Origin: Thermoplasmata archaeon
GTDB lineage: Archaea > Thermoplasmatota > Thermoplasmata > RBG-16-68-12 > JAFNFQ01
Reading direction: 5' to 3'
DNA length: 64,000 nucleotides
Assembly: GCA_041489255.1 (NCBI GenBank)
Contig: JBGPQV010000006.1
Location: forward strand, 32,001-96,000
This document shows positions 1 through 64,000 of this stretch, piece after piece. The stretch's first letter is position 1. Each line of letters begins with the position of its first letter. The notes beneath the pieces were generated by a model. It was given only the letters and a program-made list of their open reading frames with translations. It did no database searches and was not told the origin of the DNA. A program made the position numbers and the translations under genes.

Positions 1-178
1 CCGCGACGTCCCTGAGCGGCACGTAGCCCCGCAGGGCAACGGGCTGTCTCTCGCCCTTCTCCTTCCGCGGGAAGTAGACCTTCGTGTTCCGTGTCTGGCG
101 TGCTGCTTCCCGGATTCCCCTCGAGGCGTCCCGCAACGCCGTCACGAGCACTTGCCATCCGTCCGGTCTCTTGACCAT
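1..178 (-). CDS. Hypothetical protein, 5' part (MVKRPDGWQVLVTALRDAS...), runs off window
   Basis: ATG at 176-178 directly downstream of motif copy 185-197; frame open to window edge. Confidence 0.6.
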   Translation of the reverse strand, partial: MVKRPDGWQVLVTALRDASRGIREAARQTRNTKVYFPRKEKGERQPVALRGYVPLRDVA

Positions 179-203
179 TTCACTACCACCCGAAAAAGCT
201 GGC

Positions 204-662
204 CTACAGGCCAGTGGAGACCTGCACGAGCACCGCGTTGTACACCTGCAGCATCGTGTCGACGGACGAGAGCACGTCCTGCATCTTCTGCCGTTCCTCC
301 TTGAACCGCTCCATGTCCGCGCGGAAGGAAGTGAACTTCTCCGGGCTCATCTGGCCGTTGCGCGACAGCTCGACAAGCTGACCGACGTACTCCTGCAGCT
401 CGTTGAACGGTCCCAGCTCGACGACGGTGAACGCCTTCGGTCCCATTGTCCGCATCCGGTGCTCTGCCTCTCTGGTGTGCTTGCACTCTCTGGGCGCGGC
501 CTTGCCGTACTCGTCCTTCTCGCCCTTGTGCTCGTGGTTGAACTGCCACGACCTGCACTCGCAGTACCACCGCGAGCCGTCGTACATCACCTTGTAGAAC
601 TGACCATGCCTGGACTCGCTCTCGATCTTGAAGACCTTGATGGGTTCGACCTTCAATTCCAC
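204..662 (-). CDS. SWIM zinc-finger protein with C-terminal coiled region
   Basis: YKV...WYCECRSWQF...CKH matches the SWIM CxC-xn-CxH pattern. Start is GTG 662 or TTG 656, after a motif copy. Confidence 0.8.
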   Translation of the reverse strand: MELKVEPIKVFKIESESRHGQFYKVMYDGSRWYCECRSWQFNHEHKGEKDEYGKAAPRECKHTREAEHRMRTMGPKAFTVVELGPFNELQEYVGQLVELSRNGQMSPEKFTSFRADMERFKEERQKMQDVLSSVDTMLQVYNAVLVQVSTGL

Positions 663-700
663 ACCCGAAAAAGGAGGCTAATCGGCCCCGGAAAGACGCA

Positions 701-889
701 TCAGGTCTCATGCGTGAGGCCTTGGAGGCGCGCGGGGAACAGCCCGAACTTCACGCCGACCCGCTCATTCTCGTCGAGTGAGGCGAACATCTCCCGCAAC
801 CTCCTGAGTCTTGGTTGGCAAAGAGGACACTCGTCGTATCGTCCATCGTGCCACTCGTTGAACTGCCCTTGATGTCCCACTCTGACCAA
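701..889 (-). CDS. Small hypothetical protein (62 aa; H..H..CPLC putative Zn site)
   Basis: TTG start at 887-889 right after motif copy 892-905; same frame as track ORF 701..934. Confidence 0.65.
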   Translation of the reverse strand: MVRVGHQGQFNEWHDGRYDECPLCQPRLRRLREMFASLDENERVGVKFGLFPARLQGLTHET

Positions 890-911
890 TGCACCACCCG
901 AAAAAGCGGCG

Positions 912-1721
912 CTACTTGCGCCATGGCACGCCACGGACGTGCGGCTGCCTCAGTGCACCCGACGCCTCTGACGCCTTCCCCTCGACCGGCAGGTAGCGGA
1001 TGACCAGTCGCTGGATCGACCCCTTTGCTATCCCGTCCATGATCGACCTGTTGTTGACCACGACCTCCTGGTCGTAGCCCTTGTGGTTGATGTGGACCAC
1101 GAAGCCGCCCTTCTCGGTGATCTCGTGTCTGACGATGTCGAACTCCTCCTCGATCCACGCCTTCAGCTTCATCCACGCGTTGTTCCTCGTCGGCTTGTAG
1201 GGCATGTCGAGGTCCTTCACGATGATGCCCTCGGCGAGTTGCTGCCGCATGAATTCGAGATACAGGTCCACCTTGTCCTGAGGGCAGCCCCAGTAGCCGG
1301 ACACGTGTATGTGGCCGTTGAAGGCGGGCGACCCCTGGAGGTTCGCCAGCGCCTGCCGCCTTACAGTCAGCGGCTCTCCTGAGATGTCCTGTCCGTTGAG
1401 TTCCAGGAGGTCGAACGCCACCAGCGTCGCCGGCAGCGTCATCGACCTCAACCTGATCTCCTTCGGGTTGTCCACGTTCCTTTTCTGCAGCATGTGGAAC
1501 TGGCTGAGCCCGTTCTGCATGATGACTATCTCGCCGACCAGGACGAGCGCAGGGTCCACCTGCACCTCGGGGAACTGGTACGTCACGTCCCTGAGCCTCC
1601 TGTTGAAGAGTCGGCCGTTCTCGACGAGCACCATCATGCCGTCGTACTTCGGTTCCGCAATGGCGTTCTTCGGATGCCTCTTCGCGTCGTATTCTTGGCA
1701 CAGCTGAAATCCGTATTTCAC
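912..1721 (-). CDS. Minimal ATP-dependent DNA ligase (269 aa)
   Basis: Nucleotidyltransferase motifs I EPKYDG, III LVGEIV, IIIa VAFDLL, IV EGIIVK and V WMKLK, with a reduced OB-like tail. GTG start at 1721 follows the motif. Confidence 0.9.
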   Translation of the reverse strand: MKYGFQLCQEYDAKRHPKNAIAEPKYDGMMVLVENGRLFNRRLRDVTYQFPEVQVDPALVLVGEIVIMQNGLSQFHMLQKRNVDNPKEIRLRSMTLPATLVAFDLLELNGQDISGEPLTVRRQALANLQGSPAFNGHIHVSGYWGCPQDKVDLYLEFMRQQLAEGIIVKDLDMPYKPTRNNAWMKLKAWIEEEFDIVRHEITEKGGFVVHINHKGYDQEVVVNNRSIMDGIAKGSIQRLVIRYLPVEGKASEASGALRQPHVRGVPWRK

Positions 1722-1724
1722 TAC

Positions 1725-1828
1725 ACCACCCGAAAGGTGGTCGTCCCCCGAGGTCTTCGGAAGATCCGGTGCGCATCGGGGGGGAGTCATACCCCTCTAT
1801 GTAGAGAGCTCGCGGGGACCTCACCACC
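1725..1828 (-). promoter_or_regulatory. Structured RNA leader between two motif copies upstream of the ligase gene
   Basis: Outer stem GTCCCC(G)CGAG/CTCGGGGGAC with two inner hairpins. An ACCACC segment (1736-1741) is complementary to GGTGGT of both flanking motif copies. Confidence 0.5.
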
Positions 1829-1849
1829 CGAAAAAGAGCGTGGAGAGCC

Positions 1850-2593
1850 TCACTGGGTTTCCACTGTCCCCATTGGGATCAATATCGGCTGTCCTATCCC
1901 CGGCAGCATCGTCGACTCTGCGAGCTTCCTCTGGACCAAGTCGAAGAGCGGGTCGGGCTCGCTCGGGAGGACGACGTCGTCGGACTTGATGGACTCCATC
2001 AGGACCTTGGCCTGCGTCTTCACCTTCGGGTCCGCGGCCGCCATCGGCACGTCGTAGGGCAGCGGCTTGAGGTCCGCGACCTCGTAGGCGAGGAGGCACC
2101 CCTGCTCGTCCGCGACGACGACGTAGTGCCGCACCCTGTCCCTCGGCGAGAAGCGGGCCATGATCGCCATGCCCGTCTCCTTCAGCGTCTCGTGGACCGC
2201 CCTGAACGTCGCCCTCGACGTCTCGTTGCTCTTCTCCGGCGGGAGTAGCCTGTACGTCGCGCTCATGCCGTATTTCGACCCGACCCTCGAGAAGTCGACC
2301 GACTTCTCGACCTTGAACGAGTCGACCTTCGGCCTCTCCGCCTTCGCCTGCTCGAGTTCCTCCGGCGAGATGACGATGTACTCGCCGCTCCCGGGTTTGG
2401 GATAGCCCCGCTGCGGGACCTTCACCCACGAGGAGTACGTTTCTCCGCCCTCCTCGCACTTGACGGTCATCTTCGGTGGCTTTCCGTGACACAGGGTCTT
2501 CAGTTCGAACTGGTCGTCCTGCGTCGCAGAGAACACGCTCACGGGGACCTGGACAAAGCCGAAGTCCAATGCCGTATCCTTCATTCTGGACAC
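1850..2593 (-). CDS. ku: Prokaryotic-type Ku DNA end-binding protein
   Basis: N-terminal LDFGFVQVPVSVFSAT matches the Ku/YkoV consensus ISFGLVxIPVxLYSAT. Also RGY...GEYIVISPEEL, YRLLP and AIMARF elements. Adjacent to a ligase. Confidence 0.85.
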   Translation of the reverse strand: MSRMKDTALDFGFVQVPVSVFSATQDDQFELKTLCHGKPPKMTVKCEEGGETYSSWVKVPQRGYPKPGSGEYIVISPEELEQAKAERPKVDSFKVEKSVDFSRVGSKYGMSATYRLLPPEKSNETSRATFRAVHETLKETGMAIMARFSPRDRVRHYVVVADEQGCLLAYEVADLKPLPYDVPMAAADPKVKTQAKVLMESIKSDDVVLPSEPDPLFDLVQRKLAESTMLPGIGQPILIPMGTVETQ

Positions 2594-2617
2594 TCACCAT
2601 CACCCGAAAAAGGCGCT

Positions 2618-2992
2618 TTAAGCTGGCGGAGCCAGCCACTCGCGCACCCTGGTTATAGCGGATTCGAGGTCGCAGCGCACTGCCTCGTCTCCCTGGCGGT
2701 TCTCGAGGTAGTAGCCGCCGTCGACCATCCGTATGATGACGCCCGGCCTGTTGACCTCCCGCCATATCCACTCGTTCCTGATCTTGGCCACCTGCGACGC
2801 GACGTTCTTCGCCAGCGACTCCACGTCTTGGGGCGGAGCCTGCGTGACCATCGGCGGCGCCTCTTGCGGCGGCGTTGCCTGCGGCGCCCCAAACACCGCG
2901 TAGCACCCCTTGCAGACCTTCATCCCGCCCTCGGTCTCGACCAGGTCCTTTCCGCACTTGGGACACTCGTTGTCCGGTATCTTGGGAATCAT
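2618..2992 (-). CDS. Zinc-ribbon protein (CPKC-x-CKGC) with Pro/Gln linker
   Basis: Two CxxC pairs; ATG after motif copy 2995-3008. Confidence 0.75.
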   Translation of the reverse strand: MIPKIPDNECPKCGKDLVETEGGMKVCKGCYAVFGAPQATPPQEAPPMVTQAPPQDVESLAKNVASQVAKIRNEWIWREVNRPGVIIRMVDGGYYLENRQGDEAVRCDLESAITRVREWLAPPA

Positions 2993-3011
2993 TGCACCAC
3001 CCGAAAAAGGG

Positions 3012-3317
3012 TCACTTCCTGACCCGGCGATCGTCTATTACCTCGCTTACAGGATGGTCACCCATATACTGAACCTCGAGGAGATAGGCGACCTGAGGTA
3101 ACCTTTTCGGGTGGTGAGAATGAAAGAAGTCTACTGCCATTACGCTGGGGAGTGGATTCCGATGGGGCGGAGCCGAACACGATGCCCAAAATGCGGTGCG
3201 GTTGTCCACAACGCTCCTCTCGAGTAGCGAAGTGAGGAATTCGTCCCGTTCTGTCTGAGACATATCCTTCATCGCGTTCCGAATGTCGACCAAGACTGTC
3301 TCTACGGCCCTGTGCAT
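3012..3317 (-). CDS. Chimeric ORF created by an internal inversion (N-part of gene A, antisense middle, C-part of gene B)
   Basis: Starts after motif copy 3322-3335. The middle section 3075-3224 carries a motif copy and an ORF on the opposite strand. Confidence 0.5.
   Translation of the reverse strand: MHRAVETVLVDIRNAMKDMSQTERDEFLTSLLERSVVDNRTAFWASCSAPPHRNPLPSVMAVDFFHSHHPKRLPQVAYLLEVQYMGDHPVSEVIDDRRVRK
3120..3227 (+). CDS. 35-aa Zn-ribbon peptide MKEVYCHYAGEWIPMGRSRTRCPKCGAVVHNAPLE (truncated by inversion)
   Basis: ATG 3120 follows the only + strand motif copy (3104-3116); C..CPKC pattern; TAG 3225-3227. Confidence 0.65.
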   Translation: MKEVYCHYAGEWIPMGRSRTRCPKCGAVVHNAPLE

Positions 3318-3341
3318 TTCACACCACCCGAAAAAGTGAGG

Positions 3342-4832
3342 CTACACCGCCTCGAATATCTTCCCAGCGACGTCGTCGCCCTGCGTGAGCAGGTCGTACA
3401 GATGGTGGACCACGTCCGAGACCTTCTCGAGGCTCACGGCAGTCCCTCCTATGATGACGGAGTGCAGGCGGAACTGTTTCTTCTCCTTGACAGCCTTGAA
3501 CTCCTTCTCGAACTCCTCGGAGAAGTCGCACTCGCCGTCCGTGACCATTATGACGTCCGCCTTCTTGAACTCCTGCTTGTCGATGTCTCTGACGGCCTCA
3601 GACAGCGGCCGCTCGAAGTCCGTCCCGCTGTTGAAGAACGTCTCGGCCACGTCCATCAGGCGCTTCAGCCTCTCGCCCGGGGACATGTTGGGCTCCACGA
3701 CGACCTTCTCGAGCTCGGACCTCGAGCCGAAGTTGATCCACTCGATCGTCCTGCGGTCCCTCAGAGCAATCTCGGCCAGCGACAGGCCCACGGCTTTCGC
3801 CCACATCTCCCTCGTGATGCCTCCGCTGTCCATCCCCATCGAGCCGCTGTTGTCGACGCAGACTATGATGGGGCCGCGGCCGAACATCTCGCGGCCCTCC
3901 AGCTCGTACTGCAGCAGCTCCGACTTGACGTACTTCGCGTAGAAGTACGGCCGGCGCGCCGGAATCGCGAGGTTCGTCAGCTCCGACGATATGACCCTCG
4001 AGATGTTCCGGCCCATCGTTATGTCGGCTATCTCGGACGGCTCCTTGGTCACCCTGGTGTACCGCTTCTGGAACGCGAGGCGCTTGAAGCGGCCCAGTAT
4101 CTTCGCCAGCTCCCGTATCTTCTGGGAGTTCTGTATGTGGCGCATCAGCTGGAGCCGGTCCTTTCCTGGCAGTTTGGTGACCTGGCCGGGCTCCATGCCC
4201 CAGCCGCCGGCGAAGTCGTTGACCATCTCGATGTCGGAGAGCGCCGTGTTGATGGCGCCCCTGAACGCCGCCTTGACTGCGGGGTTCTGGCACGCCTGGT
4301 TGAACGCCTGTTGCGCCTGCTGAACCGCGTTCTGCAGCGCGGGCATCTTCTTGCTGAGTCGCGCTTGCAGCTTCTTGAGCTGCGGCGTCAGCTGGCTGAG
4401 TCCCGACAGGGCTTTCAACTGAGCGGCAGCCTTCTGCAGGTCGACCTGCCGTTTGGCGTACTCGTTGACCGCGTTCCTGTCCTCCTCGGGGAGGTTTTCC
4501 ATGAGTTCCCGCGAGATGACCTCGGTTGCGATCGCCGATGCTTCCCTCTCTCCGCGCGTGACCGTCCTGAGGCGCTGGTACTCCTGGGTTCCCATCGCCT
4601 TCTCGATCAGGTTCCTGTTGAACTCGTAGATGGGATCCACTTCCTCGGACGGACGCAGCATCGGGGCGTATTTCCACACGCTGTCGAAGACGTCCTGGCC
4701 GAGTTCGTGCGCCGTCGCGAGCGTCTTCCTGTTCAGCGTCTCCTGGAGGCGCTCCGATTCGTCGAACATAGACCTCCATGCCGCGACGTCGAACGGGTCG
4801 CACATCACTGTGTACTTGAATAGTTCGTCCAT
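3342..4832 (-). CDS. VWA-domain protein (ViaA-like MoxR partner)
   Basis: GPIIVCVDNSGSM (MIDAS DxSxS), SGTDF, DVIMVTDG; adjacent to a MoxR ATPase. Confidence 0.9.
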   Translation of the reverse strand: MDELFKYTVMCDPFDVAAWRSMFDESERLQETLNRKTLATAHELGQDVFDSVWKYAPMLRPSEEVDPIYEFNRNLIEKAMGTQEYQRLRTVTRGEREASAIATEVISRELMENLPEEDRNAVNEYAKRQVDLQKAAAQLKALSGLSQLTPQLKKLQARLSKKMPALQNAVQQAQQAFNQACQNPAVKAAFRGAINTALSDIEMVNDFAGGWGMEPGQVTKLPGKDRLQLMRHIQNSQKIRELAKILGRFKRLAFQKRYTRVTKEPSEIADITMGRNISRVISSELTNLAIPARRPYFYAKYVKSELLQYELEGREMFGRGPIIVCVDNSGSMGMDSGGITREMWAKAVGLSLAEIALRDRRTIEWINFGSRSELEKVVVEPNMSPGERLKRLMDVAETFFNSGTDFERPLSEAVRDIDKQEFKKADVIMVTDGECDFSEEFEKEFKAVKEKKQFRLHSVIIGGTAVSLEKVSDVVHHLYDLLTQGDDVAGKIFEAV

Positions 4833-4854
4833 TCACCACACCCGAAAAACGGGC

Positions 4855-6036
4855 CTACAGGCCCAGCAGCTCCTTCTTCAAACCCAGCTCGTCCTTGACG
4901 ATGCGTTCCTGCATCCCACGTCCAACGGCTATGTAGTGCTGGACAACGGACATGTCCATCGCCGCCTTCTCGCCCTGGGCGTATATGTCCAGCAGGGTCT
5001 TCAGCGCGTCGTTGATCTTGGACAGGGTGAACGTCGCCTCCGACGCCCTGTTCCTCTTCCCGTCTGGCGTGTCCGTCGGCAGCTTCTCGAGGTTCGCCAT
5101 CGCTATCTGTATCGCGTCGTGCTGCTCCTCCGCCTTCTTGAGCAGCGGGTTCGCGACGCTGAGAACCGCGCCCTGGACGAGCGCCTTGTGCTGCGGGTCT
5201 ATCCACAGCATGTGGCACAGGACGCCAAGGTCATCGACCAGCGCCTCGGTCCTGCCCTGGAGCCACGCCTTCGCCTTGACGACCTCCGTGGCCTCGTTGT
5301 AGCGCCTGTCCGAACCCTGGATGCCCTGACCGGTCAGCATCCTGCGTATCTGCGTCATGCCTTCCAGGACCGCGTCCGGCATGTTCACGAGGGAAGCCTC
5401 GACCTGCGCGGCGTGTATCTCGTCCAGCGTCAGCCGGACGGTCAGCCTCTTCGCGAAGTCGTCGAGCTTCTTCGGTCCCTTGAGCATCGCCATGAAGTGG
5501 CTGTCCTCCGACAGGTATCCTACCTTGTACCTCATCAGGAACCTGTCGTAGAACGCCTGGTCGTTCTCGTCGCTCGAGATCTCGTTCGATGCGGCCATCA
5601 GGACCTCGAGAGGGCACTTCTGCGGCGCCCCGTCGTTGTCGAACATCCGCTCGTTCATGATCTTGAGCATGGCGTCCCGTATGCTCTTGTTTCCCTTGAA
5701 TATCTCGTCCGCGAGGCCGATGTGGCACTCCGGCAGCCTGCCCTTGGTCACGCGCCTCCAGGAATCCTCCTGCAGCGCCTTGACCGACGGCGGTCCGAAC
5801 ACGTGGTCCGGCTCCGTGTACTTCGAGAACTGATGCTCCCAGTACACGGCCTGGTCGATCTGGTTCGCAACGAGGCGCATCATCAGGCTCTTGCTGGTTC
5901 CCGCGGGGCCCACGATGAACACGTGTTTCCTCGCCAGGAGGGCCAGCATCAGCCCGTTGACCTCCTCGGTGCGCTCCAGGATTATGCCGTTCATCTCGGT
6001 CTTGAGCTGGATGAACTTATCCCGTAGAGCGGTCAT
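4855..6036 (-). CDS. MoxR/RavA-like AAA+ ATPase
   Basis: Walker A GPAGTSKS, VFGP, GRLP, Walker B ADEIFK, MNER, AASNE, YDRF, SDRR. ATG 6036 follows the motif. Confidence 0.92.
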   Translation of the reverse strand: MTALRDKFIQLKTEMNGIILERTEEVNGLMLALLARKHVFIVGPAGTSKSLMMRLVANQIDQAVYWEHQFSKYTEPDHVFGPPSVKALQEDSWRRVTKGRLPECHIGLADEIFKGNKSIRDAMLKIMNERMFDNDGAPQKCPLEVLMAASNEISSDENDQAFYDRFLMRYKVGYLSEDSHFMAMLKGPKKLDDFAKRLTVRLTLDEIHAAQVEASLVNMPDAVLEGMTQIRRMLTGQGIQGSDRRYNEATEVVKAKAWLQGRTEALVDDLGVLCHMLWIDPQHKALVQGAVLSVANPLLKKAEEQHDAIQIAMANLEKLPTDTPDGKRNRASEATFTLSKINDALKTLLDIYAQGEKAAMDMSVVQHYIAVGRGMQERIVKDELGLKKELLGL

Positions 6037-6057
6037 TTTCACCTACCCGAAAAAGAC

Positions 6058-6222
6058 TCAGTCGGAGAGTTCCGCGTTGACCCCGAACACGTCGACAGGA
6101 TTCCCTCCCGCCACGTGCTCTTGCAACGTGTTTTCGAACAGCTCTGTCGCTTTCTCTATCGCGTCGTTGGAGTCTTCGGCCTCTACCTCATAATCTATTG
6201 CAAAGACGACCTTGAACTTCGT
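6058..6222 (-). CDS. 54-aa acidic phage-type protein (xKFKVVFAIDYEVEAEDSNDAIEKA...), apparent ACG start
   Basis: Fills the gap between motif copy 6228-6241 and copy 6044-6054. The VEAEDxxxA pattern is common in small phage proteins. The codon at the expected start position is ACG. Confidence 0.65.
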   Translation of the reverse strand, partial: TKFKVVFAIDYEVEAEDSNDAIEKATELFENTLQEHVAGGNPVDVFGVNAELSD

Positions 6223-6260
6223 GTCCTCACCACCCGAAAAAGAATCCCCCTCTGGGGGAT

Positions 6261-7229
6261 CTAGTCTTTCTTCTTGACCAGGGGCGCCATCAGCGTCACG
6301 TAGGTGTGCAGGGCGTCCATCTGTATCTGCACCTTGCCCATCGTGACCGACAGCAGCTGCTCGTACTCGGTCTTCTGCTCGGCGAGGTACTTCAGCTCCT
6401 CGACGAACCTGTTGAAGACGCTGGGGACTACCTCCTCCTTCCTGTCGATGATCTCCTTGACCTGGCCGAAGACCTCGTCCAGCCTCTCGAGGGTCGCCTT
6501 CTCGTACCTCTTGAGGAGGGTCGCCCTCTCGCTCTCCCGGTCGATCACCGGCAGGGCCAGCATCTCGCTCCCCGGCAGCTTCTCCACGACGCGGGACACG
6601 GCCTCGATTGGCCCCATGTTCGGTCTCGGGACGAAGAATATCCCGCCGGACTCCCTCAGCGGCATCCTGAAGGACCTGTACAGCGCGTCGCTGATCATCC
6701 CTCTGATGTCGTCCGCTGCGAAGGACTTGCTGTAGACGTCGAACCAGTGCCTTATGTACGGCTCTATGCCGTTGTCACGCGGCTCGAACGCCTGCCTCTG
6801 CTTGAACTCGACCGAGTTCCGGGCCTTGTCGAACCTCGCGGCCGCGACGACCGGCATGGCGTCCTTCGCCGAGTCCAGGACTCTCCTCACGATGACCATC
6901 GTGTCCGAGATCTTCTGCGTCCGCTTGGTCACGGGGTCCTCGACGTATTCGTAGTCGACGTGGTACTCGCGCCCCTTCATGGAGACGTGGTTCTCCGACT
7001 GGACATCCCTTACGGCTCGCTTGAACGCGCTCGACGGCCTTGTGCGCTTCGGCCAGAACTCCTGGGGAACGCCCTCGGCCGCGAGCATCTGCTCCAGCTG
7101 CTCGTGGGGGATGACCTGGTCGGATACGGAGTACCACACGACTGAACCCAGTGGCTCGCTCACGGAGACCTGCGCGACGGCAACCTTCGCCATCTGGTCT
7201 CTTCCGATCGGTATCTCTACCTCTCGCAT
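6261..7229 (-). CDS. Hypothetical protein resembling the DUF6744 family seen beside MoxR/VWA genes in mobile elements
   Basis: GSVVWYSV, P...AFKRA, LRESGGIFFVP and a helical C-terminus. Family call is from memory of these motifs. Confidence 0.7.
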   Translation of the reverse strand: MREVEIPIGRDQMAKVAVAQVSVSEPLGSVVWYSVSDQVIPHEQLEQMLAAEGVPQEFWPKRTRPSSAFKRAVRDVQSENHVSMKGREYHVDYEYVEDPVTKRTQKISDTMVIVRRVLDSAKDAMPVVAAARFDKARNSVEFKQRQAFEPRDNGIEPYIRHWFDVYSKSFAADDIRGMISDALYRSFRMPLRESGGIFFVPRPNMGPIEAVSRVVEKLPGSEMLALPVIDRESERATLLKRYEKATLERLDEVFGQVKEIIDRKEEVVPSVFNRFVEELKYLAEQKTEYEQLLSVTMGKVQIQMDALHTYVTLMAPLVKKKD

Positions 7230-7249
7230 TTACACCACCCGAAAAAGAC

Positions 7250-7492
7250 CTACCGCAGCAGAACGGACAGGTTCTTGTGTTCCTTCAGTCGGTTTCGTGT
7301 CCTCTGAATGAAGGTCTCGGGACATTCTCTCAGGAGGCGTACAAGGATGTCACGCGTTCCCATGTGGTAGGCATTCACTTCCGCTATCGTGACCGCCGTT
7401 ACCCGCGTCTTCTTTGCGAAGTCGTCGAGACCGACCATCTCGACAGCGCTCTTGAGCCATCGTTCGACAAGTTTGTCGAAGTTATCTCTCAC
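7250..7492 (-). CDS. Small hypothetical protein (80 aa)
   Basis: GTG 7492 after motif copy 7496-7508; ends just before the next copy. Confidence 0.7.
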   Translation of the reverse strand: MRDNFDKLVERWLKSAVEMVGLDDFAKKTRVTAVTIAEVNAYHMGTRDILVRLLRECPETFIQRTRNRLKEHKNLSVLLR

Positions 7493-7514
7493 TTTACCAC
7501 CCGAAAAAGCACGG

Positions 7515-8039
7515 TCATCCGACCGTGGTCGCGACGAGCCACCACTCGTCCGGCTTGGCTTCAATCTCCTTGATGCGGTCCTCGTCCACGCCACAGTGAT
7601 AGTTCTCAGGGTCATACAGGATGCCACAGGACGTCCAGTGTTGGGCGAGTATGTCGCCCGCGTTCCGAAGACAGTAGCCGACCATCCCCAGTTTGCGGCC
7701 CCTCTCGCCGCTTGCGGCCTCTTCAGGGACCAGTTCCTTGGTGCCGAACACCCCCGCCTCGTTCGCGTACCTCCTTGCCCCCTCGGTCCATTCCTGCACC
7801 GCTTCGATGCGGTGCTGCTCGAGCTCTCGGAGTCGAGCGACGAACTTCGCGGGGTCTTCCTTTGCACTCAGGACCTCTGCGTCGGAGTCGTCCTGCCACC
7901 CCAGCGCATCGACGTAGCCCTTGTCCCCCTCCACGAGGTCATGATTCTCGAAGAGGACTCCTATCTCGCCGTCCGCGGCCTTGATCGCCTCGTCACGGGT
8001 CGTCCCTTGGACCAGCATCATCATCGCGTATCCACTCAT
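7515..8039 (-). CDS. Hypothetical phage-type protein (174 aa; C-terminal PDEWWLV)
   Basis: ATG 8039 after motif copy 8042-8054; same frame as track ORF 7515..8324. Confidence 0.75.
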   Translation of the reverse strand: MSGYAMMMLVQGTTRDEAIKAADGEIGVLFENHDLVEGDKGYVDALGWQDDSDAEVLSAKEDPAKFVARLRELEQHRIEAVQEWTEGARRYANEAGVFGTKELVPEEAASGERGRKLGMVGYCLRNAGDILAQHWTSCGILYDPENYHCGVDEDRIKEIEAKPDEWWLVATTVG

Positions 8040-8061
8040 TACACCACCCGAAAAGGCCCCG

Positions 8062-8355
8062 TTACGGGGCAACCGACGACTTGCACTCCATACACTTGAA
8101 CCCATTGGGGACCACGCCGACCTCGGGCAGGACGACGTCGAACTCCTCGGCGTCGTGCTCCTCGTCCGGGCCGTCGAATCCGAACCATCGCATCCACGTG
8201 TGGCAATCCCCACAGTGATACAGCGACTGGTTGTGGTCAAGCACCTGGACCGGAGACATCTCCTTTCCGCAGCGCGGGCATTGATGCCCCTGGTCGCGCC
8301 ACCTCTCCCAATCCATGGGAACAAGCACGGGGACTATGTATTTCGATTCCGGCAT
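8062..8355 (-). CDS. Small Cys-rich Zn-binding protein (CPRC, CGDC, CMEC)
   Basis: Three CxxC pairs; ATG after motif copy 8358-8371. Confidence 0.75.
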   Translation of the reverse strand: MPESKYIVPVLVPMDWERWRDQGHQCPRCGKEMSPVQVLDHNQSLYHCGDCHTWMRWFGFDGPDEEHDAEEFDVVLPEVGVVPNGFKCMECKSSVAP

Positions 8356-8376
8356 TACACCACCCGAAAAAGGGAC

Positions 8377-8673
8377 TCAGGGAGCACCTTTCGCCTCTTC
8401 GGCCAGATCGACCTTGAGAACCCTGGCGCTGTTCACCTGCATCATCAGGCCGTAGTCATCGCACGTGACGTCGCCTGTTACCTCGACCGGCTGGGCCACG
8501 AGCATGTCCGCGAGCTGGTCCCTGATGACTTCCTGGTTGTCCTTCGACTCCGCCACGCAGGCGTCCAGCGTCTTCTTGAGAAGTCCCTCGGTCAGCTGCC
8601 TGTTGAAGATGGCGACCATCGCTCCGCTGCCGTCATCGACGACTGCTTTGACGCGAAGATCCGGCTCTGCATT
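8377..8673 (-). pseudogene. rpa: Fragment of archaeal replication protein A (C-terminal OB fold)
   Basis: EPDLRVKAVVDDGSGAMVAIFNRQLTE...VTGDVTCDDYGLMM resembles the euryarchaeal RPA C-terminal region. The N-terminal OB folds and Zn finger are absent. Confidence 0.75.
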
Positions 8674-8800
8674 CGATCCTATTGAGGCTGGACCTTTCTC
8701 ACGCCAACTCAATCGGCGGAGGTGACCCTCGGCGGATCGACTAGCATTGATTCGAGCTGTAGGGTCTATCTTTAAGTGGTGCGCGGAATTTCCATAGAAC

Positions 8801-9310
8801 GTGGAGAAGTACGTCTTTCGCAAATACGACGCCCGATATAGGACATTCTTTGAGATGGAAAAGGCAAAGCTCGCGGACATCCTCCGGGCGGCGATCATCG
8901 AACATGTCGGAAGCACTGCTGTTCCTGGATTGGGAGGAAAGGGAATCCTCGACATTGCGCTCGCCGTTCCCAAGAAAGGGCTGCAATCCGCCGAGAGAGC
9001 GCTGCGGGAGGCAGGTTACGAATTCCGGGCAAAGGCGAGCACTCCAGAACGATTGTTCTTCAGGAGAGACTATGCAGAGGGACGGAAAGTCAGACGGGTC
9101 CACCTCCACCTTATGCGCCTCGGCAGTCGGGACTTGAAGGAGCAAATCGCCTTCCGCGACTTCCTTATGGACCATCCGGACAGTGCACGCCGGTACGCGG
9201 AGGTCAAAAAGGAGGCGGCGAAAATGTCGAAGGGAGACGGTGATTTTTACAATGCCTACAAGAAACGCTTCATCGAAGATGCAATTGAACTGGCTCTTGC
9301 GGAGCGATGA
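8801..9310 (+). CDS. GrpB/UPF0157 nucleotidyltransferase-fold protein
   Basis: IEHVGSTAVPGLGGKGILDI, VHLHL, FRDFL, Y..VK, Y...K..FI. Confidence 0.9.
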   Translation: MEKYVFRKYDARYRTFFEMEKAKLADILRAAIIEHVGSTAVPGLGGKGILDIALAVPKKGLQSAERALREAGYEFRAKASTPERLFFRRDYAEGRKVRRVHLHLMRLGSRDLKEQIAFRDFLMDHPDSARRYAEVKKEAAKMSKGDGDFYNAYKKRFIEDAIELALAER

Positions 9311-9437
9311 CTCTACGATTCAGTTCGAAGGAGGGCTGCACCTGTCGATGGTCGCTGTACCGACTGCGTCGTGCGCTCCCATGTCTGAGCAAGCCATCAT
9401 GTCAGTCGTCTTGGCGGCGATATGGGGCGACAGGTTA

Positions 9438-10577
9438 ATGTCGGCCACATCTAATCTGGGCTCCCGAGGCGATTCTTTGGGCCGCTACCATGTTAGGTGG
9501 ATAATTGATCCGGCGGTGCGAATCGAAGACGATTTTTCCATCGGATTCGAGGACGATGGCCGCACGATATTGACACATGTGACAGATACAACCGCAGCTC
9601 TGTCCGAAAGGGCCACCGTGTCCCCCGTCATCTCGGTAGACATGCAGCTTGACGCGAATACCCTTTCTGAGGCACTTCACGCAACGTATCGACCGGCGAG
9701 TTCCGTGGCTGGTATCCTATCCGTCATGTCGTGCACAGGTTTGCCCCCAATTGCACTCGCCTCCGCATTTGACTTCTCGGAGAACAAAACGGAACACGAC
9801 TTCATTCAGGTCGTTCAACTGCCCAGGACACGGGGAAGTGTCAGAACAGTATCGATGCGAACGTTTGAACAACTCAACAAAAGACTTGGCGCGCTCGATG
9901 AGAAGCAGCAGGGATGCGTATGGCGAGCCTTCAGGTGGGCGTCTCATGCAAACGAGGAGCGCAATTACCTATTCCGGTTCCTCGCTAACTGGTTTGTCCT
10001 TGAGTCCTTGGAAGAAATGCTCGCGTGTCGCATGGGTGTCTCTGGCAAGACGAAGGACAAGAACACTCCGAAAACGCCCGGAGTCGAAGCATTTATTCAA
10101 TCACAGCAAGGTCTCCCAGTAGGGTTCTATGATGTCATCAGAAGAATCCGCAACAAGATAGTCCACGGTTCCGGGAAGCTGGGTTTACTGGGGGACGACG
10201 TCAAACGTATCAATCCCTCGTTCTCCGCGGTCGCGTACCGGGCAATCGCCTTCGTTGCGAGTTGGGTTGTCCCAGCTGAAATGCCTGCCCCCACCGAGTG
10301 GTCATCGTTCCCGAAGAGGCTCTCCCTTCGCACGCGCGTCTACTCCAAAGAGCCAGGATACTTCGGACGAGGGCAGGAGTTGCCGCACTTCAATCCGAAC
10401 CGAATAATCCGCGCGGCCGCCCAGATACGCGGTGAAGGCATGATCGTCCTCCCGAGTGCCTCGGCATTCGAGCCGTTGATGGCTGAAGGTGTCACATTTG
10501 GCCCCGCAGCCTTAACAGTCCACAGCGCCGAGGTGGACTTCGCGGATGTCGATGTCACTTTCCATGGCGCAGGTTGA
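9438..10577 (+). CDS. HEPN-domain protein (ApeA/MauJ-like), putative RNase
   Basis: AFRW....RFLANWFVLESL helix and RNKIVH (Rx4H) motif. Start uncertain (9348 or 9438). Confidence 0.7.
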   Translation: MSATSNLGSRGDSLGRYHVRWIIDPAVRIEDDFSIGFEDDGRTILTHVTDTTAALSERATVSPVISVDMQLDANTLSEALHATYRPASSVAGILSVMSCTGLPPIALASAFDFSENKTEHDFIQVVQLPRTRGSVRTVSMRTFEQLNKRLGALDEKQQGCVWRAFRWASHANEERNYLFRFLANWFVLESLEEMLACRMGVSGKTKDKNTPKTPGVEAFIQSQQGLPVGFYDVIRRIRNKIVHGSGKLGLLGDDVKRINPSFSAVAYRAIAFVASWVVPAEMPAPTEWSSFPKRLSLRTRVYSKEPGYFGRGQELPHFNPNRIIRAAAQIRGEGMIVLPSASAFEPLMAEGVTFGPAALTVHSAEVDFADVDVTFHGAG

Positions 10578-10761
10578 GGGCACCAACGAGAAATTGATCG
10601 TGGTGCCCGGTGCAGTGCAGCGACATTCGCTGAGACGTCCGCTGGAACAGCGTAGGGTATGTCCGTGGGGAAACCCTGCTCGTCATGGCACAGAAGGTCA
10701 TCAACGTCTCCTCATCACCATCTAGTGCTGGGTTCCCATGGTCTTCGCGGGCACTCGCATG

Positions 10762-11019
10762 TCAAAGGTTCATGCCTCTCGCCTTCGACAGGAATATCCA
10801 TCCAAATCCAGCTATCAGCACTATCAGTGTGAGCAAGGGCATTGCGATGAGATACCCAGGCAGATGGCCAGTAGAGGCCAAGATTCCGCTTCCTATGACC
10901 AGGAGAAGGAGAACTCGAAGGCCGTACTTGAAGGTCCCGAACCACTCTCCTCCGAGGCTCATCTTCGTGGCTCTCGACGCGCTGGTCGACATGCTAGTCA
11001 TTGTCCTTGACACCACCAT
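10762..11019 (-). CDS. Small two-TM membrane protein
   Basis: Two hydrophobic stretches in track ORF. Confidence 0.45.
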   Translation of the reverse strand: MVVSRTMTSMSTSASRATKMSLGGEWFGTFKYGLRVLLLLVIGSGILASTGHLPGYLIAMPLLTLIVLIAGFGWIFLSKARGMNL

Positions 11020-11686
11020 TGTGTCCCTTAGACGCGGTTCTCCTCCTCGTGACGCACTTGGTCCGTCCAGTCAGCTGTCTGACCTGATTCTCGGGTCGAG
11101 CCGACCCTCCACCATGATGCTTGTCAGCATCGCTCCTCGCCAGCGCCCTTCTTATTTCCGTCGCCGTGGTTTCACACATTGCAGCTATTGCATCAAGGGC
11201 ATCGAGCGCCTTTTCAGCGACCAGTCTGGCGTCCCGCGGTTCGTCTGTGGGCGTCTCATCTGCTGATGCACTGTCTCCAGGTTCGTTGTCAGTCGAGAAT
11301 CGGGAAGAGATTCGGGCCCGTGTCGCTTCCCCCTCCGCGCGCTCTGAGTCACCCCTCCAGTCACCACCAAAATCGCTCACCAAACCAGATCTGAGTTGAA
11401 ACCTTGCCCTGAGTCTACCGTTCTCGAAGAAGATGTAGGCGTTGCGGAGATTGGACTCGTAGCGAGTTACCGATCCCTCAGCAGATTCCGTTCTGATGCT
11501 CGTCAGGAGGCCGACGTCGAGTAGAGTCTGCGTCCGCCTATAGCACACCGCAACGGGGATCTTGTAGACTCTGGCTATCTCTTGGACCGTCATAGGCCGC
11601 TTGGATGTGGATATCAATATCTTTGCTGAATACTCGTCCGTAACCAGCCTTGATGCCTCCAGAGGTCCCAACGTTGGTCTGTCCAT
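10994..11686 (-). CDS. Archaeal winged-helix (ArsR-like) transcriptional regulator with C-terminal extension
   Basis: LVTDEYSAKILIST..PMTVQEIARVYKIPVAVCYRR...LLDVGLL. The C-terminal half is unassigned. Confidence 0.75.
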   Translation of the reverse strand: MDRPTLGPLEASRLVTDEYSAKILISTSKRPMTVQEIARVYKIPVAVCYRRTQTLLDVGLLTSIRTESAEGSVTRYESNLRNAYIFFENGRLRARFQLRSGLVSDFGGDWRGDSERAEGEATRARISSRFSTDNEPGDSASADETPTDEPRDARLVAEKALDALDAIAAMCETTATEIRRALARSDADKHHGGGSARPENQVRQLTGRTKCVTRRRTASKGHNGGVKDND

Positions 11687-12599
11687 GACTTCAGGCCTTG
11701 CGTATTGATGTGCCTACCCGCTAATAAAGATTGCTGTTATCTCACTAGATAATCGTCAAACATGACATTGCCAGAGATTGGCTGTTTCCATCATTATAAA
11801 TCCGTACAAAGAAGTCGATATCCGCCTTATCTATTCAGATAATAGATAACCAAGAACCCAGTTGCTGTGTTGAACCGATTGATGGCGGGAGCTCGGCATA
11901 GTAGCCCGCCTCTTCAGCAAGGATGGAATGCGTGCCGAGCGAGGGTGAAAGGTACCTCAAGGACAAGAGGAATTCACCCGGGTACAGCGAACGGTTCGTT
12001 CAGCAGGGGGAACTGCACCTCAGCCTCGGCTGGCCGGACTCGCTGGACGATGAATCAGGGGCAACAAACGATGGGAAGACGGGGCCTATATTGCTTCCTC
12101 GAAGGCATGATTCTCTTCCTCGCCACAGTCAGGCGGATCCTAAGGATGCAGTACAAGCAGTTGGAAAGGTCCTCCATGGCTTTTCAAGGATTGTGGGCAA
12201 GGTCAAGCTTTTAGACTATACGACTCTCGGGTGGTGGATGGCAGGCATGGAGCTAGAAGTCTCCATGATATGAGGCAATGCCCATTCGTGAACGCCTTCA
12301 ACTCCTCCGGTACAAAGGTCACTGATAAGGGCGAGTGGACGATGGAGAAACAGCAGCAGGCTAAACGGCGTGGAAATAGCTATCCTCCTCATGTTGCAAG
12401 AACCGCCAACTGCCAGCCTGATAGATAGAACCTAGGCGGTCCTATCTGTCTGGCTTCTTGCATCACATTGATGACAGTTGGCAGACCGACCTATGACACT
12501 CTGAATCGAAGCACTCGATGTTGAGCGATAACTGGCCGGTCACCAAGAGAGGATGCTGGCGATGGAGATGACATTAAGAGAACTGCTTGTTCTCGTCTT

Positions 12600-12893
12600 T
12601 CATGCGGTCTTCGGCTCCCGACGTCTCAGAAGCAGCAATCCTTGAAAGAGTGCTCCGAAAGCAAGAGTCATGACAATCTCGAAGAGAACGAAGAAGCTGT
12701 AACTGTTCCATGGAGCTGGCATCGGATGGCCCGACAAAGGCGCCAACAAGAAACCGTAGAAGGCTAGGACAATCAGCGCGAGAACCACCGCTGTGGCGAC
12801 GATAAGTGTCACGGTTTTTGCGAGTCGGCGAGTCTCTTGGGCAGAACTGTTACTTCCAGACGAACCTTCGTTAGACTCGGTACTCTCTTCCAT
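12600..12893 (-). CDS. Small two-TM membrane protein
   Basis: Two clear TM helices; ATG start. Confidence 0.65.
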   Translation of the reverse strand: MEESTESNEGSSGSNSSAQETRRLAKTVTLIVATAVVLALIVLAFYGFLLAPLSGHPMPAPWNSYSFFVLFEIVMTLAFGALFQGLLLLRRREPKTA

Positions 12894-13110
12894 GGTCTGA
12901 CCTAGGCTCCGCTCCGTCTGACACGATACCTGGTTCAGGGATATAGATTCTTTCGAACAGGCAAGGTTACTGCTTTAGGGGGAGATTCCTCATCTGGCCA
13001 GTCTGGCAGGAGTAATCATCTTTGTTCGCGCCGTGGACAGTTGAGTAGGTCGGTTTCATCGCCTCAAGAAGCCTTTTCGCCTTAGGATAGCTTCTCCGCC
13101 ATGAGCAGCA

Positions 13111-13226
13111 GTCACCTTGTACCCGTACACCTCCTGGCCGTCGGATGCCCCGTCACCGTCGCAGTCGTACGCCGATGGGTTGGTCCCCTCGCCCCTCTCC
13201 CCGTGGAACTTCGCCTGGTTGGAGGG
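13111..13226 (-). repeat. Orphan duplicate of an internal segment (15615-15730) of the giant protein gene
   Basis: 116-bp ungapped match with 20 mismatches by hand count. Peptide QAKFHGERG..TNP..YDCDGDGASDGQEVYGYKVT is conserved. Confidence 0.9.
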
Positions 13227-13676
13227 ACCGCTTCGTGACACCAAGAACAGTGCGAATGTGACGGGCAGCCCCAACCAAGGAGCTAGCCTCCATTATGTGG
13301 CATGTTGTGTGTGCTGTCTCTTCCCGATAACCACGCTTGCCACGCCTCCATCGAGGAATCGCCCACTCTTCATCCTGAAAATGGCGAATTGTGCACGCAG
13401 AGATGTCTGTCACTAAGCAGGCTCCAAACCACTTGTCTCCATGATTCCTTCAATAAACGTTTCAGCAGCTGACGAGAAGGTTCCCGAGGCACGATTCCTG
13501 TTTGTCTGTTATCAGCCATCCCGCTCGCCGCGTGCTCAAGATCAAGAAGGCGAATCAAGAGCTATTCGAATAGACCTTCAGCCAAAAAGCAATACCAGAC
13601 GCCTGAGTGCATTGCGTCGCCCCTGATAGGGTATGCCGTTGGTTGTGATTTTTCCGACACAATAAGTCAACCGAGA

Positions 13677-14159
13677 CTATACCTCTTTCTTGGCGTAAGG
13701 GATCTTGAGTCGAACCAGTTCCTTCTCAACTTCCTTGCACACAAGTTCGCCAGAGTAGAAACGAACAAATGAGCGACGTCTGCCGGGCCTGTAGAACTGC
13801 ATGGTGCAGATGGCCGCAGTGAGAAAAGGATTGGCTTCCATGTGGAAAACTCGAACCCTCGACACATTGTTCCACGCCACGATGACAGGCTGAGTCCGGC
13901 GGCGATAAGACAGCTTCACCCCTTCACCTCCTATCCTCACGCTGGACGGAAATGTAGTCGCGACCCAAAAGTCTACTCCCAGGAAGCCTAGAGCCGCCAA
14001 AGGGAGAACCATGAGGAGAAGGCCGGGGTAGTTCAGCATAAACGTGAGCACCACGCCAAGTCCGACCGCTGGAACCACAAACGCGACAATAAGGACCTGG
14101 GCGCCTTTCCGCGTGAGACGAGATGTCCTCATCTGGTCACCGTCCATCATGTGCTCCAC
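13677..14159 (-). CDS. Two-TM membrane protein with PH-like beta-rich C-terminus
   Basis: Immediately downstream of and co-oriented with the giant gene; two TM helices followed by beta-strand-like sequence. Confidence 0.7.
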   Translation of the reverse strand: MEHMMDGDQMRTSRLTRKGAQVLIVAFVVPAVGLGVVLTFMLNYPGLLLMVLPLAALGFLGVDFWVATTFPSSVRIGGEGVKLSYRRRTQPVIVAWNNVSRVRVFHMEANPFLTAAICTMQFYRPGRRRSFVRFYSGELVCKEVEKELVRLKIPYAKKEV

Positions 14160-14197
14160 GTCGTTCCCTTTTTCCGAGCCGTTGATTGTCGAACCCC

Positions 14198-17100
14198 CTA
14201 CGAGAAGATGTTTAGGACAAGTGCTCCCACGCCGAAACCAACACCGATTCCACCCACGAGTTTCGCGCCGGGGTTACTCGCCGCGAGACACAATGCATCG
14301 AGTCCGGTTCCAGTCAAATCCAGACCCAGTCCCGTCATTCCATAGTTTCGCCGTTCCTCCTCAGTATATTGCGGATTTGTGGCCATGGCGCTAAAGACAA
14401 CTGAGACCATCGTTATGACGATGCCTGCTGCCCCAATCACGCCGACCTCCTTCCCCGCCACCGCTCCGAGAATGGCATAGATCATCGAGATTACGCCGAA
14501 GATTACGCCGTACATAAAAACAGCGAAGTATGGTGGTGGCTCCCACCAACCCCTAGAACCGTAGATATCAAGGGCCAAGCTCTGGTCGTTGGTGTTGTCA
14601 AAACGACCATCGTCGTTACCCCCCATAGCCACCGCTATGACGGATGAAATAAGCCCTGCGATCAGACCGATGATGACGTCGAACACGAAGCTGAACGCAA
14701 ACAGGACATAAAGAATGGCACTCACCAACATGGTTATTCCCGAGATCACAGCCACCATCGTCATGAACTCATTCGACATCAATGCTTTGATCACGAGAGA
14801 CACTGCCAGCGCGACATTCGATTCAACGAAAGGTGGTGAATGTCTCTTGAAAACCTGTTCGACTGCGCCGACCACATTGGCCGTCCAGGCATTGAGAGCA
14901 TTTGCTACCGGGCTGAATAGGAATTCAGCCGTTGCTCTAAAAGCATTCACTATCAGGTCCACCAAGAAGCTCAGCGCCTTCGCAATCAGGTCGACGAACG
15001 CCGCCGCCACGCTCCCGAACCATCTGACGAGGTCGCCTATGAATACGAGAGGGCCCCTCTTCTCCTGCTCCCAGGGCGGGTTCATTGCGTTCCCAGAGAT
15101 GTCCCTGGCGTCGACCCTCACAATGTACTTGTCGAGCGTGTCGGTCCAGTAGTCTATGTCTATCTCTGCTGTGAACCATTGATCCCCGGTTCCTGAGAAG
15201 GACGCGGACCGCCAGTTGTCGGTCACAGTCACCATTACGGTGTAAGCGGCAACGTCTAAGACGCGGACCCTCACCTCCGTCCAGGAGCGGCATACCTGCC
15301 ACAGGACGCACCAGCCCCACGTCTCGCGACTCTCGACGTAAGCCTCCAGGAGGAGAGGAGGTATCGTCTCGCGGATGAACGGGTTGAACTGGTCCTTTAT
15401 CATCGACTCGTTCCTCCCGTGGTAGTAGTTGTAGAACTGCCTTGCAGGCGAGCCCACGGTGGCGTTGACCGGGTCTATCTCGTCCCTGTCGAATATGCCG
15501 TCCTCGTCGAGGTCGAGTAGCGTCGCGTTGTCGGGAGCGCTGTACTTGCCCCACGGATGCCCTTTCACGACGAGCTCCTTGGACTTGAGGTTCGTCCCTT
15601 CGTACCACGTGACCGTCACCTTGTACCCGTACACCTCCTGCCCGTCCGAGGCACCGTCACCGTCGCAGTCGTAAACGAGGGGGTTCGTATTCCATCCCCT
15701 CTCGCCGTGGAACTTCGCCTGGCTGGATGGCTGCTCTTCGTAAGGAATCCCCTTGCCGATCCAGGCGGTGAACAGGGGACTGTAGATGCTCATCGTCATG
15801 GTCTCTCCATCTATCAATCCATCCCCGTCCGTGTCTGGGCTGGCGACGGCGGTGCCGTTGACCAGTTCGCCGTAGTTGCTCTCCCCGTCGCTGTCGAAGT
15901 CGCCGTAACGGCCTTGGGCCCCGTTGCTCTCGGCGTACCAGTCCATGCTCCAGTTGGCGAGGCGGAAGTAGTGGCGGGTGCCGGAGTGGAGTGGGTCGAG
16001 ACCCTGTGAGTACTCCCATCCGTCCTCAAAGCTATCCCCGTCCGTGTCGCTCTGATTCGGGTTCGTCTTCAGGTAGAACTCCTCTCCAGTCGTCAGCTCA
16101 TCTTCATCGAGGTCACCATCGGGGCCTTGGTCCTTGTCCACAGTGCCGTTGTCCGTGGGATCCATCCCATACCGAACCTCGTATCCGTCTGGCAGACCGT
16201 CGTCATCGGTGTCGGCATCGGTCTGATTGCTGGCACCATCTGGTGCGTCCAGTTCTCCCCTAAACCATTCTCCGAAGTAGACTATGCCGCCAGCACGGAA
16301 CTTCTCGAACAGGGGACCAGATGTCAAGTGAATGTCTTCGCCGTCAAGTAGCCCGTCGTGGTCCGTGTCGAAGTCGAGCGGGTCTGTCTTGGCGGTGCCG
16401 TTGGCCTCTGCCCCGTCCTGCAGTCCGTCGCCGTCAGTGTCGCTGAGCAGCCTGTTGGTCCTGAAGCTGGTCTCACCCAGGAACCGCCATTTGTTCTCTC
16501 CCGCGCTGACGCGCAAGACGCTGTTGTTCATCATCATCCAGTAGCCGTCCGATCCTTCTTCGTAGACGATGCTGTACCCGTCGGACAGCCCGTCGTTGTC
16601 CGTGTCGGGATCGTAGTACAACGTGCCCAGCTTTCTCTCCCACCCGTCAAGCAGTCCATCGTAATCGCCGTCAGCCACCAACGGGTCCGGGTCCAAGGAA
16701 TCGATGCTCTGGTCGTTGTCTGTGTCGATGTCAACAGGCGAGGTCTGCTGCATCCCGGACTTGCTCGTGTTCAAATCCGTGGTGAGTTCCCTCCAGTCGG
16801 ACCAGTCATCGTTGTCGGAGTCGGGGCGGATTGACGAGGTGTTGCTCGCATACCTCTCCGCGAAGTCGGTCAGATTATCGCCGTCGGTGTCCCTGTCTCT
16901 CGGGTCGCTGACGTACGGCCAGAGGTCTATCTTGAGATTCCGAAGAGTGAGCTTCCCCGCACTCTCGGTGCTGAATCTGAGCGTGAGCAGACCCGAAGGG
17001 TGCATGAACAGTTCGGAGTTCAGCTTACCGGCAAGATCTAACGTGGTATCGGTGCTGCTGAACTCGCCGTCTTGCCACCACCATGAGGAGTTCGTATCGT

Positions 17101-20100
17101 CTCCGACGTACATCTTCGGGTTGGTTACGTGAGACGAGCTGTAGTATGTCCTGAATCGGAAGTCCCAGCTGCTGTCATCGCTCGCCCTTCCGCCACCATA
17201 ACCACCCGGGCTGGCGTAGTACCAGTACACACAATCATAATCGGGATAACCTCCGACTATCAACTTCAGCTTGTAGACCTCGCTGGGCGTGATGGAGAGC
17301 GCTGGGCTGAAATAGAAATCCCGCCATTGCTGAGTATGGCCGCTGTGACCCAAAGGCACGCCCGACGAGCGTCCGATAAACGAGTCGGACGAGTCGAGAA
17401 CATCAACGAGGACGGAAATGCCCTCCCAAGTGCCGACATATGCCCCGAAGAAAAGCTGAACGCGCACAAGACTCGAAACTGAAGGCGTGAAACTCTGCCA
17501 ATGCGTCGAATCGGAGCCCTCTATCTCGAGAATCTCACTGCCCGTCTGCTGAGCCTGATCGAGAAGGTAGGTCGTCCCGCCATCTATGTCGACGGTTGCC
17601 TTGTAGATATACCGTTTCACTGGTCCCGACACTGGTAGCTGTATCTGGACATTCTGACTTCCAGGACCAGAGAAATCCAGAGACAACGTGGATGCTCCTC
17701 CGTAAAACGTGGTGACGTGCAAATTGTCAATCGCCACAAGCAGGACCTTGTCCACGTAGACCGGGTCACCGCTCTCCTGGGTTCCCTTCACGGTCGTTGC
17801 TCCATCACGGACAAGCTCGAGATCCTCGCTGGAGAACCACTGGTATGTCTTGTTGTCAACATCAATCTCGGTGACATCCCCATTCCAGTCGATCTTCAGC
17901 ATGCCGCAAGTCCCACTCCAAGGACATCGCGCTTTCACCAGCAACTTGTAAGATTGGGTAGCATAGCCAAGATGCCACTCCACCTTGAAGATCTCACCGT
18001 TTGTCTCCGTCGCCTTGGCCGCGAATCCCTTGCTCGCGTTGCCCGCAGAGTCATTCACGCTCACGCCGGAGGTACCTTCAGTGTAATTCTCTGCCTCCCA
18101 CCAGTACACTCCAGAAAGCCCCTCGTCTCCGTCAGTCAGGTTGTCGCCGTCAACATCGGGATTCAAGGGAGAGAGACCGTTCCACCAGGGCCCGCTCACA
18201 GGAACAGACCAATCCCCGGGCTTCATGTAGTTGTATTCAACCAAGTTCGTCGCCCCGTCCTTGTCTGGATCGCCATCGGGGCCATTGCGCGCGGTACCGT
18301 TTTCGTTCCTGATCTCGTAGGTGAAGTCGGCTTTGCGTACATAGAGAGCCGTCCCGTCGTCCAGCAGGTCGATGCCGAAGGAATACTCCCAGCCATCCGG
18401 CAGAGCGTCTCCATCTGTGTCCCAGTCGGAGGGATCCGACGTGAGCTGATACTCCCTGAGGTTCGAGATGCCGTCGTTGTCTTCATCGTCGAGCGCGTCC
18501 GAGGGGTTGAGCGGGTCAAAATCAAAGCATATTTCGTAGCCGTCCGGCATGCCGTCGGCGTCCGTGTCAGAGAGCGAGGCGTTCGTGCCCAGGTAAAGTG
18601 CCTCGATGCCGTCCTTGAGCGTGTCTGAATCAGAATCGTTGCTCACGGGACTCGAACCAGAGGAAAGCTCGCCGACGAACCTGACGGTGCCGTTTCCATA
18701 GTTTATGTAGTCTATGTCCCCCATCGATCGGAAGTACCAGAAGAGCTCGGACCCGTACGTCGTCGTCACGTTGTACCCGTCGATCAGATCGTCATCGTCG
18801 CTGTCGGGATGCTTGGGATCGCTCTTGAATCCGACCTCAAGTCCGTCAACGAGACCGTCATCATCCCAGTCCGCGTCGGCTGGATCCGTGTTCTCTGTGC
18901 GATCCACGACAGTACCGTTGGGGAGAATCACCTGGATTTGGTAGCCGAAGATTTCTTGCATGTCGCTCAGTCTGTCACCGTCCGTGTCGCTGAGGAGCGG
19001 GTCTGAACCCACGTCTCCTTCTCCAACGAACGTGACCGTACCGTTGCCGTTGTCGATGTACGGCAAGTGGTAGCCCTCGTAATACGAGAAGTCCGCCGAG
19101 TTGTTGCCAACTGTCTTGTTGGTTCCGTCGAGAAGTCCGTCCGCGTCAGAATCCGGGTGCCACGGATCCCTCCCAAGAAACGACTCTTTGTTATTGTAGC
19201 CCGGGAGAGGTTCGTTGGTCGCGTCGATGTCCGAGCTGTTGTTGGGGGTGAAGCGATAGTACGTCGCTCCTTCGCGCCCCCACACGTAGATTTCGTCTGC
19301 TTTGTTAGACCGGAAGACTGGCGCGCCGTCTGTCAATGTATGTACTTGGTCCCAGTCAAACGCCTTGATGTTCGCGTTCTGGCCTCCTGAGGTCAACCAG
19401 ACTATTCGGTCATCCCACACGTTTGGCATCCAGCCTCCGGAAACAAGCTCGGTCCGGGTTCGCGTCGTGATGTTGTACAGCACGACGGTCGCGCTTGAGT
19501 TCCACGTATCTTGCCAGACGACGTTTTCACCCGAGAGTTCTGGTTCCTCGCTAGATGCGTTGCCACTGCTCAGAGTCCTCACTTCGTTACTCCTCAGGTC
19601 CAGCAGGTACACGTTGCTGCTCGTGTTCGACCCATATACATCGTTCCACACGACATCGTCTCCCCATAGCCGAGGATGTTCCAGCTCCGTTGAGCCCCGC
19701 ACGAGATATCTGCCGCCGCTCGGCTCGTGGAGGTACAGTCCGTAAAGGCCCTCCAGCTTGTCGATCCAAGCCACCCTGTTGCCAAACACCACTGGCCCAC
19801 GTCCGCTTTCATTTACGAGGGAGGGGGCTCCGACAGACGAATTGGTCAGCTTCGACTCAGTCCCGCTCGGGATGTCGTATGCGTAGACATCCCATCGTTG
19901 TCCGTTTGTCTCGTTCCCGTTTCTGGAATCCGACCATACGACCGTCCTCCCGAAGACGGAGGGGTAGCGCTGGTCGTGACTTTCGTTTGTCAACCGGGTC
20001 GTGTTCCCTGTCGTAATGTCATAGAGATAGATGTCCCAACCGGCACTTGCATTCCTTGCGTCCTCCCACACGACATAGTTCTCCCAAATGGATGGTGCCG

Positions 20101-23100
20101 TCTGGTTGCCCGAATCGGTCGTGATTCTGGTTTCCACGTTAGATGATAGGTTGTGGAGATAGACGTCCCAGCCGGCGCTCTGGTTTCTCATGTCGGCCCA
20201 GACGATCAGGTCTCTCCATATTCTTGCGGCGGAACGTTCTGCGCCGCCTGTCGTCACGTCTGCGTCGATGTCTCCTGGGGTTGACATGCCATATTTCCTG
20301 TTACCTGTGTCGTTCAGGTAGATCCATTTGAACCCTTGCTGGGTTCCATAGCTGCCCGTCTCCTTTGCACCCTTGCTGACGTTCGTCCTGAACCGGATAG
20401 ACAGGAATTCCTGGCCGTCTGGCCGCCCGTCCTTGTCCCCGTCAGCCACACGAGGTTTCGTGCCATAAGCGTACTCTTGAGCGTTCGTCAAGCCGTCCGA
20501 GTCGGGGTTCTGGTCGCCGTCCGCAACACTGGGATTCAAGTCGTAGTCCGGGTCGCTCGCCAGGTTCTTCATTTGCCTCTCCCAGCCGTCGGGCATAGTG
20601 TCGCCATCTGTGTCAGGATTGAGCGGGTTCGTCCCCTCCGACCTCTCTCCGAATCGTGGAGTCGTGCATCTGCGGTACCACGGCTGGATCGTGTCCACGG
20701 TGGTGCCGTCCCAGAGACCGTCACCGTCTGTATCGAAATTCAGCGGATCTGTTCCGATGCTCAACTCCCCTTCGTGGTATTCCCCCAAGTAGCTGCCGCT
20801 GTATCCGTCCCAGAGCCCGTCGCAGTCTGTGTCTGGCATTGTAAGGTTAGTGTGCGTGTTGTTCCATTCGGAGTAATCCCCAGCCCCATCTCCATCTGTG
20901 TCTACAGCGAAGGGGTTGCTTCCGATCCCCAGTTCGTCGCCATCCAGCAGCCCGTCATTGTCTACGTCCGAGTCGAAAGGATTGAGACCTGACCGCGCAA
21001 GAGCGAGAGAAGTAAAATTGAGGGAGACATTGGCGTCGAGTTCGAGCGAATTGAGAGTGTATCTAGCGGTGTATGTGCCCGCCGTGAGGTGCATGGCGTT
21101 CATGTAGAGCCATGTGTCGTTGGAGAATACGCGTCCGTCGGATGACGAAGAGTTGAGAACAGAACCTTCCAGACGGTAGCCGAGGGGGGTCCAGGTCAGG
21201 GGAGGCTGTCCGCTTATGCAGCTCTCCTGAGTCCCCTTGCACAGCTTGACGATAGACGAGTTCTCCAGGTAAGTCTCGTCCTCGCCCAAGATGTGCTTCT
21301 CGTCCCATAACCTTGAGGAGTTGTAGCGAGACTCGTTTCTGCCGACGCTGGAAGAGAAATGCCAGCGGAGCATGTAGTCGTCTTCAGCGAGAATAACGAA
21401 CTCACCAGTTGCGTTCCCACTGTTGTCGACTAACTCGTTCATGTCTTCCCTGTAAACTGTTATGTAGTCCACCGCCTCATAGTCGCTTGCGCCGTCGGCG
21501 TCCCAGTCCGCTTCGTCCGGATGCGTCCCGATGGCCACCTCCATTCCGTCTGTCAGGTGGTCCCCGTCTACATCGGCGTTCTTGGCGTTTGCAATGGCCA
21601 GCTGTAACCAGTCTGAGTGTTGCAGCCAGTATCTGTCCTTCCAATAATCGACCTCCGCCTTGTCGTGCAGTCCGTCCCCGTCGGTGTCGTTGCGAAGGGG
21701 TGCCAGACCCCAGCAATACTCAACCGCATCGGAAAGCCCGTCCATGTCCACGTCGTCGGTCAGCAACATCAGGGTTGTCCTTGCCCACGCCTCAGCGCCA
21801 TCAAGTCGAATCCTGAACTCGCCTGGATCCCTGAACACCGTCCCGTTCGCCGTTATGGCCACTTCGGGATTCTTCTCACCTTGGGCGAGATTCAGGTCGA
21901 AAGTGAAATTGTACCAGACCGAAACGTTGGCGAAGCTGTTTCCAAGGCCTGCTGTGCTGAAAGCTGCACTGTACGGCAATACCGTCCCCCAGCTTGACTG
22001 TGTCTTCAAGGTGAGATTGACCGCATTAGATAGGTTGCCTCCTGAGGAAGCGTTCGTCCAGGCCACAGCATGAATGGAGACGGTGATGTTGCCTGACGGG
22101 AAAGTTGAGAGATCGAGGGAATCGCTGGAGTCGGCGTGGTAAATGGATTCGCTCAATCTGAGATAACCGACCAGGAACGCCGTGTTGTATTCCATTGCGT
22201 CATTCAACCCGTCTCCGTCCGTATCCCCATTCGTCGGGTCGCTGTGCATGTTCATCTCAGTGCCGTCGGGTACGCCGTCATCATCCGTATCGCTGTCGAG
22301 AGGATCGGGTATCTGCAGAAGACCGAGGCTGGTCGAGGCGCCTTCCATTGCGAACTCGGGGTATCTGTATCGGTCCCCTCCCTGGCAGGAATATCCGTCG
22401 CACGGATGCTCGTACACTGGATAATCGTAGACAGCGGAGTCATACGCCGGGAAGTAGTCGAACTTCAGCTCGCGACCGTCATAGGCAAAGTCGTTGTCTG
22501 AGTCCTTGTCGAGGATGTTCGGCACCCAATCCCCATCGGTGTCGACCGAGGTCGCGTCGAGATAGCGGCTGTTCAGGTAGATGAGTTCGAGCAGATCTGA
22601 CACCCTGTCATCGTCGGCGTCTTTGAGATTGGGATCGGGGTCAGAGAGGGCGGCTGGCAGCAGTGATGCGTTGACCTTGATGCGGACGTTAGAGTTCTCC
22701 AGAACGAATTCCTGAGGCTGTCCGAGGTTTTCCTTGTCGACCGTCAGCAAGAACCGGCCGGCAAGGCTGCCGTCTCGATTGTAAATCTCTATGGGCGTCT
22801 GGTGAACGACATACGCCTTCGAAATGCTTTCGTCGATGGCTTGGCCCTCGCTAATGTATGAGTTCAGGGAAGCCGGAACGCGGTATCCCGCGTGCGGGAA
22901 GATCTCGCCGTTGGCCAGGTGATACCGGCTCATGACCAAGAACCATTCAGTATAGTTGTACTGCCGCTTCGGCTCGATGGAGGTCAAGATGAGCTGGACG
23001 AGGCTGTTGTTGGTCCCGTCTCGCAGACCGTCGCCGTCTGTGTCAGGATTCCCCGGAACGGTTGCATTCTCGAACTCGCCAATGTTGGCCAAGCCGTCGT

Positions 23101-24397
23101 TGTCAGGGTCGCCTTGCGCACCCTCCGTTCCGTTGGGGTCATAGGGATCCAGCCCGTTCTCAGTCTCCCATACGTTGGGCAGTCCGTCCCCGTCCGTGTC
23201 ATTGGAGAGCCTGGGGGAACTGACGAACACATCTCGTGACAGTCTATTGTCCTCTTTCTCCTCTTCGATGAGATTGCGATCGTCCACAACCACATGCAGC
23301 CGATGATTCCCATAGTCCCCCCACGTGTTCCAGGCTAGCGAAACGTATGACACCTCATGCGGGTTCAACGTCAGGGTCGTGAAGTCTCTCCATCCGTCCA
23401 ATTGATCGACGAAGAGCGCAACCCGCGCCCTCTCTGCCCTCCCCTCGCCTATGTTGGTCACCCTCGTTGTCACCTGGACAATCTGGCCTTCCACTGGGTC
23501 CGGGTCGGAGAGGTTGAGGACAGGCGGGCTTTGAATCAGGTCTGGCAATGGTGCACGCACTGGATATGCGCCTGCGCCCAAGTCATAGAATGCGACCCTG
23601 TAGCGCACCGAGTTCTCCGTTCTCAAGCGGAACGTGTCCACGCCAGGGGGCAGCGTCACGTTTACATAGCCGTCCTCCACGAAGCCCCACCTGGATACGT
23701 TGCCTCCTTTCATCGCCATGTACTCTATTCTGGCGCTCGTGGGAGAGGTCACGATTGCTGTATGAGAATGCCCAGTGGGAAGAAGAATGACGCTGCGCCA
23801 GCCCTTCACAGACCCATCAAAACGCTGATACTCGTCCCAGTAAGTGTATCCAGCCGCGACAAATGCATTCAGGGTGTTGTTCATCCGGCCGTCGTAGGGC
23901 ACCTTCTCGAGAGTCAGGAATAGGCCTTGAGCGAAGAACGAGAGCGTGACGTCATTCGGAGCGGGAATGGAGAACACGGTCGTACCGGTTTCGATGTCCC
24001 CGTAGAACAGGCCATTCACTGTCAGGCCAGTGTAGTAAGTTCCCGCCTTCACGAATCTTGCTTCGAGGGTGACGTTCGATGTGATGTTGTACACGTGCAG
24101 GAATACCATATCAGGCCCTGCGTAGAACTTCGAATACGGCAAGGCGGATAGATTCACGTACTCGTTTATCTGTCCCCTAGCCTTCATCGTCACCGATAGA
24201 ATCATCAACATGGTGGCCGTGACAGCGAAGGCGACTGGTCTAAGCCGATTCCTCCGCCACGCCCGCCTGCATTCTAGGGCATTCTCACCCGTTGCACGAA
24301 CATCTTCAACTCCCGGAAAACAGCTCCCTGCGACCGCGTTCAACGAGCTCATATCGATCCTCCTCTCTCTGCGAACGATTCCTCCTTCTCGCAGCAC
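14198..24397 (-). CDS. Giant (about 3400 aa) secreted/surface protein: CARDB, many DxDxDG Ca-binding repeats, beta-propeller, hydrophobic multi-helix C-terminus
   Basis: N-terminal hydrophobic segment; CARDB (TRVTNIG...LHVVVDDRNLIEE); dozens of DTDGDGLxDGxE...GTxPxxxD units; IWENYVVWEDARN..WDIYLYD propeller blades. Exact start uncertain. Confidence 0.92.
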   Translation of the reverse strand: MLREGGIVRRERRIDMSSLNAVAGSCFPGVEDVRATGENALECRRAWRRNRLRPVAFAVTATMLMILSVTMKARGQINEYVNLSALPYSKFYAGPDMVFLHVYNITSNVTLEARFVKAGTYYTGLTVNGLFYGDIETGTTVFSIPAPNDVTLSFFAQGLFLTLEKVPYDGRMNNTLNAFVAAGYTYWDEYQRFDGSVKGWRSVILLPTGHSHTAIVTSPTSARIEYMAMKGGNVSRWGFVEDGYVNVTLPPGVDTFRLRTENSVRYRVAFYDLGAGAYPVRAPLPDLIQSPPVLNLSDPDPVEGQIVQVTTRVTNIGEGRAERARVALFVDQLDGWRDFTTLTLNPHEVSYVSLAWNTWGDYGNHRLHVVVDDRNLIEEEKEDNRLSRDVFVSSPRLSNDTDGDGLPNVWETENGLDPYDPNGTEGAQGDPDNDGLANIGEFENATVPGNPDTDGDGLRDGTNNSLVQLILTSIEPKRQYNYTEWFLVMSRYHLANGEIFPHAGYRVPASLNSYISEGQAIDESISKAYVVHQTPIEIYNRDGSLAGRFLLTVDKENLGQPQEFVLENSNVRIKVNASLLPAALSDPDPNLKDADDDRVSDLLELIYLNSRYLDATSVDTDGDWVPNILDKDSDNDFAYDGRELKFDYFPAYDSAVYDYPVYEHPCDGYSCQGGDRYRYPEFAMEGASTSLGLLQIPDPLDSDTDDDGVPDGTEMNMHSDPTNGDTDGDGLNDAMEYNTAFLVGYLRLSESIYHADSSDSLDLSTFPSGNITVSIHAVAWTNASSGGNLSNAVNLTLKTQSSWGTVLPYSAAFSTAGLGNSFANVSVWYNFTFDLNLAQGEKNPEVAITANGTVFRDPGEFRIRLDGAEAWARTTLMLLTDDVDMDGLSDAVEYCWGLAPLRNDTDGDGLHDKAEVDYWKDRYWLQHSDWLQLAIANAKNADVDGDHLTDGMEVAIGTHPDEADWDADGASDYEAVDYITVYREDMNELVDNSGNATGEFVILAEDDYMLRWHFSSSVGRNESRYNSSRLWDEKHILGEDETYLENSSIVKLCKGTQESCISGQPPLTWTPLGYRLEGSVLNSSSSDGRVFSNDTWLYMNAMHLTAGTYTARYTLNSLELDANVSLNFTSLALARSGLNPFDSDVDNDGLLDGDELGIGSNPFAVDTDGDGAGDYSEWNNTHTNLTMPDTDCDGLWDGYSGSYLGEYHEGELSIGTDPLNFDTDGDGLWDGTTVDTIQPWYRRCTTPRFGERSEGTNPLNPDTDGDTMPDGWERQMKNLASDPDYDLNPSVADGDQNPDSDGLTNAQEYAYGTKPRVADGDKDGRPDGQEFLSIRFRTNVSKGAKETGSYGTQQGFKWIYLNDTGNRKYGMSTPGDIDADVTTGGAERSAARIWRDLIVWADMRNQSAGWDVYLHNLSSNVETRITTDSGNQTAPSIWENYVVWEDARNASAGWDIYLYDITTGNTTRLTNESHDQRYPSVFGRTVVWSDSRNGNETNGQRWDVYAYDIPSGTESKLTNSSVGAPSLVNESGRGPVVFGNRVAWIDKLEGLYGLYLHEPSGGRYLVRGSTELEHPRLWGDDVVWNDVYGSNTSSNVYLLDLRSNEVRTLSSGNASSEEPELSGENVVWQDTWNSSATVVLYNITTRTRTELVSGGWMPNVWDDRIVWLTSGGQNANIKAFDWDQVHTLTDGAPVFRSNKADEIYVWGREGATYYRFTPNNSSDIDATNEPLPGYNNKESFLGRDPWHPDSDADGLLDGTNKTVGNNSADFSYYEGYHLPYIDNGNGTVTFVGEGDVGSDPLLSDTDGDRLSDMQEIFGYQIQVILPNGTVVDRTENTDPADADWDDDGLVDGLEVGFKSDPKHPDSDDDDLIDGYNVTTTYGSELFWYFRSMGDIDYINYGNGTVRFVGELSSGSSPVSNDSDSDTLKDGIEALYLGTNASLSDTDADGMPDGYEICFDFDPLNPSDALDDEDNDGISNLREYQLTSDPSDWDTDGDALPDGWEYSFGIDLLDDGTALYVRKADFTYEIRNENGTARNGPDGDPDKDGATNLVEYNYMKPGDWSVPVSGPWWNGLSPLNPDVDGDNLTDGDEGLSGVYWWEAENYTEGTSGVSVNDSAGNASKGFAAKATETNGEIFKVEWHLGYATQSYKLLVKARCPWSGTCGMLKIDWNGDVTEIDVDNKTYQWFSSEDLELVRDGATTVKGTQESGDPVYVDKVLLVAIDNLHVTTFYGGASTLSLDFSGPGSQNVQIQLPVSGPVKRYIYKATVDIDGGTTYLLDQAQQTGSEILEIEGSDSTHWQSFTPSVSSLVRVQLFFGAYVGTWEGISVLVDVLDSSDSFIGRSSGVPLGHSGHTQQWRDFYFSPALSITPSEVYKLKLIVGGYPDYDCVYWYYASPGGYGGGRASDDSSWDFRFRTYYSSSHVTNPKMYVGDDTNSSWWWQDGEFSSTDTTLDLAGKLNSELFMHPSGLLTLRFSTESAGKLTLRNLKIDLWPYVSDPRDRDTDGDNLTDFAERYASNTSSIRPDSDNDDWSDWRELTTDLNTSKSGMQQTSPVDIDTDNDQSIDSLDPDPLVADGDYDGLLDGWERKLGTLYYDPDTDNDGLSDGYSIVYEEGSDGYWMMMNNSVLRVSAGENKWRFLGETSFRTNRLLSDTDGDGLQDGAEANGTAKTDPLDFDTDHDGLLDGEDIHLTSGPLFEKFRAGGIVYFGEWFRGELDAPDGASNQTDADTDDDGLPDGYEVRYGMDPTDNGTVDKDQGPDGDLDEDELTTGEEFYLKTNPNQSDTDGDSFEDGWEYSQGLDPLHSGTRHYFRLANWSMDWYAESNGAQGRYGDFDSDGESNYGELVNGTAVASPDTDGDGLIDGETMTMSIYSPLFTAWIGKGIPYEEQPSSQAKFHGERGWNTNPLVYDCDGDGASDGQEVYGYKVTVTWYEGTNLKSKELVVKGHPWGKYSAPDNATLLDLDEDGIFDRDEIDPVNATVGSPARQFYNYYHGRNESMIKDQFNPFIRETIPPLLLEAYVESRETWGWCVLWQVCRSWTEVRVRVLDVAAYTVMVTVTDNWRSASFSGTGDQWFTAEIDIDYWTDTLDKYIVRVDARDISGNAMNPPWEQEKRGPLVFIGDLVRWFGSVAAAFVDLIAKALSFLVDLIVNAFRATAEFLFSPVANALNAWTANVVGAVEQVFKRHSPPFVESNVALAVSLVIKALMSNEFMTMVAVISGITMLVSAILYVLFAFSFVFDVIIGLIAGLISSVIAVAMGGNDDGRFDNTNDQSLALDIYGSRGWWEPPPYFAVFMYGVIFGVISMIYAILGAVAGKEVGVIGAAGIVITMVSVVFSAMATNPQYTEEERRNYGMTGLGLDLTGTGLDALCLAASNPGAKLVGGIGVGFGVGALVLNIFS

Positions 24398-24561
24398 GCC
24401 GGTGATGGCAAGAAATGCACTTAAGCCTTACGGATGTCCGTCCTGGAACTGGCAGCGGCGACCACGTGATGGGGTGTTGGTGTTCTGGCATCCGCTTCTT
24501 GACTCGAAGGACTGTTCTGAGCGGTCATATCTTGGGCAGTTACATGACGGCCTGCCGCTTG

Positions 24562-27500
24562 TCACCGATTCTTCGGCGCACCCGCTTCCCCTGTTCCCGA
24601 TGGTTTTGTCCTCACTATCCGGAGAATCGAGACAACCGTTCCGGCCAGGAGAATCGCCAGATCGACTGCGGTCCCCGCTCCAAGCAGCGGCGGCATCGAC
24701 AACTGCCCGGTGACGAGAGACACCACACCGGTCCCCGCCTCCGCGATTATGAACGGCAACGAGGCGGTCATGAACGCCTTCGCCACAGCCTTCTTGTTCT
24801 TCCCGCCCCTCCACGGTTTCCTCTTGGAAGACCAAGTTCCAACAACTGCCAGGATGATTGCGAAAATGAGCGCGATTATCGGCTTGTAGTTCACCGCCAC
24901 CTCGGGCGGTGTCGTCGTCCCCTCCACCGTCACAACGAGCCACCTCTCCGTCTCCGTGTTGTTCAGCATGTCGTTGGAGTAGTAGGAGATGTTGTGAGCG
25001 CCCTCGGGAAGGGTGAAGCCCCCAGAGTACACCGTCCAGCTCCCGCCATCGATCCTGTACCTGGTGACGTTCACGCCGCATCCAGAGTCGGTGGCGGTGA
25101 GAGTGAAGACGGTGGCGGTAGTGTAGGGGCCATTGGCGGGGGAGAAGGTCGTGATTGGCGGGGAGTCGTCGAGGATCAGCGTCTCGTTCTGTATCGTCTC
25201 GCTGTTCCCGAGGTAGTCGTGAGAGAGTAGCTCGATGAACCATGTGCCATCCCTCCCCGCCAGATTAAGAGAGGATGTGTACGCTTCCCAAGACGTCCAC
25301 GTCCCGTCCCAGAGATGGAAGAGTGTGGTGTTGGAACCCACGCCGCCATCAACCGTAGAGAGAGTGATGTCCGTCGAGGACCTGACGAATGTGCCGCCGA
25401 CCAAGTGCTTCGGCTCACCGATCGAGATGGCGGTGGCGGGAGGAGTGTCGTCCACCGTCAGGTCCATCGAGCTGACCTCCTCCAGGTTCTCTGCCCAGTC
25501 CAGCGACCGCCACTCTATCGTGTGCATGCCTTCCCCCGCCAGGAAGAACGTGCCCGCAGCGGTGTAGTTGACCGGATTCCCGCCATCGATGATGTACGTG
25601 GTGTTCCTTATCCCGAGCCCGCTCTGGTCGAGGATGGAGAAATCGAGGGGTGTGGTGGACTTGACGTACGTTACGGTGGAGGTGTAGTTGGGCTGACCGA
25701 TGATGAGCGAAGTGATCGGACCGGGGACGACATTCACCGTCCACGTGTAAACGTTGTTGAGCTCACTCGACTCCGTCACGTTGTCTTCGGAGTCCACGAC
25801 TGCGGAGACTGAGCAGGAGCATTGCGTGGAGGGCGATGTCCATGATGTGGTGAAGGGACCGGAGGTGCCGCCGGCGGGGATGGGGGGCACCTGGAAGGAG
25901 GCGAAAGGCGTCGTCGGCGCGAGGGAGTCGAAGAAGGAGAGGGTGGAATAGGCGCTCGCGTTCCCGCCCTGGTTCCTCGCCTCTACCGACAGCTGGATGA
26001 GAAGGGAGAGGCCAATCGTCTGGGGCGAGGGTGGTTGCGGATTGGCAGGGACGTAGTCCGGCGGCGTCATGAAGCCCGCGACCGCCTCTGCGACATTCTT
26101 GGATCCTTCGACGTTGGTCGCATTGTCCGTGGCAATCGTGTGGAACTTGTAGTTGCCCTCCCCATCCGGGAAAGGAAACGGCCACGACCACGCCGGGGAG
26201 GTCATCGTCCCGAACGAGGTCCATTGGCCCCACGACGCGTTGCCGAGGGGAGCATGTGAGTAAAGGAGGGTCACGTTCGCAACGCCGCTCAGGCCGTCCG
26301 TGGCGGTTGCATGCACCATCAGGGATGGCGTGGTGTGCCAGTACGGCGAGATCGGCATGGCGGTCGAGACCGGCGGGGTGACGTCGTATCCCGTGGTAGC
26401 GTCTGCGGTCGGCGGGGGCGGCTCAGAATTCCCCACATTGTCGAACGCCGTCGTGTGAAACTCATAGTATCCCTCTCCCGTCGGGAATGAGAATGACCAA
26501 GACCAAGGAGCCGAGGTGAGAGTGGAATAGCGCGACCAAGAGGCCCATGTCGAGTTGTCGATGCTGTGACGGAGCCAAAGGGTGACGTTCGCGATGCCGG
26601 AACCTCGATCCATGACCATGGCACCTATTTGAAGCGGCTGGGAATTTCGCCAATACGGCGTTATCGGATCAACGCTGGAAGAAGGGGGAACGGTGTCCGG
26701 CCACACTTGCCAGGCATGTCCCACGGGCAATCGGGTCGGGTTCGGCATTAAGACTTGCCCGTACAATATGTGAGGTGCACCGAGCGGATCAAGGCCAAGC
26801 GTCAGGTGGCCAGAGATACCGGGTGATGACTGGACGTTCTCTGCAAACCAATGCGTCCCGTCTGAGTATGCGTACATGAGACTCCCATCCGTGTGATCCA
26901 TGAACGAGACGCTCGGGAGATCGCGCCAGTCGAGGGCCAGGGAGATTCTGCCAAAACCGATATGGAACGAGGAAGGCGGCCATACGTAGACATCTTGATG
27001 AAGCCACGCCTTGAACATGGCATCGTACCTGGCATACCGATGTCTCTCTTTTGTTGCGTCGCTATATACGATGTGGGGAACGTCATTTGAATCTAGCTTC
27101 AGGGACAGATCCTCAAGTGCTGAACCGTCCGAAGGCGCGTTTGCCTGTTGATTCGACCATCCGGAACCGTTCCAGCTTAGGTATCTTAAACCTCCCGGCG
27201 GTGCACCTTCCATCAAGCGCAGGACGGCGATGTGAGGATGCCCTGTACAGTCAACCACGATCGGAGCAATGTCGCCAGGGAAAGGCCAGCCCTTTCCGAC
27301 TGTTTCGATTGTCCATCCACTGCCATTCCTGGTGGCATGCTGTAAGTAGCTCCAGAAAGGAGGAACCGAGGTGCAGTAGTTCCAGTAAGTGATGTGGATC
27401 ATGCCCTTCGTGTCCATGGCAAGAGATGTGATGTAGGCGGTGCAGTTCACCTGCTCCACTGTTTCGTTGAAAAAGAATGCGCCGACACGGTAGGCATATC

Positions 27501-27870
27501 TCACCGTGTTGTCGGACTCCCTGTAATAACTGATGTGAGGCGCCTCCGAAGGGTCGAGGACCAATGAAGGCCCCATGGACAAGGCGTCCACGCGTTGGAA
27601 CGACCACGAACCTCCAGTCCTCAGCGCGTAGACGAGTTCATACGAAGAGCCTGCAGCTCTAGCGAACGCAGCGTGAACCCTCCCAGTCGAGTCAATCGCA
27701 ATCGAGAGATCGCCTCCATCATCGGCCACAGGTTCGTAATTCCACGGGTATTGTGCAGCGACTCCATGAACAGAGAGAAAGACTACGGAATATGCAGCGG
27801 TCAGAGTCAGCCCCGCGACGATCGTGCACTGCCACCTGTACGTGACCACACAGCCTCCCGGATTTCTCAT
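24562..27870 (-). CDS. Secreted, C-terminally membrane-anchored surface protein (propeller, Ig-like repeats, CARDB)
   Basis: Signal peptide; SLALDxxGxPHISY blades; DxTPPxS/T Ig-like repeats; CARDB; three C-terminal TM helices. Confidence 0.9.
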   Translation of the reverse strand: MRNPGGCVVTYRWQCTIVAGLTLTAAYSVVFLSVHGVAAQYPWNYEPVADDGGDLSIAIDSTGRVHAAFARAAGSSYELVYALRTGGSWSFQRVDALSMGPSLVLDPSEAPHISYYRESDNTVRYAYRVGAFFFNETVEQVNCTAYITSLAMDTKGMIHITYWNYCTSVPPFWSYLQHATRNGSGWTIETVGKGWPFPGDIAPIVVDCTGHPHIAVLRLMEGAPPGGLRYLSWNGSGWSNQQANAPSDGSALEDLSLKLDSNDVPHIVYSDATKERHRYARYDAMFKAWLHQDVYVWPPSSFHIGFGRISLALDWRDLPSVSFMDHTDGSLMYAYSDGTHWFAENVQSSPGISGHLTLGLDPLGAPHILYGQVLMPNPTRLPVGHAWQVWPDTVPPSSSVDPITPYWRNSQPLQIGAMVMDRGSGIANVTLWLRHSIDNSTWASWSRYSTLTSAPWSWSFSFPTGEGYYEFHTTAFDNVGNSEPPPPTADATTGYDVTPPVSTAMPISPYWHTTPSLMVHATATDGLSGVANVTLLYSHAPLGNASWGQWTSFGTMTSPAWSWPFPFPDGEGNYKFHTIATDNATNVEGSKNVAEAVAGFMTPPDYVPANPQPPSPQTIGLSLLIQLSVEARNQGGNASAYSTLSFFDSLAPTTPFASFQVPPIPAGGTSGPFTTSWTSPSTQCSCSVSAVVDSEDNVTESSELNNVYTWTVNVVPGPITSLIIGQPNYTSTVTYVKSTTPLDFSILDQSGLGIRNTTYIIDGGNPVNYTAAGTFFLAGEGMHTIEWRSLDWAENLEEVSSMDLTVDDTPPATAISIGEPKHLVGGTFVRSSTDITLSTVDGGVGSNTTLFHLWDGTWTSWEAYTSSLNLAGRDGTWFIELLSHDYLGNSETIQNETLILDDSPPITTFSPANGPYTTATVFTLTATDSGCGVNVTRYRIDGGSWTVYSGGFTLPEGAHNISYYSNDMLNNTETERWLVVTVEGTTTPPEVAVNYKPIIALIFAIILAVVGTWSSKRKPWRGGKNKKAVAKAFMTASLPFIIAEAGTGVVSLVTGQLSMPPLLGAGTAVDLAILLAGTVVSILRIVRTKPSGTGEAGAPKNR

Positions 27871-28478
27871 CAGTCCTCAAGATATAATAAGCTGTCGAAG
27901 GCCAACGTGCGGTATCGCCCGTTTTTCAATCGAAGAATCAGCTGCGTTTCGCCGAAACCTGGCAATGTCTAACCATATTAATCGCATCACCGAATGCCAC
28001 AATTCCACCCGCAGCATGCTGTGGATTGAGAACGTCAACAGGCGGTTCTGCGAGCGTCACCGACTAGACAGAACACCACCGACCCATTTGGTTCCAGTCA
28101 ATGGACGAGGGGCCTCGAGCCCGAGTAGTTGGGAGGAACTGAGATCGAAATACTCGGCTCGCTTCTCCAAGAAAACTTCCCATATCATGATGGGGGCCTC
28201 CGCTTCCAGGGCACTCTACGGCTACGTCCGTCTTCGGGAACAGTACGCCAGTCCTTGGGGATTCGCGGGGTGCTGCCATCCACCGCGAATGGGAAGAGCC
28301 CGTCCCTCGCCGCTCCCCCTCGGTGTTGCAGGCTCGCATTTTTCCACCTTGCGCTTCATTGCCGGTAGGTTAATGTCTGGTTTGGATATTCATGCTCTGG
28401 CCATGCTCCCTGCCTGTCTGCATTGGACCGACCTTTCTCGGGGAAGGTTATCCCCGCCAGATGGAGGATCGTAGGCGG

Positions 28479-29261
28479 ATGACCAAGACCTCATTCCTAC
28501 GCGACCTCGCAGCAAGGCGTCGAATCGACCTCGAGTTGCTGGCCTTTCTGACGATAGGCCTCCTCATCGTGGACGGCTCAGTCGAACTCAAGATTCTGGC
28601 TACCGAAAGAGGCAGCGTATGCGTTGATCTGAACCAAGCCCTTGCTGGCCTGAGTACTTTCAATACCTCCTCAATGTGTTACTATCGGCCTGACTTGCTC
28701 GTGTTGGCTGCTGGAATAGTATTCGCTTTCCTTTTCGCCCTCGTCATCAGAGTCCCCCCTGAGGCTTCAAGGCGGAAGGGCGCATACTTTGTGCTCGCGG
28801 GATTCGCAAATGCTGGTCTGGCCCAGGTTCTCCTTATGTTTCCTTCCGTTACGCTCACGGCTGGAAGCATCATAGTGGGTGTGCTGGGTGGGCTCTTGGT
28901 GTACGTCGATCAGTGTCACTTTCTATTGCCGTCTCTCGAACGACTCTCGAAGGATGCGGGGAAGTGGACTTCGGCAGACCGGATGGCGGCCTGTTCCTTC
29001 GTCCGAGAGGAGGTCTTCTTCTGGTTCAAAGTCTCAACTGCCACGGTCGCTGCGACCCTTCTCTCGCTCCTCGCATCAATAGTGTCCGTAATTTGGCAAA
29101 CCTCATTCTCCACGGGCGGGAAGCTCGTAGACTCCGTGGTGTTTTCTTTTGTCGCGCTTTACGCAGTCATCGGCCTTGCGAATTGGATGGTCTTGCCCCT
29201 TTTCGAGATGTTGCAAAAGGTCCGTTCGATCGCCCTCGGTCTCGGGCAGCCCCAAGCCTGA
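28479..29261 (+). CDS. Multi-pass membrane protein
   Basis: About six TM helices; GGAGG at 28463-28467 precedes ATG 28479. Confidence 0.7.
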   Translation: MTKTSFLRDLAARRRIDLELLAFLTIGLLIVDGSVELKILATERGSVCVDLNQALAGLSTFNTSSMCYYRPDLLVLAAGIVFAFLFALVIRVPPEASRRKGAYFVLAGFANAGLAQVLLMFPSVTLTAGSIIVGVLGGLLVYVDQCHFLLPSLERLSKDAGKWTSADRMAACSFVREEVFFWFKVSTATVAATLLSLLASIVSVIWQTSFSTGGKLVDSVVFSFVALYAVIGLANWMVLPLFEMLQKVRSIALGLGQPQA

Positions 29262-29408
29262 GCAAGATGGACCCTGGCCTCCACGGGGTCGCACACGCTA
29301 AGCGTTGCCGCGCAGAGGATCGAAAGCCTCATTGCGCGCGCGTCAAAGAAGACACACACGAGCTCGGTGCTCAGCAATGATTAAGGTCCCTTATATGATG
29401 CGACCTTC

Positions 29409-29972
29409 GTGCTCGATTCCGTCTTCGACTTTCTCCGAAGTCTTTTCGACTTCGGAACGGAACTGTCGGTGCATGTCGAGATTGCCAAGGCGGAGGAAAG
29501 GGCGCAACTTGAATCGCTGAGGGAGGCGCTCGAAGAGTTCGTGGAGAACATCGTCGCCTGGTACAATGAAGTAGCCGACTTGGTTACACTGGTCGAACGC
29601 GACCTCCGCCTGAGACAGGTCAACCAGAGGCGCTTCCGACAGTACGGCGAACTCCTAACGAGCATGCTCGTCAGGGACGTTTACAGCACACAGTGTTCAT
29701 TCTTCCTGAACAACACTCTCCCTTCTATCGCAAAGAACCAGGACATCGACAACCATACCCGCAGATGGCTCACGAAGAGAATCCCCAGCCTGAAGGCGGC
29801 GTATAGGGCTTTCACTTTGGGGGCACACGACTTGAAGCGAGCATCGCTTGTTGCATCTGAGCGCGGGTATTCGTCCAAGGATCGGAAGGTTCTGGCGAGG
29901 CAACTTGAACACGCACTTGACAGGTGTCAACGCTCGAAGGACCGGCTTGTGGCCTTGTTTGAACGCGAGTGA
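29409..29972 (+). CDS. Hypothetical helical protein
   Basis: 187-aa ORF with a TATA-like CTTATAT about 15-20 nt upstream. Confidence 0.65.
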   Translation: MLDSVFDFLRSLFDFGTELSVHVEIAKAEERAQLESLREALEEFVENIVAWYNEVADLVTLVERDLRLRQVNQRRFRQYGELLTSMLVRDVYSTQCSFFLNNTLPSIAKNQDIDNHTRRWLTKRIPSLKAAYRAFTLGAHDLKRASLVASERGYSSKDRKVLARQLEHALDRCQRSKDRLVALFERE

Positions 29973-30404
29973 TTCTTCTCACTGACGTAATCGTATTTTT
30001 CATTCCAAGACACTTCGGCCGAGGCGATCGTAGCGGTAGTATGTGCCACCGCCGCCGAGCTGGAGCGAAGGAAGCGACTGCGACCTGATGGAAGTCGTGA
30101 GGGTACTTGCGTCAACGCCTTATGGCGAAACGAACAAAGCCATGCGCGAGCCCACCGGCGTTTCCATACCATGGAGCCCCTGATACCTTTCGTTAGAGCG
30201 CAATCCCAGGCCGATGAGGACGCCTGTGCCCCGCTCGCGTGATGAAAGTCGGCACATCAACTGTCACCGATTCTTCGCGGCGAGCACGAAAGCTCATGAT
30301 AGACTTGCTCTCCCCGGACGTACATCGAGGATCACTCTGGCGGGAAAGGTCTAAATGCTGTACGTGCCTCCCCCCTTGAGCCAATACCGGGGGGTCGATA
30401 GGAC

Positions 30405-31529
30405 ATGCGCATCACGAACTTCAGCGCGGAGAACTTCCGAATGCTCAGACACATGGAGCTGGGCGACTTCCGCGGGCTGAACGTGTTCATCGGCCCGAAC
30501 GCCACCGGAAAATCGGCTGTCTTGGAGGTTCTCCACCATCTTCTCGAATCCGAACAGATTGGCTTTCATCGGGACATCACGTTCCGCGGGTCGCCGGGAG
30601 CCTCGATTAAGTTTGCTGCCGATGTCGCTCTGTCGGACGATGACGCCCGTGGCGTAGTCGAAGATGTTGTTGCCACCACCGGCAAGGCCGCACCTCCGGA
30701 GGAGATTGTCAAGGAGTACGCCCTAGGCTTCCCCCGCTCCTTAACCCTGAAGTACTCGGGAGTCGCGCCGAGGGAGCGAGGGCAGAGCACACAATTCTCA
30801 AAGGAGCTACTGGTCGCATCGCGGCCGCTCCAGGACGCCGTGCAGAAGTCACTCCGTCCCGCGGTAAGGAATTGGGACGCCCAGAACCTTGACCTCCCGA
30901 CTTATGCCTATCGATCTGTCAATCGCCTTGTCTCCAGCCGGACCCTCTACCTGCCCGTGCAAAGGTGGGTTCCGGCAACCCTCCAGCCGGGCCGGCCCGA
31001 AAAGCCAACGCCGTCGGAGGTCGGACGATGGCTCCATCGAGCCCGCGTCGAGAAGCTCACGGATTTCGACGACTACGAGGCTCTCGTCTCGCGGCTACTC
31101 TCTCACGTGAAGGGCGTCGTATTCAGTACTGGCAAGAACGACCTGCGCTGGGGATTCGGCGAGGACGGCTTGCCGGAAATGACACCCGCGGATGAATCGT
31201 CATCGGGCACTGCCCACCTCAGCCTCTTTGCGGGCGCGTTTGTCTTTCTACCAAAAGGGTCTGTCGTCATCGCGGAGGAACCAGAGCTGAGCCTTCACCC
31301 CGGATCCCTTCGCAAGATGATGAGGGAGATCCATGCGGTCGCCGATCGACGGGCGATTCAATTCTTCTTCACCACCCACTCTCCTGTGGTCGTTGAGGGC
31401 CTGGACCCTTATGCAAAAGACCATGCGTTGTGGCAGCTCAGCCGGAATCCCGACGGCAGCGCGGGTGCCGCTCGATGCGACAGTGAGAAGCAGATCGAGG
31501 ATGCGATAAACTCGCTCGTCCGTACGTGA
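30405..31529 (+). CDS. ABC-type ATPase of the OLD/AAA_15/AAA_21 class
   Basis: ENFR, LNVFIGPNATGKS (Walker A), SSGT signature, EEPELSLHP (Walker B/D-loop), FFTTHSP (H-loop). Confidence 0.9.
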   Translation: MRITNFSAENFRMLRHMELGDFRGLNVFIGPNATGKSAVLEVLHHLLESEQIGFHRDITFRGSPGASIKFAADVALSDDDARGVVEDVVATTGKAAPPEEIVKEYALGFPRSLTLKYSGVAPRERGQSTQFSKELLVASRPLQDAVQKSLRPAVRNWDAQNLDLPTYAYRSVNRLVSSRTLYLPVQRWVPATLQPGRPEKPTPSEVGRWLHRARVEKLTDFDDYEALVSRLLSHVKGVVFSTGKNDLRWGFGEDGLPEMTPADESSSGTAHLSLFAGAFVFLPKGSVVIAEEPELSLHPGSLRKMMREIHAVADRRAIQFFFTTHSPVVVEGLDPYAKDHALWQLSRNPDGSAGAARCDSEKQIEDAINSLVRT

Positions 31530-31641
31530 CCGGGCTGGGACACGATTGCATGTGCAATCGGTGGCCTCGTGGCACACAGTGGAGTTCGCAGGCGGCGGTC
31601 TCCCCGGAAGCTCTTAATATCGTGGTGCTCCTTCCGGCCGC

Positions 31642-31950
31642 ATGCCTCGGAGGCACTCCCCGAAGCAGGTCAGAACTACAAGATACGAGATCGCGGGCTG
31701 GGTCATTCTGATTGTCGCGTTAGTGTTCTCCGCCTTCAACGCGACGACGAACCTCGGGGCTTACGAGAGGTGGCTCGCCTTCACGACAACCGCCACGGCG
31801 ACAGGTTTCGCGCTGATTGCGCTCGGAGCGAGACAGCAGGTCAAGGTACAGGAAGCGGAGACGGCACGGTTCAAGGCCGAGACCGAACGCATCGGAACGC
31901 CCGATCAGCGCGAGCGGATCGTGACGGGATCCTACGGGAGTGAGCGCTGA
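31642..31950 (+). CDS. Small two-TM membrane protein
   Basis: Two hydrophobic helices then a charged tail. Confidence 0.55.
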   Translation: MPRRHSPKQVRTTRYEIAGWVILIVALVFSAFNATTNLGAYERWLAFTTTATATGFALIALGARQQVKVQEAETARFKAETERIGTPDQRERIVTGSYGSER

Positions 31951-32119
31951 CGGCCATGAGTCCCCCTGCACATTGCTTACCGCGGACGCGCGATCGTGAC
32001 CGGGCGGTCCGTCGAGGACGTCCTGACGGCTCAGCGCAAAATCTCCGCGGTCGAGCTCGGGCTTGCCCGCGGACAACTATGAATCGGTCTTATGCCAAGG
32101 AGTCCTTCAACGCTTCATC

Positions 32120-32340
32120 ATGCCGGACGCGGTGGAGCTCGCCGTAATCATCCTGCTGAACATCGTGGGCTGGGTGCGGGATACGTGACCCTGCTCGGGG
32201 TGAAGGCGGCGCACGAGCGAGAGGAACGCAGTCGGCAGAGGCGCGAGGACCACACGCGGGTCTTTGAACCCGTGCGACGGGGGATGATTGTCGCGAGGGC
32301 GAGGTCTAGGGACTCGGCCGCGCGTCTCGTGCGGCACTAA
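32120..32340 (+). pseudogene. Probable frameshifted fragment of a membrane-anchored protein
   Basis: MPDAVELAVIILLNIV in one frame continues as GLGAGYVTLLGVKAAHEREE... in another. Confidence 0.3.
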
Positions 32341-32512
32341 AGGGCTCTGCGCGACCCATCCCCACCTGTCGCGCGGCACCGTTCGGCGCGCGCGCTTAGG
32401 GTCTGGCTCACATCGACAGCCGTGGACACTCGGATGAGCGTCGGACACCATAGATGGAAGTCTAGTTCCTGACGGCCCATCAGTTATTAATGTCAAGGCT
32501 GATGCCCGCACT

Positions 32513-34249
32513 ATGTCGCAGTCTGGTGATGCCACAAAGGAGGAGAAGCGCCTCTCTCTCGTGCTGTTCTTGGGTGCCGGTGCCTCTGCGGGCGCGGGCG
32601 TCTACACAACGCGTGAATTCGTCGTCAAGTTCAAAGAGAGTCTGGAGAAGGAAAGAGGCATGTTGCCTGAGAACTTCCAATGCTTCTTCGACGCCCTCCA
32701 ACCTCAGCAGGACGATGTCGAGGCGCTGCTGAAACTGCTCTACCAACACATAGACCTGACCGACGAGCCGCTGGGCAAGACTGTCCAGAGAAAGGAAGGG
32801 GTCGATCCGAGTGCGGCGTCCAGACTGAGAGATCTTCTCCTTGACTTCATTCATGGCGTTTGCTATGTGTCCGCCGATAAGGTCGACTACCTCAAACCCC
32901 TGTCGAGACTCCAATGGTATTCCGGTGGGGAACCGCTGGAGGTGTTCACGGCCAACTACGACACGGCAATGGAAGTTTTTTGCTTCAAGAACGGAATAGA
33001 GTTCAACAATGGGTTTCAGAGGTCTTGGGCTCCAGATAGCCTCGACAAGGACGAGAGCGTCGACGTGAGGCTATACAAGTTGCACGGTTCGGCCACGTGG
33101 TGGATCACACAGGAAGGGCGTCTGGTAGAGGTGCCCGTGCAATGGAAGGAGCGACAAGTCACAACCTATTACGGGTCACCCGCCGCGAGCTTGGTCGTCT
33201 ATCCGTATGATCCAGGCAAGAAGATTCCCATCTCGACTCTTGACCTACTCCCCAAGCTACGCGACAGGCTTCAGCGGGCTAAATTAGCCGTGTTTATTGG
33301 ATATTCCTTCAGGGATGCAGACATTAGGGAGATTCTCATGGACGCAGCTAGAAAGAACCGGGGGCTGTACGTTGTTCTCGTATCACCCCGTGCCTATGAG
33401 ACTTATCGAAAGTGGTTTGCGGAAACAGCCTCGGGAGTGCCTTCTCCCCTGAACGGCCGGGTGGTCTGCCTGCCATTTCTTTTCGAGAAGGTATTCGTTG
33501 ATCTTGTCGACGCCTATCTCTGGCCTCTCAGGAGAGGGAGAGAGAGCTACAGTCTGGTCGCATCGGAGGAGACGGCGATGGGAAGGATCTCGCCTCCTTC
33601 GGATAGTGAGTACGTTCGGCGCGCACTTACGGATTTCGCTCAGGCTGGCCACTTCGAAAAGGTGGTCGGCATCCTAGGGCAGTTGGGATCCAGCAAGGTT
33701 GATTGGCATCTCCTTAGCGATGCCCTTCCGACTGCATACGTCGTTGCCGAACTCTGTGCGGCGGCTGATAGTGGGACATTTCTGGGTGCAAGAATCACCT
33801 CGTACCTAGAATCGCACCCTAATAATGTGCGGCTGACGCCCCAAGAAACCTCAACAAATGGATGGAAGGCAACCGGCAACATATCAATGGTATTTCCAGA
33901 GTTGACTCCACTGGAGAGAGACAAGATAGCACTCAGGCTTCGAGAGCAATCAGAGCGGGTGAAGAGGATCTGCGCCATGACGCGCGAGGATAGAATCACG
34001 GAGAATGTCCGGAAACTCATTTCAGCCCTGGATGGCGTTGCAGTCTATCTGGTAGAGCGGTGGCCAGGCCACGGTTTCATCCCCGTCAAACAGGTAGTGG
34101 AAGATGGGTGCAGACGTAACGCGGAGTGGAATGTCATTCGAGACCGACTCTCGACTGTGGGCGAAGCTGGAGACAGTGATCTGCTTGAGCAGATGAGGCA
34201 ATGCGAGAGCAAAACTTTCCTCAACCATGTGAGGAAGTATTGGCAGTAG
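32513..34249 (+). CDS. SIR2-like (SIR2_2) domain protein, putative defence NADase
   Basis: LFLGAGAS, VFTANYD, LYKLHGS, VFIGYSFRD; long unknown helical C-terminal domain. Confidence 0.88.
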   Translation: MSQSGDATKEEKRLSLVLFLGAGASAGAGVYTTREFVVKFKESLEKERGMLPENFQCFFDALQPQQDDVEALLKLLYQHIDLTDEPLGKTVQRKEGVDPSAASRLRDLLLDFIHGVCYVSADKVDYLKPLSRLQWYSGGEPLEVFTANYDTAMEVFCFKNGIEFNNGFQRSWAPDSLDKDESVDVRLYKLHGSATWWITQEGRLVEVPVQWKERQVTTYYGSPAASLVVYPYDPGKKIPISTLDLLPKLRDRLQRAKLAVFIGYSFRDADIREILMDAARKNRGLYVVLVSPRAYETYRKWFAETASGVPSPLNGRVVCLPFLFEKVFVDLVDAYLWPLRRGRESYSLVASEETAMGRISPPSDSEYVRRALTDFAQAGHFEKVVGILGQLGSSKVDWHLLSDALPTAYVVAELCAAADSGTFLGARITSYLESHPNNVRLTPQETSTNGWKATGNISMVFPELTPLERDKIALRLREQSERVKRICAMTREDRITENVRKLISALDGVAVYLVERWPGHGFIPVKQVVEDGCRRNAEWNVIRDRLSTVGEAGDSDLLEQMRQCESKTFLNHVRKYWQ

Positions 34250-34817
34250 ATTACGAGGCTCCTCCTAGGTTGGCCAGTTCCTGTTGAAGTTGTCGATATT
34301 CCTTTGTTGAGACCTTGCACTCAGTCCCGTTGAGGGTGAGGATTCTCACATCACTTCTCATTAAGCGAGACCGCCCACGAAGAGAATGCCAGTCCCGATC
34401 TCCAGCGTGGATTCCATCCGTTGGAGACATCTAAGGTGCCGTGGAGAGGTCGTTCATAAACGGCAGATATGACCGCCGAAGGCTCTCTCCTTAGCCCTTG
34501 ACCTGGTTTACGGGAGGGGGATTATGAACGACCTTGTGGACCTTCCCCGGTCGAGATGCCGAGGACGTCGGCGGTGACCGCCGCCGGACTCCTCCGGCAT
34601 CGCCTATGTGACCAATTTGACCAGCTCCACGGACTTCTCCGCCACGCCCGACTCACTCGACGTGATCTCTCCAACGGCTTCTACGACATCTTCGTGGAGA
34701 GGCTGAACGTCCTCGTGGTGAGGCGATCGAAGGGAAGGGCCTCAAGGAAGCTCTCAAAGCGCTGGCGGAGCTCACTCACGAAGGAATTAAACGATTGGAG
34801 CTAATTAGTACCTATTC

Positions 34818-36134
34818 ATGAAATTCGAAACTGTTCTTGCTAGGCTCTGGAAGACTTTCGGAGACCGACCGTTCACGGTTAGGGAAGCTGCACTCTATCT
34901 TGGCTATAGCGCGCCTGATGTTCCGTCTAGGCCACACAGTCCGACCTCGTGGGGCGGCAGCGTCTCGCCCATCTGGAGACCTCGCCCTCCCGAAAAGACC
35001 CGGCAGCATTCGAAGGCGGACCTCTTTCGGTTACTCGATATGAAGCTCCTCCGGCGGACTCCCGCCAGCGAGGGTCGCCCGGGACGGCGTCCCTTCGCCT
35101 ACCGTGTGAGCCGCAAGGGGCAGCGCTATCTCGAGTGGCTCCAGGGCCCGGGACTCCTCGACGCGTTCAAAGATTTCGTCGCCCAATGCAGCGGCGCCGG
35201 GGCGGTGCCCGCGGGTGATCGGCTTCTCCGTCGCCTGCACGCCTTGGAGGGAGGGCCCCTCTACAACACCCTACTCAGCGCTCTTGAGCACCGACTTGAC
35301 GCCCTGCTCTATCACCCATCCGTGGAGGCCTCCATCGCCGCTTTGCGGGAATTCGCCTTCGCCTGCATGCTCGCGACCAGCGGTGCCCCCCTTGAGATGC
35401 AGCTCCGATCAGCGCGACTCCTCAGTCCCTACATCTATGGCCACTACGTCCAGGGGGGCTCTGAGAACGCGGGCGGACCTCCCGGCACGGCGTCGGACCG
35501 CGCCCTTCAGATCGCGAACCTCTACGCGGAGGGGTTCAAGCTCGGGCTCCAAGTTGGGGCAAAGCGAGGGCCCTCGGCCCACCCTGAGCCGGGACTGGAG
35601 GCGGTTGGTGACCGCACTCAGGAATCAGCGCGGGAAGAGCTGAAAAAGAGATGGAAAGACGCCGACGCCGAGATATTCGGACCGAGCGACGCCAAGCCGC
35701 CGGGCCCTGGCCAAGAAAGCCCACCTGGCAAACCGACGACCGGGGCAGATATTCAGAACCTCGTCCGGAATCTGCGCTTCGCGGATGAACCATCGACCTG
35801 GTTGACGATTCAGCGGATTATCCTCCCCCTCGCCCAGGGACACACCGTGACCCTTCGATTTCCACGACCGCCTCTCGACATCGCGGATTCGGCAGGCGGG
35901 GGAGGAGGGCCGCCATATGTGGAGGTGCCGCTAAGTCGGCAGGGCGCGGATCTGGACTCCTTCCTGAGAGAAGTCCGTGGATCGTCCGGGCGTCCTGGGC
36001 CCGTGTTGGAGGCGATCGTGAGGGCGTTTTCCCGAAGCGCGGTTCCCGCAGCCGTCTCCGCCTTCGGCGACTGCGTGGCGGACACCTATCTTGTCCAGCG
36101 AGTTCCCCGGAAAGTCCCTGTCCGAAGGGTATAG
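34818..36134 (+). CDS. Hypothetical protein with N-terminal winged-helix-like domain
   Basis: PFTVREAA...DLFRLLDMKLLRR...GRRPFAYRVSRKGQRYLEWL is a wHTH wing pattern; 438-aa ORF. Confidence 0.7.
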   Translation: MKFETVLARLWKTFGDRPFTVREAALYLGYSAPDVPSRPHSPTSWGGSVSPIWRPRPPEKTRQHSKADLFRLLDMKLLRRTPASEGRPGRRPFAYRVSRKGQRYLEWLQGPGLLDAFKDFVAQCSGAGAVPAGDRLLRRLHALEGGPLYNTLLSALEHRLDALLYHPSVEASIAALREFAFACMLATSGAPLEMQLRSARLLSPYIYGHYVQGGSENAGGPPGTASDRALQIANLYAEGFKLGLQVGAKRGPSAHPEPGLEAVGDRTQESAREELKKRWKDADAEIFGPSDAKPPGPGQESPPGKPTTGADIQNLVRNLRFADEPSTWLTIQRIILPLAQGHTVTLRFPRPPLDIADSAGGGGGPPYVEVPLSRQGADLDSFLREVRGSSGRPGPVLEAIVRAFSRSAVPAAVSAFGDCVADTYLVQRVPRKVPVRRV

Positions 36135-36647
36135 CAAAGCCTCCCAACCATGTCGACGCCAGTCGGTGTCACCGCCCCACTGCTTGGTGGCAAAGGTTGT
36201 CAGGAATTCTGTCGGGGTTCCCGACTTGGTATATCCCGCCTCTTGAAACGTGTCGGTGCGTTCTGGACATTCTTCCCGCTCACTCCCATTATCTTCTCAA
36301 GCAGGGGCAGGAATTTGTTCTGTAGCACGTTCTCAGGTCTGAATGCCGCCCAGGAGAAGGCGGTTCTTGCCGCCCTGAATTAATTCCAGCCTTGGCCAGG
36401 CCTACGTCGAAGCCGATGGTCGCACTACAGGGAGGTGGACTACCCTGCACACCTCACTCAGCGTCAGCCTCCCGCATAATTTTCGCCCTTCAAGCCGTGA
36501 GGCCGCGCTTCCTGCCCAATCTTCCCCTCCTCATAATCTCCGTGTAGGTTCTGAACCCTTCTTTATAAGCCAAAAAATGAATAAATGAGTCCCTTCCAAA
36601 CCGGAAAGGCCAAATAAGGGCATCAGCTTCGAGAAAGCCTACTTCAC

Positions 36648-37220
36648 ATGTACATGAAAGTCCAGCGGGAGGATGTAGTCCGGATTCCCCCTGAGAGGCT
36701 CGGAGAGAACCTCGACGCCCTCGCGAGGGAGCTAACGAGGACTTCGTTCGAGGGCAAGATTAGCGGCGACAAGACGCTGACCATCCTCGCATCGAACATC
36801 GAGCGCCTCGGCGAGGGCAGGATAGTCCACGGCGACGGAGCGGTCTACCAGAAGGTGAAATATGACGCAGTCGTCTTCGCGCCGCAGCTTCAGGAAGTCG
36901 TCGATGGCGTTGTCGTCGAGATACTCAAGTTCGGGGCGTTCATCCGCTTCGGCCCGCTTGACGGCCTGCTGCACATCAGCCAGGTCATGGACGACAGGGT
37001 CGATGTCGACGAGGAGAACCAGCGGCTCATAGGCAAGGACACGAAGAAGGACCTGCGCAAGAACGACAGGGTCCGCGCGCGAATCGTGGCGGTGAGCCTG
37101 AACGAGAGGGCGCCGAACGAGAGCAAGATCGGCCTGACGATGCGCCAGCCCGGCCTCGGCAAGCTGGAGTGGCTTGAGGAAGAGAGGTCCGGCGGGAAGA
37201 AGGGGAAGAGGAGGCGCTAG
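36648..37220 (+). CDS. rpoE1: DNA-directed RNA polymerase subunit Rpo7 (E')
   Basis: DVVRIPP, GDGAVY, FGAFIRFGPLDGLLHISQVMDD, KIGLTMRQPGLGK. Confidence 0.97.
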   Translation: MYMKVQREDVVRIPPERLGENLDALARELTRTSFEGKISGDKTLTILASNIERLGEGRIVHGDGAVYQKVKYDAVVFAPQLQEVVDGVVVEILKFGAFIRFGPLDGLLHISQVMDDRVDVDEENQRLIGKDTKKDLRKNDRVRARIVAVSLNERAPNESKIGLTMRQPGLGKLEWLEEERSGGKKGKRRR

Positions 37221-37223
37221 GCG

Positions 37224-37415
37224 ATGGTCCAGAAGGTCCCGAAGGCGTGCAAGCACTGCTCGCACATCACCGATGACGACAAGTGCCCCCTTTGCGGGGC
37301 GGCGACCAGCAAGGACTGGCAGGGATATATCGTCATAGTGGACCACACGAGGTCCGAGATAGCGAAGAAGATGGGCATCCATGCCAACGGCAAGTTCGCG
37401 CTCAGGGTTCGATGA
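37224..37415 (+). CDS. spt4: Transcription elongation factor Spt4 (RpoE'')
   Basis: ACKHC...CPLCG...WQG...SEIAKKMGI...FALRVR; follows rpoE1. Confidence 0.96.
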   Translation: MVQKVPKACKHCSHITDDDKCPLCGAATSKDWQGYIVIVDHTRSEIAKKMGIHANGKFALRVR

Positions 37416-38865
37416 GTTCAGAATTGAAGAGGAATTTATCATCCTAACAATGCTGAGAACCATGCCGGGTTCATGCGAATCAGGAACCTTTAGAGACTTG
37501 CGATGCCTGACTGTCCCCGGACGATATGGAAGATGATGGATGCGACCGAGCAGACGATTCTAATCACTCAGGCCCTGCAAAATGAGACGATTCCTAAGCC
37601 CCCGCCCTCCGGGGCATCTTCCAAAAACCAGCTGAAGGCTCCACTTATAATCAGTCGGCTGCGTCAGGAACTCGACGCTTTGAAGAACGGGCCCAAACAG
37701 CCTTCATCATTCTCGATTGGCCGAAGGGTGAAGGCGGAACATCGAGGCCCTCGGAGTACAGTGCGATATGTGATATCTGGATAGGGATATGGGGATATGT
37801 TTTCACATTCACTCACCTACACATAACGCTTATATGCAATGCCTCTTATATGGTATAACGCCGGATGTCCCGGCTGGTAATCAATATGTCGATGAATACA
37901 GAAAATGTAGATGTGTCCGTCAAGCGTGCGATTGAGAGGCCCCGAACGCGCAGCAAATACCCGTTGCCCTCGGAACGGTTCCCTTTTGGGGTACACTTCG
38001 AGGTTCTGCGGCAGTTCATTGTTCGGACCAAACAGGGATCGGAACCTGTCAGTGTGGGAGCTGTCGAGGGAGGGACCTTGCAGAAACAGGCCGCGTCTCT
38101 AAACGTGGGCTTTCTAACATCACTAGGGCTGCTCACGGAGGCCAAGGGGAAGTACACTCCCACGGAAGCCGCAATCCGTTTCGTGAACACCCGAAACGCC
38201 AGCGACGAGCGCGCACGAGCAATCCTGCGCCCGGTCATTGAGGATTCCTGGTTTGGAACGTTCGCGAAGAACTGGTTTGCCACCAATCCAATGACATCCA
38301 AGAGCGATTTCGTCCGTGAATTAGCCCTCTACGGCGAGGTATCGGACATGACAAAGAAAGAGCGGGCATTGGAAGTCCTTGTAGAGTACCTGATGTACGC
38401 ACAGATAATCGCCATGGGCGCAGACGGCAATCTGTCGTCGGGCGGAGGGCCAATGGGCACGACATCCGGTGCCACAGCATCCCCGCCCTCGCCAACCATG
38501 GGACTACGCGCCGCTCCCTTTGTGGCACCCATTGAGGGCTCCGTCGACTGGCAGACTGTCCAAACCGATGATTTTTATGTCAAGGTGCGGCCCGATCCCG
38601 ATGTGCTGGCAGACCTTCGTGATCACCTCGATCTGCTTGAGAAGAAGATCGAGAGACAAAGGAGCAAAAAGCCTACATCCTGAAGCTGGCAAGGAGACTA
38701 GGTCGGGACGCGAGATCAACCCCTGCGGTATCCCCAGGACGCGATACGTCCGACGTCTTGCTGACGCACCTCACCCTCTTTATATATTCAGCAGGTCGTT
38801 CCGCACCTCCGAAGATGCCCTGCAGGAAGCCTTTTTCCACAAGAGCGGTCGGGTTCGATGAGTTC
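37405..38865. mobile_element. Small insertion bounded by 15-bp direct repeats GGGTTCGATGAGTTC
   Basis: Identical 15-mers at 37405-37419 (spt4 3' end) and 38851-38865. Splits the usually contiguous spt4-DUF359 pair. Confidence 0.8.
37865..38683 (+). CDS. Hypothetical protein (wHTH-like N-terminal region), cargo of the insertion
   Basis: 272-aa ORF; FLTSLGLLTEAKGKYTPT resembles a wHTH wing. Start may be a few codons later. Confidence 0.75.
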   Translation: MSRLVINMSMNTENVDVSVKRAIERPRTRSKYPLPSERFPFGVHFEVLRQFIVRTKQGSEPVSVGAVEGGTLQKQAASLNVGFLTSLGLLTEAKGKYTPTEAAIRFVNTRNASDERARAILRPVIEDSWFGTFAKNWFATNPMTSKSDFVRELALYGEVSDMTKKERALEVLVEYLMYAQIIAMGADGNLSSGGGPMGTTSGATASPPSPTMGLRAAPFVAPIEGSVDWQTVQTDDFYVKVRPDPDVLADLRDHLDLLEKKIERQRSKKPTS

Positions 38866-39369
38866 TTCAGGGACCTGAGGCTGCCCGATGACATGAGGGA
38901 TTTCCTCAAGGAAGAGCCCGGGCCGGTGCTTGTCGGCGATGAACTGCTCAAGGTCGCGAAGCAGGCGAAGCTCCTGGTGAGCGTCGGGGATTTCTGCACG
39001 ATGGATCTGATCACGAGGGGGAGACCGCCGGACATCGCCGTCGTCGATTTCAAGACGAGGCGGGAGGAGAAGCTCGAGTACGCGCATGTCTTGGAGGCGT
39101 TCGGGGAACTCGTCATGGAGGTCGTCAACCCGCCCGCCATGATCACTAGGGAGGCGTGGCTGGCTGTTTCCGAAGCGTTTAAATCAAAGAAGCGGGTAAG
39201 GCTCGACATCCGGGGAGAGGAGGACCTTCTCTCTCTGGTGTGCGTGGCACTCGCGCCCCTGGGCACGACAATCGTCTACGGAATGCCTGGAAAAGGCGCC
39301 GTGGTCGTGCTCGTGGACAGCAGAGAGAAGAGCAAGATGCGGAGCATCTTCAGAAAGATGGTGGCGTAG
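38815..39369 (+). CDS. GTP-dependent dephospho-CoA kinase (DUF359)
   Basis: SVGD, PDIAVVDFKTRR, NPPAMIT, GEEDLL, VYGMPG; conserved position before rps24e. Start uncertain (38815 or 38893). Confidence 0.92.
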   Translation: MPCRKPFSTRAVGFDEFFRDLRLPDDMRDFLKEEPGPVLVGDELLKVAKQAKLLVSVGDFCTMDLITRGRPPDIAVVDFKTRREEKLEYAHVLEAFGELVMEVVNPPAMITREAWLAVSEAFKSKKRVRLDIRGEEDLLSLVCVALAPLGTTIVYGMPGKGAVVVLVDSREKSKMRSIFRKMVA

Positions 39370-39909
39370 TTGGAAGTCGAGATAACGAGCAAGCGGGAGA
39401 ACCTCCTTTTGAAGAGGTTCGAGGTCAAGTTCCAGGCGACGCACGCCAGCGAGGCCACCCCGAACCGCGAGACGATGCGCGCCGAGATCGCGAAGGCGCT
39501 CTCTGCGAAGAAGGAGTTCGTGATACTCGACTGGGCCCGCTCCGACTTCGGGAGGACGAGGACGGTCGGGTACGCCAAGATCTACAAGTCGAAGGAGGAC
39601 GCGCTCAAGTTCGAGCGCAAGCCCATCCTTGTCCGCATGGGGCTGGTGGCTGCAGAGGTGAAGGCCAAGAAGGAGAAGAAGGCGCCACCGGTGAAGGTGC
39701 CAAGGAAGGAAGAGGCAAAGCCGGCGGAGAAGACACCGCCAAAGGAAGAGACCAAACCCACCAAGAAGGAGGAAGCGCCGAAGAAGGATGAGGGCGCGAA
39801 GCCCGCCGAGAAACCAAAGGAGGAGAAGGCGGCGCATGCGGAGAAGCCGGCCAAGAAGGCGGAAGGCGAGAAGGCCGAGGCGAAGAAGCCCGCCAAGGGT
39901 GGTAAGTGA
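39370..39909 (+). CDS. rps24e: 30S ribosomal protein eS24 with long K/E/A/P-rich tail
   Basis: [27 protein letters not shown]. Confidence 0.96.
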
Positions 39910-40097
39910 TGGCGAAGGAGAAGAAGGCTGCCACCGCCAAGCGGATGTACTACAAGATCGAGGGCGGGAAGATAGTTCGCGAGAAGCAGCAGTGCCCCAA
40001 GTGCGGGCCCGGGACCTTCATGGGCAAGCACGTGGACAGGGTGTCCTGCGGGCGATGTGGCTACACTGAGTTCTTCAAGAAGTCACCGGACGTTTAG
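39909..40097 (+). CDS. rps27ae: 30S ribosomal protein eS31 (S27ae)
   Basis: [29 protein letters not shown]. Confidence 0.97.
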
Positions 40098-40133
40098 TCT
40101 CCGCACTGCCTCCCCGATGAGGCGAGGTGGACC

Positions 40134-40610
40134 ATGAAAGGACTGATTGTGTTCGACAGCTACTTCGGAAACACGAAGTCGGTTGCTGATGCGATTGCAG
40201 AGCAGGCCAGAGCGGAGGGCCACGAGGTCGAAGTGGTCTGCGTCCGGGATGGAAAGGCCTAGGAGCTCACGGCGGATTTTCTATTCGTAGGTTCGCCGAC
40301 GAGGATCGGGAGACCAACAGGCAGGGTGAGGAAGTTCGTCAAGAAGCTCGATCGTCAACAATGGGGCGCGAAACCCATCGCGGCCTTCGACACATACATG
40401 GCAGCAAACCCCGAGAACCCGAAGAGCAAGAAATGGACCGAGTACGGGGCCGGTTACCTCATCTATGATATGCTCAAGGAGAAGGGGTTCAATGTCCGCT
40501 CTCCACCCCTGAAGTGCCTAGTCACGGATTCGAAGGGACCGCTCGCGTCCGATGCACTTGACAAAGCAAGGCAGTACACGCACGAGTTCCTCTCGACGCT
40601 CGGCAAGTAG
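40134..40610 (+). pseudogene. Flavodoxin family protein interrupted by one in-frame TAG (40260-40262)
   Basis: MKGLIVFDSYFGNTKSVADAIAE...GKA*ELTADFLFVGSPT...AAFDT, all in one frame. Confidence 0.85.
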
Positions 40611-40702
40611 CTCAGCTTTACAGACGCCCGCTCCTGAATCCAAAAAGCTCTTATCGTCATGCACAATCGGTGAGCCTGAGAGCCTAAGAGGAGCGTTCCA
40701 CC

Positions 40703-41206
40703 ATGCACAAGATGACCGAGAGGAATCTGAGCGACGCGTATGCGGGAGAGAGCCAGGCCTTCATGAAGTACAATATCTGGGCCGACAGGGCAGAGCTCGA
40801 AGGAAAGAAAGGAGTCGCGAAGCTATTCAGGGCGATCTCGCATGCTGAGAAGGTGCACGCGACGAACCACTGGCGCGCGCTCGGCATGATCAAGGGCACC
40901 AAGGAGAACCTGGAGAAGGCGATAGAAGGAGAGAGATACGAGGTCGAGGAGATGTATCCTGCCTTTAAGGCAGTAGCAGAATTCCAGAAGGAGAAGGCGG
41001 CGATCCAGACCACGGACTACGCGCTCCAAGCTGAGAAGGTGCATCTGGAGATGTACGAGAAGGCGAAGGAGACAGTCGCGGCGGGGAAGGATATCCAGGT
41101 CGGCGACATCTACATCTGCCCCGTTTGCGGGTACACCATGGAGGGCTCCGCCCCCGACAAGTGCCCGATATGCGGCGCGAGGAAAGAAAGTTTCAAGAAA
41201 TTCTGA
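40703..41206 (+). CDS. rbr: Rubrerythrin
   Basis: AYAGESQA, AEKVHA, GERYEVEEMYP, AEKVH, CPVCGY...CPICG. Confidence 0.95.
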   Translation: MHKMTERNLSDAYAGESQAFMKYNIWADRAELEGKKGVAKLFRAISHAEKVHATNHWRALGMIKGTKENLEKAIEGERYEVEEMYPAFKAVAEFQKEKAAIQTTDYALQAEKVHLEMYEKAKETVAAGKDIQVGDIYICPVCGYTMEGSAPDKCPICGARKESFKKF

Positions 41207-41270
41207 GGGTGGTTGCCAGAAGGGGCATCCAGCAACCGCCGATGAGAATGATGCGTTCTGGATTCAAATC

Positions 41271-42347
41271 TTGAAAAGAAACCGGGTCGGAAGATTTAAT
41301 TACGCCCTTGCACAGTGCGCGGCGGGATTCACCTTGAAAGCTGGAAAGACGGTAACAGCATTGGCGGTGTCTTGGCTTGTGATCGCCGGCGTCCTCTCGA
41401 TGTTCGTGGCGATTCCTCAGAGGGCAGCGGCACAGACAATCACGGTGACAAATCCGAGCTCAGGCTCCGTGTGGTACGCCAGCAGCACGTATACAATCAT
41501 GTGGACCTCGTCGGGCGCTGTAGGTCCCGTGAAGATAGAGTACAATAATTCATACCTTGCAGTCTCAGACGTCATAGTAGGCAGCACTGCCAACGACGGC
41601 AACTATGATTGGACCGTGCCGAGCATCATCGACTCGTCCAGCTATTACTTCATCAGGATTAGCGACGTCGGCGACCCGGCAGTCTACGACGATAGCCCAT
41701 TTTTCGATATCGCTGGCGGTTCGGGTAGCGGCACGATAAGCGTGACTGCTCCCTCGATCTTGACCACGTGGTACACGGGCAGCACCTACGATATAACGTG
41801 GTCCACCACTGGCAGTGTCGGTCCGAACGTCCGGATCGAATATTCCGAGTTCCCGTGCGTATTGTGTACTCCTGTCACAATCACTTCGAGCACGCCCACA
41901 GCCACGGGGAGATATTCTTGGGCGATCCCCACATCATTGGCTGCGGGAGCCTATACCATCACAATCACAGATACGAGCAATGCGAATATTGACGACAACA
42001 ATTACTATTTCACGATTAGAGCTGGCTCCAACCCGATGCTGATCATCGCCGTCATTGCGATCATCGCGATTGTGCTGATAGTCGTCGTCCTTGCAGTCGT
42101 CCTCGCGATGAGGAAGAAGAAAACCGCAGCTCCGCCTCCCCAAGCCAACATCCCCGTCATGCCTCCAGCGACACAGTACGCCCCGCCGCAATACCAGACT
42201 CAATATCCACCGCAATATCAAACTCGATATCCTCCGCAACAGCAGGTTGCTCAGGCACCGGCCGGGGGGACCAAGATGTGTATCAACTGCGGCAAGTCGA
42301 TACCGGCCGATTTCACCTTCTGCATACATTGCGGCGGCAGGACCTAG
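41271..42347 (+). CDS. Membrane-anchored protein: two Ig-like (Kre9/KNH-type) domains, TM helix, PPQYQT repeats, C-terminal Zn ribbon
   Basis: Signal peptide; ITVTxP...W...TYxIxW repeats; TM helix; CINCG...FCIHCGG. True start probably TTG near 41334. Confidence 0.85.
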   Translation: MKRNRVGRFNYALAQCAAGFTLKAGKTVTALAVSWLVIAGVLSMFVAIPQRAAAQTITVTNPSSGSVWYASSTYTIMWTSSGAVGPVKIEYNNSYLAVSDVIVGSTANDGNYDWTVPSIIDSSSYYFIRISDVGDPAVYDDSPFFDIAGGSGSGTISVTAPSILTTWYTGSTYDITWSTTGSVGPNVRIEYSEFPCVLCTPVTITSSTPTATGRYSWAIPTSLAAGAYTITITDTSNANIDDNNYYFTIRAGSNPMLIIAVIAIIAIVLIVVVLAVVLAMRKKKTAAPPPQANIPVMPPATQYAPPQYQTQYPPQYQTRYPPQQQVAQAPAGGTKMCINCGKSIPADFTFCIHCGGRT

Positions 42348-42485
42348 GGATTCGGTTTCCCCGGCAAGGCATTGTCCCCACCGCGGACCGGCATGGCCAA
42401 TTAGCATCAGCGTGAGCTAGGGTAGAATCCGTGCGAGACGAGGCAATCTATTTCAATGTCGTCCCGCTCTCTCGGCCTTGCAGAC

Positions 42486-42592
42486 GGGCCTGTAGTGTAG
42501 CCAGGATATCACAGAGGCCTCCGGAGCCTCTGACTCGGGTTCGAAACGCCCTCCCGTGAAGCGAGGGGGCGGCGAAAATCCCGACAGGCCCG
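42486..42592 (+). tRNA. tRNA-Arg(CCG) with 33-nt intron in the T-loop (position 59/60; 42546-42578)
   Basis: Acceptor GGGCCTG/CAGGCCC; anticodon arm GAGGC-CTCCGGA-GCCTC. The T arm TCGGG-TTCGAAT-CCCGA is restored after removing the BHB-bounded insert. Confidence 0.92.
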
Positions 42593-42597
42593 TCCCC

Positions 42598-43290
42598 TCA
42601 CGTCTTGAACTGCAACTCGATATCCTCGGAGGGCGTCTCCGCGACGATCGTGAAGCCGCGGCTCGATTGCTGGGTAACCTTCGGCGCGAGACCGTGATCG
42701 CCGAGGAGGGCGATGAGCCGCTCCTTGGTTTCCTTGGGGTCGCGGTCGGTCCCGCTCGTCATGGCGGGGGCATCGGTCACCATCTTGTACCTGACGCGGA
42801 CGCCCTTCCCCTGAGATGCTACGAATCCGAGCGACTTGAGGGATTTGAGTCTGGCAGAGACCAGCTGCTGATAGGAGTCCGTCTCCTTCACGATTTCCCT
42901 GACGGAGACTTCGCCGTCTCTCTTGATTATCCGGATTATCGGACCGAACCTCTCGTCGCGGACGAGGGTCATTGCGACAACGTCATCGCGACGTGCGGAC
43001 AACGGAGAGAATAGCGCGGTCTTCCTCCCGAGCGAGATCCCCTCGAGGATGCCTACGACCAAGAGGACCGAGACGTGCCAGCGCAGAGACTGGAGCGGTA
43101 TGCCGAGTTTCCTCTGCATCTCCCTAAGGTGCATTCCTGGCTCGTTGAACACCGCCTGGAATATGCGCAGACGCCTTTGGTTCATAAGTTGCGAGACGCC
43201 AGACCTGCGCGGTTCTATCCTGAGAAGCACGACCTCCTCGCCGAGGGCGCGCCTCAGCGCCTTGCCGACGCTCTCCCGCTTGCGGGGCAT
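42598..43290 (-). CDS. Tandem winged-helix transcriptional regulator
   Basis: RLRIFQAVFNEPGMHLREMQRKLGI..QSLRWHV and a second wHTH. Confidence 0.82.
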   Translation of the reverse strand: MPRKRESVGKALRRALGEEVVLLRIEPRRSGVSQLMNQRRLRIFQAVFNEPGMHLREMQRKLGIPLQSLRWHVSVLLVVGILEGISLGRKTALFSPLSARRDDVVAMTLVRDERFGPIIRIIKRDGEVSVREIVKETDSYQQLVSARLKSLKSLGFVASQGKGVRVRYKMVTDAPAMTSGTDRDPKETKERLIALLGDHGLAPKVTQQSSRGFTIVAETPSEDIELQFKT

Positions 43291-43307
43291 TGGCGCAGCA
43301 TGCGCCT

Positions 43308-44150
43308 TCAGAATGAAAAGGCTTTGCGGTCGCCCCTCGCGCCCTCGTTCTCTGGAGGGAACGCGGGCTGGAACTCCACGCCGATCTCCTCGCAGTTCTC
43401 GCGGAGCTCCGCATCAATCGCATCGAAGTAAGTCGGGTCCTCCAAATCAGAGAGAAAAGCTGCCCGTTCGTCGGGAAGCAACTGGATTGCCGCCTTGCGC
43501 ATCCTCTCCATGACGCCAGGCCGCTTCCTGAGCCTGTCCCCAAGGATCTTGACCGCTCCCGCCTCGGTAATCTCGCGAACGAGGACTTCGAGAGGTTCTC
43601 CCCTAAGCCCGGGCAGGTAAGGCCCGATGAACGCCCAGACCTCGATTCCCTCGTCGGCAAGAGCCCTCATCGTGTCGAGCCTCTTGCGCGGCGGGGCGGC
43701 CAGCGGTTCGACCGCGCGGGAGACATACTCGTCCAGGGTGGTGACAGTTATCCCCACGTCGAGCTCCTCGAACGTCGACAGGATGTCAATGTCCCTGAGA
43801 ATCAATGCGGACTTCGTCTGTATGCTCACTCGCAAGGGGGAGTCGCGCAGGCGCGAGAGGCAGGAACGGGTCGTGTGGTACCTCGCCTCGATCGGCTGGT
43901 ATGCGTCGGTGACTGTGCCGACCCCGACGACGCCCTCGTGCTTGCTCCTCAGATCCATGTTCAGGATTGCGGGCATGTCCCCTCTCACGTCGACGAAAGT
44001 GCCCCACTCCCTCGTCTCTCTCAGGACCGCGGGGGCGTAGCAGTAGGCGCATCCGTGTGCGCATCCCCTGTAGGGGTTGAGCGCGAAATCGAGGCCGGGT
44101 AGAGATGACGGGACCAGGGCATGTCTGCAGGAGACCTGCACGACCTTCAA
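43308..44150 (-). CDS. Radical SAM protein (SplB/Rv2578c-like DNA-repair group)
   Basis: LNPYRGCAHGCAYCYA, TDAYQPIE, IQTKSALILRDID. Confidence 0.9.
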   Translation of the reverse strand: MKVVQVSCRHALVPSSLPGLDFALNPYRGCAHGCAYCYAPAVLRETREWGTFVDVRGDMPAILNMDLRSKHEGVVGVGTVTDAYQPIEARYHTTRSCLSRLRDSPLRVSIQTKSALILRDIDILSTFEELDVGITVTTLDEYVSRAVEPLAAPPRKRLDTMRALADEGIEVWAFIGPYLPGLRGEPLEVLVREITEAGAVKILGDRLRKRPGVMERMRKAAIQLLPDERAAFLSDLEDPTYFDAIDAELRENCEEIGVEFQPAFPPENEGARGDRKAFSF

Positions 44151-44596
44151 CGCTTCCGCCCCCTGACCGCTTTATTGATGACTGTGCGGGCGGACTCGGT
44201 CATGTTCAGCTCTTGGAGCTCGCCGAGCGGCGTCCACTTTGCGTCCGCCACATCGCTCCCCGCCGCAAGATCGCCGCCGCGCCACCCCGATAGAAAGTCG
44301 ACGATGATATAGTGGAAGCGGACCCTACCCTTGTCGTCCCTGTTCACAGCGTCGACGACCTCGAACAACTCCGTCGGCTCGATCTCGATGCCGCACTCCT
44401 CCATGACTTCCCGCCTCAACGCATCCTTGACGGTCTCCCCAATCTCGACGAGGCCGCCGGGGATGCTCCACATGCCCTTGCTCGGTTCCTTGCCGCGCTT
44501 CACCAGGAGAACGCTGTCGCCGCGCATGACGATCGCCCCGACGCCGACCAGCGGGTGCTTCGGGTACTCCCGGTCCTCAGCATCCGATGAAGTCAT
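44147..44596 (-). CDS. NUDIX hydrolase
   Basis: WSIPGGLVEIGETVKDALRREVMEECG Nudix box. Confidence 0.93.
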   Translation of the reverse strand: MTSSDAEDREYPKHPLVGVGAIVMRGDSVLLVKRGKEPSKGMWSIPGGLVEIGETVKDALRREVMEECGIEIEPTELFEVVDAVNRDDKGRVRFHYIIVDFLSGWRGGDLAAGSDVADAKWTPLGELQELNMTESARTVINKAVRGRKR

Positions 44597-45935
44597 CGAC
44601 AGTCCTCTGGTGCAGGGCGTATCTCAGGATCTCGCTTCTCTTGATATAGCGTGACATCGGGATGTCGAGCCTTGTGGAAAGATGCCCGAACACCTCGTTC
44701 AGGCTGCTGTAATTGGCGGGCTCCGTCCTCAGCGCCCTCCTCACGTTCTCCCTCACGTTCCAAACGCCTATCGGCATGATGTACCCGGGGTGAGTCTCCC
44801 GCAATATGACCGTCGCGGCCTGGCGCCTCTCGCCCTCCAGCTTCTCCGCGACAGCGAGTCTGGCGGCGTAGTAGCAGCCGCCGATGTCGGCGTAGGTGGT
44901 CCTCCCGCCATAGTATTCGTGGCTGTTGATGAGCCAAGTCTGCTGGCCGGTCGGGTTCCAGAGGGTCCCGGGGTACCACGCCTCGATGAGCTCGTACATC
45001 CAGGAGTGAGGCATCATGATGACGAGGAACCTGTCGTCGTAGCCTATGCTCTCATAGACCCGATACTCGTTGATAAGGGGGAACCTCTTCACCTTCTCCC
45101 TCAGGTTCTTCCCTATCGTGTCGTCCACGGCAGTGATGGACCATCGTGTCGGCACGAACTTCCTGTTATCCTCGAGGCCGAAGGCTCCGACGCTGAAAGC
45201 CCTCTGGATCTTGGAGACGGGGATGCCCTCCCGGTAGAGGCCGAGCACCGCAGGGACCGCCTTGAGGTCGGTGTCGCTATAGGCCTTGTCGAGCTTCGCA
45301 TCGACCTTGTAGCTCGAGATATCCATGGTCTTGAGGGGGGCCGAGGGACCGAAGGGCTGCGTCTCGTCATCGAGAACGATCCGCCCGAAGGGTCTCTTGG
45401 TGAACTCCACTTCGACATCGGTTACCATCGTGCTCAGGGCGAGCTCCCTCGTCAGGTCGACTATCCTCCCGCCGTTCTCGACATCCATGACGTGGACCCG
45501 GTGCATCCCCCTGACCAGCTGCGAGCGGAAGGAGACTATGTCCTCAATTGACCTGCTCAGCCACTGCTCCGGCATGTCCAAGATCGCAGTGTCCGCGTGG
45601 AATGGCGGGACCAAGGGCCCGACATACACCTTGGGGTACCCGAACCTCCCGACGAACACTCCCGGCGGGGATGACCCATCGATGTTGAATGAGTCGATGA
45701 GAGGCTGCGTCTTCATCAGGAAGTCCCATTTCACCATTATCGGGCAGCGCGTCTTCCCGCACAGGAGCTTCGAGCCGCGGCATTGAACACATTGACCTGA
45801 CGCGGAGGAGTCTTGGGCGGCCGCATCGAAGACCGATTCCAGCCTGGGCTGACTCTGGATCAACGCCCACGCAATCGTGGCGCGGGCATAAGAGGCTGAC
45901 GGGTGGTGCGGCGAAACTTGCGGGATAGGGCTCAC
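44577..45935 (-). CDS. nreA: Archaeal DNA repair protein Nre (DUF650/651)
   Basis: CVQCRGSKLLCGKTRCP, GSSPPGVFVGRFGYPKV, VPTRWSITAVD, GGCYYAARL, C-terminal PIP box QRTVDDF. Start uncertain. Confidence 0.93.
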   Translation of the reverse strand: MSPIPQVSPHHPSASYARATIAWALIQSQPRLESVFDAAAQDSSASGQCVQCRGSKLLCGKTRCPIMVKWDFLMKTQPLIDSFNIDGSSPPGVFVGRFGYPKVYVGPLVPPFHADTAILDMPEQWLSRSIEDIVSFRSQLVRGMHRVHVMDVENGGRIVDLTRELALSTMVTDVEVEFTKRPFGRIVLDDETQPFGPSAPLKTMDISSYKVDAKLDKAYSDTDLKAVPAVLGLYREGIPVSKIQRAFSVGAFGLEDNRKFVPTRWSITAVDDTIGKNLREKVKRFPLINEYRVYESIGYDDRFLVIMMPHSWMYELIEAWYPGTLWNPTGQQTWLINSHEYYGGRTTYADIGGCYYAARLAVAEKLEGERRQAATVILRETHPGYIMPIGVWNVRENVRRALRTEPANYSSLNEVFGHLSTRLDIPMSRYIKRSEILRYALHQRTVDDFIGC

Positions 45936-45985
45936 GGTGGCGGTCCGTGTCGGACGCGGGCACGCGGCCCAATCGGCTGCCGGGA

Positions 45986-47086
45986 CTATGCCACTATCCG
46001 TCCGTGCGAGACCAATCTCTTCCCGTCCACCTCGAGTGTCGCGTCGTTGAGGAATGCGGGGGTCCCGAAAGCGCTTCGGTTGTTGCCGCCAAGCTCGGAA
46101 TTGTCACCGATGCCGATCGTGACCACGCCCTCCACGATGCTGTTCTCCAGGAACCCGCATTTGGCGGCGGGATTCAAGCCCACTTGCATCCATCCCAGCT
46201 GGTCGGCGCCCTTCTTCCTCTTTTCCTCCGTGAAGAACATCTTGAAGACATCGAGGTGCTCGTCCGCGTCGACCTTCCTCATCCTCCCGCCCTCGAACTC
46301 CCAGCTCAGCGCCCTTATCAAATGACCTGCCTGAGGGATCGGCGATGTAGAGACTACCCTCCCCTCGCCGCTGCCCTTCTTCAGCGCGATGCCGACCGCC
46401 CCATCCGGGAGTGAAGCGTGATAGCTCGACCTGACTCCCTTCCTCGGCCTTATCTCTCCGTTCGAGAGGGTCGGCATTGCGCCGTGAAACTCGAACTCGA
46501 AGTCAGTTCCCCCGGGTGCGGTGACCCTGCCCTTCCTCGCCCGCGACAGCGCCCTGGCGATCGGCTCCCCTTTCTTCTTCATGAGCTTGGGGTCCACCGC
46601 CATGGCCTGCAGCGATGAGCTGTGCCACTCCCCGTAATCGAAGCCATAGGTACGCGCCCTCGCCTCCGTCACCCTGGAAATCGACAGGTCGAGTGTGGGC
46701 ACATTCCTCTTCTCAAATGGCTTGTACGTGGCCGTGGCCCCCTTGTCGTTCGCCGCCCACCTCTCAGGAGGTATGTCCCTCATCCTGCTGGGGTCCTGTG
46801 GGCCTCCGATGTACACCTGTGCAGTGGACGCCTTGAGGAATGCTTGCCCCAAGGATGACGGCGATTTGAGCCAGCTCGCAGGGAGATTCAGCAACGCATC
46901 GTACCAGATGTCGTCTGAGTCCAGGGAGATAACGGTGTCCGCCCCCGCCCTCCTCGCTGCCTTCACTATCTCCTTGGCGAGCGGAAGCATGTGCTCCGTC
47001 GTGTGCACGCCAAGCGAGTCCTTCTTTCCCAGCCTGATGCAGTCCTTCACAATCCTGTCCGCGACGATCCCGTAGTCAATGTCCAT
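45986..47086 (-). CDS. M29/thermophilic-metallopeptidase-like protein, metal ligands apparently degenerate
   Basis: PGGTDF, LPDGAV, VGLNP, GVVTIGIGDNSELGGNN, ATLEVDGK match the fold pattern. Confidence 0.8.
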   Translation of the reverse strand: MDIDYGIVADRIVKDCIRLGKKDSLGVHTTEHMLPLAKEIVKAARRAGADTVISLDSDDIWYDALLNLPASWLKSPSSLGQAFLKASTAQVYIGGPQDPSRMRDIPPERWAANDKGATATYKPFEKRNVPTLDLSISRVTEARARTYGFDYGEWHSSSLQAMAVDPKLMKKKGEPIARALSRARKGRVTAPGGTDFEFEFHGAMPTLSNGEIRPRKGVRSSYHASLPDGAVGIALKKGSGEGRVVSTSPIPQAGHLIRALSWEFEGGRMRKVDADEHLDVFKMFFTEEKRKKGADQLGWMQVGLNPAAKCGFLENSIVEGVVTIGIGDNSELGGNNRSAFGTPAFLNDATLEVDGKRLVSHGRIVA

Positions 47087-47167
47087 ATCGATTCCTCCTC
47101 ACGGTCCGGGGAGCGCTCCGCGACTACTTAAGAATGCACGGCGGATCCGCGGATGTCCCGAGATTTC

Positions 47168-47716
47168 TCATCTGGCGGCGAACAGGTGGTACTTCTGGCT
47201 CGGGTCGGACAGTTCCATCTCAATTCGCTTCGCGATCAGCTTGTCCGGATGCCTGATGGCGGGAACCCTCTGCGCGATGTCCTCGAAGCCCTTGAACGGC
47301 CCCTTCTTCCTCTCCTCCAGGACCATCCACATCGTCTTCTTCCCCAAGCCAGGCAGCAGCTCGAGCATGTGGAACCGAGTTGTTATCGCCTGCGCCTCGT
47401 TGAAGAACCTGACGAACCTCTCGGCCTTCTCGATTACGACCTCGTCGATGATGAACGGGAGTTCGCTCTGCGCGGCGTTCGTCAGCTCCTCCCAGCTCAC
47501 CCTCCTCTTCACATGGAGGATGACGTCCCTCTTTTCGATGTCCTTGCCTATGTAAGCCCTGTCACCGGCGGTGAGCGTGACGTTTTCCTTCGGCGTGAGC
47601 TCGAACAGTTTGAACTCGTCCTCGCCCAGCGCATAGGCCACGGGCTCGCGATAGGACCTCGAGCGGTCGGGATGACCCTGAGGCAAGTGGTCGAGGATGC
47701 GAACGTAGTCTTCCAA
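47168..47716 (-). CDS. DUF655 putative RNA-binding protein
   Basis: ILDHLPQG, FFNEAQAITTRFHMLELLPGLGKK; conserved neighbour of rpoF. Confidence 0.93.
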   Translation of the reverse strand: MEDYVRILDHLPQGHPDRSRSYREPVAYALGEDEFKLFELTPKENVTLTAGDRAYIGKDIEKRDVILHVKRRVSWEELTNAAQSELPFIIDEVVIEKAERFVRFFNEAQAITTRFHMLELLPGLGKKTMWMVLEERKKGPFKGFEDIAQRVPAIRHPDKLIAKRIEMELSDPSQKYHLFAAR

Positions 47717-47729
47717 GTCAATCCCGACC

Positions 47730-48050
47730 TCACAGGTACTTGGCGACTATCTGCAGAACTCGATCTGTGTCCTCCTTAGACAGGGCGAACCGTTCCTTCG
47801 CGAGGATCGCCCGCACGTCGTCGGCGTGATTCGGGAGGATGTCGACGATCTTTATCGCGTTGGAGAGTGTCATCATCGGCACTTCCATCAGCTCCTTGAC
47901 CAGCTCCCTGGCCTTCGTCACGCCGAGCCTCGCGAAAAGCTGCGTGTGCTGCAGTGCGGATTGCTGCTCGGGGGTGAGCGATGGCCGCGTGTCCTTCTCC
48001 TTCTCCAAGAGGTTCTTGACCTCTGCCAGCGACAGGTACTCCTCTTCCAT
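47730..48050 (-). CDS. rpoF: RNA polymerase subunit Rpo4 (F)
   Basis: YLSLAEVK, AIKIVDILP..ADDVRAILAKER; synteny. Confidence 0.95.
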   Translation of the reverse strand: MEEEYLSLAEVKNLLEKEKDTRPSLTPEQQSALQHTQLFARLGVTKARELVKELMEVPMMTLSNAIKIVDILPNHADDVRAILAKERFALSKEDTDRVLQIVAKYL

Positions 48051-48062
48051 GCTATTCCCTCC

Positions 48063-48353
48063 TCAGGCCCGCTTGAGGTGCTCGGGCAGCGCGATCGCCT
48101 TCTTGATCTTCCCGCCGAACCTCACGTCAATGACATACGCCCTGCCCCTCGTCTCCACCACCTTGCCTGTCAGGCCGTGGAAGCGCTTGTGGGGCTGTCC
48201 TTTGTGCACTCCCGAGTCGATGATTATTGAGACCTTGTCCCCTTCCTCGAAATGCTGGAGCGCCCTCGTGATCGGGGAAAGCCCGCGCTGCCTCGCCCGC
48301 TTGCGGAACTTCTGGCGGGTCTTCCTCATTATGCCCTTCGACGCCTTCACCAT
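48063..48353 (-). CDS. rpl21e: 50S ribosomal protein eL21
   Basis: SGVHKGQPHKRFHGLTGKV, PEHLK. Confidence 0.97.
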   Translation of the reverse strand: MVKASKGIMRKTRQKFRKRARQRGLSPITRALQHFEEGDKVSIIIDSGVHKGQPHKRFHGLTGKVVETRGRAYVIDVRFGGKIKKAIALPEHLKRA

Positions 48354-48356
48354 GGT

Positions 48357-49619
48357 CTATTCCCCGTCGTGGACCTCTAGCACGTCCAGCTCCAGCACGT
48401 CGCAGGGAATCCCCAGGACCCCGGCGAGGCTCGGCTCCGTCCGTCCCTGGTCGCCATGGACCAGCTCCTTGACGTAGCTGCCAGCCTCGGCGCGGATAAC
48501 TAGCTCGAGAAGCGGTCCTTCGAGCATCGTCATCTCGATGCCCTTGATCCACCTTTCTCGCACCTTGTCCGCCCTTCGATGGGATACCCTAATAGGGGTT
48601 CTCTGCGCGACTGGTGAAACGAGTAATGATGCTATCCCTTTTTTAACCTTTTCCTCGTCGATTGGAGCACTCAGGCGGATTAGGATTCGGTACGTCTTGT
48701 CGCACGTTCTGTCCTTCAGCGCGACGACCTCTTTCCTGTTCGTGAACCTGAGGTCCGAGACCTCGACGGTGCCCGAGGAGTTCACCGCGATCTCGACCTT
48801 GATGAGGTCGATGCTCCGCCTCCTGGGATTGAGTATCTCCACGATGAAGGGCCTGCCGCGTCCGAGCATCCTCGCGTCGATGTCTTCCCGCCCGAGTCCG
48901 TGGAGTGCATGCCCGGTCCCGCCAGACTGCTCCATGACCACCTTGGCGATCACCTCCTCGACGCTCGACTCGTACATCTTCCCCTTGCCGCCGCAATGCT
49001 CGCAGCCCTTACCCTGACACCGCCTGCACGGCCACTTCGTTTGCGGGATCCCGCGCACCAGCTTCCTGTACCGCCCGTAGATGAAGAGCGACGTGACCTG
49101 GAGCTGGACGACGTCGAAAGCGGTGTCTATCAGCGCAACTACGTCGGGGTGCTCGAACTCCGCCGGCCTGCCGGCGAGAGACTCGATCCTCTTGCCGACC
49201 TCGCGATTGATTTCCGTTTTCAAAGGTTCGGCGTGCGCCGAGCCCACCGCCGTCCAAAGCTCCTCCTCCCGCGCCGCAACATCCGGTGCGATGCGGGACC
49301 CGATCAGAAAAGACCGCCACTCCCAACCCTCAAGCGACTTGAGGACGAGGGTGACGAATTTGTCAACCTCGGTTACGAGGCCGTCGCAGAGCCAGCATCG
49401 CTCCGGCTCTTGTAGCTCCAGCGCTGGACGCAGAATGGCCCCGCGCTCCTTGTTCGACATGCCGTGGCCCAAATGACCCGCGAGCCGTCCGACACAGGAG
49501 CCGCACAGCTGGCGGTCACCCAGCTCATTCCATGAGATGCCCTTGATCGCTTCCTCGAGCGGGAACTGACCTTCCTTCACGCCAGCCGCAAGTCCGGGCA
49601 TCCTATTAAGTTCACGCAA
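48357..49619 (-). CDS. pus10: tRNA pseudouridine(54/55) synthase Pus10
   Basis: GRYRKLVRGIPQTKW, HGLGREDIDARMLG.GRPF, QRTP.RV.HRRADKVR, GSYVKELVHGD.GRT.PS. Start uncertain. Confidence 0.95.
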   Translation of the reverse strand: MRELNRMPGLAAGVKEGQFPLEEAIKGISWNELGDRQLCGSCVGRLAGHLGHGMSNKERGAILRPALELQEPERCWLCDGLVTEVDKFVTLVLKSLEGWEWRSFLIGSRIAPDVAAREEELWTAVGSAHAEPLKTEINREVGKRIESLAGRPAEFEHPDVVALIDTAFDVVQLQVTSLFIYGRYRKLVRGIPQTKWPCRRCQGKGCEHCGGKGKMYESSVEEVIAKVVMEQSGGTGHALHGLGREDIDARMLGRGRPFIVEILNPRRRSIDLIKVEIAVNSSGTVEVSDLRFTNRKEVVALKDRTCDKTYRILIRLSAPIDEEKVKKGIASLLVSPVAQRTPIRVSHRRADKVRERWIKGIEMTMLEGPLLELVIRAEAGSYVKELVHGDQGRTEPSLAGVLGIPCDVLELDVLEVHDGE

Positions 49620-49733
49620 AGCTCAAGACTGGGACCACGACCGCAGCGCAATCCGGTGCTCAGGCTAGGCAACGATAGCTTTCGCGCTGCGAACCATCAT
49701 GGCAAAAGGCTCCGTGCCCCGCGCAGAGCGTCG

Positions 49734-50015
49734 CTACTTCGTGACGTAAATCTCGATGCATGAGACGTTCACGGTCCCGCCTTCCTCCCTGGGGAGCTTC
49801 TCCGTTGAGATCTGTATGTCCCTTATCTTCGAGTCCGGCACGAACCGGTTCTTGACTATCTCGGCGACGTCGACGGCCCTGCTGATGCTCCTGCCTCTGG
49901 CCCTGATGACCACTTCTGAAGAACCGCTGTTGAACTGCGTCATGACTGCGAGGACGTAGTTCATCGTGGGTTTCTTGCCGATGTAGACTATGTTCTCTTT
50001 GTTCTCTGCTGCCAT
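49734..50015 (-). CDS. albA: DNA/RNA-binding protein Alba
   Basis: [35 protein letters not shown]. Confidence 0.97.
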
Positions 50016-50261
50016 GGTCCTCCTCCCTTGGCTCAGTTGGTCATTTCGCGCGACCTTATTTAACTGTCGCCTAGGTGGTTATCATCGGCGGCATTCAGGA
50101 GGGCATCTTTCTCCCTGAAGCGATTGTCGCGGGTTGGCGGCGGAGAGGCCGGCTCGAAACCCGTCCTTGCTTATTTCTCCACGCAAACCGGTTCCGATGA
50201 TGCAGAGGACCCACCGAGAAACCTATAAATACACATGCGCCAATGAGAAAGGCCGAGAAGA

Positions 50262-50426
50262 ATGCCGAAGGACAAGAGCGAAGGATTCCACTCAGCGGCG
50301 GGGCTCATCAGATATTTCGATCAGGAAGACGAAAAGGCGCTTAAGGTGCCGCCTTGGGTCGTCGTGTTCCTCTGCATTTTCATGTCCGCCGCGGTAATCA
50401 TCGCGACCTGGCAGTGGCCGGCCTGA
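50262..50426 (+). CDS. secG: Preprotein translocase subunit Sec61-beta (archaeal SecG); 54 aa, below ORF-track cutoff
   Basis: MPKDKSEGFHSAAGLIRYFDQEDEKALKVPPWVV followed by a TM helix; TATAAATA box at about 50224. Confidence 0.92.
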   Translation: MPKDKSEGFHSAAGLIRYFDQEDEKALKVPPWVVVFLCIFMSAAVIIATWQWPA

Positions 50427-50540
50427 TCGAGTTCAGTCTCGGCGGCTGTCCAGTGTGCTGGAGTATGAGCGCATCTTCTGATACCGCAATGATAATAAAC
50501 GCGCCTGCCTAGGGAATCTCGACAGCAGGATACGCTCGAT

Positions 50541-50765
50541 TTGCCGAAAGAAGATACCCCCGAAGACGACTTCTATTCGAGGATTCCCGTGGAGCTGAAC
50601 ATGGGCGAGCTGCGCATGGACGAGCACATCAAGAAGGGCCAGGGCGACAGGACAGCCATCCACTATCTCGACAAAACCTTCAGCTACTCGTGGTTGAAGG
50701 AGAACGCCAATAAGGCGGCGAACGCGTTCGAGTACCTCTGCCTTGAGATCGAGAACCGGTTCATG
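50541..50765 (+). pseudogene. N-terminal fragment of a benzoate/acyl-CoA ligase
   Basis: IPVELNM....DEHIKKGQGDRTAIHY..TFSYSWLKENANKAANAF, then similarity is lost. Confidence 0.7.
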
Positions 50766-51411
50766 ACCCGCTCCACGACCGCGCGGAGATTCCGCGCGAC
50801 CGAGCGGCGACGCCGCACGAACGAGCGGAGGCAGGAACCAGCGCGCCAGAAATCGGCTCCCATAGGGAGAATACGGGCAACGGTCGGAGCGGTCCACGAC
50901 AGACCGGCAGATACCGCCACAGGCCCCGGATACGTCGCCGGATGACCGTTTGCCGCCGACGGCGGGTCCGGAGCAGCAGCTGTGAGGGCAGGAGATCAAG
51001 AATAAGGAAGAACGCCCCTCCTTCCGAGGAGGCTTGATGCATGCTCTCGCTCTGGCGCTCGCGGGTGATACTACTTCGTCGCCTCGGGAATCGGAACGGG
51101 CCGCATGGTGGCGGTCGCGTCGTCGTTCTGCCTGATCTTGCTCCGGAGGCGCTGGAAGATCTTCGCGGCGCTGCTCGTCTTGTCCACCGCCGCGATGGCC
51201 ATGTCGAGCATGCCCGAGGCGGTGACGTAGGCCTGCCTCATCTTAGTCTCGCAGACGACGGTCGCAACTTTCAGCTGCCACTTGAAGCCTTCCTGCACGG
51301 CGTTCACCTCCAGGAAATTGAATGCCGGATTGTATAGGCACGGAGGGATCAGGAACTCCAGCTGCCATCGGAATCCATGACTGTGCGGCCCGGGGGAAGA
51401 GCAACCTATAA

Positions 51412-52608
51412 TTGGCGCACGTCAATGCCGCGACCGTGAGCTACAGATATGCAATCCTTGGCTCCGGACGTCAAGGAACCGCCGCCGCATACGATTTCGC
51501 GATGCATGGCGATGCCGATTCGATTCTCATGGGCGACCTCAACAGGAGCGCGGCCGATTCCGCCGCAAGGCGCGTTAACCGCTTGATGGGGGAGAAGGTC
51601 GCTTATGCAACGAAGGTCGACGCGAAGAAGCCCGAGAGCGTGCTGCGATTCCTGAAGGGCGTGGACGTGGTCCTGAGCGCGGTGCCTTACTCCTTCAACC
51701 TCTCGCTTTCAAGGCTCGCAGTGAAGGCGAAGGCGTCTATGGTCGATCTAGGCGGGCACACGGGGATCGTGAGAAAGCAGCTCAAGCTGGACTCCCACGC
51801 CAGGAAGGCTGGAATCGCTATCGTGCCTGACTGCGGTATGGGACCAGGGGCGAACATCACTCTGGCGGTGAGGGCCATTCAAATGCTCGACAAGGCGGAG
51901 GAGGTTAGGATATACGACGGCGGGCTTCCTCTTAGTCCCCGACCGCCGTGGAATTACTCGCTCTTCTTCAGCGTCGGCGGTCTGACGAATGAATACTCAG
52001 GCACTGCGACATTCCTCCGCGGCGGGAAAATGGTCGAGGTGCCGGCCCTGACGGAGCAGGAAGAGATCATGGTCCCATCCCTTGGCATTCTCGAGGCGCG
52101 CGTCACCACCGGAGGTCTATCAACCATGCCGTGGACATACGATGGTACGTTGCGGGTGCTGGAGAACAAGACGCTGCGGTACCCCGGTCACTGGTCACGC
52201 ATGGAGGCGTTCGCAGACCTCGGCATGTTCTCGGAGAAGCCTGTGAAGATAGGAAAAAGCAGAGTAGTGCCGCGCGAAGTTTTCCATGAGTTGTTCGAGG
52301 CTCGGGCATCAGACCCGGAAGCCCGAGACGTGGCGGTGATTCATGTCGTCGGGCGGGGATTGAAAGATGGTGTACCATCTTCGGCCGTCGTCAACCTGAC
52401 CGACAGATACGATGAGAAAACAGGGTTCAGAGCGATGGAGCGACTGACCGGCGGGCACGCGGCCATTGTGGCGGCGATGATCGCACGGGGCACTATCCAG
52501 CCCGGGGCACATTCGGTCGAGAGTGCGGTACCGCCGGAGGAGTTCATCCACGAGGCGCGCAGGCGGGGAATGGAAGTGACGGAGAAGGTTGAAGGAATCA
52601 GAGCCTAG
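51412..52608 (+). CDS. Saccharopine dehydrogenase / lysine 6-dehydrogenase family protein
   Basis: ILGSGRQG, DLGG, DCGMGPG, GGLP, KTLRYPGH, AMERLTG. Start probably GTG 51436. Confidence 0.92.
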   Translation: MAHVNAATVSYRYAILGSGRQGTAAAYDFAMHGDADSILMGDLNRSAADSAARRVNRLMGEKVAYATKVDAKKPESVLRFLKGVDVVLSAVPYSFNLSLSRLAVKAKASMVDLGGHTGIVRKQLKLDSHARKAGIAIVPDCGMGPGANITLAVRAIQMLDKAEEVRIYDGGLPLSPRPPWNYSLFFSVGGLTNEYSGTATFLRGGKMVEVPALTEQEEIMVPSLGILEARVTTGGLSTMPWTYDGTLRVLENKTLRYPGHWSRMEAFADLGMFSEKPVKIGKSRVVPREVFHELFEARASDPEARDVAVIHVVGRGLKDGVPSSAVVNLTDRYDEKTGFRAMERLTGGHAAIVAAMIARGTIQPGAHSVESAVPPEEFIHEARRRGMEVTEKVEGIRA

Positions 52609-52710
52609 ACCCGATTTTTCGACCTGGCCAGGCGTTTATTGGACGAACCCATTTTATAGAAGCAAGTCCCATATCCAGACGCCCAGAATCGGGCATGGGG
52701 AGTCGGGGAA

Positions 52711-54768
52711 ATGTCATCGAAGATGCTGTTGTCGGTCTTTGCGGTCGGGATGCTGATTGTTGCGGCGTTCTGCGTGGGGGTGTCGAGGAAGGGCGGCGAC
52801 TTGGCTGCATCCCCTCTGGTGGATCCTCAACGGGATGGCACTCCCCCCTATGAACAAACAAACGCGAGCGCCGATCCGTCGACGATATGGGTGGAAACGT
52901 CCCCTCCGGGCCGGGAACCGAAGGAGAGCACGCTTACTTTGAAGCTCGACGGGCTCGGGGTGCCCGTGGAGGAGTACAGGCCCGAGGACGTGATGTTCGT
53001 GATCGACGCCTCGTGGAGCATGTATGAGAACGACCCGTACGACCTGAGGCTAGAGGCGGCGAAGCACTACGTCGACCTTCTCAAAAGCTCTGATAGGGCG
53101 GCCGTCGTCGCGTTCAACTACGACGCGTGGCTCGTCGGCGGGGACCACCTCAGCTCAAACTTCCCGCACGTCAAGCAGAACATCGACTCGATCACCGTGG
53201 ATTACTATACGAACCTGTACGACTCCCTGAGGATAGCGACGGACGAGCTGGTCAACCGCGGCGACGACACTCACGTCTGGCTGGAGATCTTCCTGACGGA
53301 CGGGGCCGACACTCGCGGCTTCACCGGCGACGAGATACTCAGCCAGGCGCAGAGGGCAGCGGACAACAACATCACGGTCTTCACGATCGGGCTCATCGGC
53401 ACCGGCGGCGTCAACGAATCGATCCTGATGGACATCGCGAACGTCACTGGCGGCGAGTACCTGAGAGCGGATAATGCGACCGTCCTCGATGACATCTACG
53501 AGGAGATCAGCCAGATGGTGAGATATCCGGACGCCGCCGGCCGGGACAACAACGTGGATGCGATCCTGCCGGACTACCTGCATTACGTCGATGACAGCGC
53601 GGTGCCGACGCCAGACTTCGCGGGCATGTATGGGGGAGAATTCCATCTGATGTGGAATTTCTCCAAGCTCAAAATAAATGAAACATGGACGGCCACTCTC
53701 AACGTCACATCGAGCATCCAAGGTGCGCACCTCTATGCGCTGTCCTATCCGGACACGATGGTCACGTACACAAAGTACGACGATACCCGCAGCAGCGTTT
53801 CATTCCCGGAGACGTTCATCGACGTAATCGGGAACACCGAGCCGGTCGCGGAGGCCGGTGGCCCGTATCAAGGATACGAGGGGGCGGCGGTGACATTGGA
53901 CGCGAGCGGTTCTAGCGATCTGGATGGCGATGCGCTGTTCTTCCGGTGGGATTTTGAGAACGACGGGACCTGGGACACCGCGTGGATGACCGACGCGACG
54001 TTCGATTATCTGTGGGGCGACGACTGGACCGGCACCGTTGCATTGGAGGTGTCCGACGGAAACCTCACGGACTCGGACACAGCGAACGTGACGATTGTCA
54101 ACGTCCCGCCGACGATACTTGATGCGAGGGCTGTCAGCATCGCGAATCTGACATTGCGCGTTGCGGGCGAGAAGTGGCACGATGTCACGCTCACGCTGTT
54201 CAAGGACGGGAATGAGACCGCGAGCGTCGGAGTGACGAGATACCCCGGTTCTCCTGACGAGCAGACCGCGACGATCGAGAACGTGACGATTGACCTCACG
54301 GGTGCAATGTCGGCGGTTGTTGTGTATACGCCGATGGACGACCCGATCAACGGGCAGATATGGGGCTCGACTCCCGCGTGGCTCATCCTCACTGCAAAGG
54401 ATGGCTCTGAGGTGCGCATACACCACGAGTTCAACGTGCGGCACAACGACACCTGGGTCTGGAACGTCACCGATCTGAGGGTGTTCCTAGTTGGCCTACC
54501 TATCGAGTTCAGCGCATCGGCGCATGATGTCGGGAGCGATGACCTATACTTCGTGTGGGATTTCGGGGACGGGCGGAACTTCACGACTGTTGCTTATAAC
54601 AACGGAGTGGGCCCGGATCCGTACCCGAGCCCGGATGTGAACCCGATAACCGCCACATCCAGTGTAGTAGTCACATATCCGGTCGCAGGGACCTACACCG
54701 TGACATTGACAGTGACGGACGACGATGGCGGCTCGACGACAATCTCTATGACAATCGAAATGGGATGA
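52711..54768 (+). CDS. Secreted VWA + PKD domain protein
   Basis: Signal/TM; FVIDASWSM, FLTDG, FTIG, IANVTGGEY; PKD motifs WDFENDG and WDFGDG. Confidence 0.9.
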   Translation: MSSKMLLSVFAVGMLIVAAFCVGVSRKGGDLAASPLVDPQRDGTPPYEQTNASADPSTIWVETSPPGREPKESTLTLKLDGLGVPVEEYRPEDVMFVIDASWSMYENDPYDLRLEAAKHYVDLLKSSDRAAVVAFNYDAWLVGGDHLSSNFPHVKQNIDSITVDYYTNLYDSLRIATDELVNRGDDTHVWLEIFLTDGADTRGFTGDEILSQAQRAADNNITVFTIGLIGTGGVNESILMDIANVTGGEYLRADNATVLDDIYEEISQMVRYPDAAGRDNNVDAILPDYLHYVDDSAVPTPDFAGMYGGEFHLMWNFSKLKINETWTATLNVTSSIQGAHLYALSYPDTMVTYTKYDDTRSSVSFPETFIDVIGNTEPVAEAGGPYQGYEGAAVTLDASGSSDLDGDALFFRWDFENDGTWDTAWMTDATFDYLWGDDWTGTVALEVSDGNLTDSDTANVTIVNVPPTILDARAVSIANLTLRVAGEKWHDVTLTLFKDGNETASVGVTRYPGSPDEQTATIENVTIDLTGAMSAVVVYTPMDDPINGQIWGSTPAWLILTAKDGSEVRIHHEFNVRHNDTWVWNVTDLRVFLVGLPIEFSASAHDVGSDDLYFVWDFGDGRNFTTVAYNNGVGPDPYPSPDVNPITATSSVVVTYPVAGTYTVTLTVTDDDGGSTTISMTIEMG

Positions 54769-54829
54769 GGTTCCTGACTGCTACCGGCGAAGACCCTTAT
54801 GGTTCTCGAAGAGATTGACACGATAGCCA

Positions 54830-54959
54830 CGCCGGCGGCATCCCGAGGATATCCGTCCCGGAAGGACTCTGGGTAGGCCTAGGTCGGACCGTAGACAAGT
54901 CCAAGGATCGAAGGGCAGGATTGAAGCGTTCGATCGATCACTCGGTCGAGAGTCCGGCG
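54830..54959 (+). ncRNA. Candidate structured non-coding RNA (multi-stem junction)
   Basis: Closing stem CGCCGG/CCGGCG with three internal hairpins; TATA-like CCTTATGG about 30 nt upstream. No family recognised. Confidence 0.3.
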
Positions 54960-55182
54960 AGCCAGGACCTCGCTTCAGGATGGTCGTCGATCATTTCCCC
55001 GGTCTTATGCCACCTTTGATTGCTCGTGAGTGTCTTGAGGAGACAGGCTGCAAGCCACTCCTTGAATCCATCCCTCCCCCCTAGGGAAGTGTGGGCTTCT
55101 TTCAGCATTCTGAGGTTATCGAAACGCATCGTTTCATGAAGAGAATGCGACGGTATCCGAGCCGTGTTCCCAGCCTTGATGT

Positions 55183-55479
55183 CTAAGGAGAAGCGTGCCC
55201 CTTCTCCCAGCACATGGAGGCGAGCTCCGTCTCGCCCATCTCCTGGAAGAGCCTTGCCTTGAACCGCCACAGCCCGGGGTATTCGGGGGCGATCTCGGAG
55301 AGGTCATTCAGGGACTCGATCGCCTCAGTCATCCGGTGCCCCGCGGCCAGGTACGCCGCGCATGCGAATAGTGCGTCCGGATCCTTGGGGTCCGCGCGGA
55401 GCCTATCGGAAATGGCAGCCCAGTGCATGTCGTCGCACGGCATCTCGCGGCGGCGGTCGAGGAGAAAGGACATGGCCAC
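55183..55479 (-). CDS. Small TPR-repeat protein
   Basis: DPKDPDALFACA...EAIESL...IAPEYPGLWRFKARLF. Confidence 0.75.
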   Translation of the reverse strand: MAMSFLLDRRREMPCDDMHWAAISDRLRADPKDPDALFACAAYLAAGHRMTEAIESLNDLSEIAPEYPGLWRFKARLFQEMGETELASMCWEKGHASP

Positions 55480-55739
55480 GGAATGAATTGGAACCGAGGA
55501 TATTGACGCTTTTCATGTGGTTATCAAACATGGTTGCGTTCCATTTCTCTGGACGACGGCGGCCTCCAACTTCCTGGACACGCGAATCGACAGACTCTCC
55601 GAGCGCGGTGAGTTTGATGTCGGCGGGACACGCTGATAGCCCCGGGCAAAGGGATGAGTAGGAGACATCTCCAGTCGAAGAAAGTCAGCAGGGGTGGGTG
55701 CCCCCAAGCCTTAACTATCCTCCCTACCTCATAAGTTCG

Positions 55740-56114
55740 ATGCGCTGCTCCAATTGTGAGAAGTGTTGCGAGGAAACGGAAATGGAGCTCTGCAATGCGG
55801 ACATCGCGCGGTTGGAGCGCCGCGGCTACCGGAAGGACGATTTCTCGCTTCGAGGGACCGACGGGATACCGAGGCTGCGCAACGTTGGCGGGTACTGCTT
55901 CTTCTATGATCATAATCGGAAGCGGTGCAAGGAGTACGCCAGTCGGCCGCTCGGCTGCTTCATCTACCCGGTCAATCTGACCGAGGATGGCGAGATCGTC
56001 ATCGACAGGTTGTGCCCCGAAGCTGACACGCTAGCGCCTCGTGAAATCGAGACCAAGGGCCGACGCCTCCGAAAGCTGATCGATACGATAGACAATGCTC
56101 GGGAGACTATGTGA
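55740..56114 (+). CDS. YkgJ family cysteine-cluster protein
   Basis: CSNCEKCC, CFFYD, CKEYASRPLGCFIYP. Confidence 0.9.
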   Translation: MRCSNCEKCCEETEMELCNADIARLERRGYRKDDFSLRGTDGIPRLRNVGGYCFFYDHNRKRCKEYASRPLGCFIYPVNLTEDGEIVIDRLCPEADTLAPREIETKGRRLRKLIDTIDNARETM

Positions 56115-56147
56115 TTCTCATCTATTCCGCCGGACGCAGTCTCATGC

Positions 56148-57218
56148 TCAGACCTTTGCGCTCCCGCCATCGTTGACCAAGACAATCCTGTAGCGCGCTT
56201 TATTCTCCTTGACCTTCTGTATCGCCTCATTCGCCTGCGCCATCGGCATCTGCTCGACCATCGGCGCGATCTTGTGGGCTTGGGCGAAGGAGAGCACCTC
56301 CTTCATCGTGGCCCTGCTCCCGAGAAATGAACCCGTGACCGACTGCTGGTGGACCACGAGCTCCATCAGGTCCACGGATACATTTGCCGGCGGGAAGCCC
56401 ATCATGACCAGCCGCCCGTTGGTCTTGACGGTCCACAGGACGCGCGTCCAGTCGATCTCGGTATGACCGGTATACAGCACCAAGTCGAAGTTGTAATAGA
56501 GCTGCTTTATCCGCTCATTGTCTCCCGCCACGACGAAGTCGTCAGCGCCAAACCCGAGCGCCTGCTCCTTCTTCCCCGGAGACGAGGATATCACGGTCAC
56601 CTCGCAGCCGAGAGCGTGTGCAAACTGAATCGCGAGGTGACCCAGCCCGCCGACGCCGACGACGCAGACCTTGTCCGAAGGTCCCGCCTTGAATGTTCTC
56701 AGCGGAGAATAGACGGTGACACCCGCGCAGAGGAGGACCGCTCCGACCTCCGATGGCATGCTCTCGGGCAGAGGATAGACGAACCTGGCGTCCGCCGTGA
56801 CGGACGACGCGAAGCCGCCATGGGGGGCCCAGACGCCGTTCTTCTCTACATCCTTGCAGAGCTGCTCCTCACCCTTCAGGCACCACTCGCACTTCATGCA
56901 CGAGCGGCCTTGCCACCCCATGCCCACCCTGTCCCCCACCCTCAGCCCCGCCACCGCGGAGCCGACCTCGGAGACGTGGCCGACGACCTCATGGCCGGGC
57001 ACGAAGGGGAAGGATGTGATCCCGTAGAAGTCGTCGATGGCGTGGATGTCGCTGAAGCAGATGCCGCAATGCGTGACGGAGACACGGACCTCGTGCTCCT
57101 TCAGTTCTGGCGGGTCGTAGGTGAACGGCTCCAATTGCCGCCCTTTCGCCATCGCCGCGAACCCGTGGACGGCACCGGGACGCGTCCGCAGAGTTTCCTT
57201 CTCTCGATTCATGCCCAT
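56148..57218 (-). CDS. Zn-dependent alcohol/aldehyde dehydrogenase (CAD/Ahr-like)
   Basis: CGICFSD, PGHEVVG, CMKCEWCLKGEEQLC, LLCAGVTVYSPL, GVGGLGHLA. Confidence 0.95.
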   Translation of the reverse strand: MGMNREKETLRTRPGAVHGFAAMAKGRQLEPFTYDPPELKEHEVRVSVTHCGICFSDIHAIDDFYGITSFPFVPGHEVVGHVSEVGSAVAGLRVGDRVGMGWQGRSCMKCEWCLKGEEQLCKDVEKNGVWAPHGGFASSVTADARFVYPLPESMPSEVGAVLLCAGVTVYSPLRTFKAGPSDKVCVVGVGGLGHLAIQFAHALGCEVTVISSSPGKKEQALGFGADDFVVAGDNERIKQLYYNFDLVLYTGHTEIDWTRVLWTVKTNGRLVMMGFPPANVSVDLMELVVHQQSVTGSFLGSRATMKEVLSFAQAHKIAPMVEQMPMAQANEAIQKVKENKARYRIVLVNDGGSAKV

Positions 57219-57311
57219 GCCCTGCAGAATCCTCCATGGCCTATTTCTAACTAGTGAGAGCCAAAGGCAGGATTCGTTTCCTCCATGATTTGAAGCGGGA
57301 TAGCGTCCTAA

Positions 57312-58040
57312 TCACAAAGCTGCCCAAAGCGCGAAGGCAGCAACAAGGATGTCGAGTCCTGCACAGACTATGAGGGTCAGCCGCTCTCTCGGCAAAAGAC
57401 ATCGATAGAAGTACTTGGTTGGTGGGTGTGCCGGTGTACTGCCCTTACGACTTCCCTGCCAAAGGATAGCCAAGGCAAAACCTCCTAGCGCCAGGAGGAT
57501 GATGGCCACGCCTGTGTATGTCCGCCTGTCAGGATTCACGACGAGGAACATGAAACCGAAGAGCGGGGCATATAGTGTGACAATCCATGTCAGGGACACT
57601 ACGGAAACAGGGGGAGGAAGGAGTCCCTGACTTCTCACAGAGACAGAGCAAATGAGTTCGACTATGAGGAATAGAGCCGAGTAGTTGAAACCTGAGATGA
57701 AAAGAAGACCGCTGATTGCATCCAGTGGAAGGGCAGAAGCACACATCATGACAAGCCCAGGCGCGACCCTGACGAGCGCAGATCGTCCCGGATGTGATAG
57801 GAACCGTCCATTGGAAATATCGCATTGCGTCCACCGAGCAAGGGAAATGCCCGTTGTTATCATGCACACGATGCCTGAGAATATCACAAGGAGGAACCAA
57901 TTCCCGATGTCCGGAATCCCTACGTCTATGAGCGCGGAGGCGCCGATGAACACTGCGTAGGTCCCAATCGACATCATGCCCCATCGACGGGAGCTCTTTG
58001 CATAATCCTCCGGCGAACGCATCTGGATGACGCATCTCAT
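57312..58040 (-). CDS. Multi-pass membrane protein
   Basis: About seven hydrophobic helices. Confidence 0.7.
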   Translation of the reverse strand: MRCVIQMRSPEDYAKSSRRWGMMSIGTYAVFIGASALIDVGIPDIGNWFLLVIFSGIVCMITTGISLARWTQCDISNGRFLSHPGRSALVRVAPGLVMMCASALPLDAISGLLFISGFNYSALFLIVELICSVSVRSQGLLPPPVSVVSLTWIVTLYAPLFGFMFLVVNPDRRTYTGVAIILLALGGFALAILWQGSRKGSTPAHPPTKYFYRCLLPRERLTLIVCAGLDILVAAFALWAAL

Positions 58041-58115
58041 GCGAACTTCTTAAAACCACCGTGAACCCGCAGAAGTGCCAAGGTATGTCGGACTTCCCTT
58101 TTCTCTGGAGAGAAG

Positions 58116-58232
58116 CGCCCAGGGCAGGATTCGAACCTGCGAGGCCTTTCGGCCAGTAGCTTGCTCGGTGCCGCCGGATTCCGGCTCGACACGCTCGAAG
58201 CTACCGCCTTGACCGGGCTAGGCTACCTGGGC
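58116..58232 (-). tRNA. tRNA-Ser(CGA) with 32-nt canonical 37/38 intron (58162-58193)
   Basis: GCCCAGG/CCTGGGC acceptor; GTAGC-TTCGAG|A-GCTAC anticodon arm; long variable arm GGCCGAAAGGCC; GCAGG-TTCGAAT-CCTGC T arm; BHB at the junctions. Confidence 0.93.
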
Positions 58233-58306
58233 ACCCGCGCCCGCAATCCCCGCCAATCTCTTAACCGTATCGCCCGCAGGGGTTTTCTACCGCCAATGCA
58301 TCACCT

Positions 58307-58519
58307 ATGACGATGAAGGTCAGCGTGGAATTCTTTCCCCAGAGGCGGGAGATCATCATGGAGCTCCCTGCCCGATCGAACGGCCACGACCTGATGAAAT
58401 CTCTGCTCATCGCCCCGGATGTCCACATCCTCGCTCGCGACGACATCCCAATTCCGATTGACGAGGAATTGCGGGAGGGAGACCGCATCCGCGTCATCGC
58501 GGTCGTGTCTGGCGGTTGA
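58307..58519 (+). CDS. Ubiquitin-like sulfur carrier (ThiS/MoaD/SAMP)
   Basis: 70 aa, LREGDRIRVIAVVSGG C-terminal diglycine. Confidence 0.9.
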   Translation: MTMKVSVEFFPQRREIIMELPARSNGHDLMKSLLIAPDVHILARDDIPIPIDEELREGDRIRVIAVVSGG

Positions 58520-58597
58520 GCGCCATCTCCCTCATGAAGCGGCAATCGACCTTTCCGCAAATGTTTATCTACAACAGAGCTTTCCGACTCAAATCGT

Positions 58598-59920
58598 ATG
58601 CAATCAGATGAGAGGGCGATGCTGGATGCTCTAGGCATCGCCTCGGTCGACGAGCTGTTCAAGGACATACCCGAGAGCGTCAGGATCAACGGCCTAACGC
58701 TTCCCGCGGGAATCTCAGAGGCTGAGGTTGTCGCGAAGGTCAAGAAGGTTCTCGGGGCCAACAAGACCCCGGAGAAGCTGCCCTCGTTCCTCGGAGCGGG
58801 AATCTACGATCATTTCATCCCTGCGGCGGTGAGGGCGATACAGTCGCGGTCGGAGTTCTACACCAGCTACACCCCATATCAACCCGAGATCAGCCAGGGC
58901 ATCCTGCAGGCGCTCTTCGAGTACCAGAGCATGATGTGCGAGCTGACAGGCATGGATGCCGCGAACACGTCGATGTACGACTGGGCGACCGCCCTGGGCG
59001 AGGCCGCCCTGATGGCGCACAGGATCCACGGCGGCAAGGAGTTCGTCGTTGGCAGGGCGATGGGGCACGAGAGGCTGCAAGTCCTCAGGAGCTACTCCTC
59101 CGGGGTCGGCCTGAAGATCAAGATGGTCGAGTTCGACGCGAACACCGGACAGCTCGACCTCGATATGCTGAAGTCGCAGGTCGGACCGGATACCTGCGGC
59201 GTCTACTTCGAGAACCCGAACTTCTTTGGTGTGTTCGAGGAAAAGGTGGACGAGATCAGGAGTCTGGTGCCCTCCGTCCTCGTCGTCGGCGCGAACCCCC
59301 TTTCACTCGCGATCACCAAGCCGCCGGGCGAATACGGCGCCGACATCGTCATCGGGGAGGGACAGGGCCTCGGGAACCCGCCGAGCTACGGCGGTCCCCT
59401 CCTCGGAGTCTTCGCCGTCAAGAAGGAGCACATCAGGGCTATGCCGGGCAGGATCATAGGCATGACGAACGACGCGAAGGGAAAACGAGCATTCTGCATG
59501 ACCCTCCAGACCAGAGAGCAGCACATCAGGAGGCAGAAGGCGACCAGTAACATCTGCACGAATGAAGCCCTCGTCTCCATCGCGTCAACCGCTTACATAG
59601 CCGCCCTCGGCGGGAGCGGGCTCAGGAAGCTCGCGGTTGAGAACATGACCGCCGCCAGGGACCTGGCCAGGAACATCAACCACCTGAGGCGCTTCAAGGC
59701 CCCGATGTTCAAGAGCGCTCACTTCAACGAGTTCACTGTCCGCTCGAAGATCCCCTACTCGCGCGTGCACAGGGAGCTGCTGAGGCGGGGCCTGCATGGC
59801 GGGCTCTCCCTCGAGGACAGGTTCCCCGAGCTGGGACACGTCGCCCTGTTCGCGACGACCGACGTTCACGGAGAGAACGAGAGAGAGAGGATCGTCAAGG
59901 CGCTGGGGGCGATCGAGTGA
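58598..59920 (+). CDS. gcvPA: Glycine dehydrogenase (decarboxylating) subunit 1
   Basis: SFLGAGIYDH, YTPYQPEISQG, TREQHIRRQKATSNICTN. Confidence 0.97.
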   Translation: MQSDERAMLDALGIASVDELFKDIPESVRINGLTLPAGISEAEVVAKVKKVLGANKTPEKLPSFLGAGIYDHFIPAAVRAIQSRSEFYTSYTPYQPEISQGILQALFEYQSMMCELTGMDAANTSMYDWATALGEAALMAHRIHGGKEFVVGRAMGHERLQVLRSYSSGVGLKIKMVEFDANTGQLDLDMLKSQVGPDTCGVYFENPNFFGVFEEKVDEIRSLVPSVLVVGANPLSLAITKPPGEYGADIVIGEGQGLGNPPSYGGPLLGVFAVKKEHIRAMPGRIIGMTNDAKGKRAFCMTLQTREQHIRRQKATSNICTNEALVSIASTAYIAALGGSGLRKLAVENMTAARDLARNINHLRRFKAPMFKSAHFNEFTVRSKIPYSRVHRELLRRGLHGGLSLEDRFPELGHVALFATTDVHGENERERIVKALGAIE

Positions 59921-61374
59921 AGTACCGGCAGGCGTACTTCGACGAGCCGCTGCTCTTCGAGAAGTTCGACGGAGAGACGGAGCCGCTGCCGGAAGGCCTC
60001 GTCCCCAAGGCGCTTGAGCGCAAGTCCCTCGAGCTGCCGAACATCCCCGAGAACGACGTCGTAAGGCACTTCGTCAGGCTCTCCGAGATGAGCTTCGGCA
60101 TCGACACGGGATTCTACCCTCTGGGCTCCTGCACGATGAAGTACAACCCCAAGTTCACGGAGGAGCTCGCGGCGCTGCCGGAGGCTTCGAGGATCCACCC
60201 CTGCCAGGACGAGTCAACGGTCCAGGGCGCGCTCCGCCTGATGTACGAGCTTCAGCAGATGCTCAGGTCGATCGCGGGCATGGACGCCGTCACCCTGCAG
60301 CCCGCCGCCGGAGCCGCCGGCGAGTTCACCGGGCTCCTGTTGGCCAAGGCGTATCACGAGGACAGGGGCGAGCAGAGGACTCAGGTAATCGTCCCCGACA
60401 CGGCCCACGGCACCAACTTCGCGTCAGCGGCGATGGCGGGCTACGAGGTCGTGGAGATACCGAGCAAGGAAGGCCTGGTGGACCTTGACGCCCTGAAGAC
60501 CGCCCTCAATTCGAAGACGCTCGCCTTCATGCTCACCAACCCGAACACCCTCGGCATCTTCGAGCCGGAGATCCTGGAGATAGCGGACACCGTCCACGAT
60601 TCAGGCGCCCTCATCTATTACGACGGCGCGAACCTCAACGCGATCATGGGCAAGACCTCACCAGGCAGGATGAACTTCGACATTGTCCACTTCAACCTGC
60701 ACAAGACATTCGCGACTCCCCATGGCGGCGGCGGGCCCGGCGCGGGTCCCGTCGGCGTGAAGGAGCCCCTCGAATCATACTTGCCAGTGCCAGTGATCAG
60801 GCAGGACGGCAACGAGTTCAAACTCGACTACGACAAGCCCAAGACGATAGGCAAGGTGCACTCGTGGTACGGCAACTTCGGGATGTTCGTCCGCGCCTAC
60901 GCGTACATCCTGCGCATGGGCGGGGACGGGCTCACGAAAGCGTCCGAGCGGGCCGTACTCAACGCGAACTACCTCAGATTCAGGCTGCAGAAGGTCCTCG
61001 ACTTACCTTACCAGGAGCTCAGGAAGCACGAGTTCGTGCTGAGCTGCGCGAAGCTCAAGGAGAGGGGGCTGAGGGCGGCGGACGTGGCGAAGAGGCTCAT
61101 GGACTTCGGCTTCCACCCGCCGACTGTCTACTTCCCCCACCTGGTCGACGAGGCGCTGATGATCGAACCGACCGAGACCGAGAGCAAGGAGACGCTGGAC
61201 TCCTTCGCGGATGCGATCGATGTGATTCTGACCGAGAGTCCGGACGTGCTGAAATCCGCACCGCACAACACGGCGGTCTCCCGCGTCGATGAGGTCCTGG
61301 CGGCGAGGAACCCGATCCTGAGCTGGCGGATGTGGCAGGAGCAGAAGAAGGCTGGCGGCGAAAAGCCGCAGTAG
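59917..61374 (+). CDS. gcvPB: Glycine dehydrogenase (decarboxylating) subunit 2
   Basis: YPLGSCTMKYNPK, HFNLHKTFATPHGGGGPG, MIEPTETESKE. Confidence 0.97.
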   Translation: MKYRQAYFDEPLLFEKFDGETEPLPEGLVPKALERKSLELPNIPENDVVRHFVRLSEMSFGIDTGFYPLGSCTMKYNPKFTEELAALPEASRIHPCQDESTVQGALRLMYELQQMLRSIAGMDAVTLQPAAGAAGEFTGLLLAKAYHEDRGEQRTQVIVPDTAHGTNFASAAMAGYEVVEIPSKEGLVDLDALKTALNSKTLAFMLTNPNTLGIFEPEILEIADTVHDSGALIYYDGANLNAIMGKTSPGRMNFDIVHFNLHKTFATPHGGGGPGAGPVGVKEPLESYLPVPVIRQDGNEFKLDYDKPKTIGKVHSWYGNFGMFVRAYAYILRMGGDGLTKASERAVLNANYLRFRLQKVLDLPYQELRKHEFVLSCAKLKERGLRAADVAKRLMDFGFHPPTVYFPHLVDEALMIEPTETESKETLDSFADAIDVILTESPDVLKSAPHNTAVSRVDEVLAARNPILSWRMWQEQKKAGGEKPQ

Positions 61375-61379
61375 CCCAT

Positions 61380-62024
61380 CTAGAGGATTCCGAGACTGCT
61401 GATGAGCTTCTTCGCCCAAGCGAGTTTTCGCAGCTTGACCTCGGGGTTCTCGTCCTTGGGGCTCGGGTGCTCGAAGTCGAAGCCAAGGAGCCGTATCTTT
61501 GACGCACCGAAGTGATTCGCTAGGAATACGGCTCTGTCCCCGTCTGTGAACCCGCCGAAGTCGTAGACTCGGGAGAACGGGCGGCTCTGGGTCGTGGCCA
61601 TCACCCGGCCTCTGAACAACGGCGCCCAGCGACGGATTGCGGGGATGTTGTCCCCGTGAGCGTGGATCACCACGATAGCTCCTTTCACGTTCGCCTTGAT
61701 CTGGTCCTTCACATCGCCGTCGAGGTCGGTGACTACTATGTCTGGCCCGAAGCCAGCCTGCATCGCGACGCTTGCGGCTTCATCAGCCGCGACCAGAATC
61801 CCCTCGTGCCCCGCAATCTCGTCCTTCAACGAAGGTCCATTCCCCGCCACGAAGACCTCCTGGCCTCTCAGCATCTTCTCGAGTACGCGCGGTTCGACAC
61901 GAGCGCCCGCCAGAGTCTCATCCAATATCCGTGCGGCTCGCTCATCAGCCTCGCGGCTGTAGCCGAATTCCCTCAGTATGTCGACATAATGCGGCTCCCA
62001 GTCCTTGAAGTCCATGACAAACAC
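61380..62024 (-). CDS. mptE: 6-hydroxymethyl-7,8-dihydropterin pyrophosphokinase (DUF115)
   Basis: AGNGPSL, VVTDLDG, IHAHGDN, FGGFTDGDRA, KLRKLAWA. Confidence 0.93.
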   Translation of the reverse strand: MFVMDFKDWEPHYVDILREFGYSREADERAARILDETLAGARVEPRVLEKMLRGQEVFVAGNGPSLKDEIAGHEGILVAADEAASVAMQAGFGPDIVVTDLDGDVKDQIKANVKGAIVVIHAHGDNIPAIRRWAPLFRGRVMATTQSRPFSRVYDFGGFTDGDRAVFLANHFGASKIRLLGFDFEHPSPKDENPEVKLRKLAWAKKLISSLGIL

Positions 62025-62030
62025 GCCTTC

Positions 62031-63134
62031 TCAGTGCCGCCAGGTGTCCTCAGAGGGCACTTCTCGCTCGCTCGTGCGGTAGGATATCATCCCCGCCACC
62101 GCAATGAAGATCGCGAGGGACGTGGCGATGAGTATCAGGGTGAGGCTGCTCGACGGGTTCTTCATGCCGAGCCAAGCAGATAGGACGTCGAACGCGGCGA
62201 AGAAGACGAAACCCATCGCAATGAAAGTCCCCGCCACGACGAACACGTGCTTGGGCACCTTGCCCTTCCTGAAGTATGCCGTGGCGACCCTGCCCCCTTC
62301 GAATATCAGCATGGCGAGGACGAACCACCAGAGGGATGTCGCGGCGAACTGGACGAACTGCCGGCCCAGCGTCATACCGGGGATGCCTGCGGCGTCGACG
62401 CCGTTGAATATCCCCCAGAGGACGATGACGAACGCGACGCTTGTGAAGATGATCGAGACGTCCCCCGAAGCGATGTTGTTCTTGAAGTTCTCGTAGCCCT
62501 CGTTGAGCCTCCTCCGCCATTCGCTTGGGCTCCCCGAGACCCCCGACGCGAGGAAGATCAGATAGAGAGCAATAGCGCCTCCTGCAATCGATGAAGCGTA
62601 GGTGGGGCTGACGAAGTAGAGCGCGCTGAAAATCAACATGGCGAGCCCTATGGGGAAGAGTATCTTTCGCTGGACGCGCCTGTTCTTCAGCGCCTTGGCG
62701 AGCATGTAGTAGGTATTCTCGATCGCGGGGGACTGGCGGATGAAGACCCGCCTCACGTGGTCGACCCTGATCCTCGACGCGATCATGGGGAAGATGTATT
62801 CGTCCTCGGCACCGTCGCTGACCAGGAATGCGCCAGACGGCCTCGTCTCCTCGATCACCTGCTCGAGCTGCCTCGTGAGGATGCCGTCCGAGATCGTGCC
62901 GACTCGGACATCGCCAGTGATCGTCGCGACCTCGGCCTCCTTGCCGGACTTGACCAGCTCGTCATAGATCGCGATTGCGGAGAGAATCGTGTTGACATCA
63001 GCGTCCTCGGGGTCCGCGAGGCCGAGCTTCATCGCGGCGTTGAGGTTCTCCTCCCTCCCTATGAGAGGACCCTTGATTCCAGCCTTCACGCCGACGTCGT
63101 CATCCCTGTCCACGCAGAGAACGAGAGTCCTCAT
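62031..63134 (-). CDS. DUF373 family membrane protein
   Basis: LVLCVDRDDDVG.KAGI, DPEDADVN, VSDGAEDE, TM-rich C-terminal half. Confidence 0.93.
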   Translation of the reverse strand: MRTLVLCVDRDDDVGVKAGIKGPLIGREENLNAAMKLGLADPEDADVNTILSAIAIYDELVKSGKEAEVATITGDVRVGTISDGILTRQLEQVIEETRPSGAFLVSDGAEDEYIFPMIASRIRVDHVRRVFIRQSPAIENTYYMLAKALKNRRVQRKILFPIGLAMLIFSALYFVSPTYASSIAGGAIALYLIFLASGVSGSPSEWRRRLNEGYENFKNNIASGDVSIIFTSVAFVIVLWGIFNGVDAAGIPGMTLGRQFVQFAATSLWWFVLAMLIFEGGRVATAYFRKGKVPKHVFVVAGTFIAMGFVFFAAFDVLSAWLGMKNPSSSLTLILIATSLAIFIAVAGMISYRTSEREVPSEDTWRH

Positions 63135-63241
63135 CGCAAGTCACCAACTGATGGCGGGCTATTTCAAATTTGTTGTGTGGTTCTGAAACGGTTGCAGTGG
63201 CGGCAAAGAATAATATCGAGGCACGCGGTTCAAGGTGCGAC

Positions 63242-64000
63242 ATGGCTGAAGGAAATGACGAACCCACGACCGAGTGTCCGAACTGCGGAGCGCTGGTGCC
63301 AGTCGGGGCGCCTCGGTGCTTCATCTGTGAAGAGCTGATGCCGGAACCCGTCAACGCAGAGGTGAAGCCGCCGGAGCTCGCACCCGAGGAGCTGCCGTCG
63401 GTCGAGAAGGTGAAAATCGAGGCGCCACAGCCCGTTCAGGAAGAAGTGGTGAAGCTGATCGCGGAACCGGTCGTGGAAAAGCCGCCGGAGGAATTTCGCG
63501 CTCCAGTCGAAGAGGTCATCGAAGCAGCTCCCGCGGAGCTGACGCCGGCGGAGGAGAAGGCCACGAAGCTCAAGGCGGCGTATGAGGCCGGAAGGATTCC
63601 GAAGGAAGTCTACGTCGGAAATCTCAGGGCCTTGGGCATCGCAGTCCCGCCGGACCTTGAGGAACAGCCGGCTGAAGTGGAGACTCCGCCCGAGGTCCAG
63701 CCCGAGATCGCAGTCGAAGTCCCTCCAGCCATAGTGGAGGCGAAGGAGAAACCGCCGGAGGTGGGCCCTCCCGGGGTCCAGCCGGAGACCAAGATTGAAG
63801 TCCCGCCAGTCAAGGAAGAGCCTGCCCCGCCAAAGGAGGAGGAGGAGAGGCCGGCGGTTACCGCGCCAGTTGAGGAAGCCAAGGGGGCCACTCCCGCCAA
63901 GCCGAGCAACATAGAGCGGAAAGCGGCGAGGTTGAGGAAGGCGTACAAGACCGGCAGGGTCACGAAGGAACTCTACGTCGACAGCCTGAGGACTCTCGGA
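63242..64000 (+). CDS. Zn-ribbon protein with Glu/Pro-rich linkers and repeated short helical module; runs off window
   Basis: MAEGNDEPTTECPNCGALVP...CFICE; repeats KLKAAYEAGRIPKEVYVGNLRALG and ELRKAYKTGRVTKELYVDSLRTLG. Confidence 0.8.
   Translation, partial: MAEGNDEPTTECPNCGALVPVGAPRCFICEELMPEPVNAEVKPPELAPEELPSVEKVKIEAPQPVQEEVVKLIAEPVVEKPPEEFRAPVEEVIEAAPAELTPAEEKATKLKAAYEAGRIPKEVYVGNLRALGIAVPPDLEEQPAEVETPPEVQPEIAVEVPPAIVEAKEKPPEVGPPGVQPETKIEVPPVKEEPAPPKEEEERPAVTAPVEEAKGATPAKPSNIERKAARLRKAYKTGRVTKELYVDSLRTLG

Follow-up and report, generated by a model that had tools for sequence, protein, structure and literature searches.

Along about 11 kb of the minus strand in this Thermoplasmata archaeon, nearly every gene of an operon of about 20 genes is preceded by a stem-loop, a T-run and a ribosome-binding box, raising the question of what this repeated arrangement is and what it might do. 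The window analysed here is a stretch of 64,000 nucleotides, positions 32,001 to 96,000 of the forward strand of its contig (contig coordinates are prefixed C6). In the genome under study (G000), a search for the motif TTTTTCGGGTGGTG at up to one mismatch gave 17 copies, all within a 12-kb stretch (C6:29.4-40.4 kb), and none in the remaining 2.73 Mb. At up to two mismatches, this 14-mer has 21 matches inside the element and 10 outside it genome-wide; at up to three, 22 motif copies lie in C6:29429-40371. Exact TTTTCGGGTG is concentrated in the same place, with 19 of its 21 genome-wide occurrences within C6:29568-40361. When up to one mismatch is allowed, TTTTCGGGTG has 19 matches in the window (shuffles: mean 3.7, maximum 9). 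Of these, 16 fall between 184 and 8371, 15 of them on the minus strand and a single one (3103-3116) on the plus strand. The other three (30503, 34987 and 38188) carry one mismatch each. The original prediction, made from the window alone, of 16 copies in some 8.2 kb and no intact copy in the other 55 kb agrees with this search, which likewise found no intact TTTTCGGGTG there.

The suggestion that the signal is element-wide also holds, as the array extends 2.6 kb past the window's left end, where five further motif-led genes include one for an MCM/AAA-like ATPase (C6:29585-30631). Among 79 genomes of the order, motif clusters occur only in G000 (19 matches) and in G043 (9), with at most two matches in each of the rest. 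Nor does the motif behave as a plain host Shine-Dalgarno (SD) sequence: CGGGTG precedes 0.2% of 1664 crude host starts, versus 9.7% for GGAGG, in a set (the first start of ORFs of at least 200 aa) that underestimates host SD use.

Features described below are on the minus strand unless stated otherwise. The operon's first ORF (8377-8973; start uncertain, with an in-frame ATG at 8619) lacks the motif and has no Pfam match. The operon appears to be driven by one upstream promoter, for which a TATA-like box picked out by eye, CTTAAAGATA at 8767-8776, is a candidate. From here, TTTTTCGGGTGGTG at 8358-8371 precedes g2 (8062-8355), which encodes a 97-aa zinc-ribbon-like protein scoring below Pfam cut-offs, and CTTTTCGGGTGGTG at 8042-8055 precedes g3 (7515-8039; 174 aa, no family). 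Copies at 7495-7508 and 7233-7246 lead into g4 (7250-7492; 80 aa, no family, missing from relatives X6 and X7) and the gene for a 322-aa DUF6744 protein (6261-7229; E 5.9e-39) with distant homologs in haloarchaeal tailed viruses. The copy at 6228-6241 is followed by a degenerate small ORF lacking a canonical start (6058-6198; X6 has 180 other letters instead), and the degenerate copy TTTTTCGGGTAGGT at 6041-6054 by a gene for a 393-aa MoxR-type AAA+ ATPase (4855-6036). The motif at 4836-4849 precedes the gene for a 496-aa VWA-domain protein (3342-4832), and that at 3322-3335 precedes g9 (3012-3317), a 101-aa ORF of doubtful coding status (GC3 0.62 vs 0.8-0.9 elsewhere). The only inverted copy (3103-3116, plus strand) leads into a 35-aa zinc-ribbon-like ORF on the plus strand (3120-3227). 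Further copies precede genes for a 124-aa zinc-ribbon protein (motif 2995-3008, gene 2618-2992) and a Ku-like DNA-end-binding protein (TTTTTCGGGTGATG at 2598-2611, gene 1850-2593). The copy at 1822-1835 is followed by 98 gene-free nt that are missing from X6 and X7. The last four copies in the window precede an ATP-dependent DNA ligase gene (CCTTTCGGGTGGTG at 1724-1737, gene 912-1721), a 62-aa gene (892-905 and 701-889), a 150-aa gene with a weak SWIM-like match below cut-off (TTTTTCGGGTGTGG at 659-672, gene 204-656) and a 71-aa gene (184-197 and 1-178) that crosses the window's left end and extends to C6:31963.

The position of the motif is consistent with a role in translation initiation. 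In most copies the start codon lies 2-5 nt past the motif, placing GGGTG 5-8 nt before the start; four of the 22 copies (6241, 1835, C6:30928 and C6:29578) lack a canonical start codon at such a spacing. The GGGTG(GT) part is complementary to the tail of the host 16S rRNA (...GGATCACCTCCT). The core is predicted to form a duplex of -8.4 kcal/mol with it and the G000 form one of -11.5 kcal/mol, compared to -10.0 kcal/mol for GGAGG. The TTTTTC half and the C ahead of the T-run, by contrast, cannot pair with this tail. An SD function alone is thus insufficient to explain the conservation, in line with the earlier claim that the motif pairs through GGTG and yet is conserved beyond what an SD needs. 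Just 2 of 20 junctions in G000 and 1 of 44 in its relatives have a promoter-like box (at least 7 A/T in 8 nt) upstream of them.

Every hairpin that the original prediction had listed at these junctions is present by folding and a scan for terminator-like sites. A GC stem-loop at 8056-8070 (-11.1 kcal/mol) holds the g2 stop TAA in its loop and adjoins the T-run. The stop codon also lies in the loop at 4850-4865 (MoxR, TAG), 3338-3353 (VWA), 907-923 (ligase) and 199-214 (150-aa gene), while stem-loops at 7510-7527 and 3009-3025 span the stops of g3 and g9, and an 8-bp stem-loop at 6243-6261 stands directly 3′ of the DUF6744 stop. A further one, 3′ of the 62-aa gene (674-689), is additional to that list. 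In G000 the mean folding energy of the 30 nt 5′ of the T-run is -10.2 kcal/mol, versus -5.85 kcal/mol in 1570 same-strand control windows (Mann-Whitney p 1.3e-8); for 45 junctions of the relatives it is -10.1 versus -6.4 kcal/mol (p 1e-10). Terminator-like sites, with a 5-8 bp GC stem and T5 0-3 nt after it, number 21 in the scan versus 8.6 ± 2.8 in shuffles, so that the hairpins are indeed commoner than in controls. The stems have no common core sequence, though two (199-214 and 4850-4865) share GGCCTGTAGGCC, as had been noted; orthologous stems differ, which upholds the view that structure rather than sequence is conserved. Because both strands fold equally (29 vs 35 of 65 junctions), the folding does not prove that the stems function in the RNA and not in the DNA.

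The TTCGGGTG core and the hairpins are retained in syntenic elements from one Thermoplasmata MAG (G043) and six metagenome contigs, even though the proteins of these relatives are only about 55% identical. Nine matching protein pairs between the G043 contigs and the G000 element are 36-61% identical, and all six metagenome loci (L017-L022; MoxR 52-57% identical) carry 2 to 14 copies of TTCGGGTG, always in the orientation of the genes. At orthologous junctions the box is kept and the flanks and stems diverge. Relatives keep only 8-11 nt of the box, and their logo has 8 core positions, 7 of them dictated by the search pattern itself. Where MoxR identity is 41% or lower, at 74 metagenome and 80 viral loci, the box is missing.

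Across these related elements, gene content and order change at motif positions, a possibility that had been put forward for checking. Boxes mark the ends of gene-sized indels, of one replacement and of one reordering, and the small genes at the DUF6744-MoxR junction vary from element to element and are mostly unrelated. Nine of 10 well-supported joint ends (in contigs of two soil metagenome runs from two studies) are no more than 3 nt from a box, against a chance expectation of 3.6% (binomial p 1e-12); counting distinct joint ends only, 7 of 8 are at a box (p 6e-10). One deletion has 12 letters in common at its joint.

The reading we favor, to which we assign a probability of about 0.55 as a whole, is that the motif-led region is an early/replication-type operon of an integrated mobile element, which may be a provirus remnant, and that its genes are separated by an element-specific composite junction: a terminator-like stem-loop and U-tract joined to a uniform SD box, doubling as a recombination point. 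We take the element to be integrated because it carries an integrase gene (C6:19567-20736). Each cistron would be bounded, in this sequence, by a GC stem-loop (overlapping the upstream stop, with its end 0-3 nt short of the T-run), C-U5, C-GGGUG(GUG), a 2-5 nt spacer and the start codon. The 3′ half would thereby serve as a uniform, fairly strong SD box permitting independent initiation of every cistron on a polycistronic RNA. The stem-loop and U-tract together would resemble an intrinsic terminator and insulate cistrons from one another, probably through attenuation or through 3′-end formation and stabilisation. Judged from its sequence, the box may act at the RNA level on translation strength, termination or processing.

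Alternatively, RNA punctuation could be the main function, with the stem-loop and U5 serving as a partial terminator or an aCPSF1/FttA cleavage site. This would yield nested or monocistronic mRNAs with a protective 3′ hairpin and a 5′ end a few nt before the SD, as in the RNA-processing option of the original prediction. The stem-to-T-run distance of 0-3 nt is that of an intrinsic terminator, as is the 5-8 bp GC stem; T5 is nearly invariant in G000 junctions, and all but one of the 20 sense-strand T5 runs belong to junctions, the exception following the last gene. The last box (C6:29565-29578) has a hairpin and no gene after it, and aCPSF1 is reported to bind U-tracts with which archaeal termination efficacy correlates (PMC8716108). 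Unlike intrinsic terminators, however, this unit recurs at all junctions within an operon and is fused to the SD of the gene that follows. The architecture is also not how host genes of G000 end (T5 at 1.8% of 1666 host ORF ends, without hairpins), and some 20 serial terminators would leave the distal replication genes short of transcripts if read-through were not high. A terminator role is further weakened by the relatives, where the T-run is often down to 2-4 T while TTCGGGTG persists. We consider punctuation as the main function possible but tentative; it, or an antitermination-controlled cascade, would be compatible with the composite junction. Passage of a terminating ribosome to the next SD and start, the termination-reinitiation part of the original prediction, would fit the uniform stop-to-start gap (18-25 nt at 14 of 19 junctions) and the stop codon inside the hairpin. 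We regard it as improbable, as in Haloferax volcanii and E. coli gaps of about 20 nt, the size seen here, are reported to leave almost no coupling (PMC10666635), and the element avoids overlapping ATGA/TGATG arrangements save for a mini-ORF chain before g19.

Conservation exceeding SD needs could also mean that a regulator encoded by the element binds the box as DNA and, by halting elongation at many oriented copies, keeps the integrated element silent, much as stoperators do; the SD-like core would then be coincidental or secondary. Stoperators are oriented with transcription and, to our knowledge, have neither fixed spacing to start codons nor an SD core. In cluster A mycobacteriophages, which are temperate, they are described as many copies of a short asymmetric site that binds repressor and terminates elongation (PMC9283540), and the present box is similarly a numerous, asymmetric site of 14-16 nt that occupies short gaps between the genes of an integrated element and keeps one direction with respect to transcription. 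Yet the fixed 5-8 nt spacing from GGGTG to the start and the 16S pairing are needed by a ribosome-binding site and not by a DNA site, the box is only 8-11 nt in relatives, and at Pfam thresholds we identified neither a repressor nor any DNA-binding domain among the element's proteins; this explanation is unlikely. Least probable of all is dedicated site-specific recombination moving single-gene cassettes in the fashion of integron attC sites. The rearrangements ending at boxes, the co-oriented, promoterless genes and one inverted cassette-like unit (3103-3227) would suit it. The sole tyrosine recombinase, however, which is left of the window, where the original prediction had advised looking for one, lies about 9 kb past the array's far end on the opposite strand, with unrelated genes intervening, and the box is outside the stems, which lack a common core; we therefore rejected an attC-like site. 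Backbone order is moreover kept between elements with 36-61% identical proteins, so rare homology- or microhomology-driven events fit better than an active cassette system. What survives of the proposed recombination is a weaker form, in which gene content and order switch at the motifs.

The composite junction has its closest functional analogs, on our best reading, in the two phage systems to which the original prediction pointed. Start-associated sequences (SAS) of cluster K mycobacteriophages are described as asymmetric 13 bp repeats in 11-19 copies of single orientation, 3-7 bp upstream of start codons and only in the non-structural genome half, that combine an SD core with highly conserved positions unable to pair with 16S rRNA; they are essentially missing from the host genome, and about half are preceded by inverted repeats (PMC3203893). 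Their function is described as still unproven (PMC12699233). The present box is likewise short, asymmetric, located just before starts and absent from the host, with an SD core and unpairable conserved positions. It differs in its unrelated sequence (SAS GGGATAGGAGCCC vs TTTTTCGGGTGGTG), in its host, an archaeon rather than an actinobacterium, and in standing at nearly every operon gene. Whereas the ESAS repeats are sequence-conserved and judged in that report unlikely to form RNA hairpins (PMC3203893), the inverted repeats here vary in sequence, form good hairpins and adjoin the T-run. Among archaeal tailed viruses, the haloarchaeal myovirus HGTV-1 is reported to have a conserved motif with an inverted repeat before many ORFs of one genome arm (PMC3950731), and halovirus HF2 intergenic repeats that are conserved in position and have promoter activity (PMC8707807). 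These repeated motifs resemble ours in placement, but as described they contain TATA-like or AT-rich promoter elements. Our box has no promoter-like part; it contains an SD core instead and stands only 2-5 nt ahead of the start codon.

With respect to recombination, the best analogy is with the PeSL (promoter-early stem-loop) cassettes of T4-like phages, in which a stem-loop and an expression signal lie between small variable genes and, as here, a repeated composite unit is found where indels and replacements between related genomes begin and end (PMC4122927). PeSL contain a promoter, however, whereas the present junctions have no TATA-like element, their signal is a ribosome-binding site and the common box is just 11-15 nt. 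Because one such box is repeated at every junction, it would also serve this archaeal element as a point of recombination, where genes can enter, drop out, be exchanged or change their order.

The genes of this region all lie on the minus strand, on which the repeat reads TTTTTCGGGTGGTG. The original prediction of 16 copies holds: the 14-nt box, a T-run followed by a CGGGTG-type core shortly 5′ of a start codon, occurs 16 times between 184 and 8371 (15 times on the minus strand and once on the plus strand, at 3103-3116), and the rest of the window is without any intact copy. The whole-genome motif scan that had been proposed confines the box to the element. At up to one mismatch, the 14-mer occurs 17 times in a 12-kb stretch and is absent from the remaining 2.73 Mb; with two mismatches allowed, the counts are 21 inside this stretch and 10 outside. 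Nineteen of the 21 genome occurrences of the exact TTTTCGGGTG fall within C6:29568-40361 (C6, contig JBGPQV010000006.1, of which the window is 32001-96000), and the 8-nt core TTCGGGTG has 55 scattered occurrences outside the element, without relation to gene starts. With up to three mismatches allowed, the array totals 22 copies, 20 of them in gene orientation, and reaches 2.6 kb past the window's left end. The mismatch scan by itself tells the element from the genome, and the stems vary in length as well as sequence.

Most of the 22 copies have the start codon 2-5 nt 3′ of the box, and the stop-to-start gap measures 18-25 nt in 14 of 19 junctions, such that the box makes up almost the entire intergenic spacer. 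A C precedes the T-run in 18 of 20 copies. The 30 nt 5′ of this run form GC stem-loops whose 3′ ends come within 0-3 nt of it, usually with the upstream stop codon in the loop or the 3′ arm. These hairpins, which had been noticed by eye, exceed background by two measures: junction folds average -10.2 kcal/mol, compared with -5.85 kcal/mol in 1570 same-strand control windows from the element (P = 1.3e-8), and a scan of window positions 1-12000 for terminator-like sites returned 21, compared with 8.6 ± 2.8 in shuffled sequence. At least eight of these 21 sites are junction hairpins. Of the sense-strand T5 runs in the operon, 19 of 20 are junction T-runs, and the remaining one follows the last gene. 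As previously remarked, the stem sequences differ, with two having GGCCTGTAGGCC in common. Sense and antisense junction folds are equally stable and thus do not discriminate between RNA and DNA hairpins. Minimum-free-energy folds of whole junction segments pair the Shine-Dalgarno (SD) sequence in 16 of 20 cases here and 38 of 45 in relatives, a result to which we give no weight, as uncontrolled single-sequence folds of GC-rich 60-mers are noisy.

Several local arrangements depart from this pattern. The stretch at 3012-3335 contains the window's only inverted box together with a plus-strand 35-aa zinc-ribbon-like ORF. Its composition is atypical (GC3 about 0.6 in either reading, compared with 0.8-0.9 elsewhere), its read depth is reduced in the diverged relatives X6 and X7, and in operon RNA its box would be a perfect 14-nt complement to neighbouring boxes. 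At C6:29429-29578 (17429-17578 of L001, the stretch of C6 that includes the window's left flank), the array's last box has no gene behind it and faces a plus-strand inverted copy, CCTTTCGGGTGGTG, 122 nt off with a T5 between; the two may form an operon end structure or terminator. On the minus strand at C6:30942-31723 (L001:18942-19723), a box-led 51-aa ORF (C6:31568-31723) and a 253-aa ORF (C6:30942-31703) that is read in a different frame share 136 nt. GC3 is high in both (0.80-0.81), and the pair could be one gene with a frameshift, whether real, programmed or an assembly error. Finally, inspection by eye of L001:18886-18928 (C6:30886-30928, minus strand) shows a box followed by a series of mini-ORFs that overlap one another: ATG-TAT-TGA runs into a TGATG that opens a 6-codon ORF, which in turn runs into an ATGA that opens a 78-aa gene. 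This overlapping stop-start layout is typical of termination-reinitiation and unlike every other junction here.

The 3′ half of the box resembles a ribosome-binding site. The host 16S rRNA ends in ...GGATCACCTCCT, with which GGGUG(GU) is predicted to pair at -8.4 kcal/mol for the core and -11.5 kcal/mol for the form found in this genome, compared with -10.0 kcal/mol for GGAGG, and the distance from the end of GGGTG to the start codon (5-8 nt) is normal SD spacing. C-TTTTT-C is conserved yet does not pair with the 16S tail. Outside the tail, the complementary CACCCGA occurs once in 16S, at position 1350, which lies in the base-paired helix 44; chance alone would give a 7-mer match of this kind in about a tenth of comparable RNAs. 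CGGGTG precedes only 0.2% of 1664 host starts (GGAGG, 9.7%; GGTG, 10.4%), in a crude start set that underestimates host SD use. Likewise, T5 runs occur within 45 nt of only 1.8% of 1666 host ORF ends, and there without hairpins (mean -5.6 kcal/mol). With CGGGTG rare at host starts and the hairpin-T5 combination missing at host ends, both halves of the junction are foreign to host usage. We favour reading the box's 3′ half as a standardised SD, which would let every cistron of a long transcript initiate independently. Termination-reinitiation, one of the options put forward originally, fares poorly by comparison, because gaps of about 20 nt, as seen here, are reported nearly to abolish it (PMC10666635).

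The junctions do not look like promoters. An A/T-rich, TATA-like window lies upstream of 2 of 20 junctions in this genome and 1 of 44 in relatives, a scarcity which argues that the genes are not separate promoter cassettes, and the box is too near the start codon to fit the archaeal distance from TATA element to transcription start site. A sigma-70 promoter scan was disregarded, since the host is an archaeon. By eye, the sole promoter-like sequence seen is CTTAAAGATA at 8767-8776, ahead of the box-less first ORF. At gathering thresholds, Rfam identified only a tRNA in the window, and no family in L001 or in L014, a contig of a second Thermoplasmata genome (G043). This tRNA (58116-58232, minus strand; 117 nt, 47.3 bits), which ARAGORN missed in bacterial mode, is probably an intron-containing archaeal tRNA.

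For REARRANGEMENTS at the box, contigs of X6 and X7, which come from two soil runs of two studies and are mostly 80-99% alike, were compared with the window. In these relatives, the 98-99 nt between boxes 1724-1737 and 1822-1835 are missing (the two sides of the X6 joint share 12 letters), and 180 other letters stand in place of the small ORF flanked by boxes 6041-6054 and 6228-6241. Among the small genes g1-g4 at the 5′ end of the ~11-kb operon, g4 is absent and the order of g2 and g3 is reversed. Across five well-supported joints, nine of ten ends fall no more than 3 nt from a box (chance expectation 3.6%, P = 1e-12), or seven of eight when only distinct joint ends are counted (P = 6e-10), bearing out the expectation that gene order and content would change at motif positions. 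The tenth end lies 27 nt from a box, in the hairpin-bearing end of g2. Four more joints with short sides (22-42 letters) were left out of this count; three of their eight ends are at a box. Chimeric contigs arising from the box are not expected, as 14 nt is shorter than the assembler's 31-letter words, and the same joints were recovered in both soil studies. In more distant relatives, the junction between the genes for DUF6744 and the MoxR-type ATPase holds one or two box-led small genes, mostly unrelated between elements. The repeated box is evidently a recombination point, a role that may be either a selected trait or a by-product.

A specialized recombination system would provide one explanation for these breakpoints, and the box had been likened to an integron attC site. 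Gene switching at boxes agrees with this proposal; in attC, however, an imperfect inverted repeat with conserved core sites is itself the recombination site, whereas the stems here share no conserved core, and the conserved box lies outside the stem on its 3′ side. It had been suggested to look for a recombinase left of the window, and a tyrosine integrase gene is indeed present (C6:19567-20736; L001:7567-8736), but this sole gene of the Phage_integrase family lies ~9 kb past the array's distal end; integrons keep an IntI-type integrase, attI and a cassette promoter beside the array. The stem-loop promoter cassettes of T4-like phages (PeSLs) offer a closer parallel in that stem-loops are present, the ends of indels and replacements between related genomes fall at the box, and small genes vary between conserved neighbours. 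PeSLs carry promoters, however (PMC4122927), whereas A/T-rich windows are scarce at the junctions here. The HGTV-1 motif (PMC3950731) and the HF2 intergenic repeats (PMC8707807) differ in the same way, being described as promoter-bearing. Nearest in kind are the start-associated sequences (SAS/ESAS) of cluster K mycobacteriophages, a precedent named in the original prediction that matches in position, SD core, extra conserved bases and absence from the host: both are short asymmetric repeats in one orientation a few nucleotides 5′ of start codons, both combine an SD core with conserved positions unable to pair with 16S, and in both cases the host chromosome is virtually free of the repeat. Confinement to non-structural genes and inverted repeats upstream are further features that SAS/ESAS have in common with the box (PMC3203893). 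Their consensus, GGGATAGGAGCCC, is unrelated to the box, and the host here is an archaeon, making the box an analogue rather than a family member. Our searches found no archaeal analogue sitting at the ribosome-binding site described in the literature covered.

The box is shared by a limited set of relatives. Among 79 genomes of the same order, TTTTTCGGGTG clusters in two, this one (19 hits) and G043 (9 hits), with at most two hits in the others. The operon has collinear counterparts in G043, on contigs L013 and L014, where nine matching protein pairs are 36-61% identical, and a MoxR scan of genome contigs retrieved only a G043 contig. In metagenomes, the MoxR scan yielded 80 loci, of which the six at 52-57% identity (L017-L022) have the core, in 2 to 14 copies each and in gene orientation. 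The box is missing from the other 74 metagenome loci and from 80 viral loci, where MoxR identity is at most 41%, and distant MoxR-bearing contigs showed no convincing analogous motif. A 15-mer scan of viral contigs gave, among the matches listed, only single chance-like ones (at least 120 loci, at most three core copies each). The invariant part in relatives is TTCGGGTG, with 2-5 T before it and the start codon 3-8 nt after; because the search pattern fixes seven of the eight core positions, independent observations are limited to the spacing and the T's on the flank. Relatives show hairpin enrichment as well (45 junctions, -10.1 compared with -6.4 kcal/mol in controls, P = 1e-10). Orthologous junctions retain the box and differ in flanks and stems: the stem after DUF6744 is AGCCCG-loop-CGGGCT in relatives and GATCCCCC-AGA-GGGGGATT here.

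Two relatives carry further intergenic features. In G043 (L014:5100-5700, minus strand), an AT-rich stretch with TTTATATAT-like boxes is separated from the first box-led gene by ~400 nt of GC-rich, apparently non-coding sequence that matches no Rfam family and may be a long structured leader or non-coding RNA. The metagenomic contig L050, which encodes a distant MoxR relative, has a palindromic repeat with TAGCACGTGC in five copies, mostly in AT-rich intergenic sequence, which with its flanks reads GTAGCACGTGCTAC in three of the five; this repeated intergenic signal is distinct from the box.

Along the operon come genes for small proteins (two are zinc-ribbon-like), a DUF6744 protein, the MoxR-type ATPase, a VWA protein, Ku, an ATP-dependent DNA ligase, more small proteins and an MCM/AAA-like ATPase. 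Beyond its distal end lie unrelated box-less ORFs, an Eco29kI-like restriction endonuclease gene (L001:11164-11844) and the integrase gene. These last two genes sit in the interval that separates host-like genes from the array, and the ORFs between them, up to 924 aa long, have no family; the 924-aa protein and its neighbours had no Pfam or PHROG match and weak Atlas leads (below 0.8). This stretch may be a separate island or the remainder of the same element. Many viral contigs, as well as the haloarchaeal tailed viruses HVTV-1 and HCTV-1, encode relatives of the MoxR, VWA and DUF6744 proteins (25-41% identity), indicating that the module has viral kin. As no virion gene was recognised, the term used here is integrated mobile element, with a provirus remnant as one possibility. 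Its right end is bridged into host DNA by contigs of near-identical strains (X2, record 6), and coverage by the diverged X6 and X7, which stops between about 8664 and 8873, places that end roughly. No att repeat was found at the borders and no tRNA within C6:12001-32000, and the DNA of a same-genus genome (G001) has diverged too far to help. A crude repeat search of the genome found no CRISPR array and no spacer matches; a 72-nt tandem repeat in three copies (contig C22:30625-30840) is not a CRISPR array.

What the junction as a whole might do is a more tentative matter. With a GC-rich stem directly before a T-run at no fewer than eight junctions, it has the geometry of an intrinsic terminator; stem-loop and U-tract could attenuate transcription, make or protect 3′ ends, or insulate cistrons. 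U-tracts are the recognised archaeal termination signal bound by aCPSF1 (PMC8716108). rRNA pairing does not explain the conservation of C-T5-C, which may reflect a specific factor or a role at the DNA level like that of stoperators (PMC9283540), sites bound by an element's immunity repressor; at Pfam thresholds, no repressor-like domain appeared among the element's proteins. One speculative reading, to which we give a probability of roughly 0.15, is that the U5-CGGGUG box and the stop-codon stem-loop jointly act as 'cistron punctuation', a dedicated code whose reader would be a specific factor encoded by the element or supplied by the host (for example, the U-tract-binding aCPSF1). Under such a code, a ribosome on the upstream stop codon would keep the hairpin from forming; in its absence the hairpin would form, and the RNA would be terminated or cleaved there, so that translation of the previous gene would license transcription of the next. 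The same box would supply a uniform ribosome-binding site private to messages of the element. Cassette exchange could follow as a by-product, with the box as a source of microhomology for the element's own Ku and ligase.

Start-associated repeats have been known since 2011 in one mycobacteriophage group, with a function still unproven (PMC12699233), and promoter-bearing repeats are known from T4-like phages and two haloarchaeal viruses. The archaeal box described here is fused to a terminator-like hairpin, coincides with natural rearrangement breakpoints, and has been conserved within a clade of elements from uncultured Thermoplasmata even though protein identity among them has dropped to about 55%. 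The box is a simple sequence tag for spotting members of this clade in metagenomes. It also provides a second, independent system for asking why mobile elements standardise their gene junctions, and whether such standardisation makes early regions modular.
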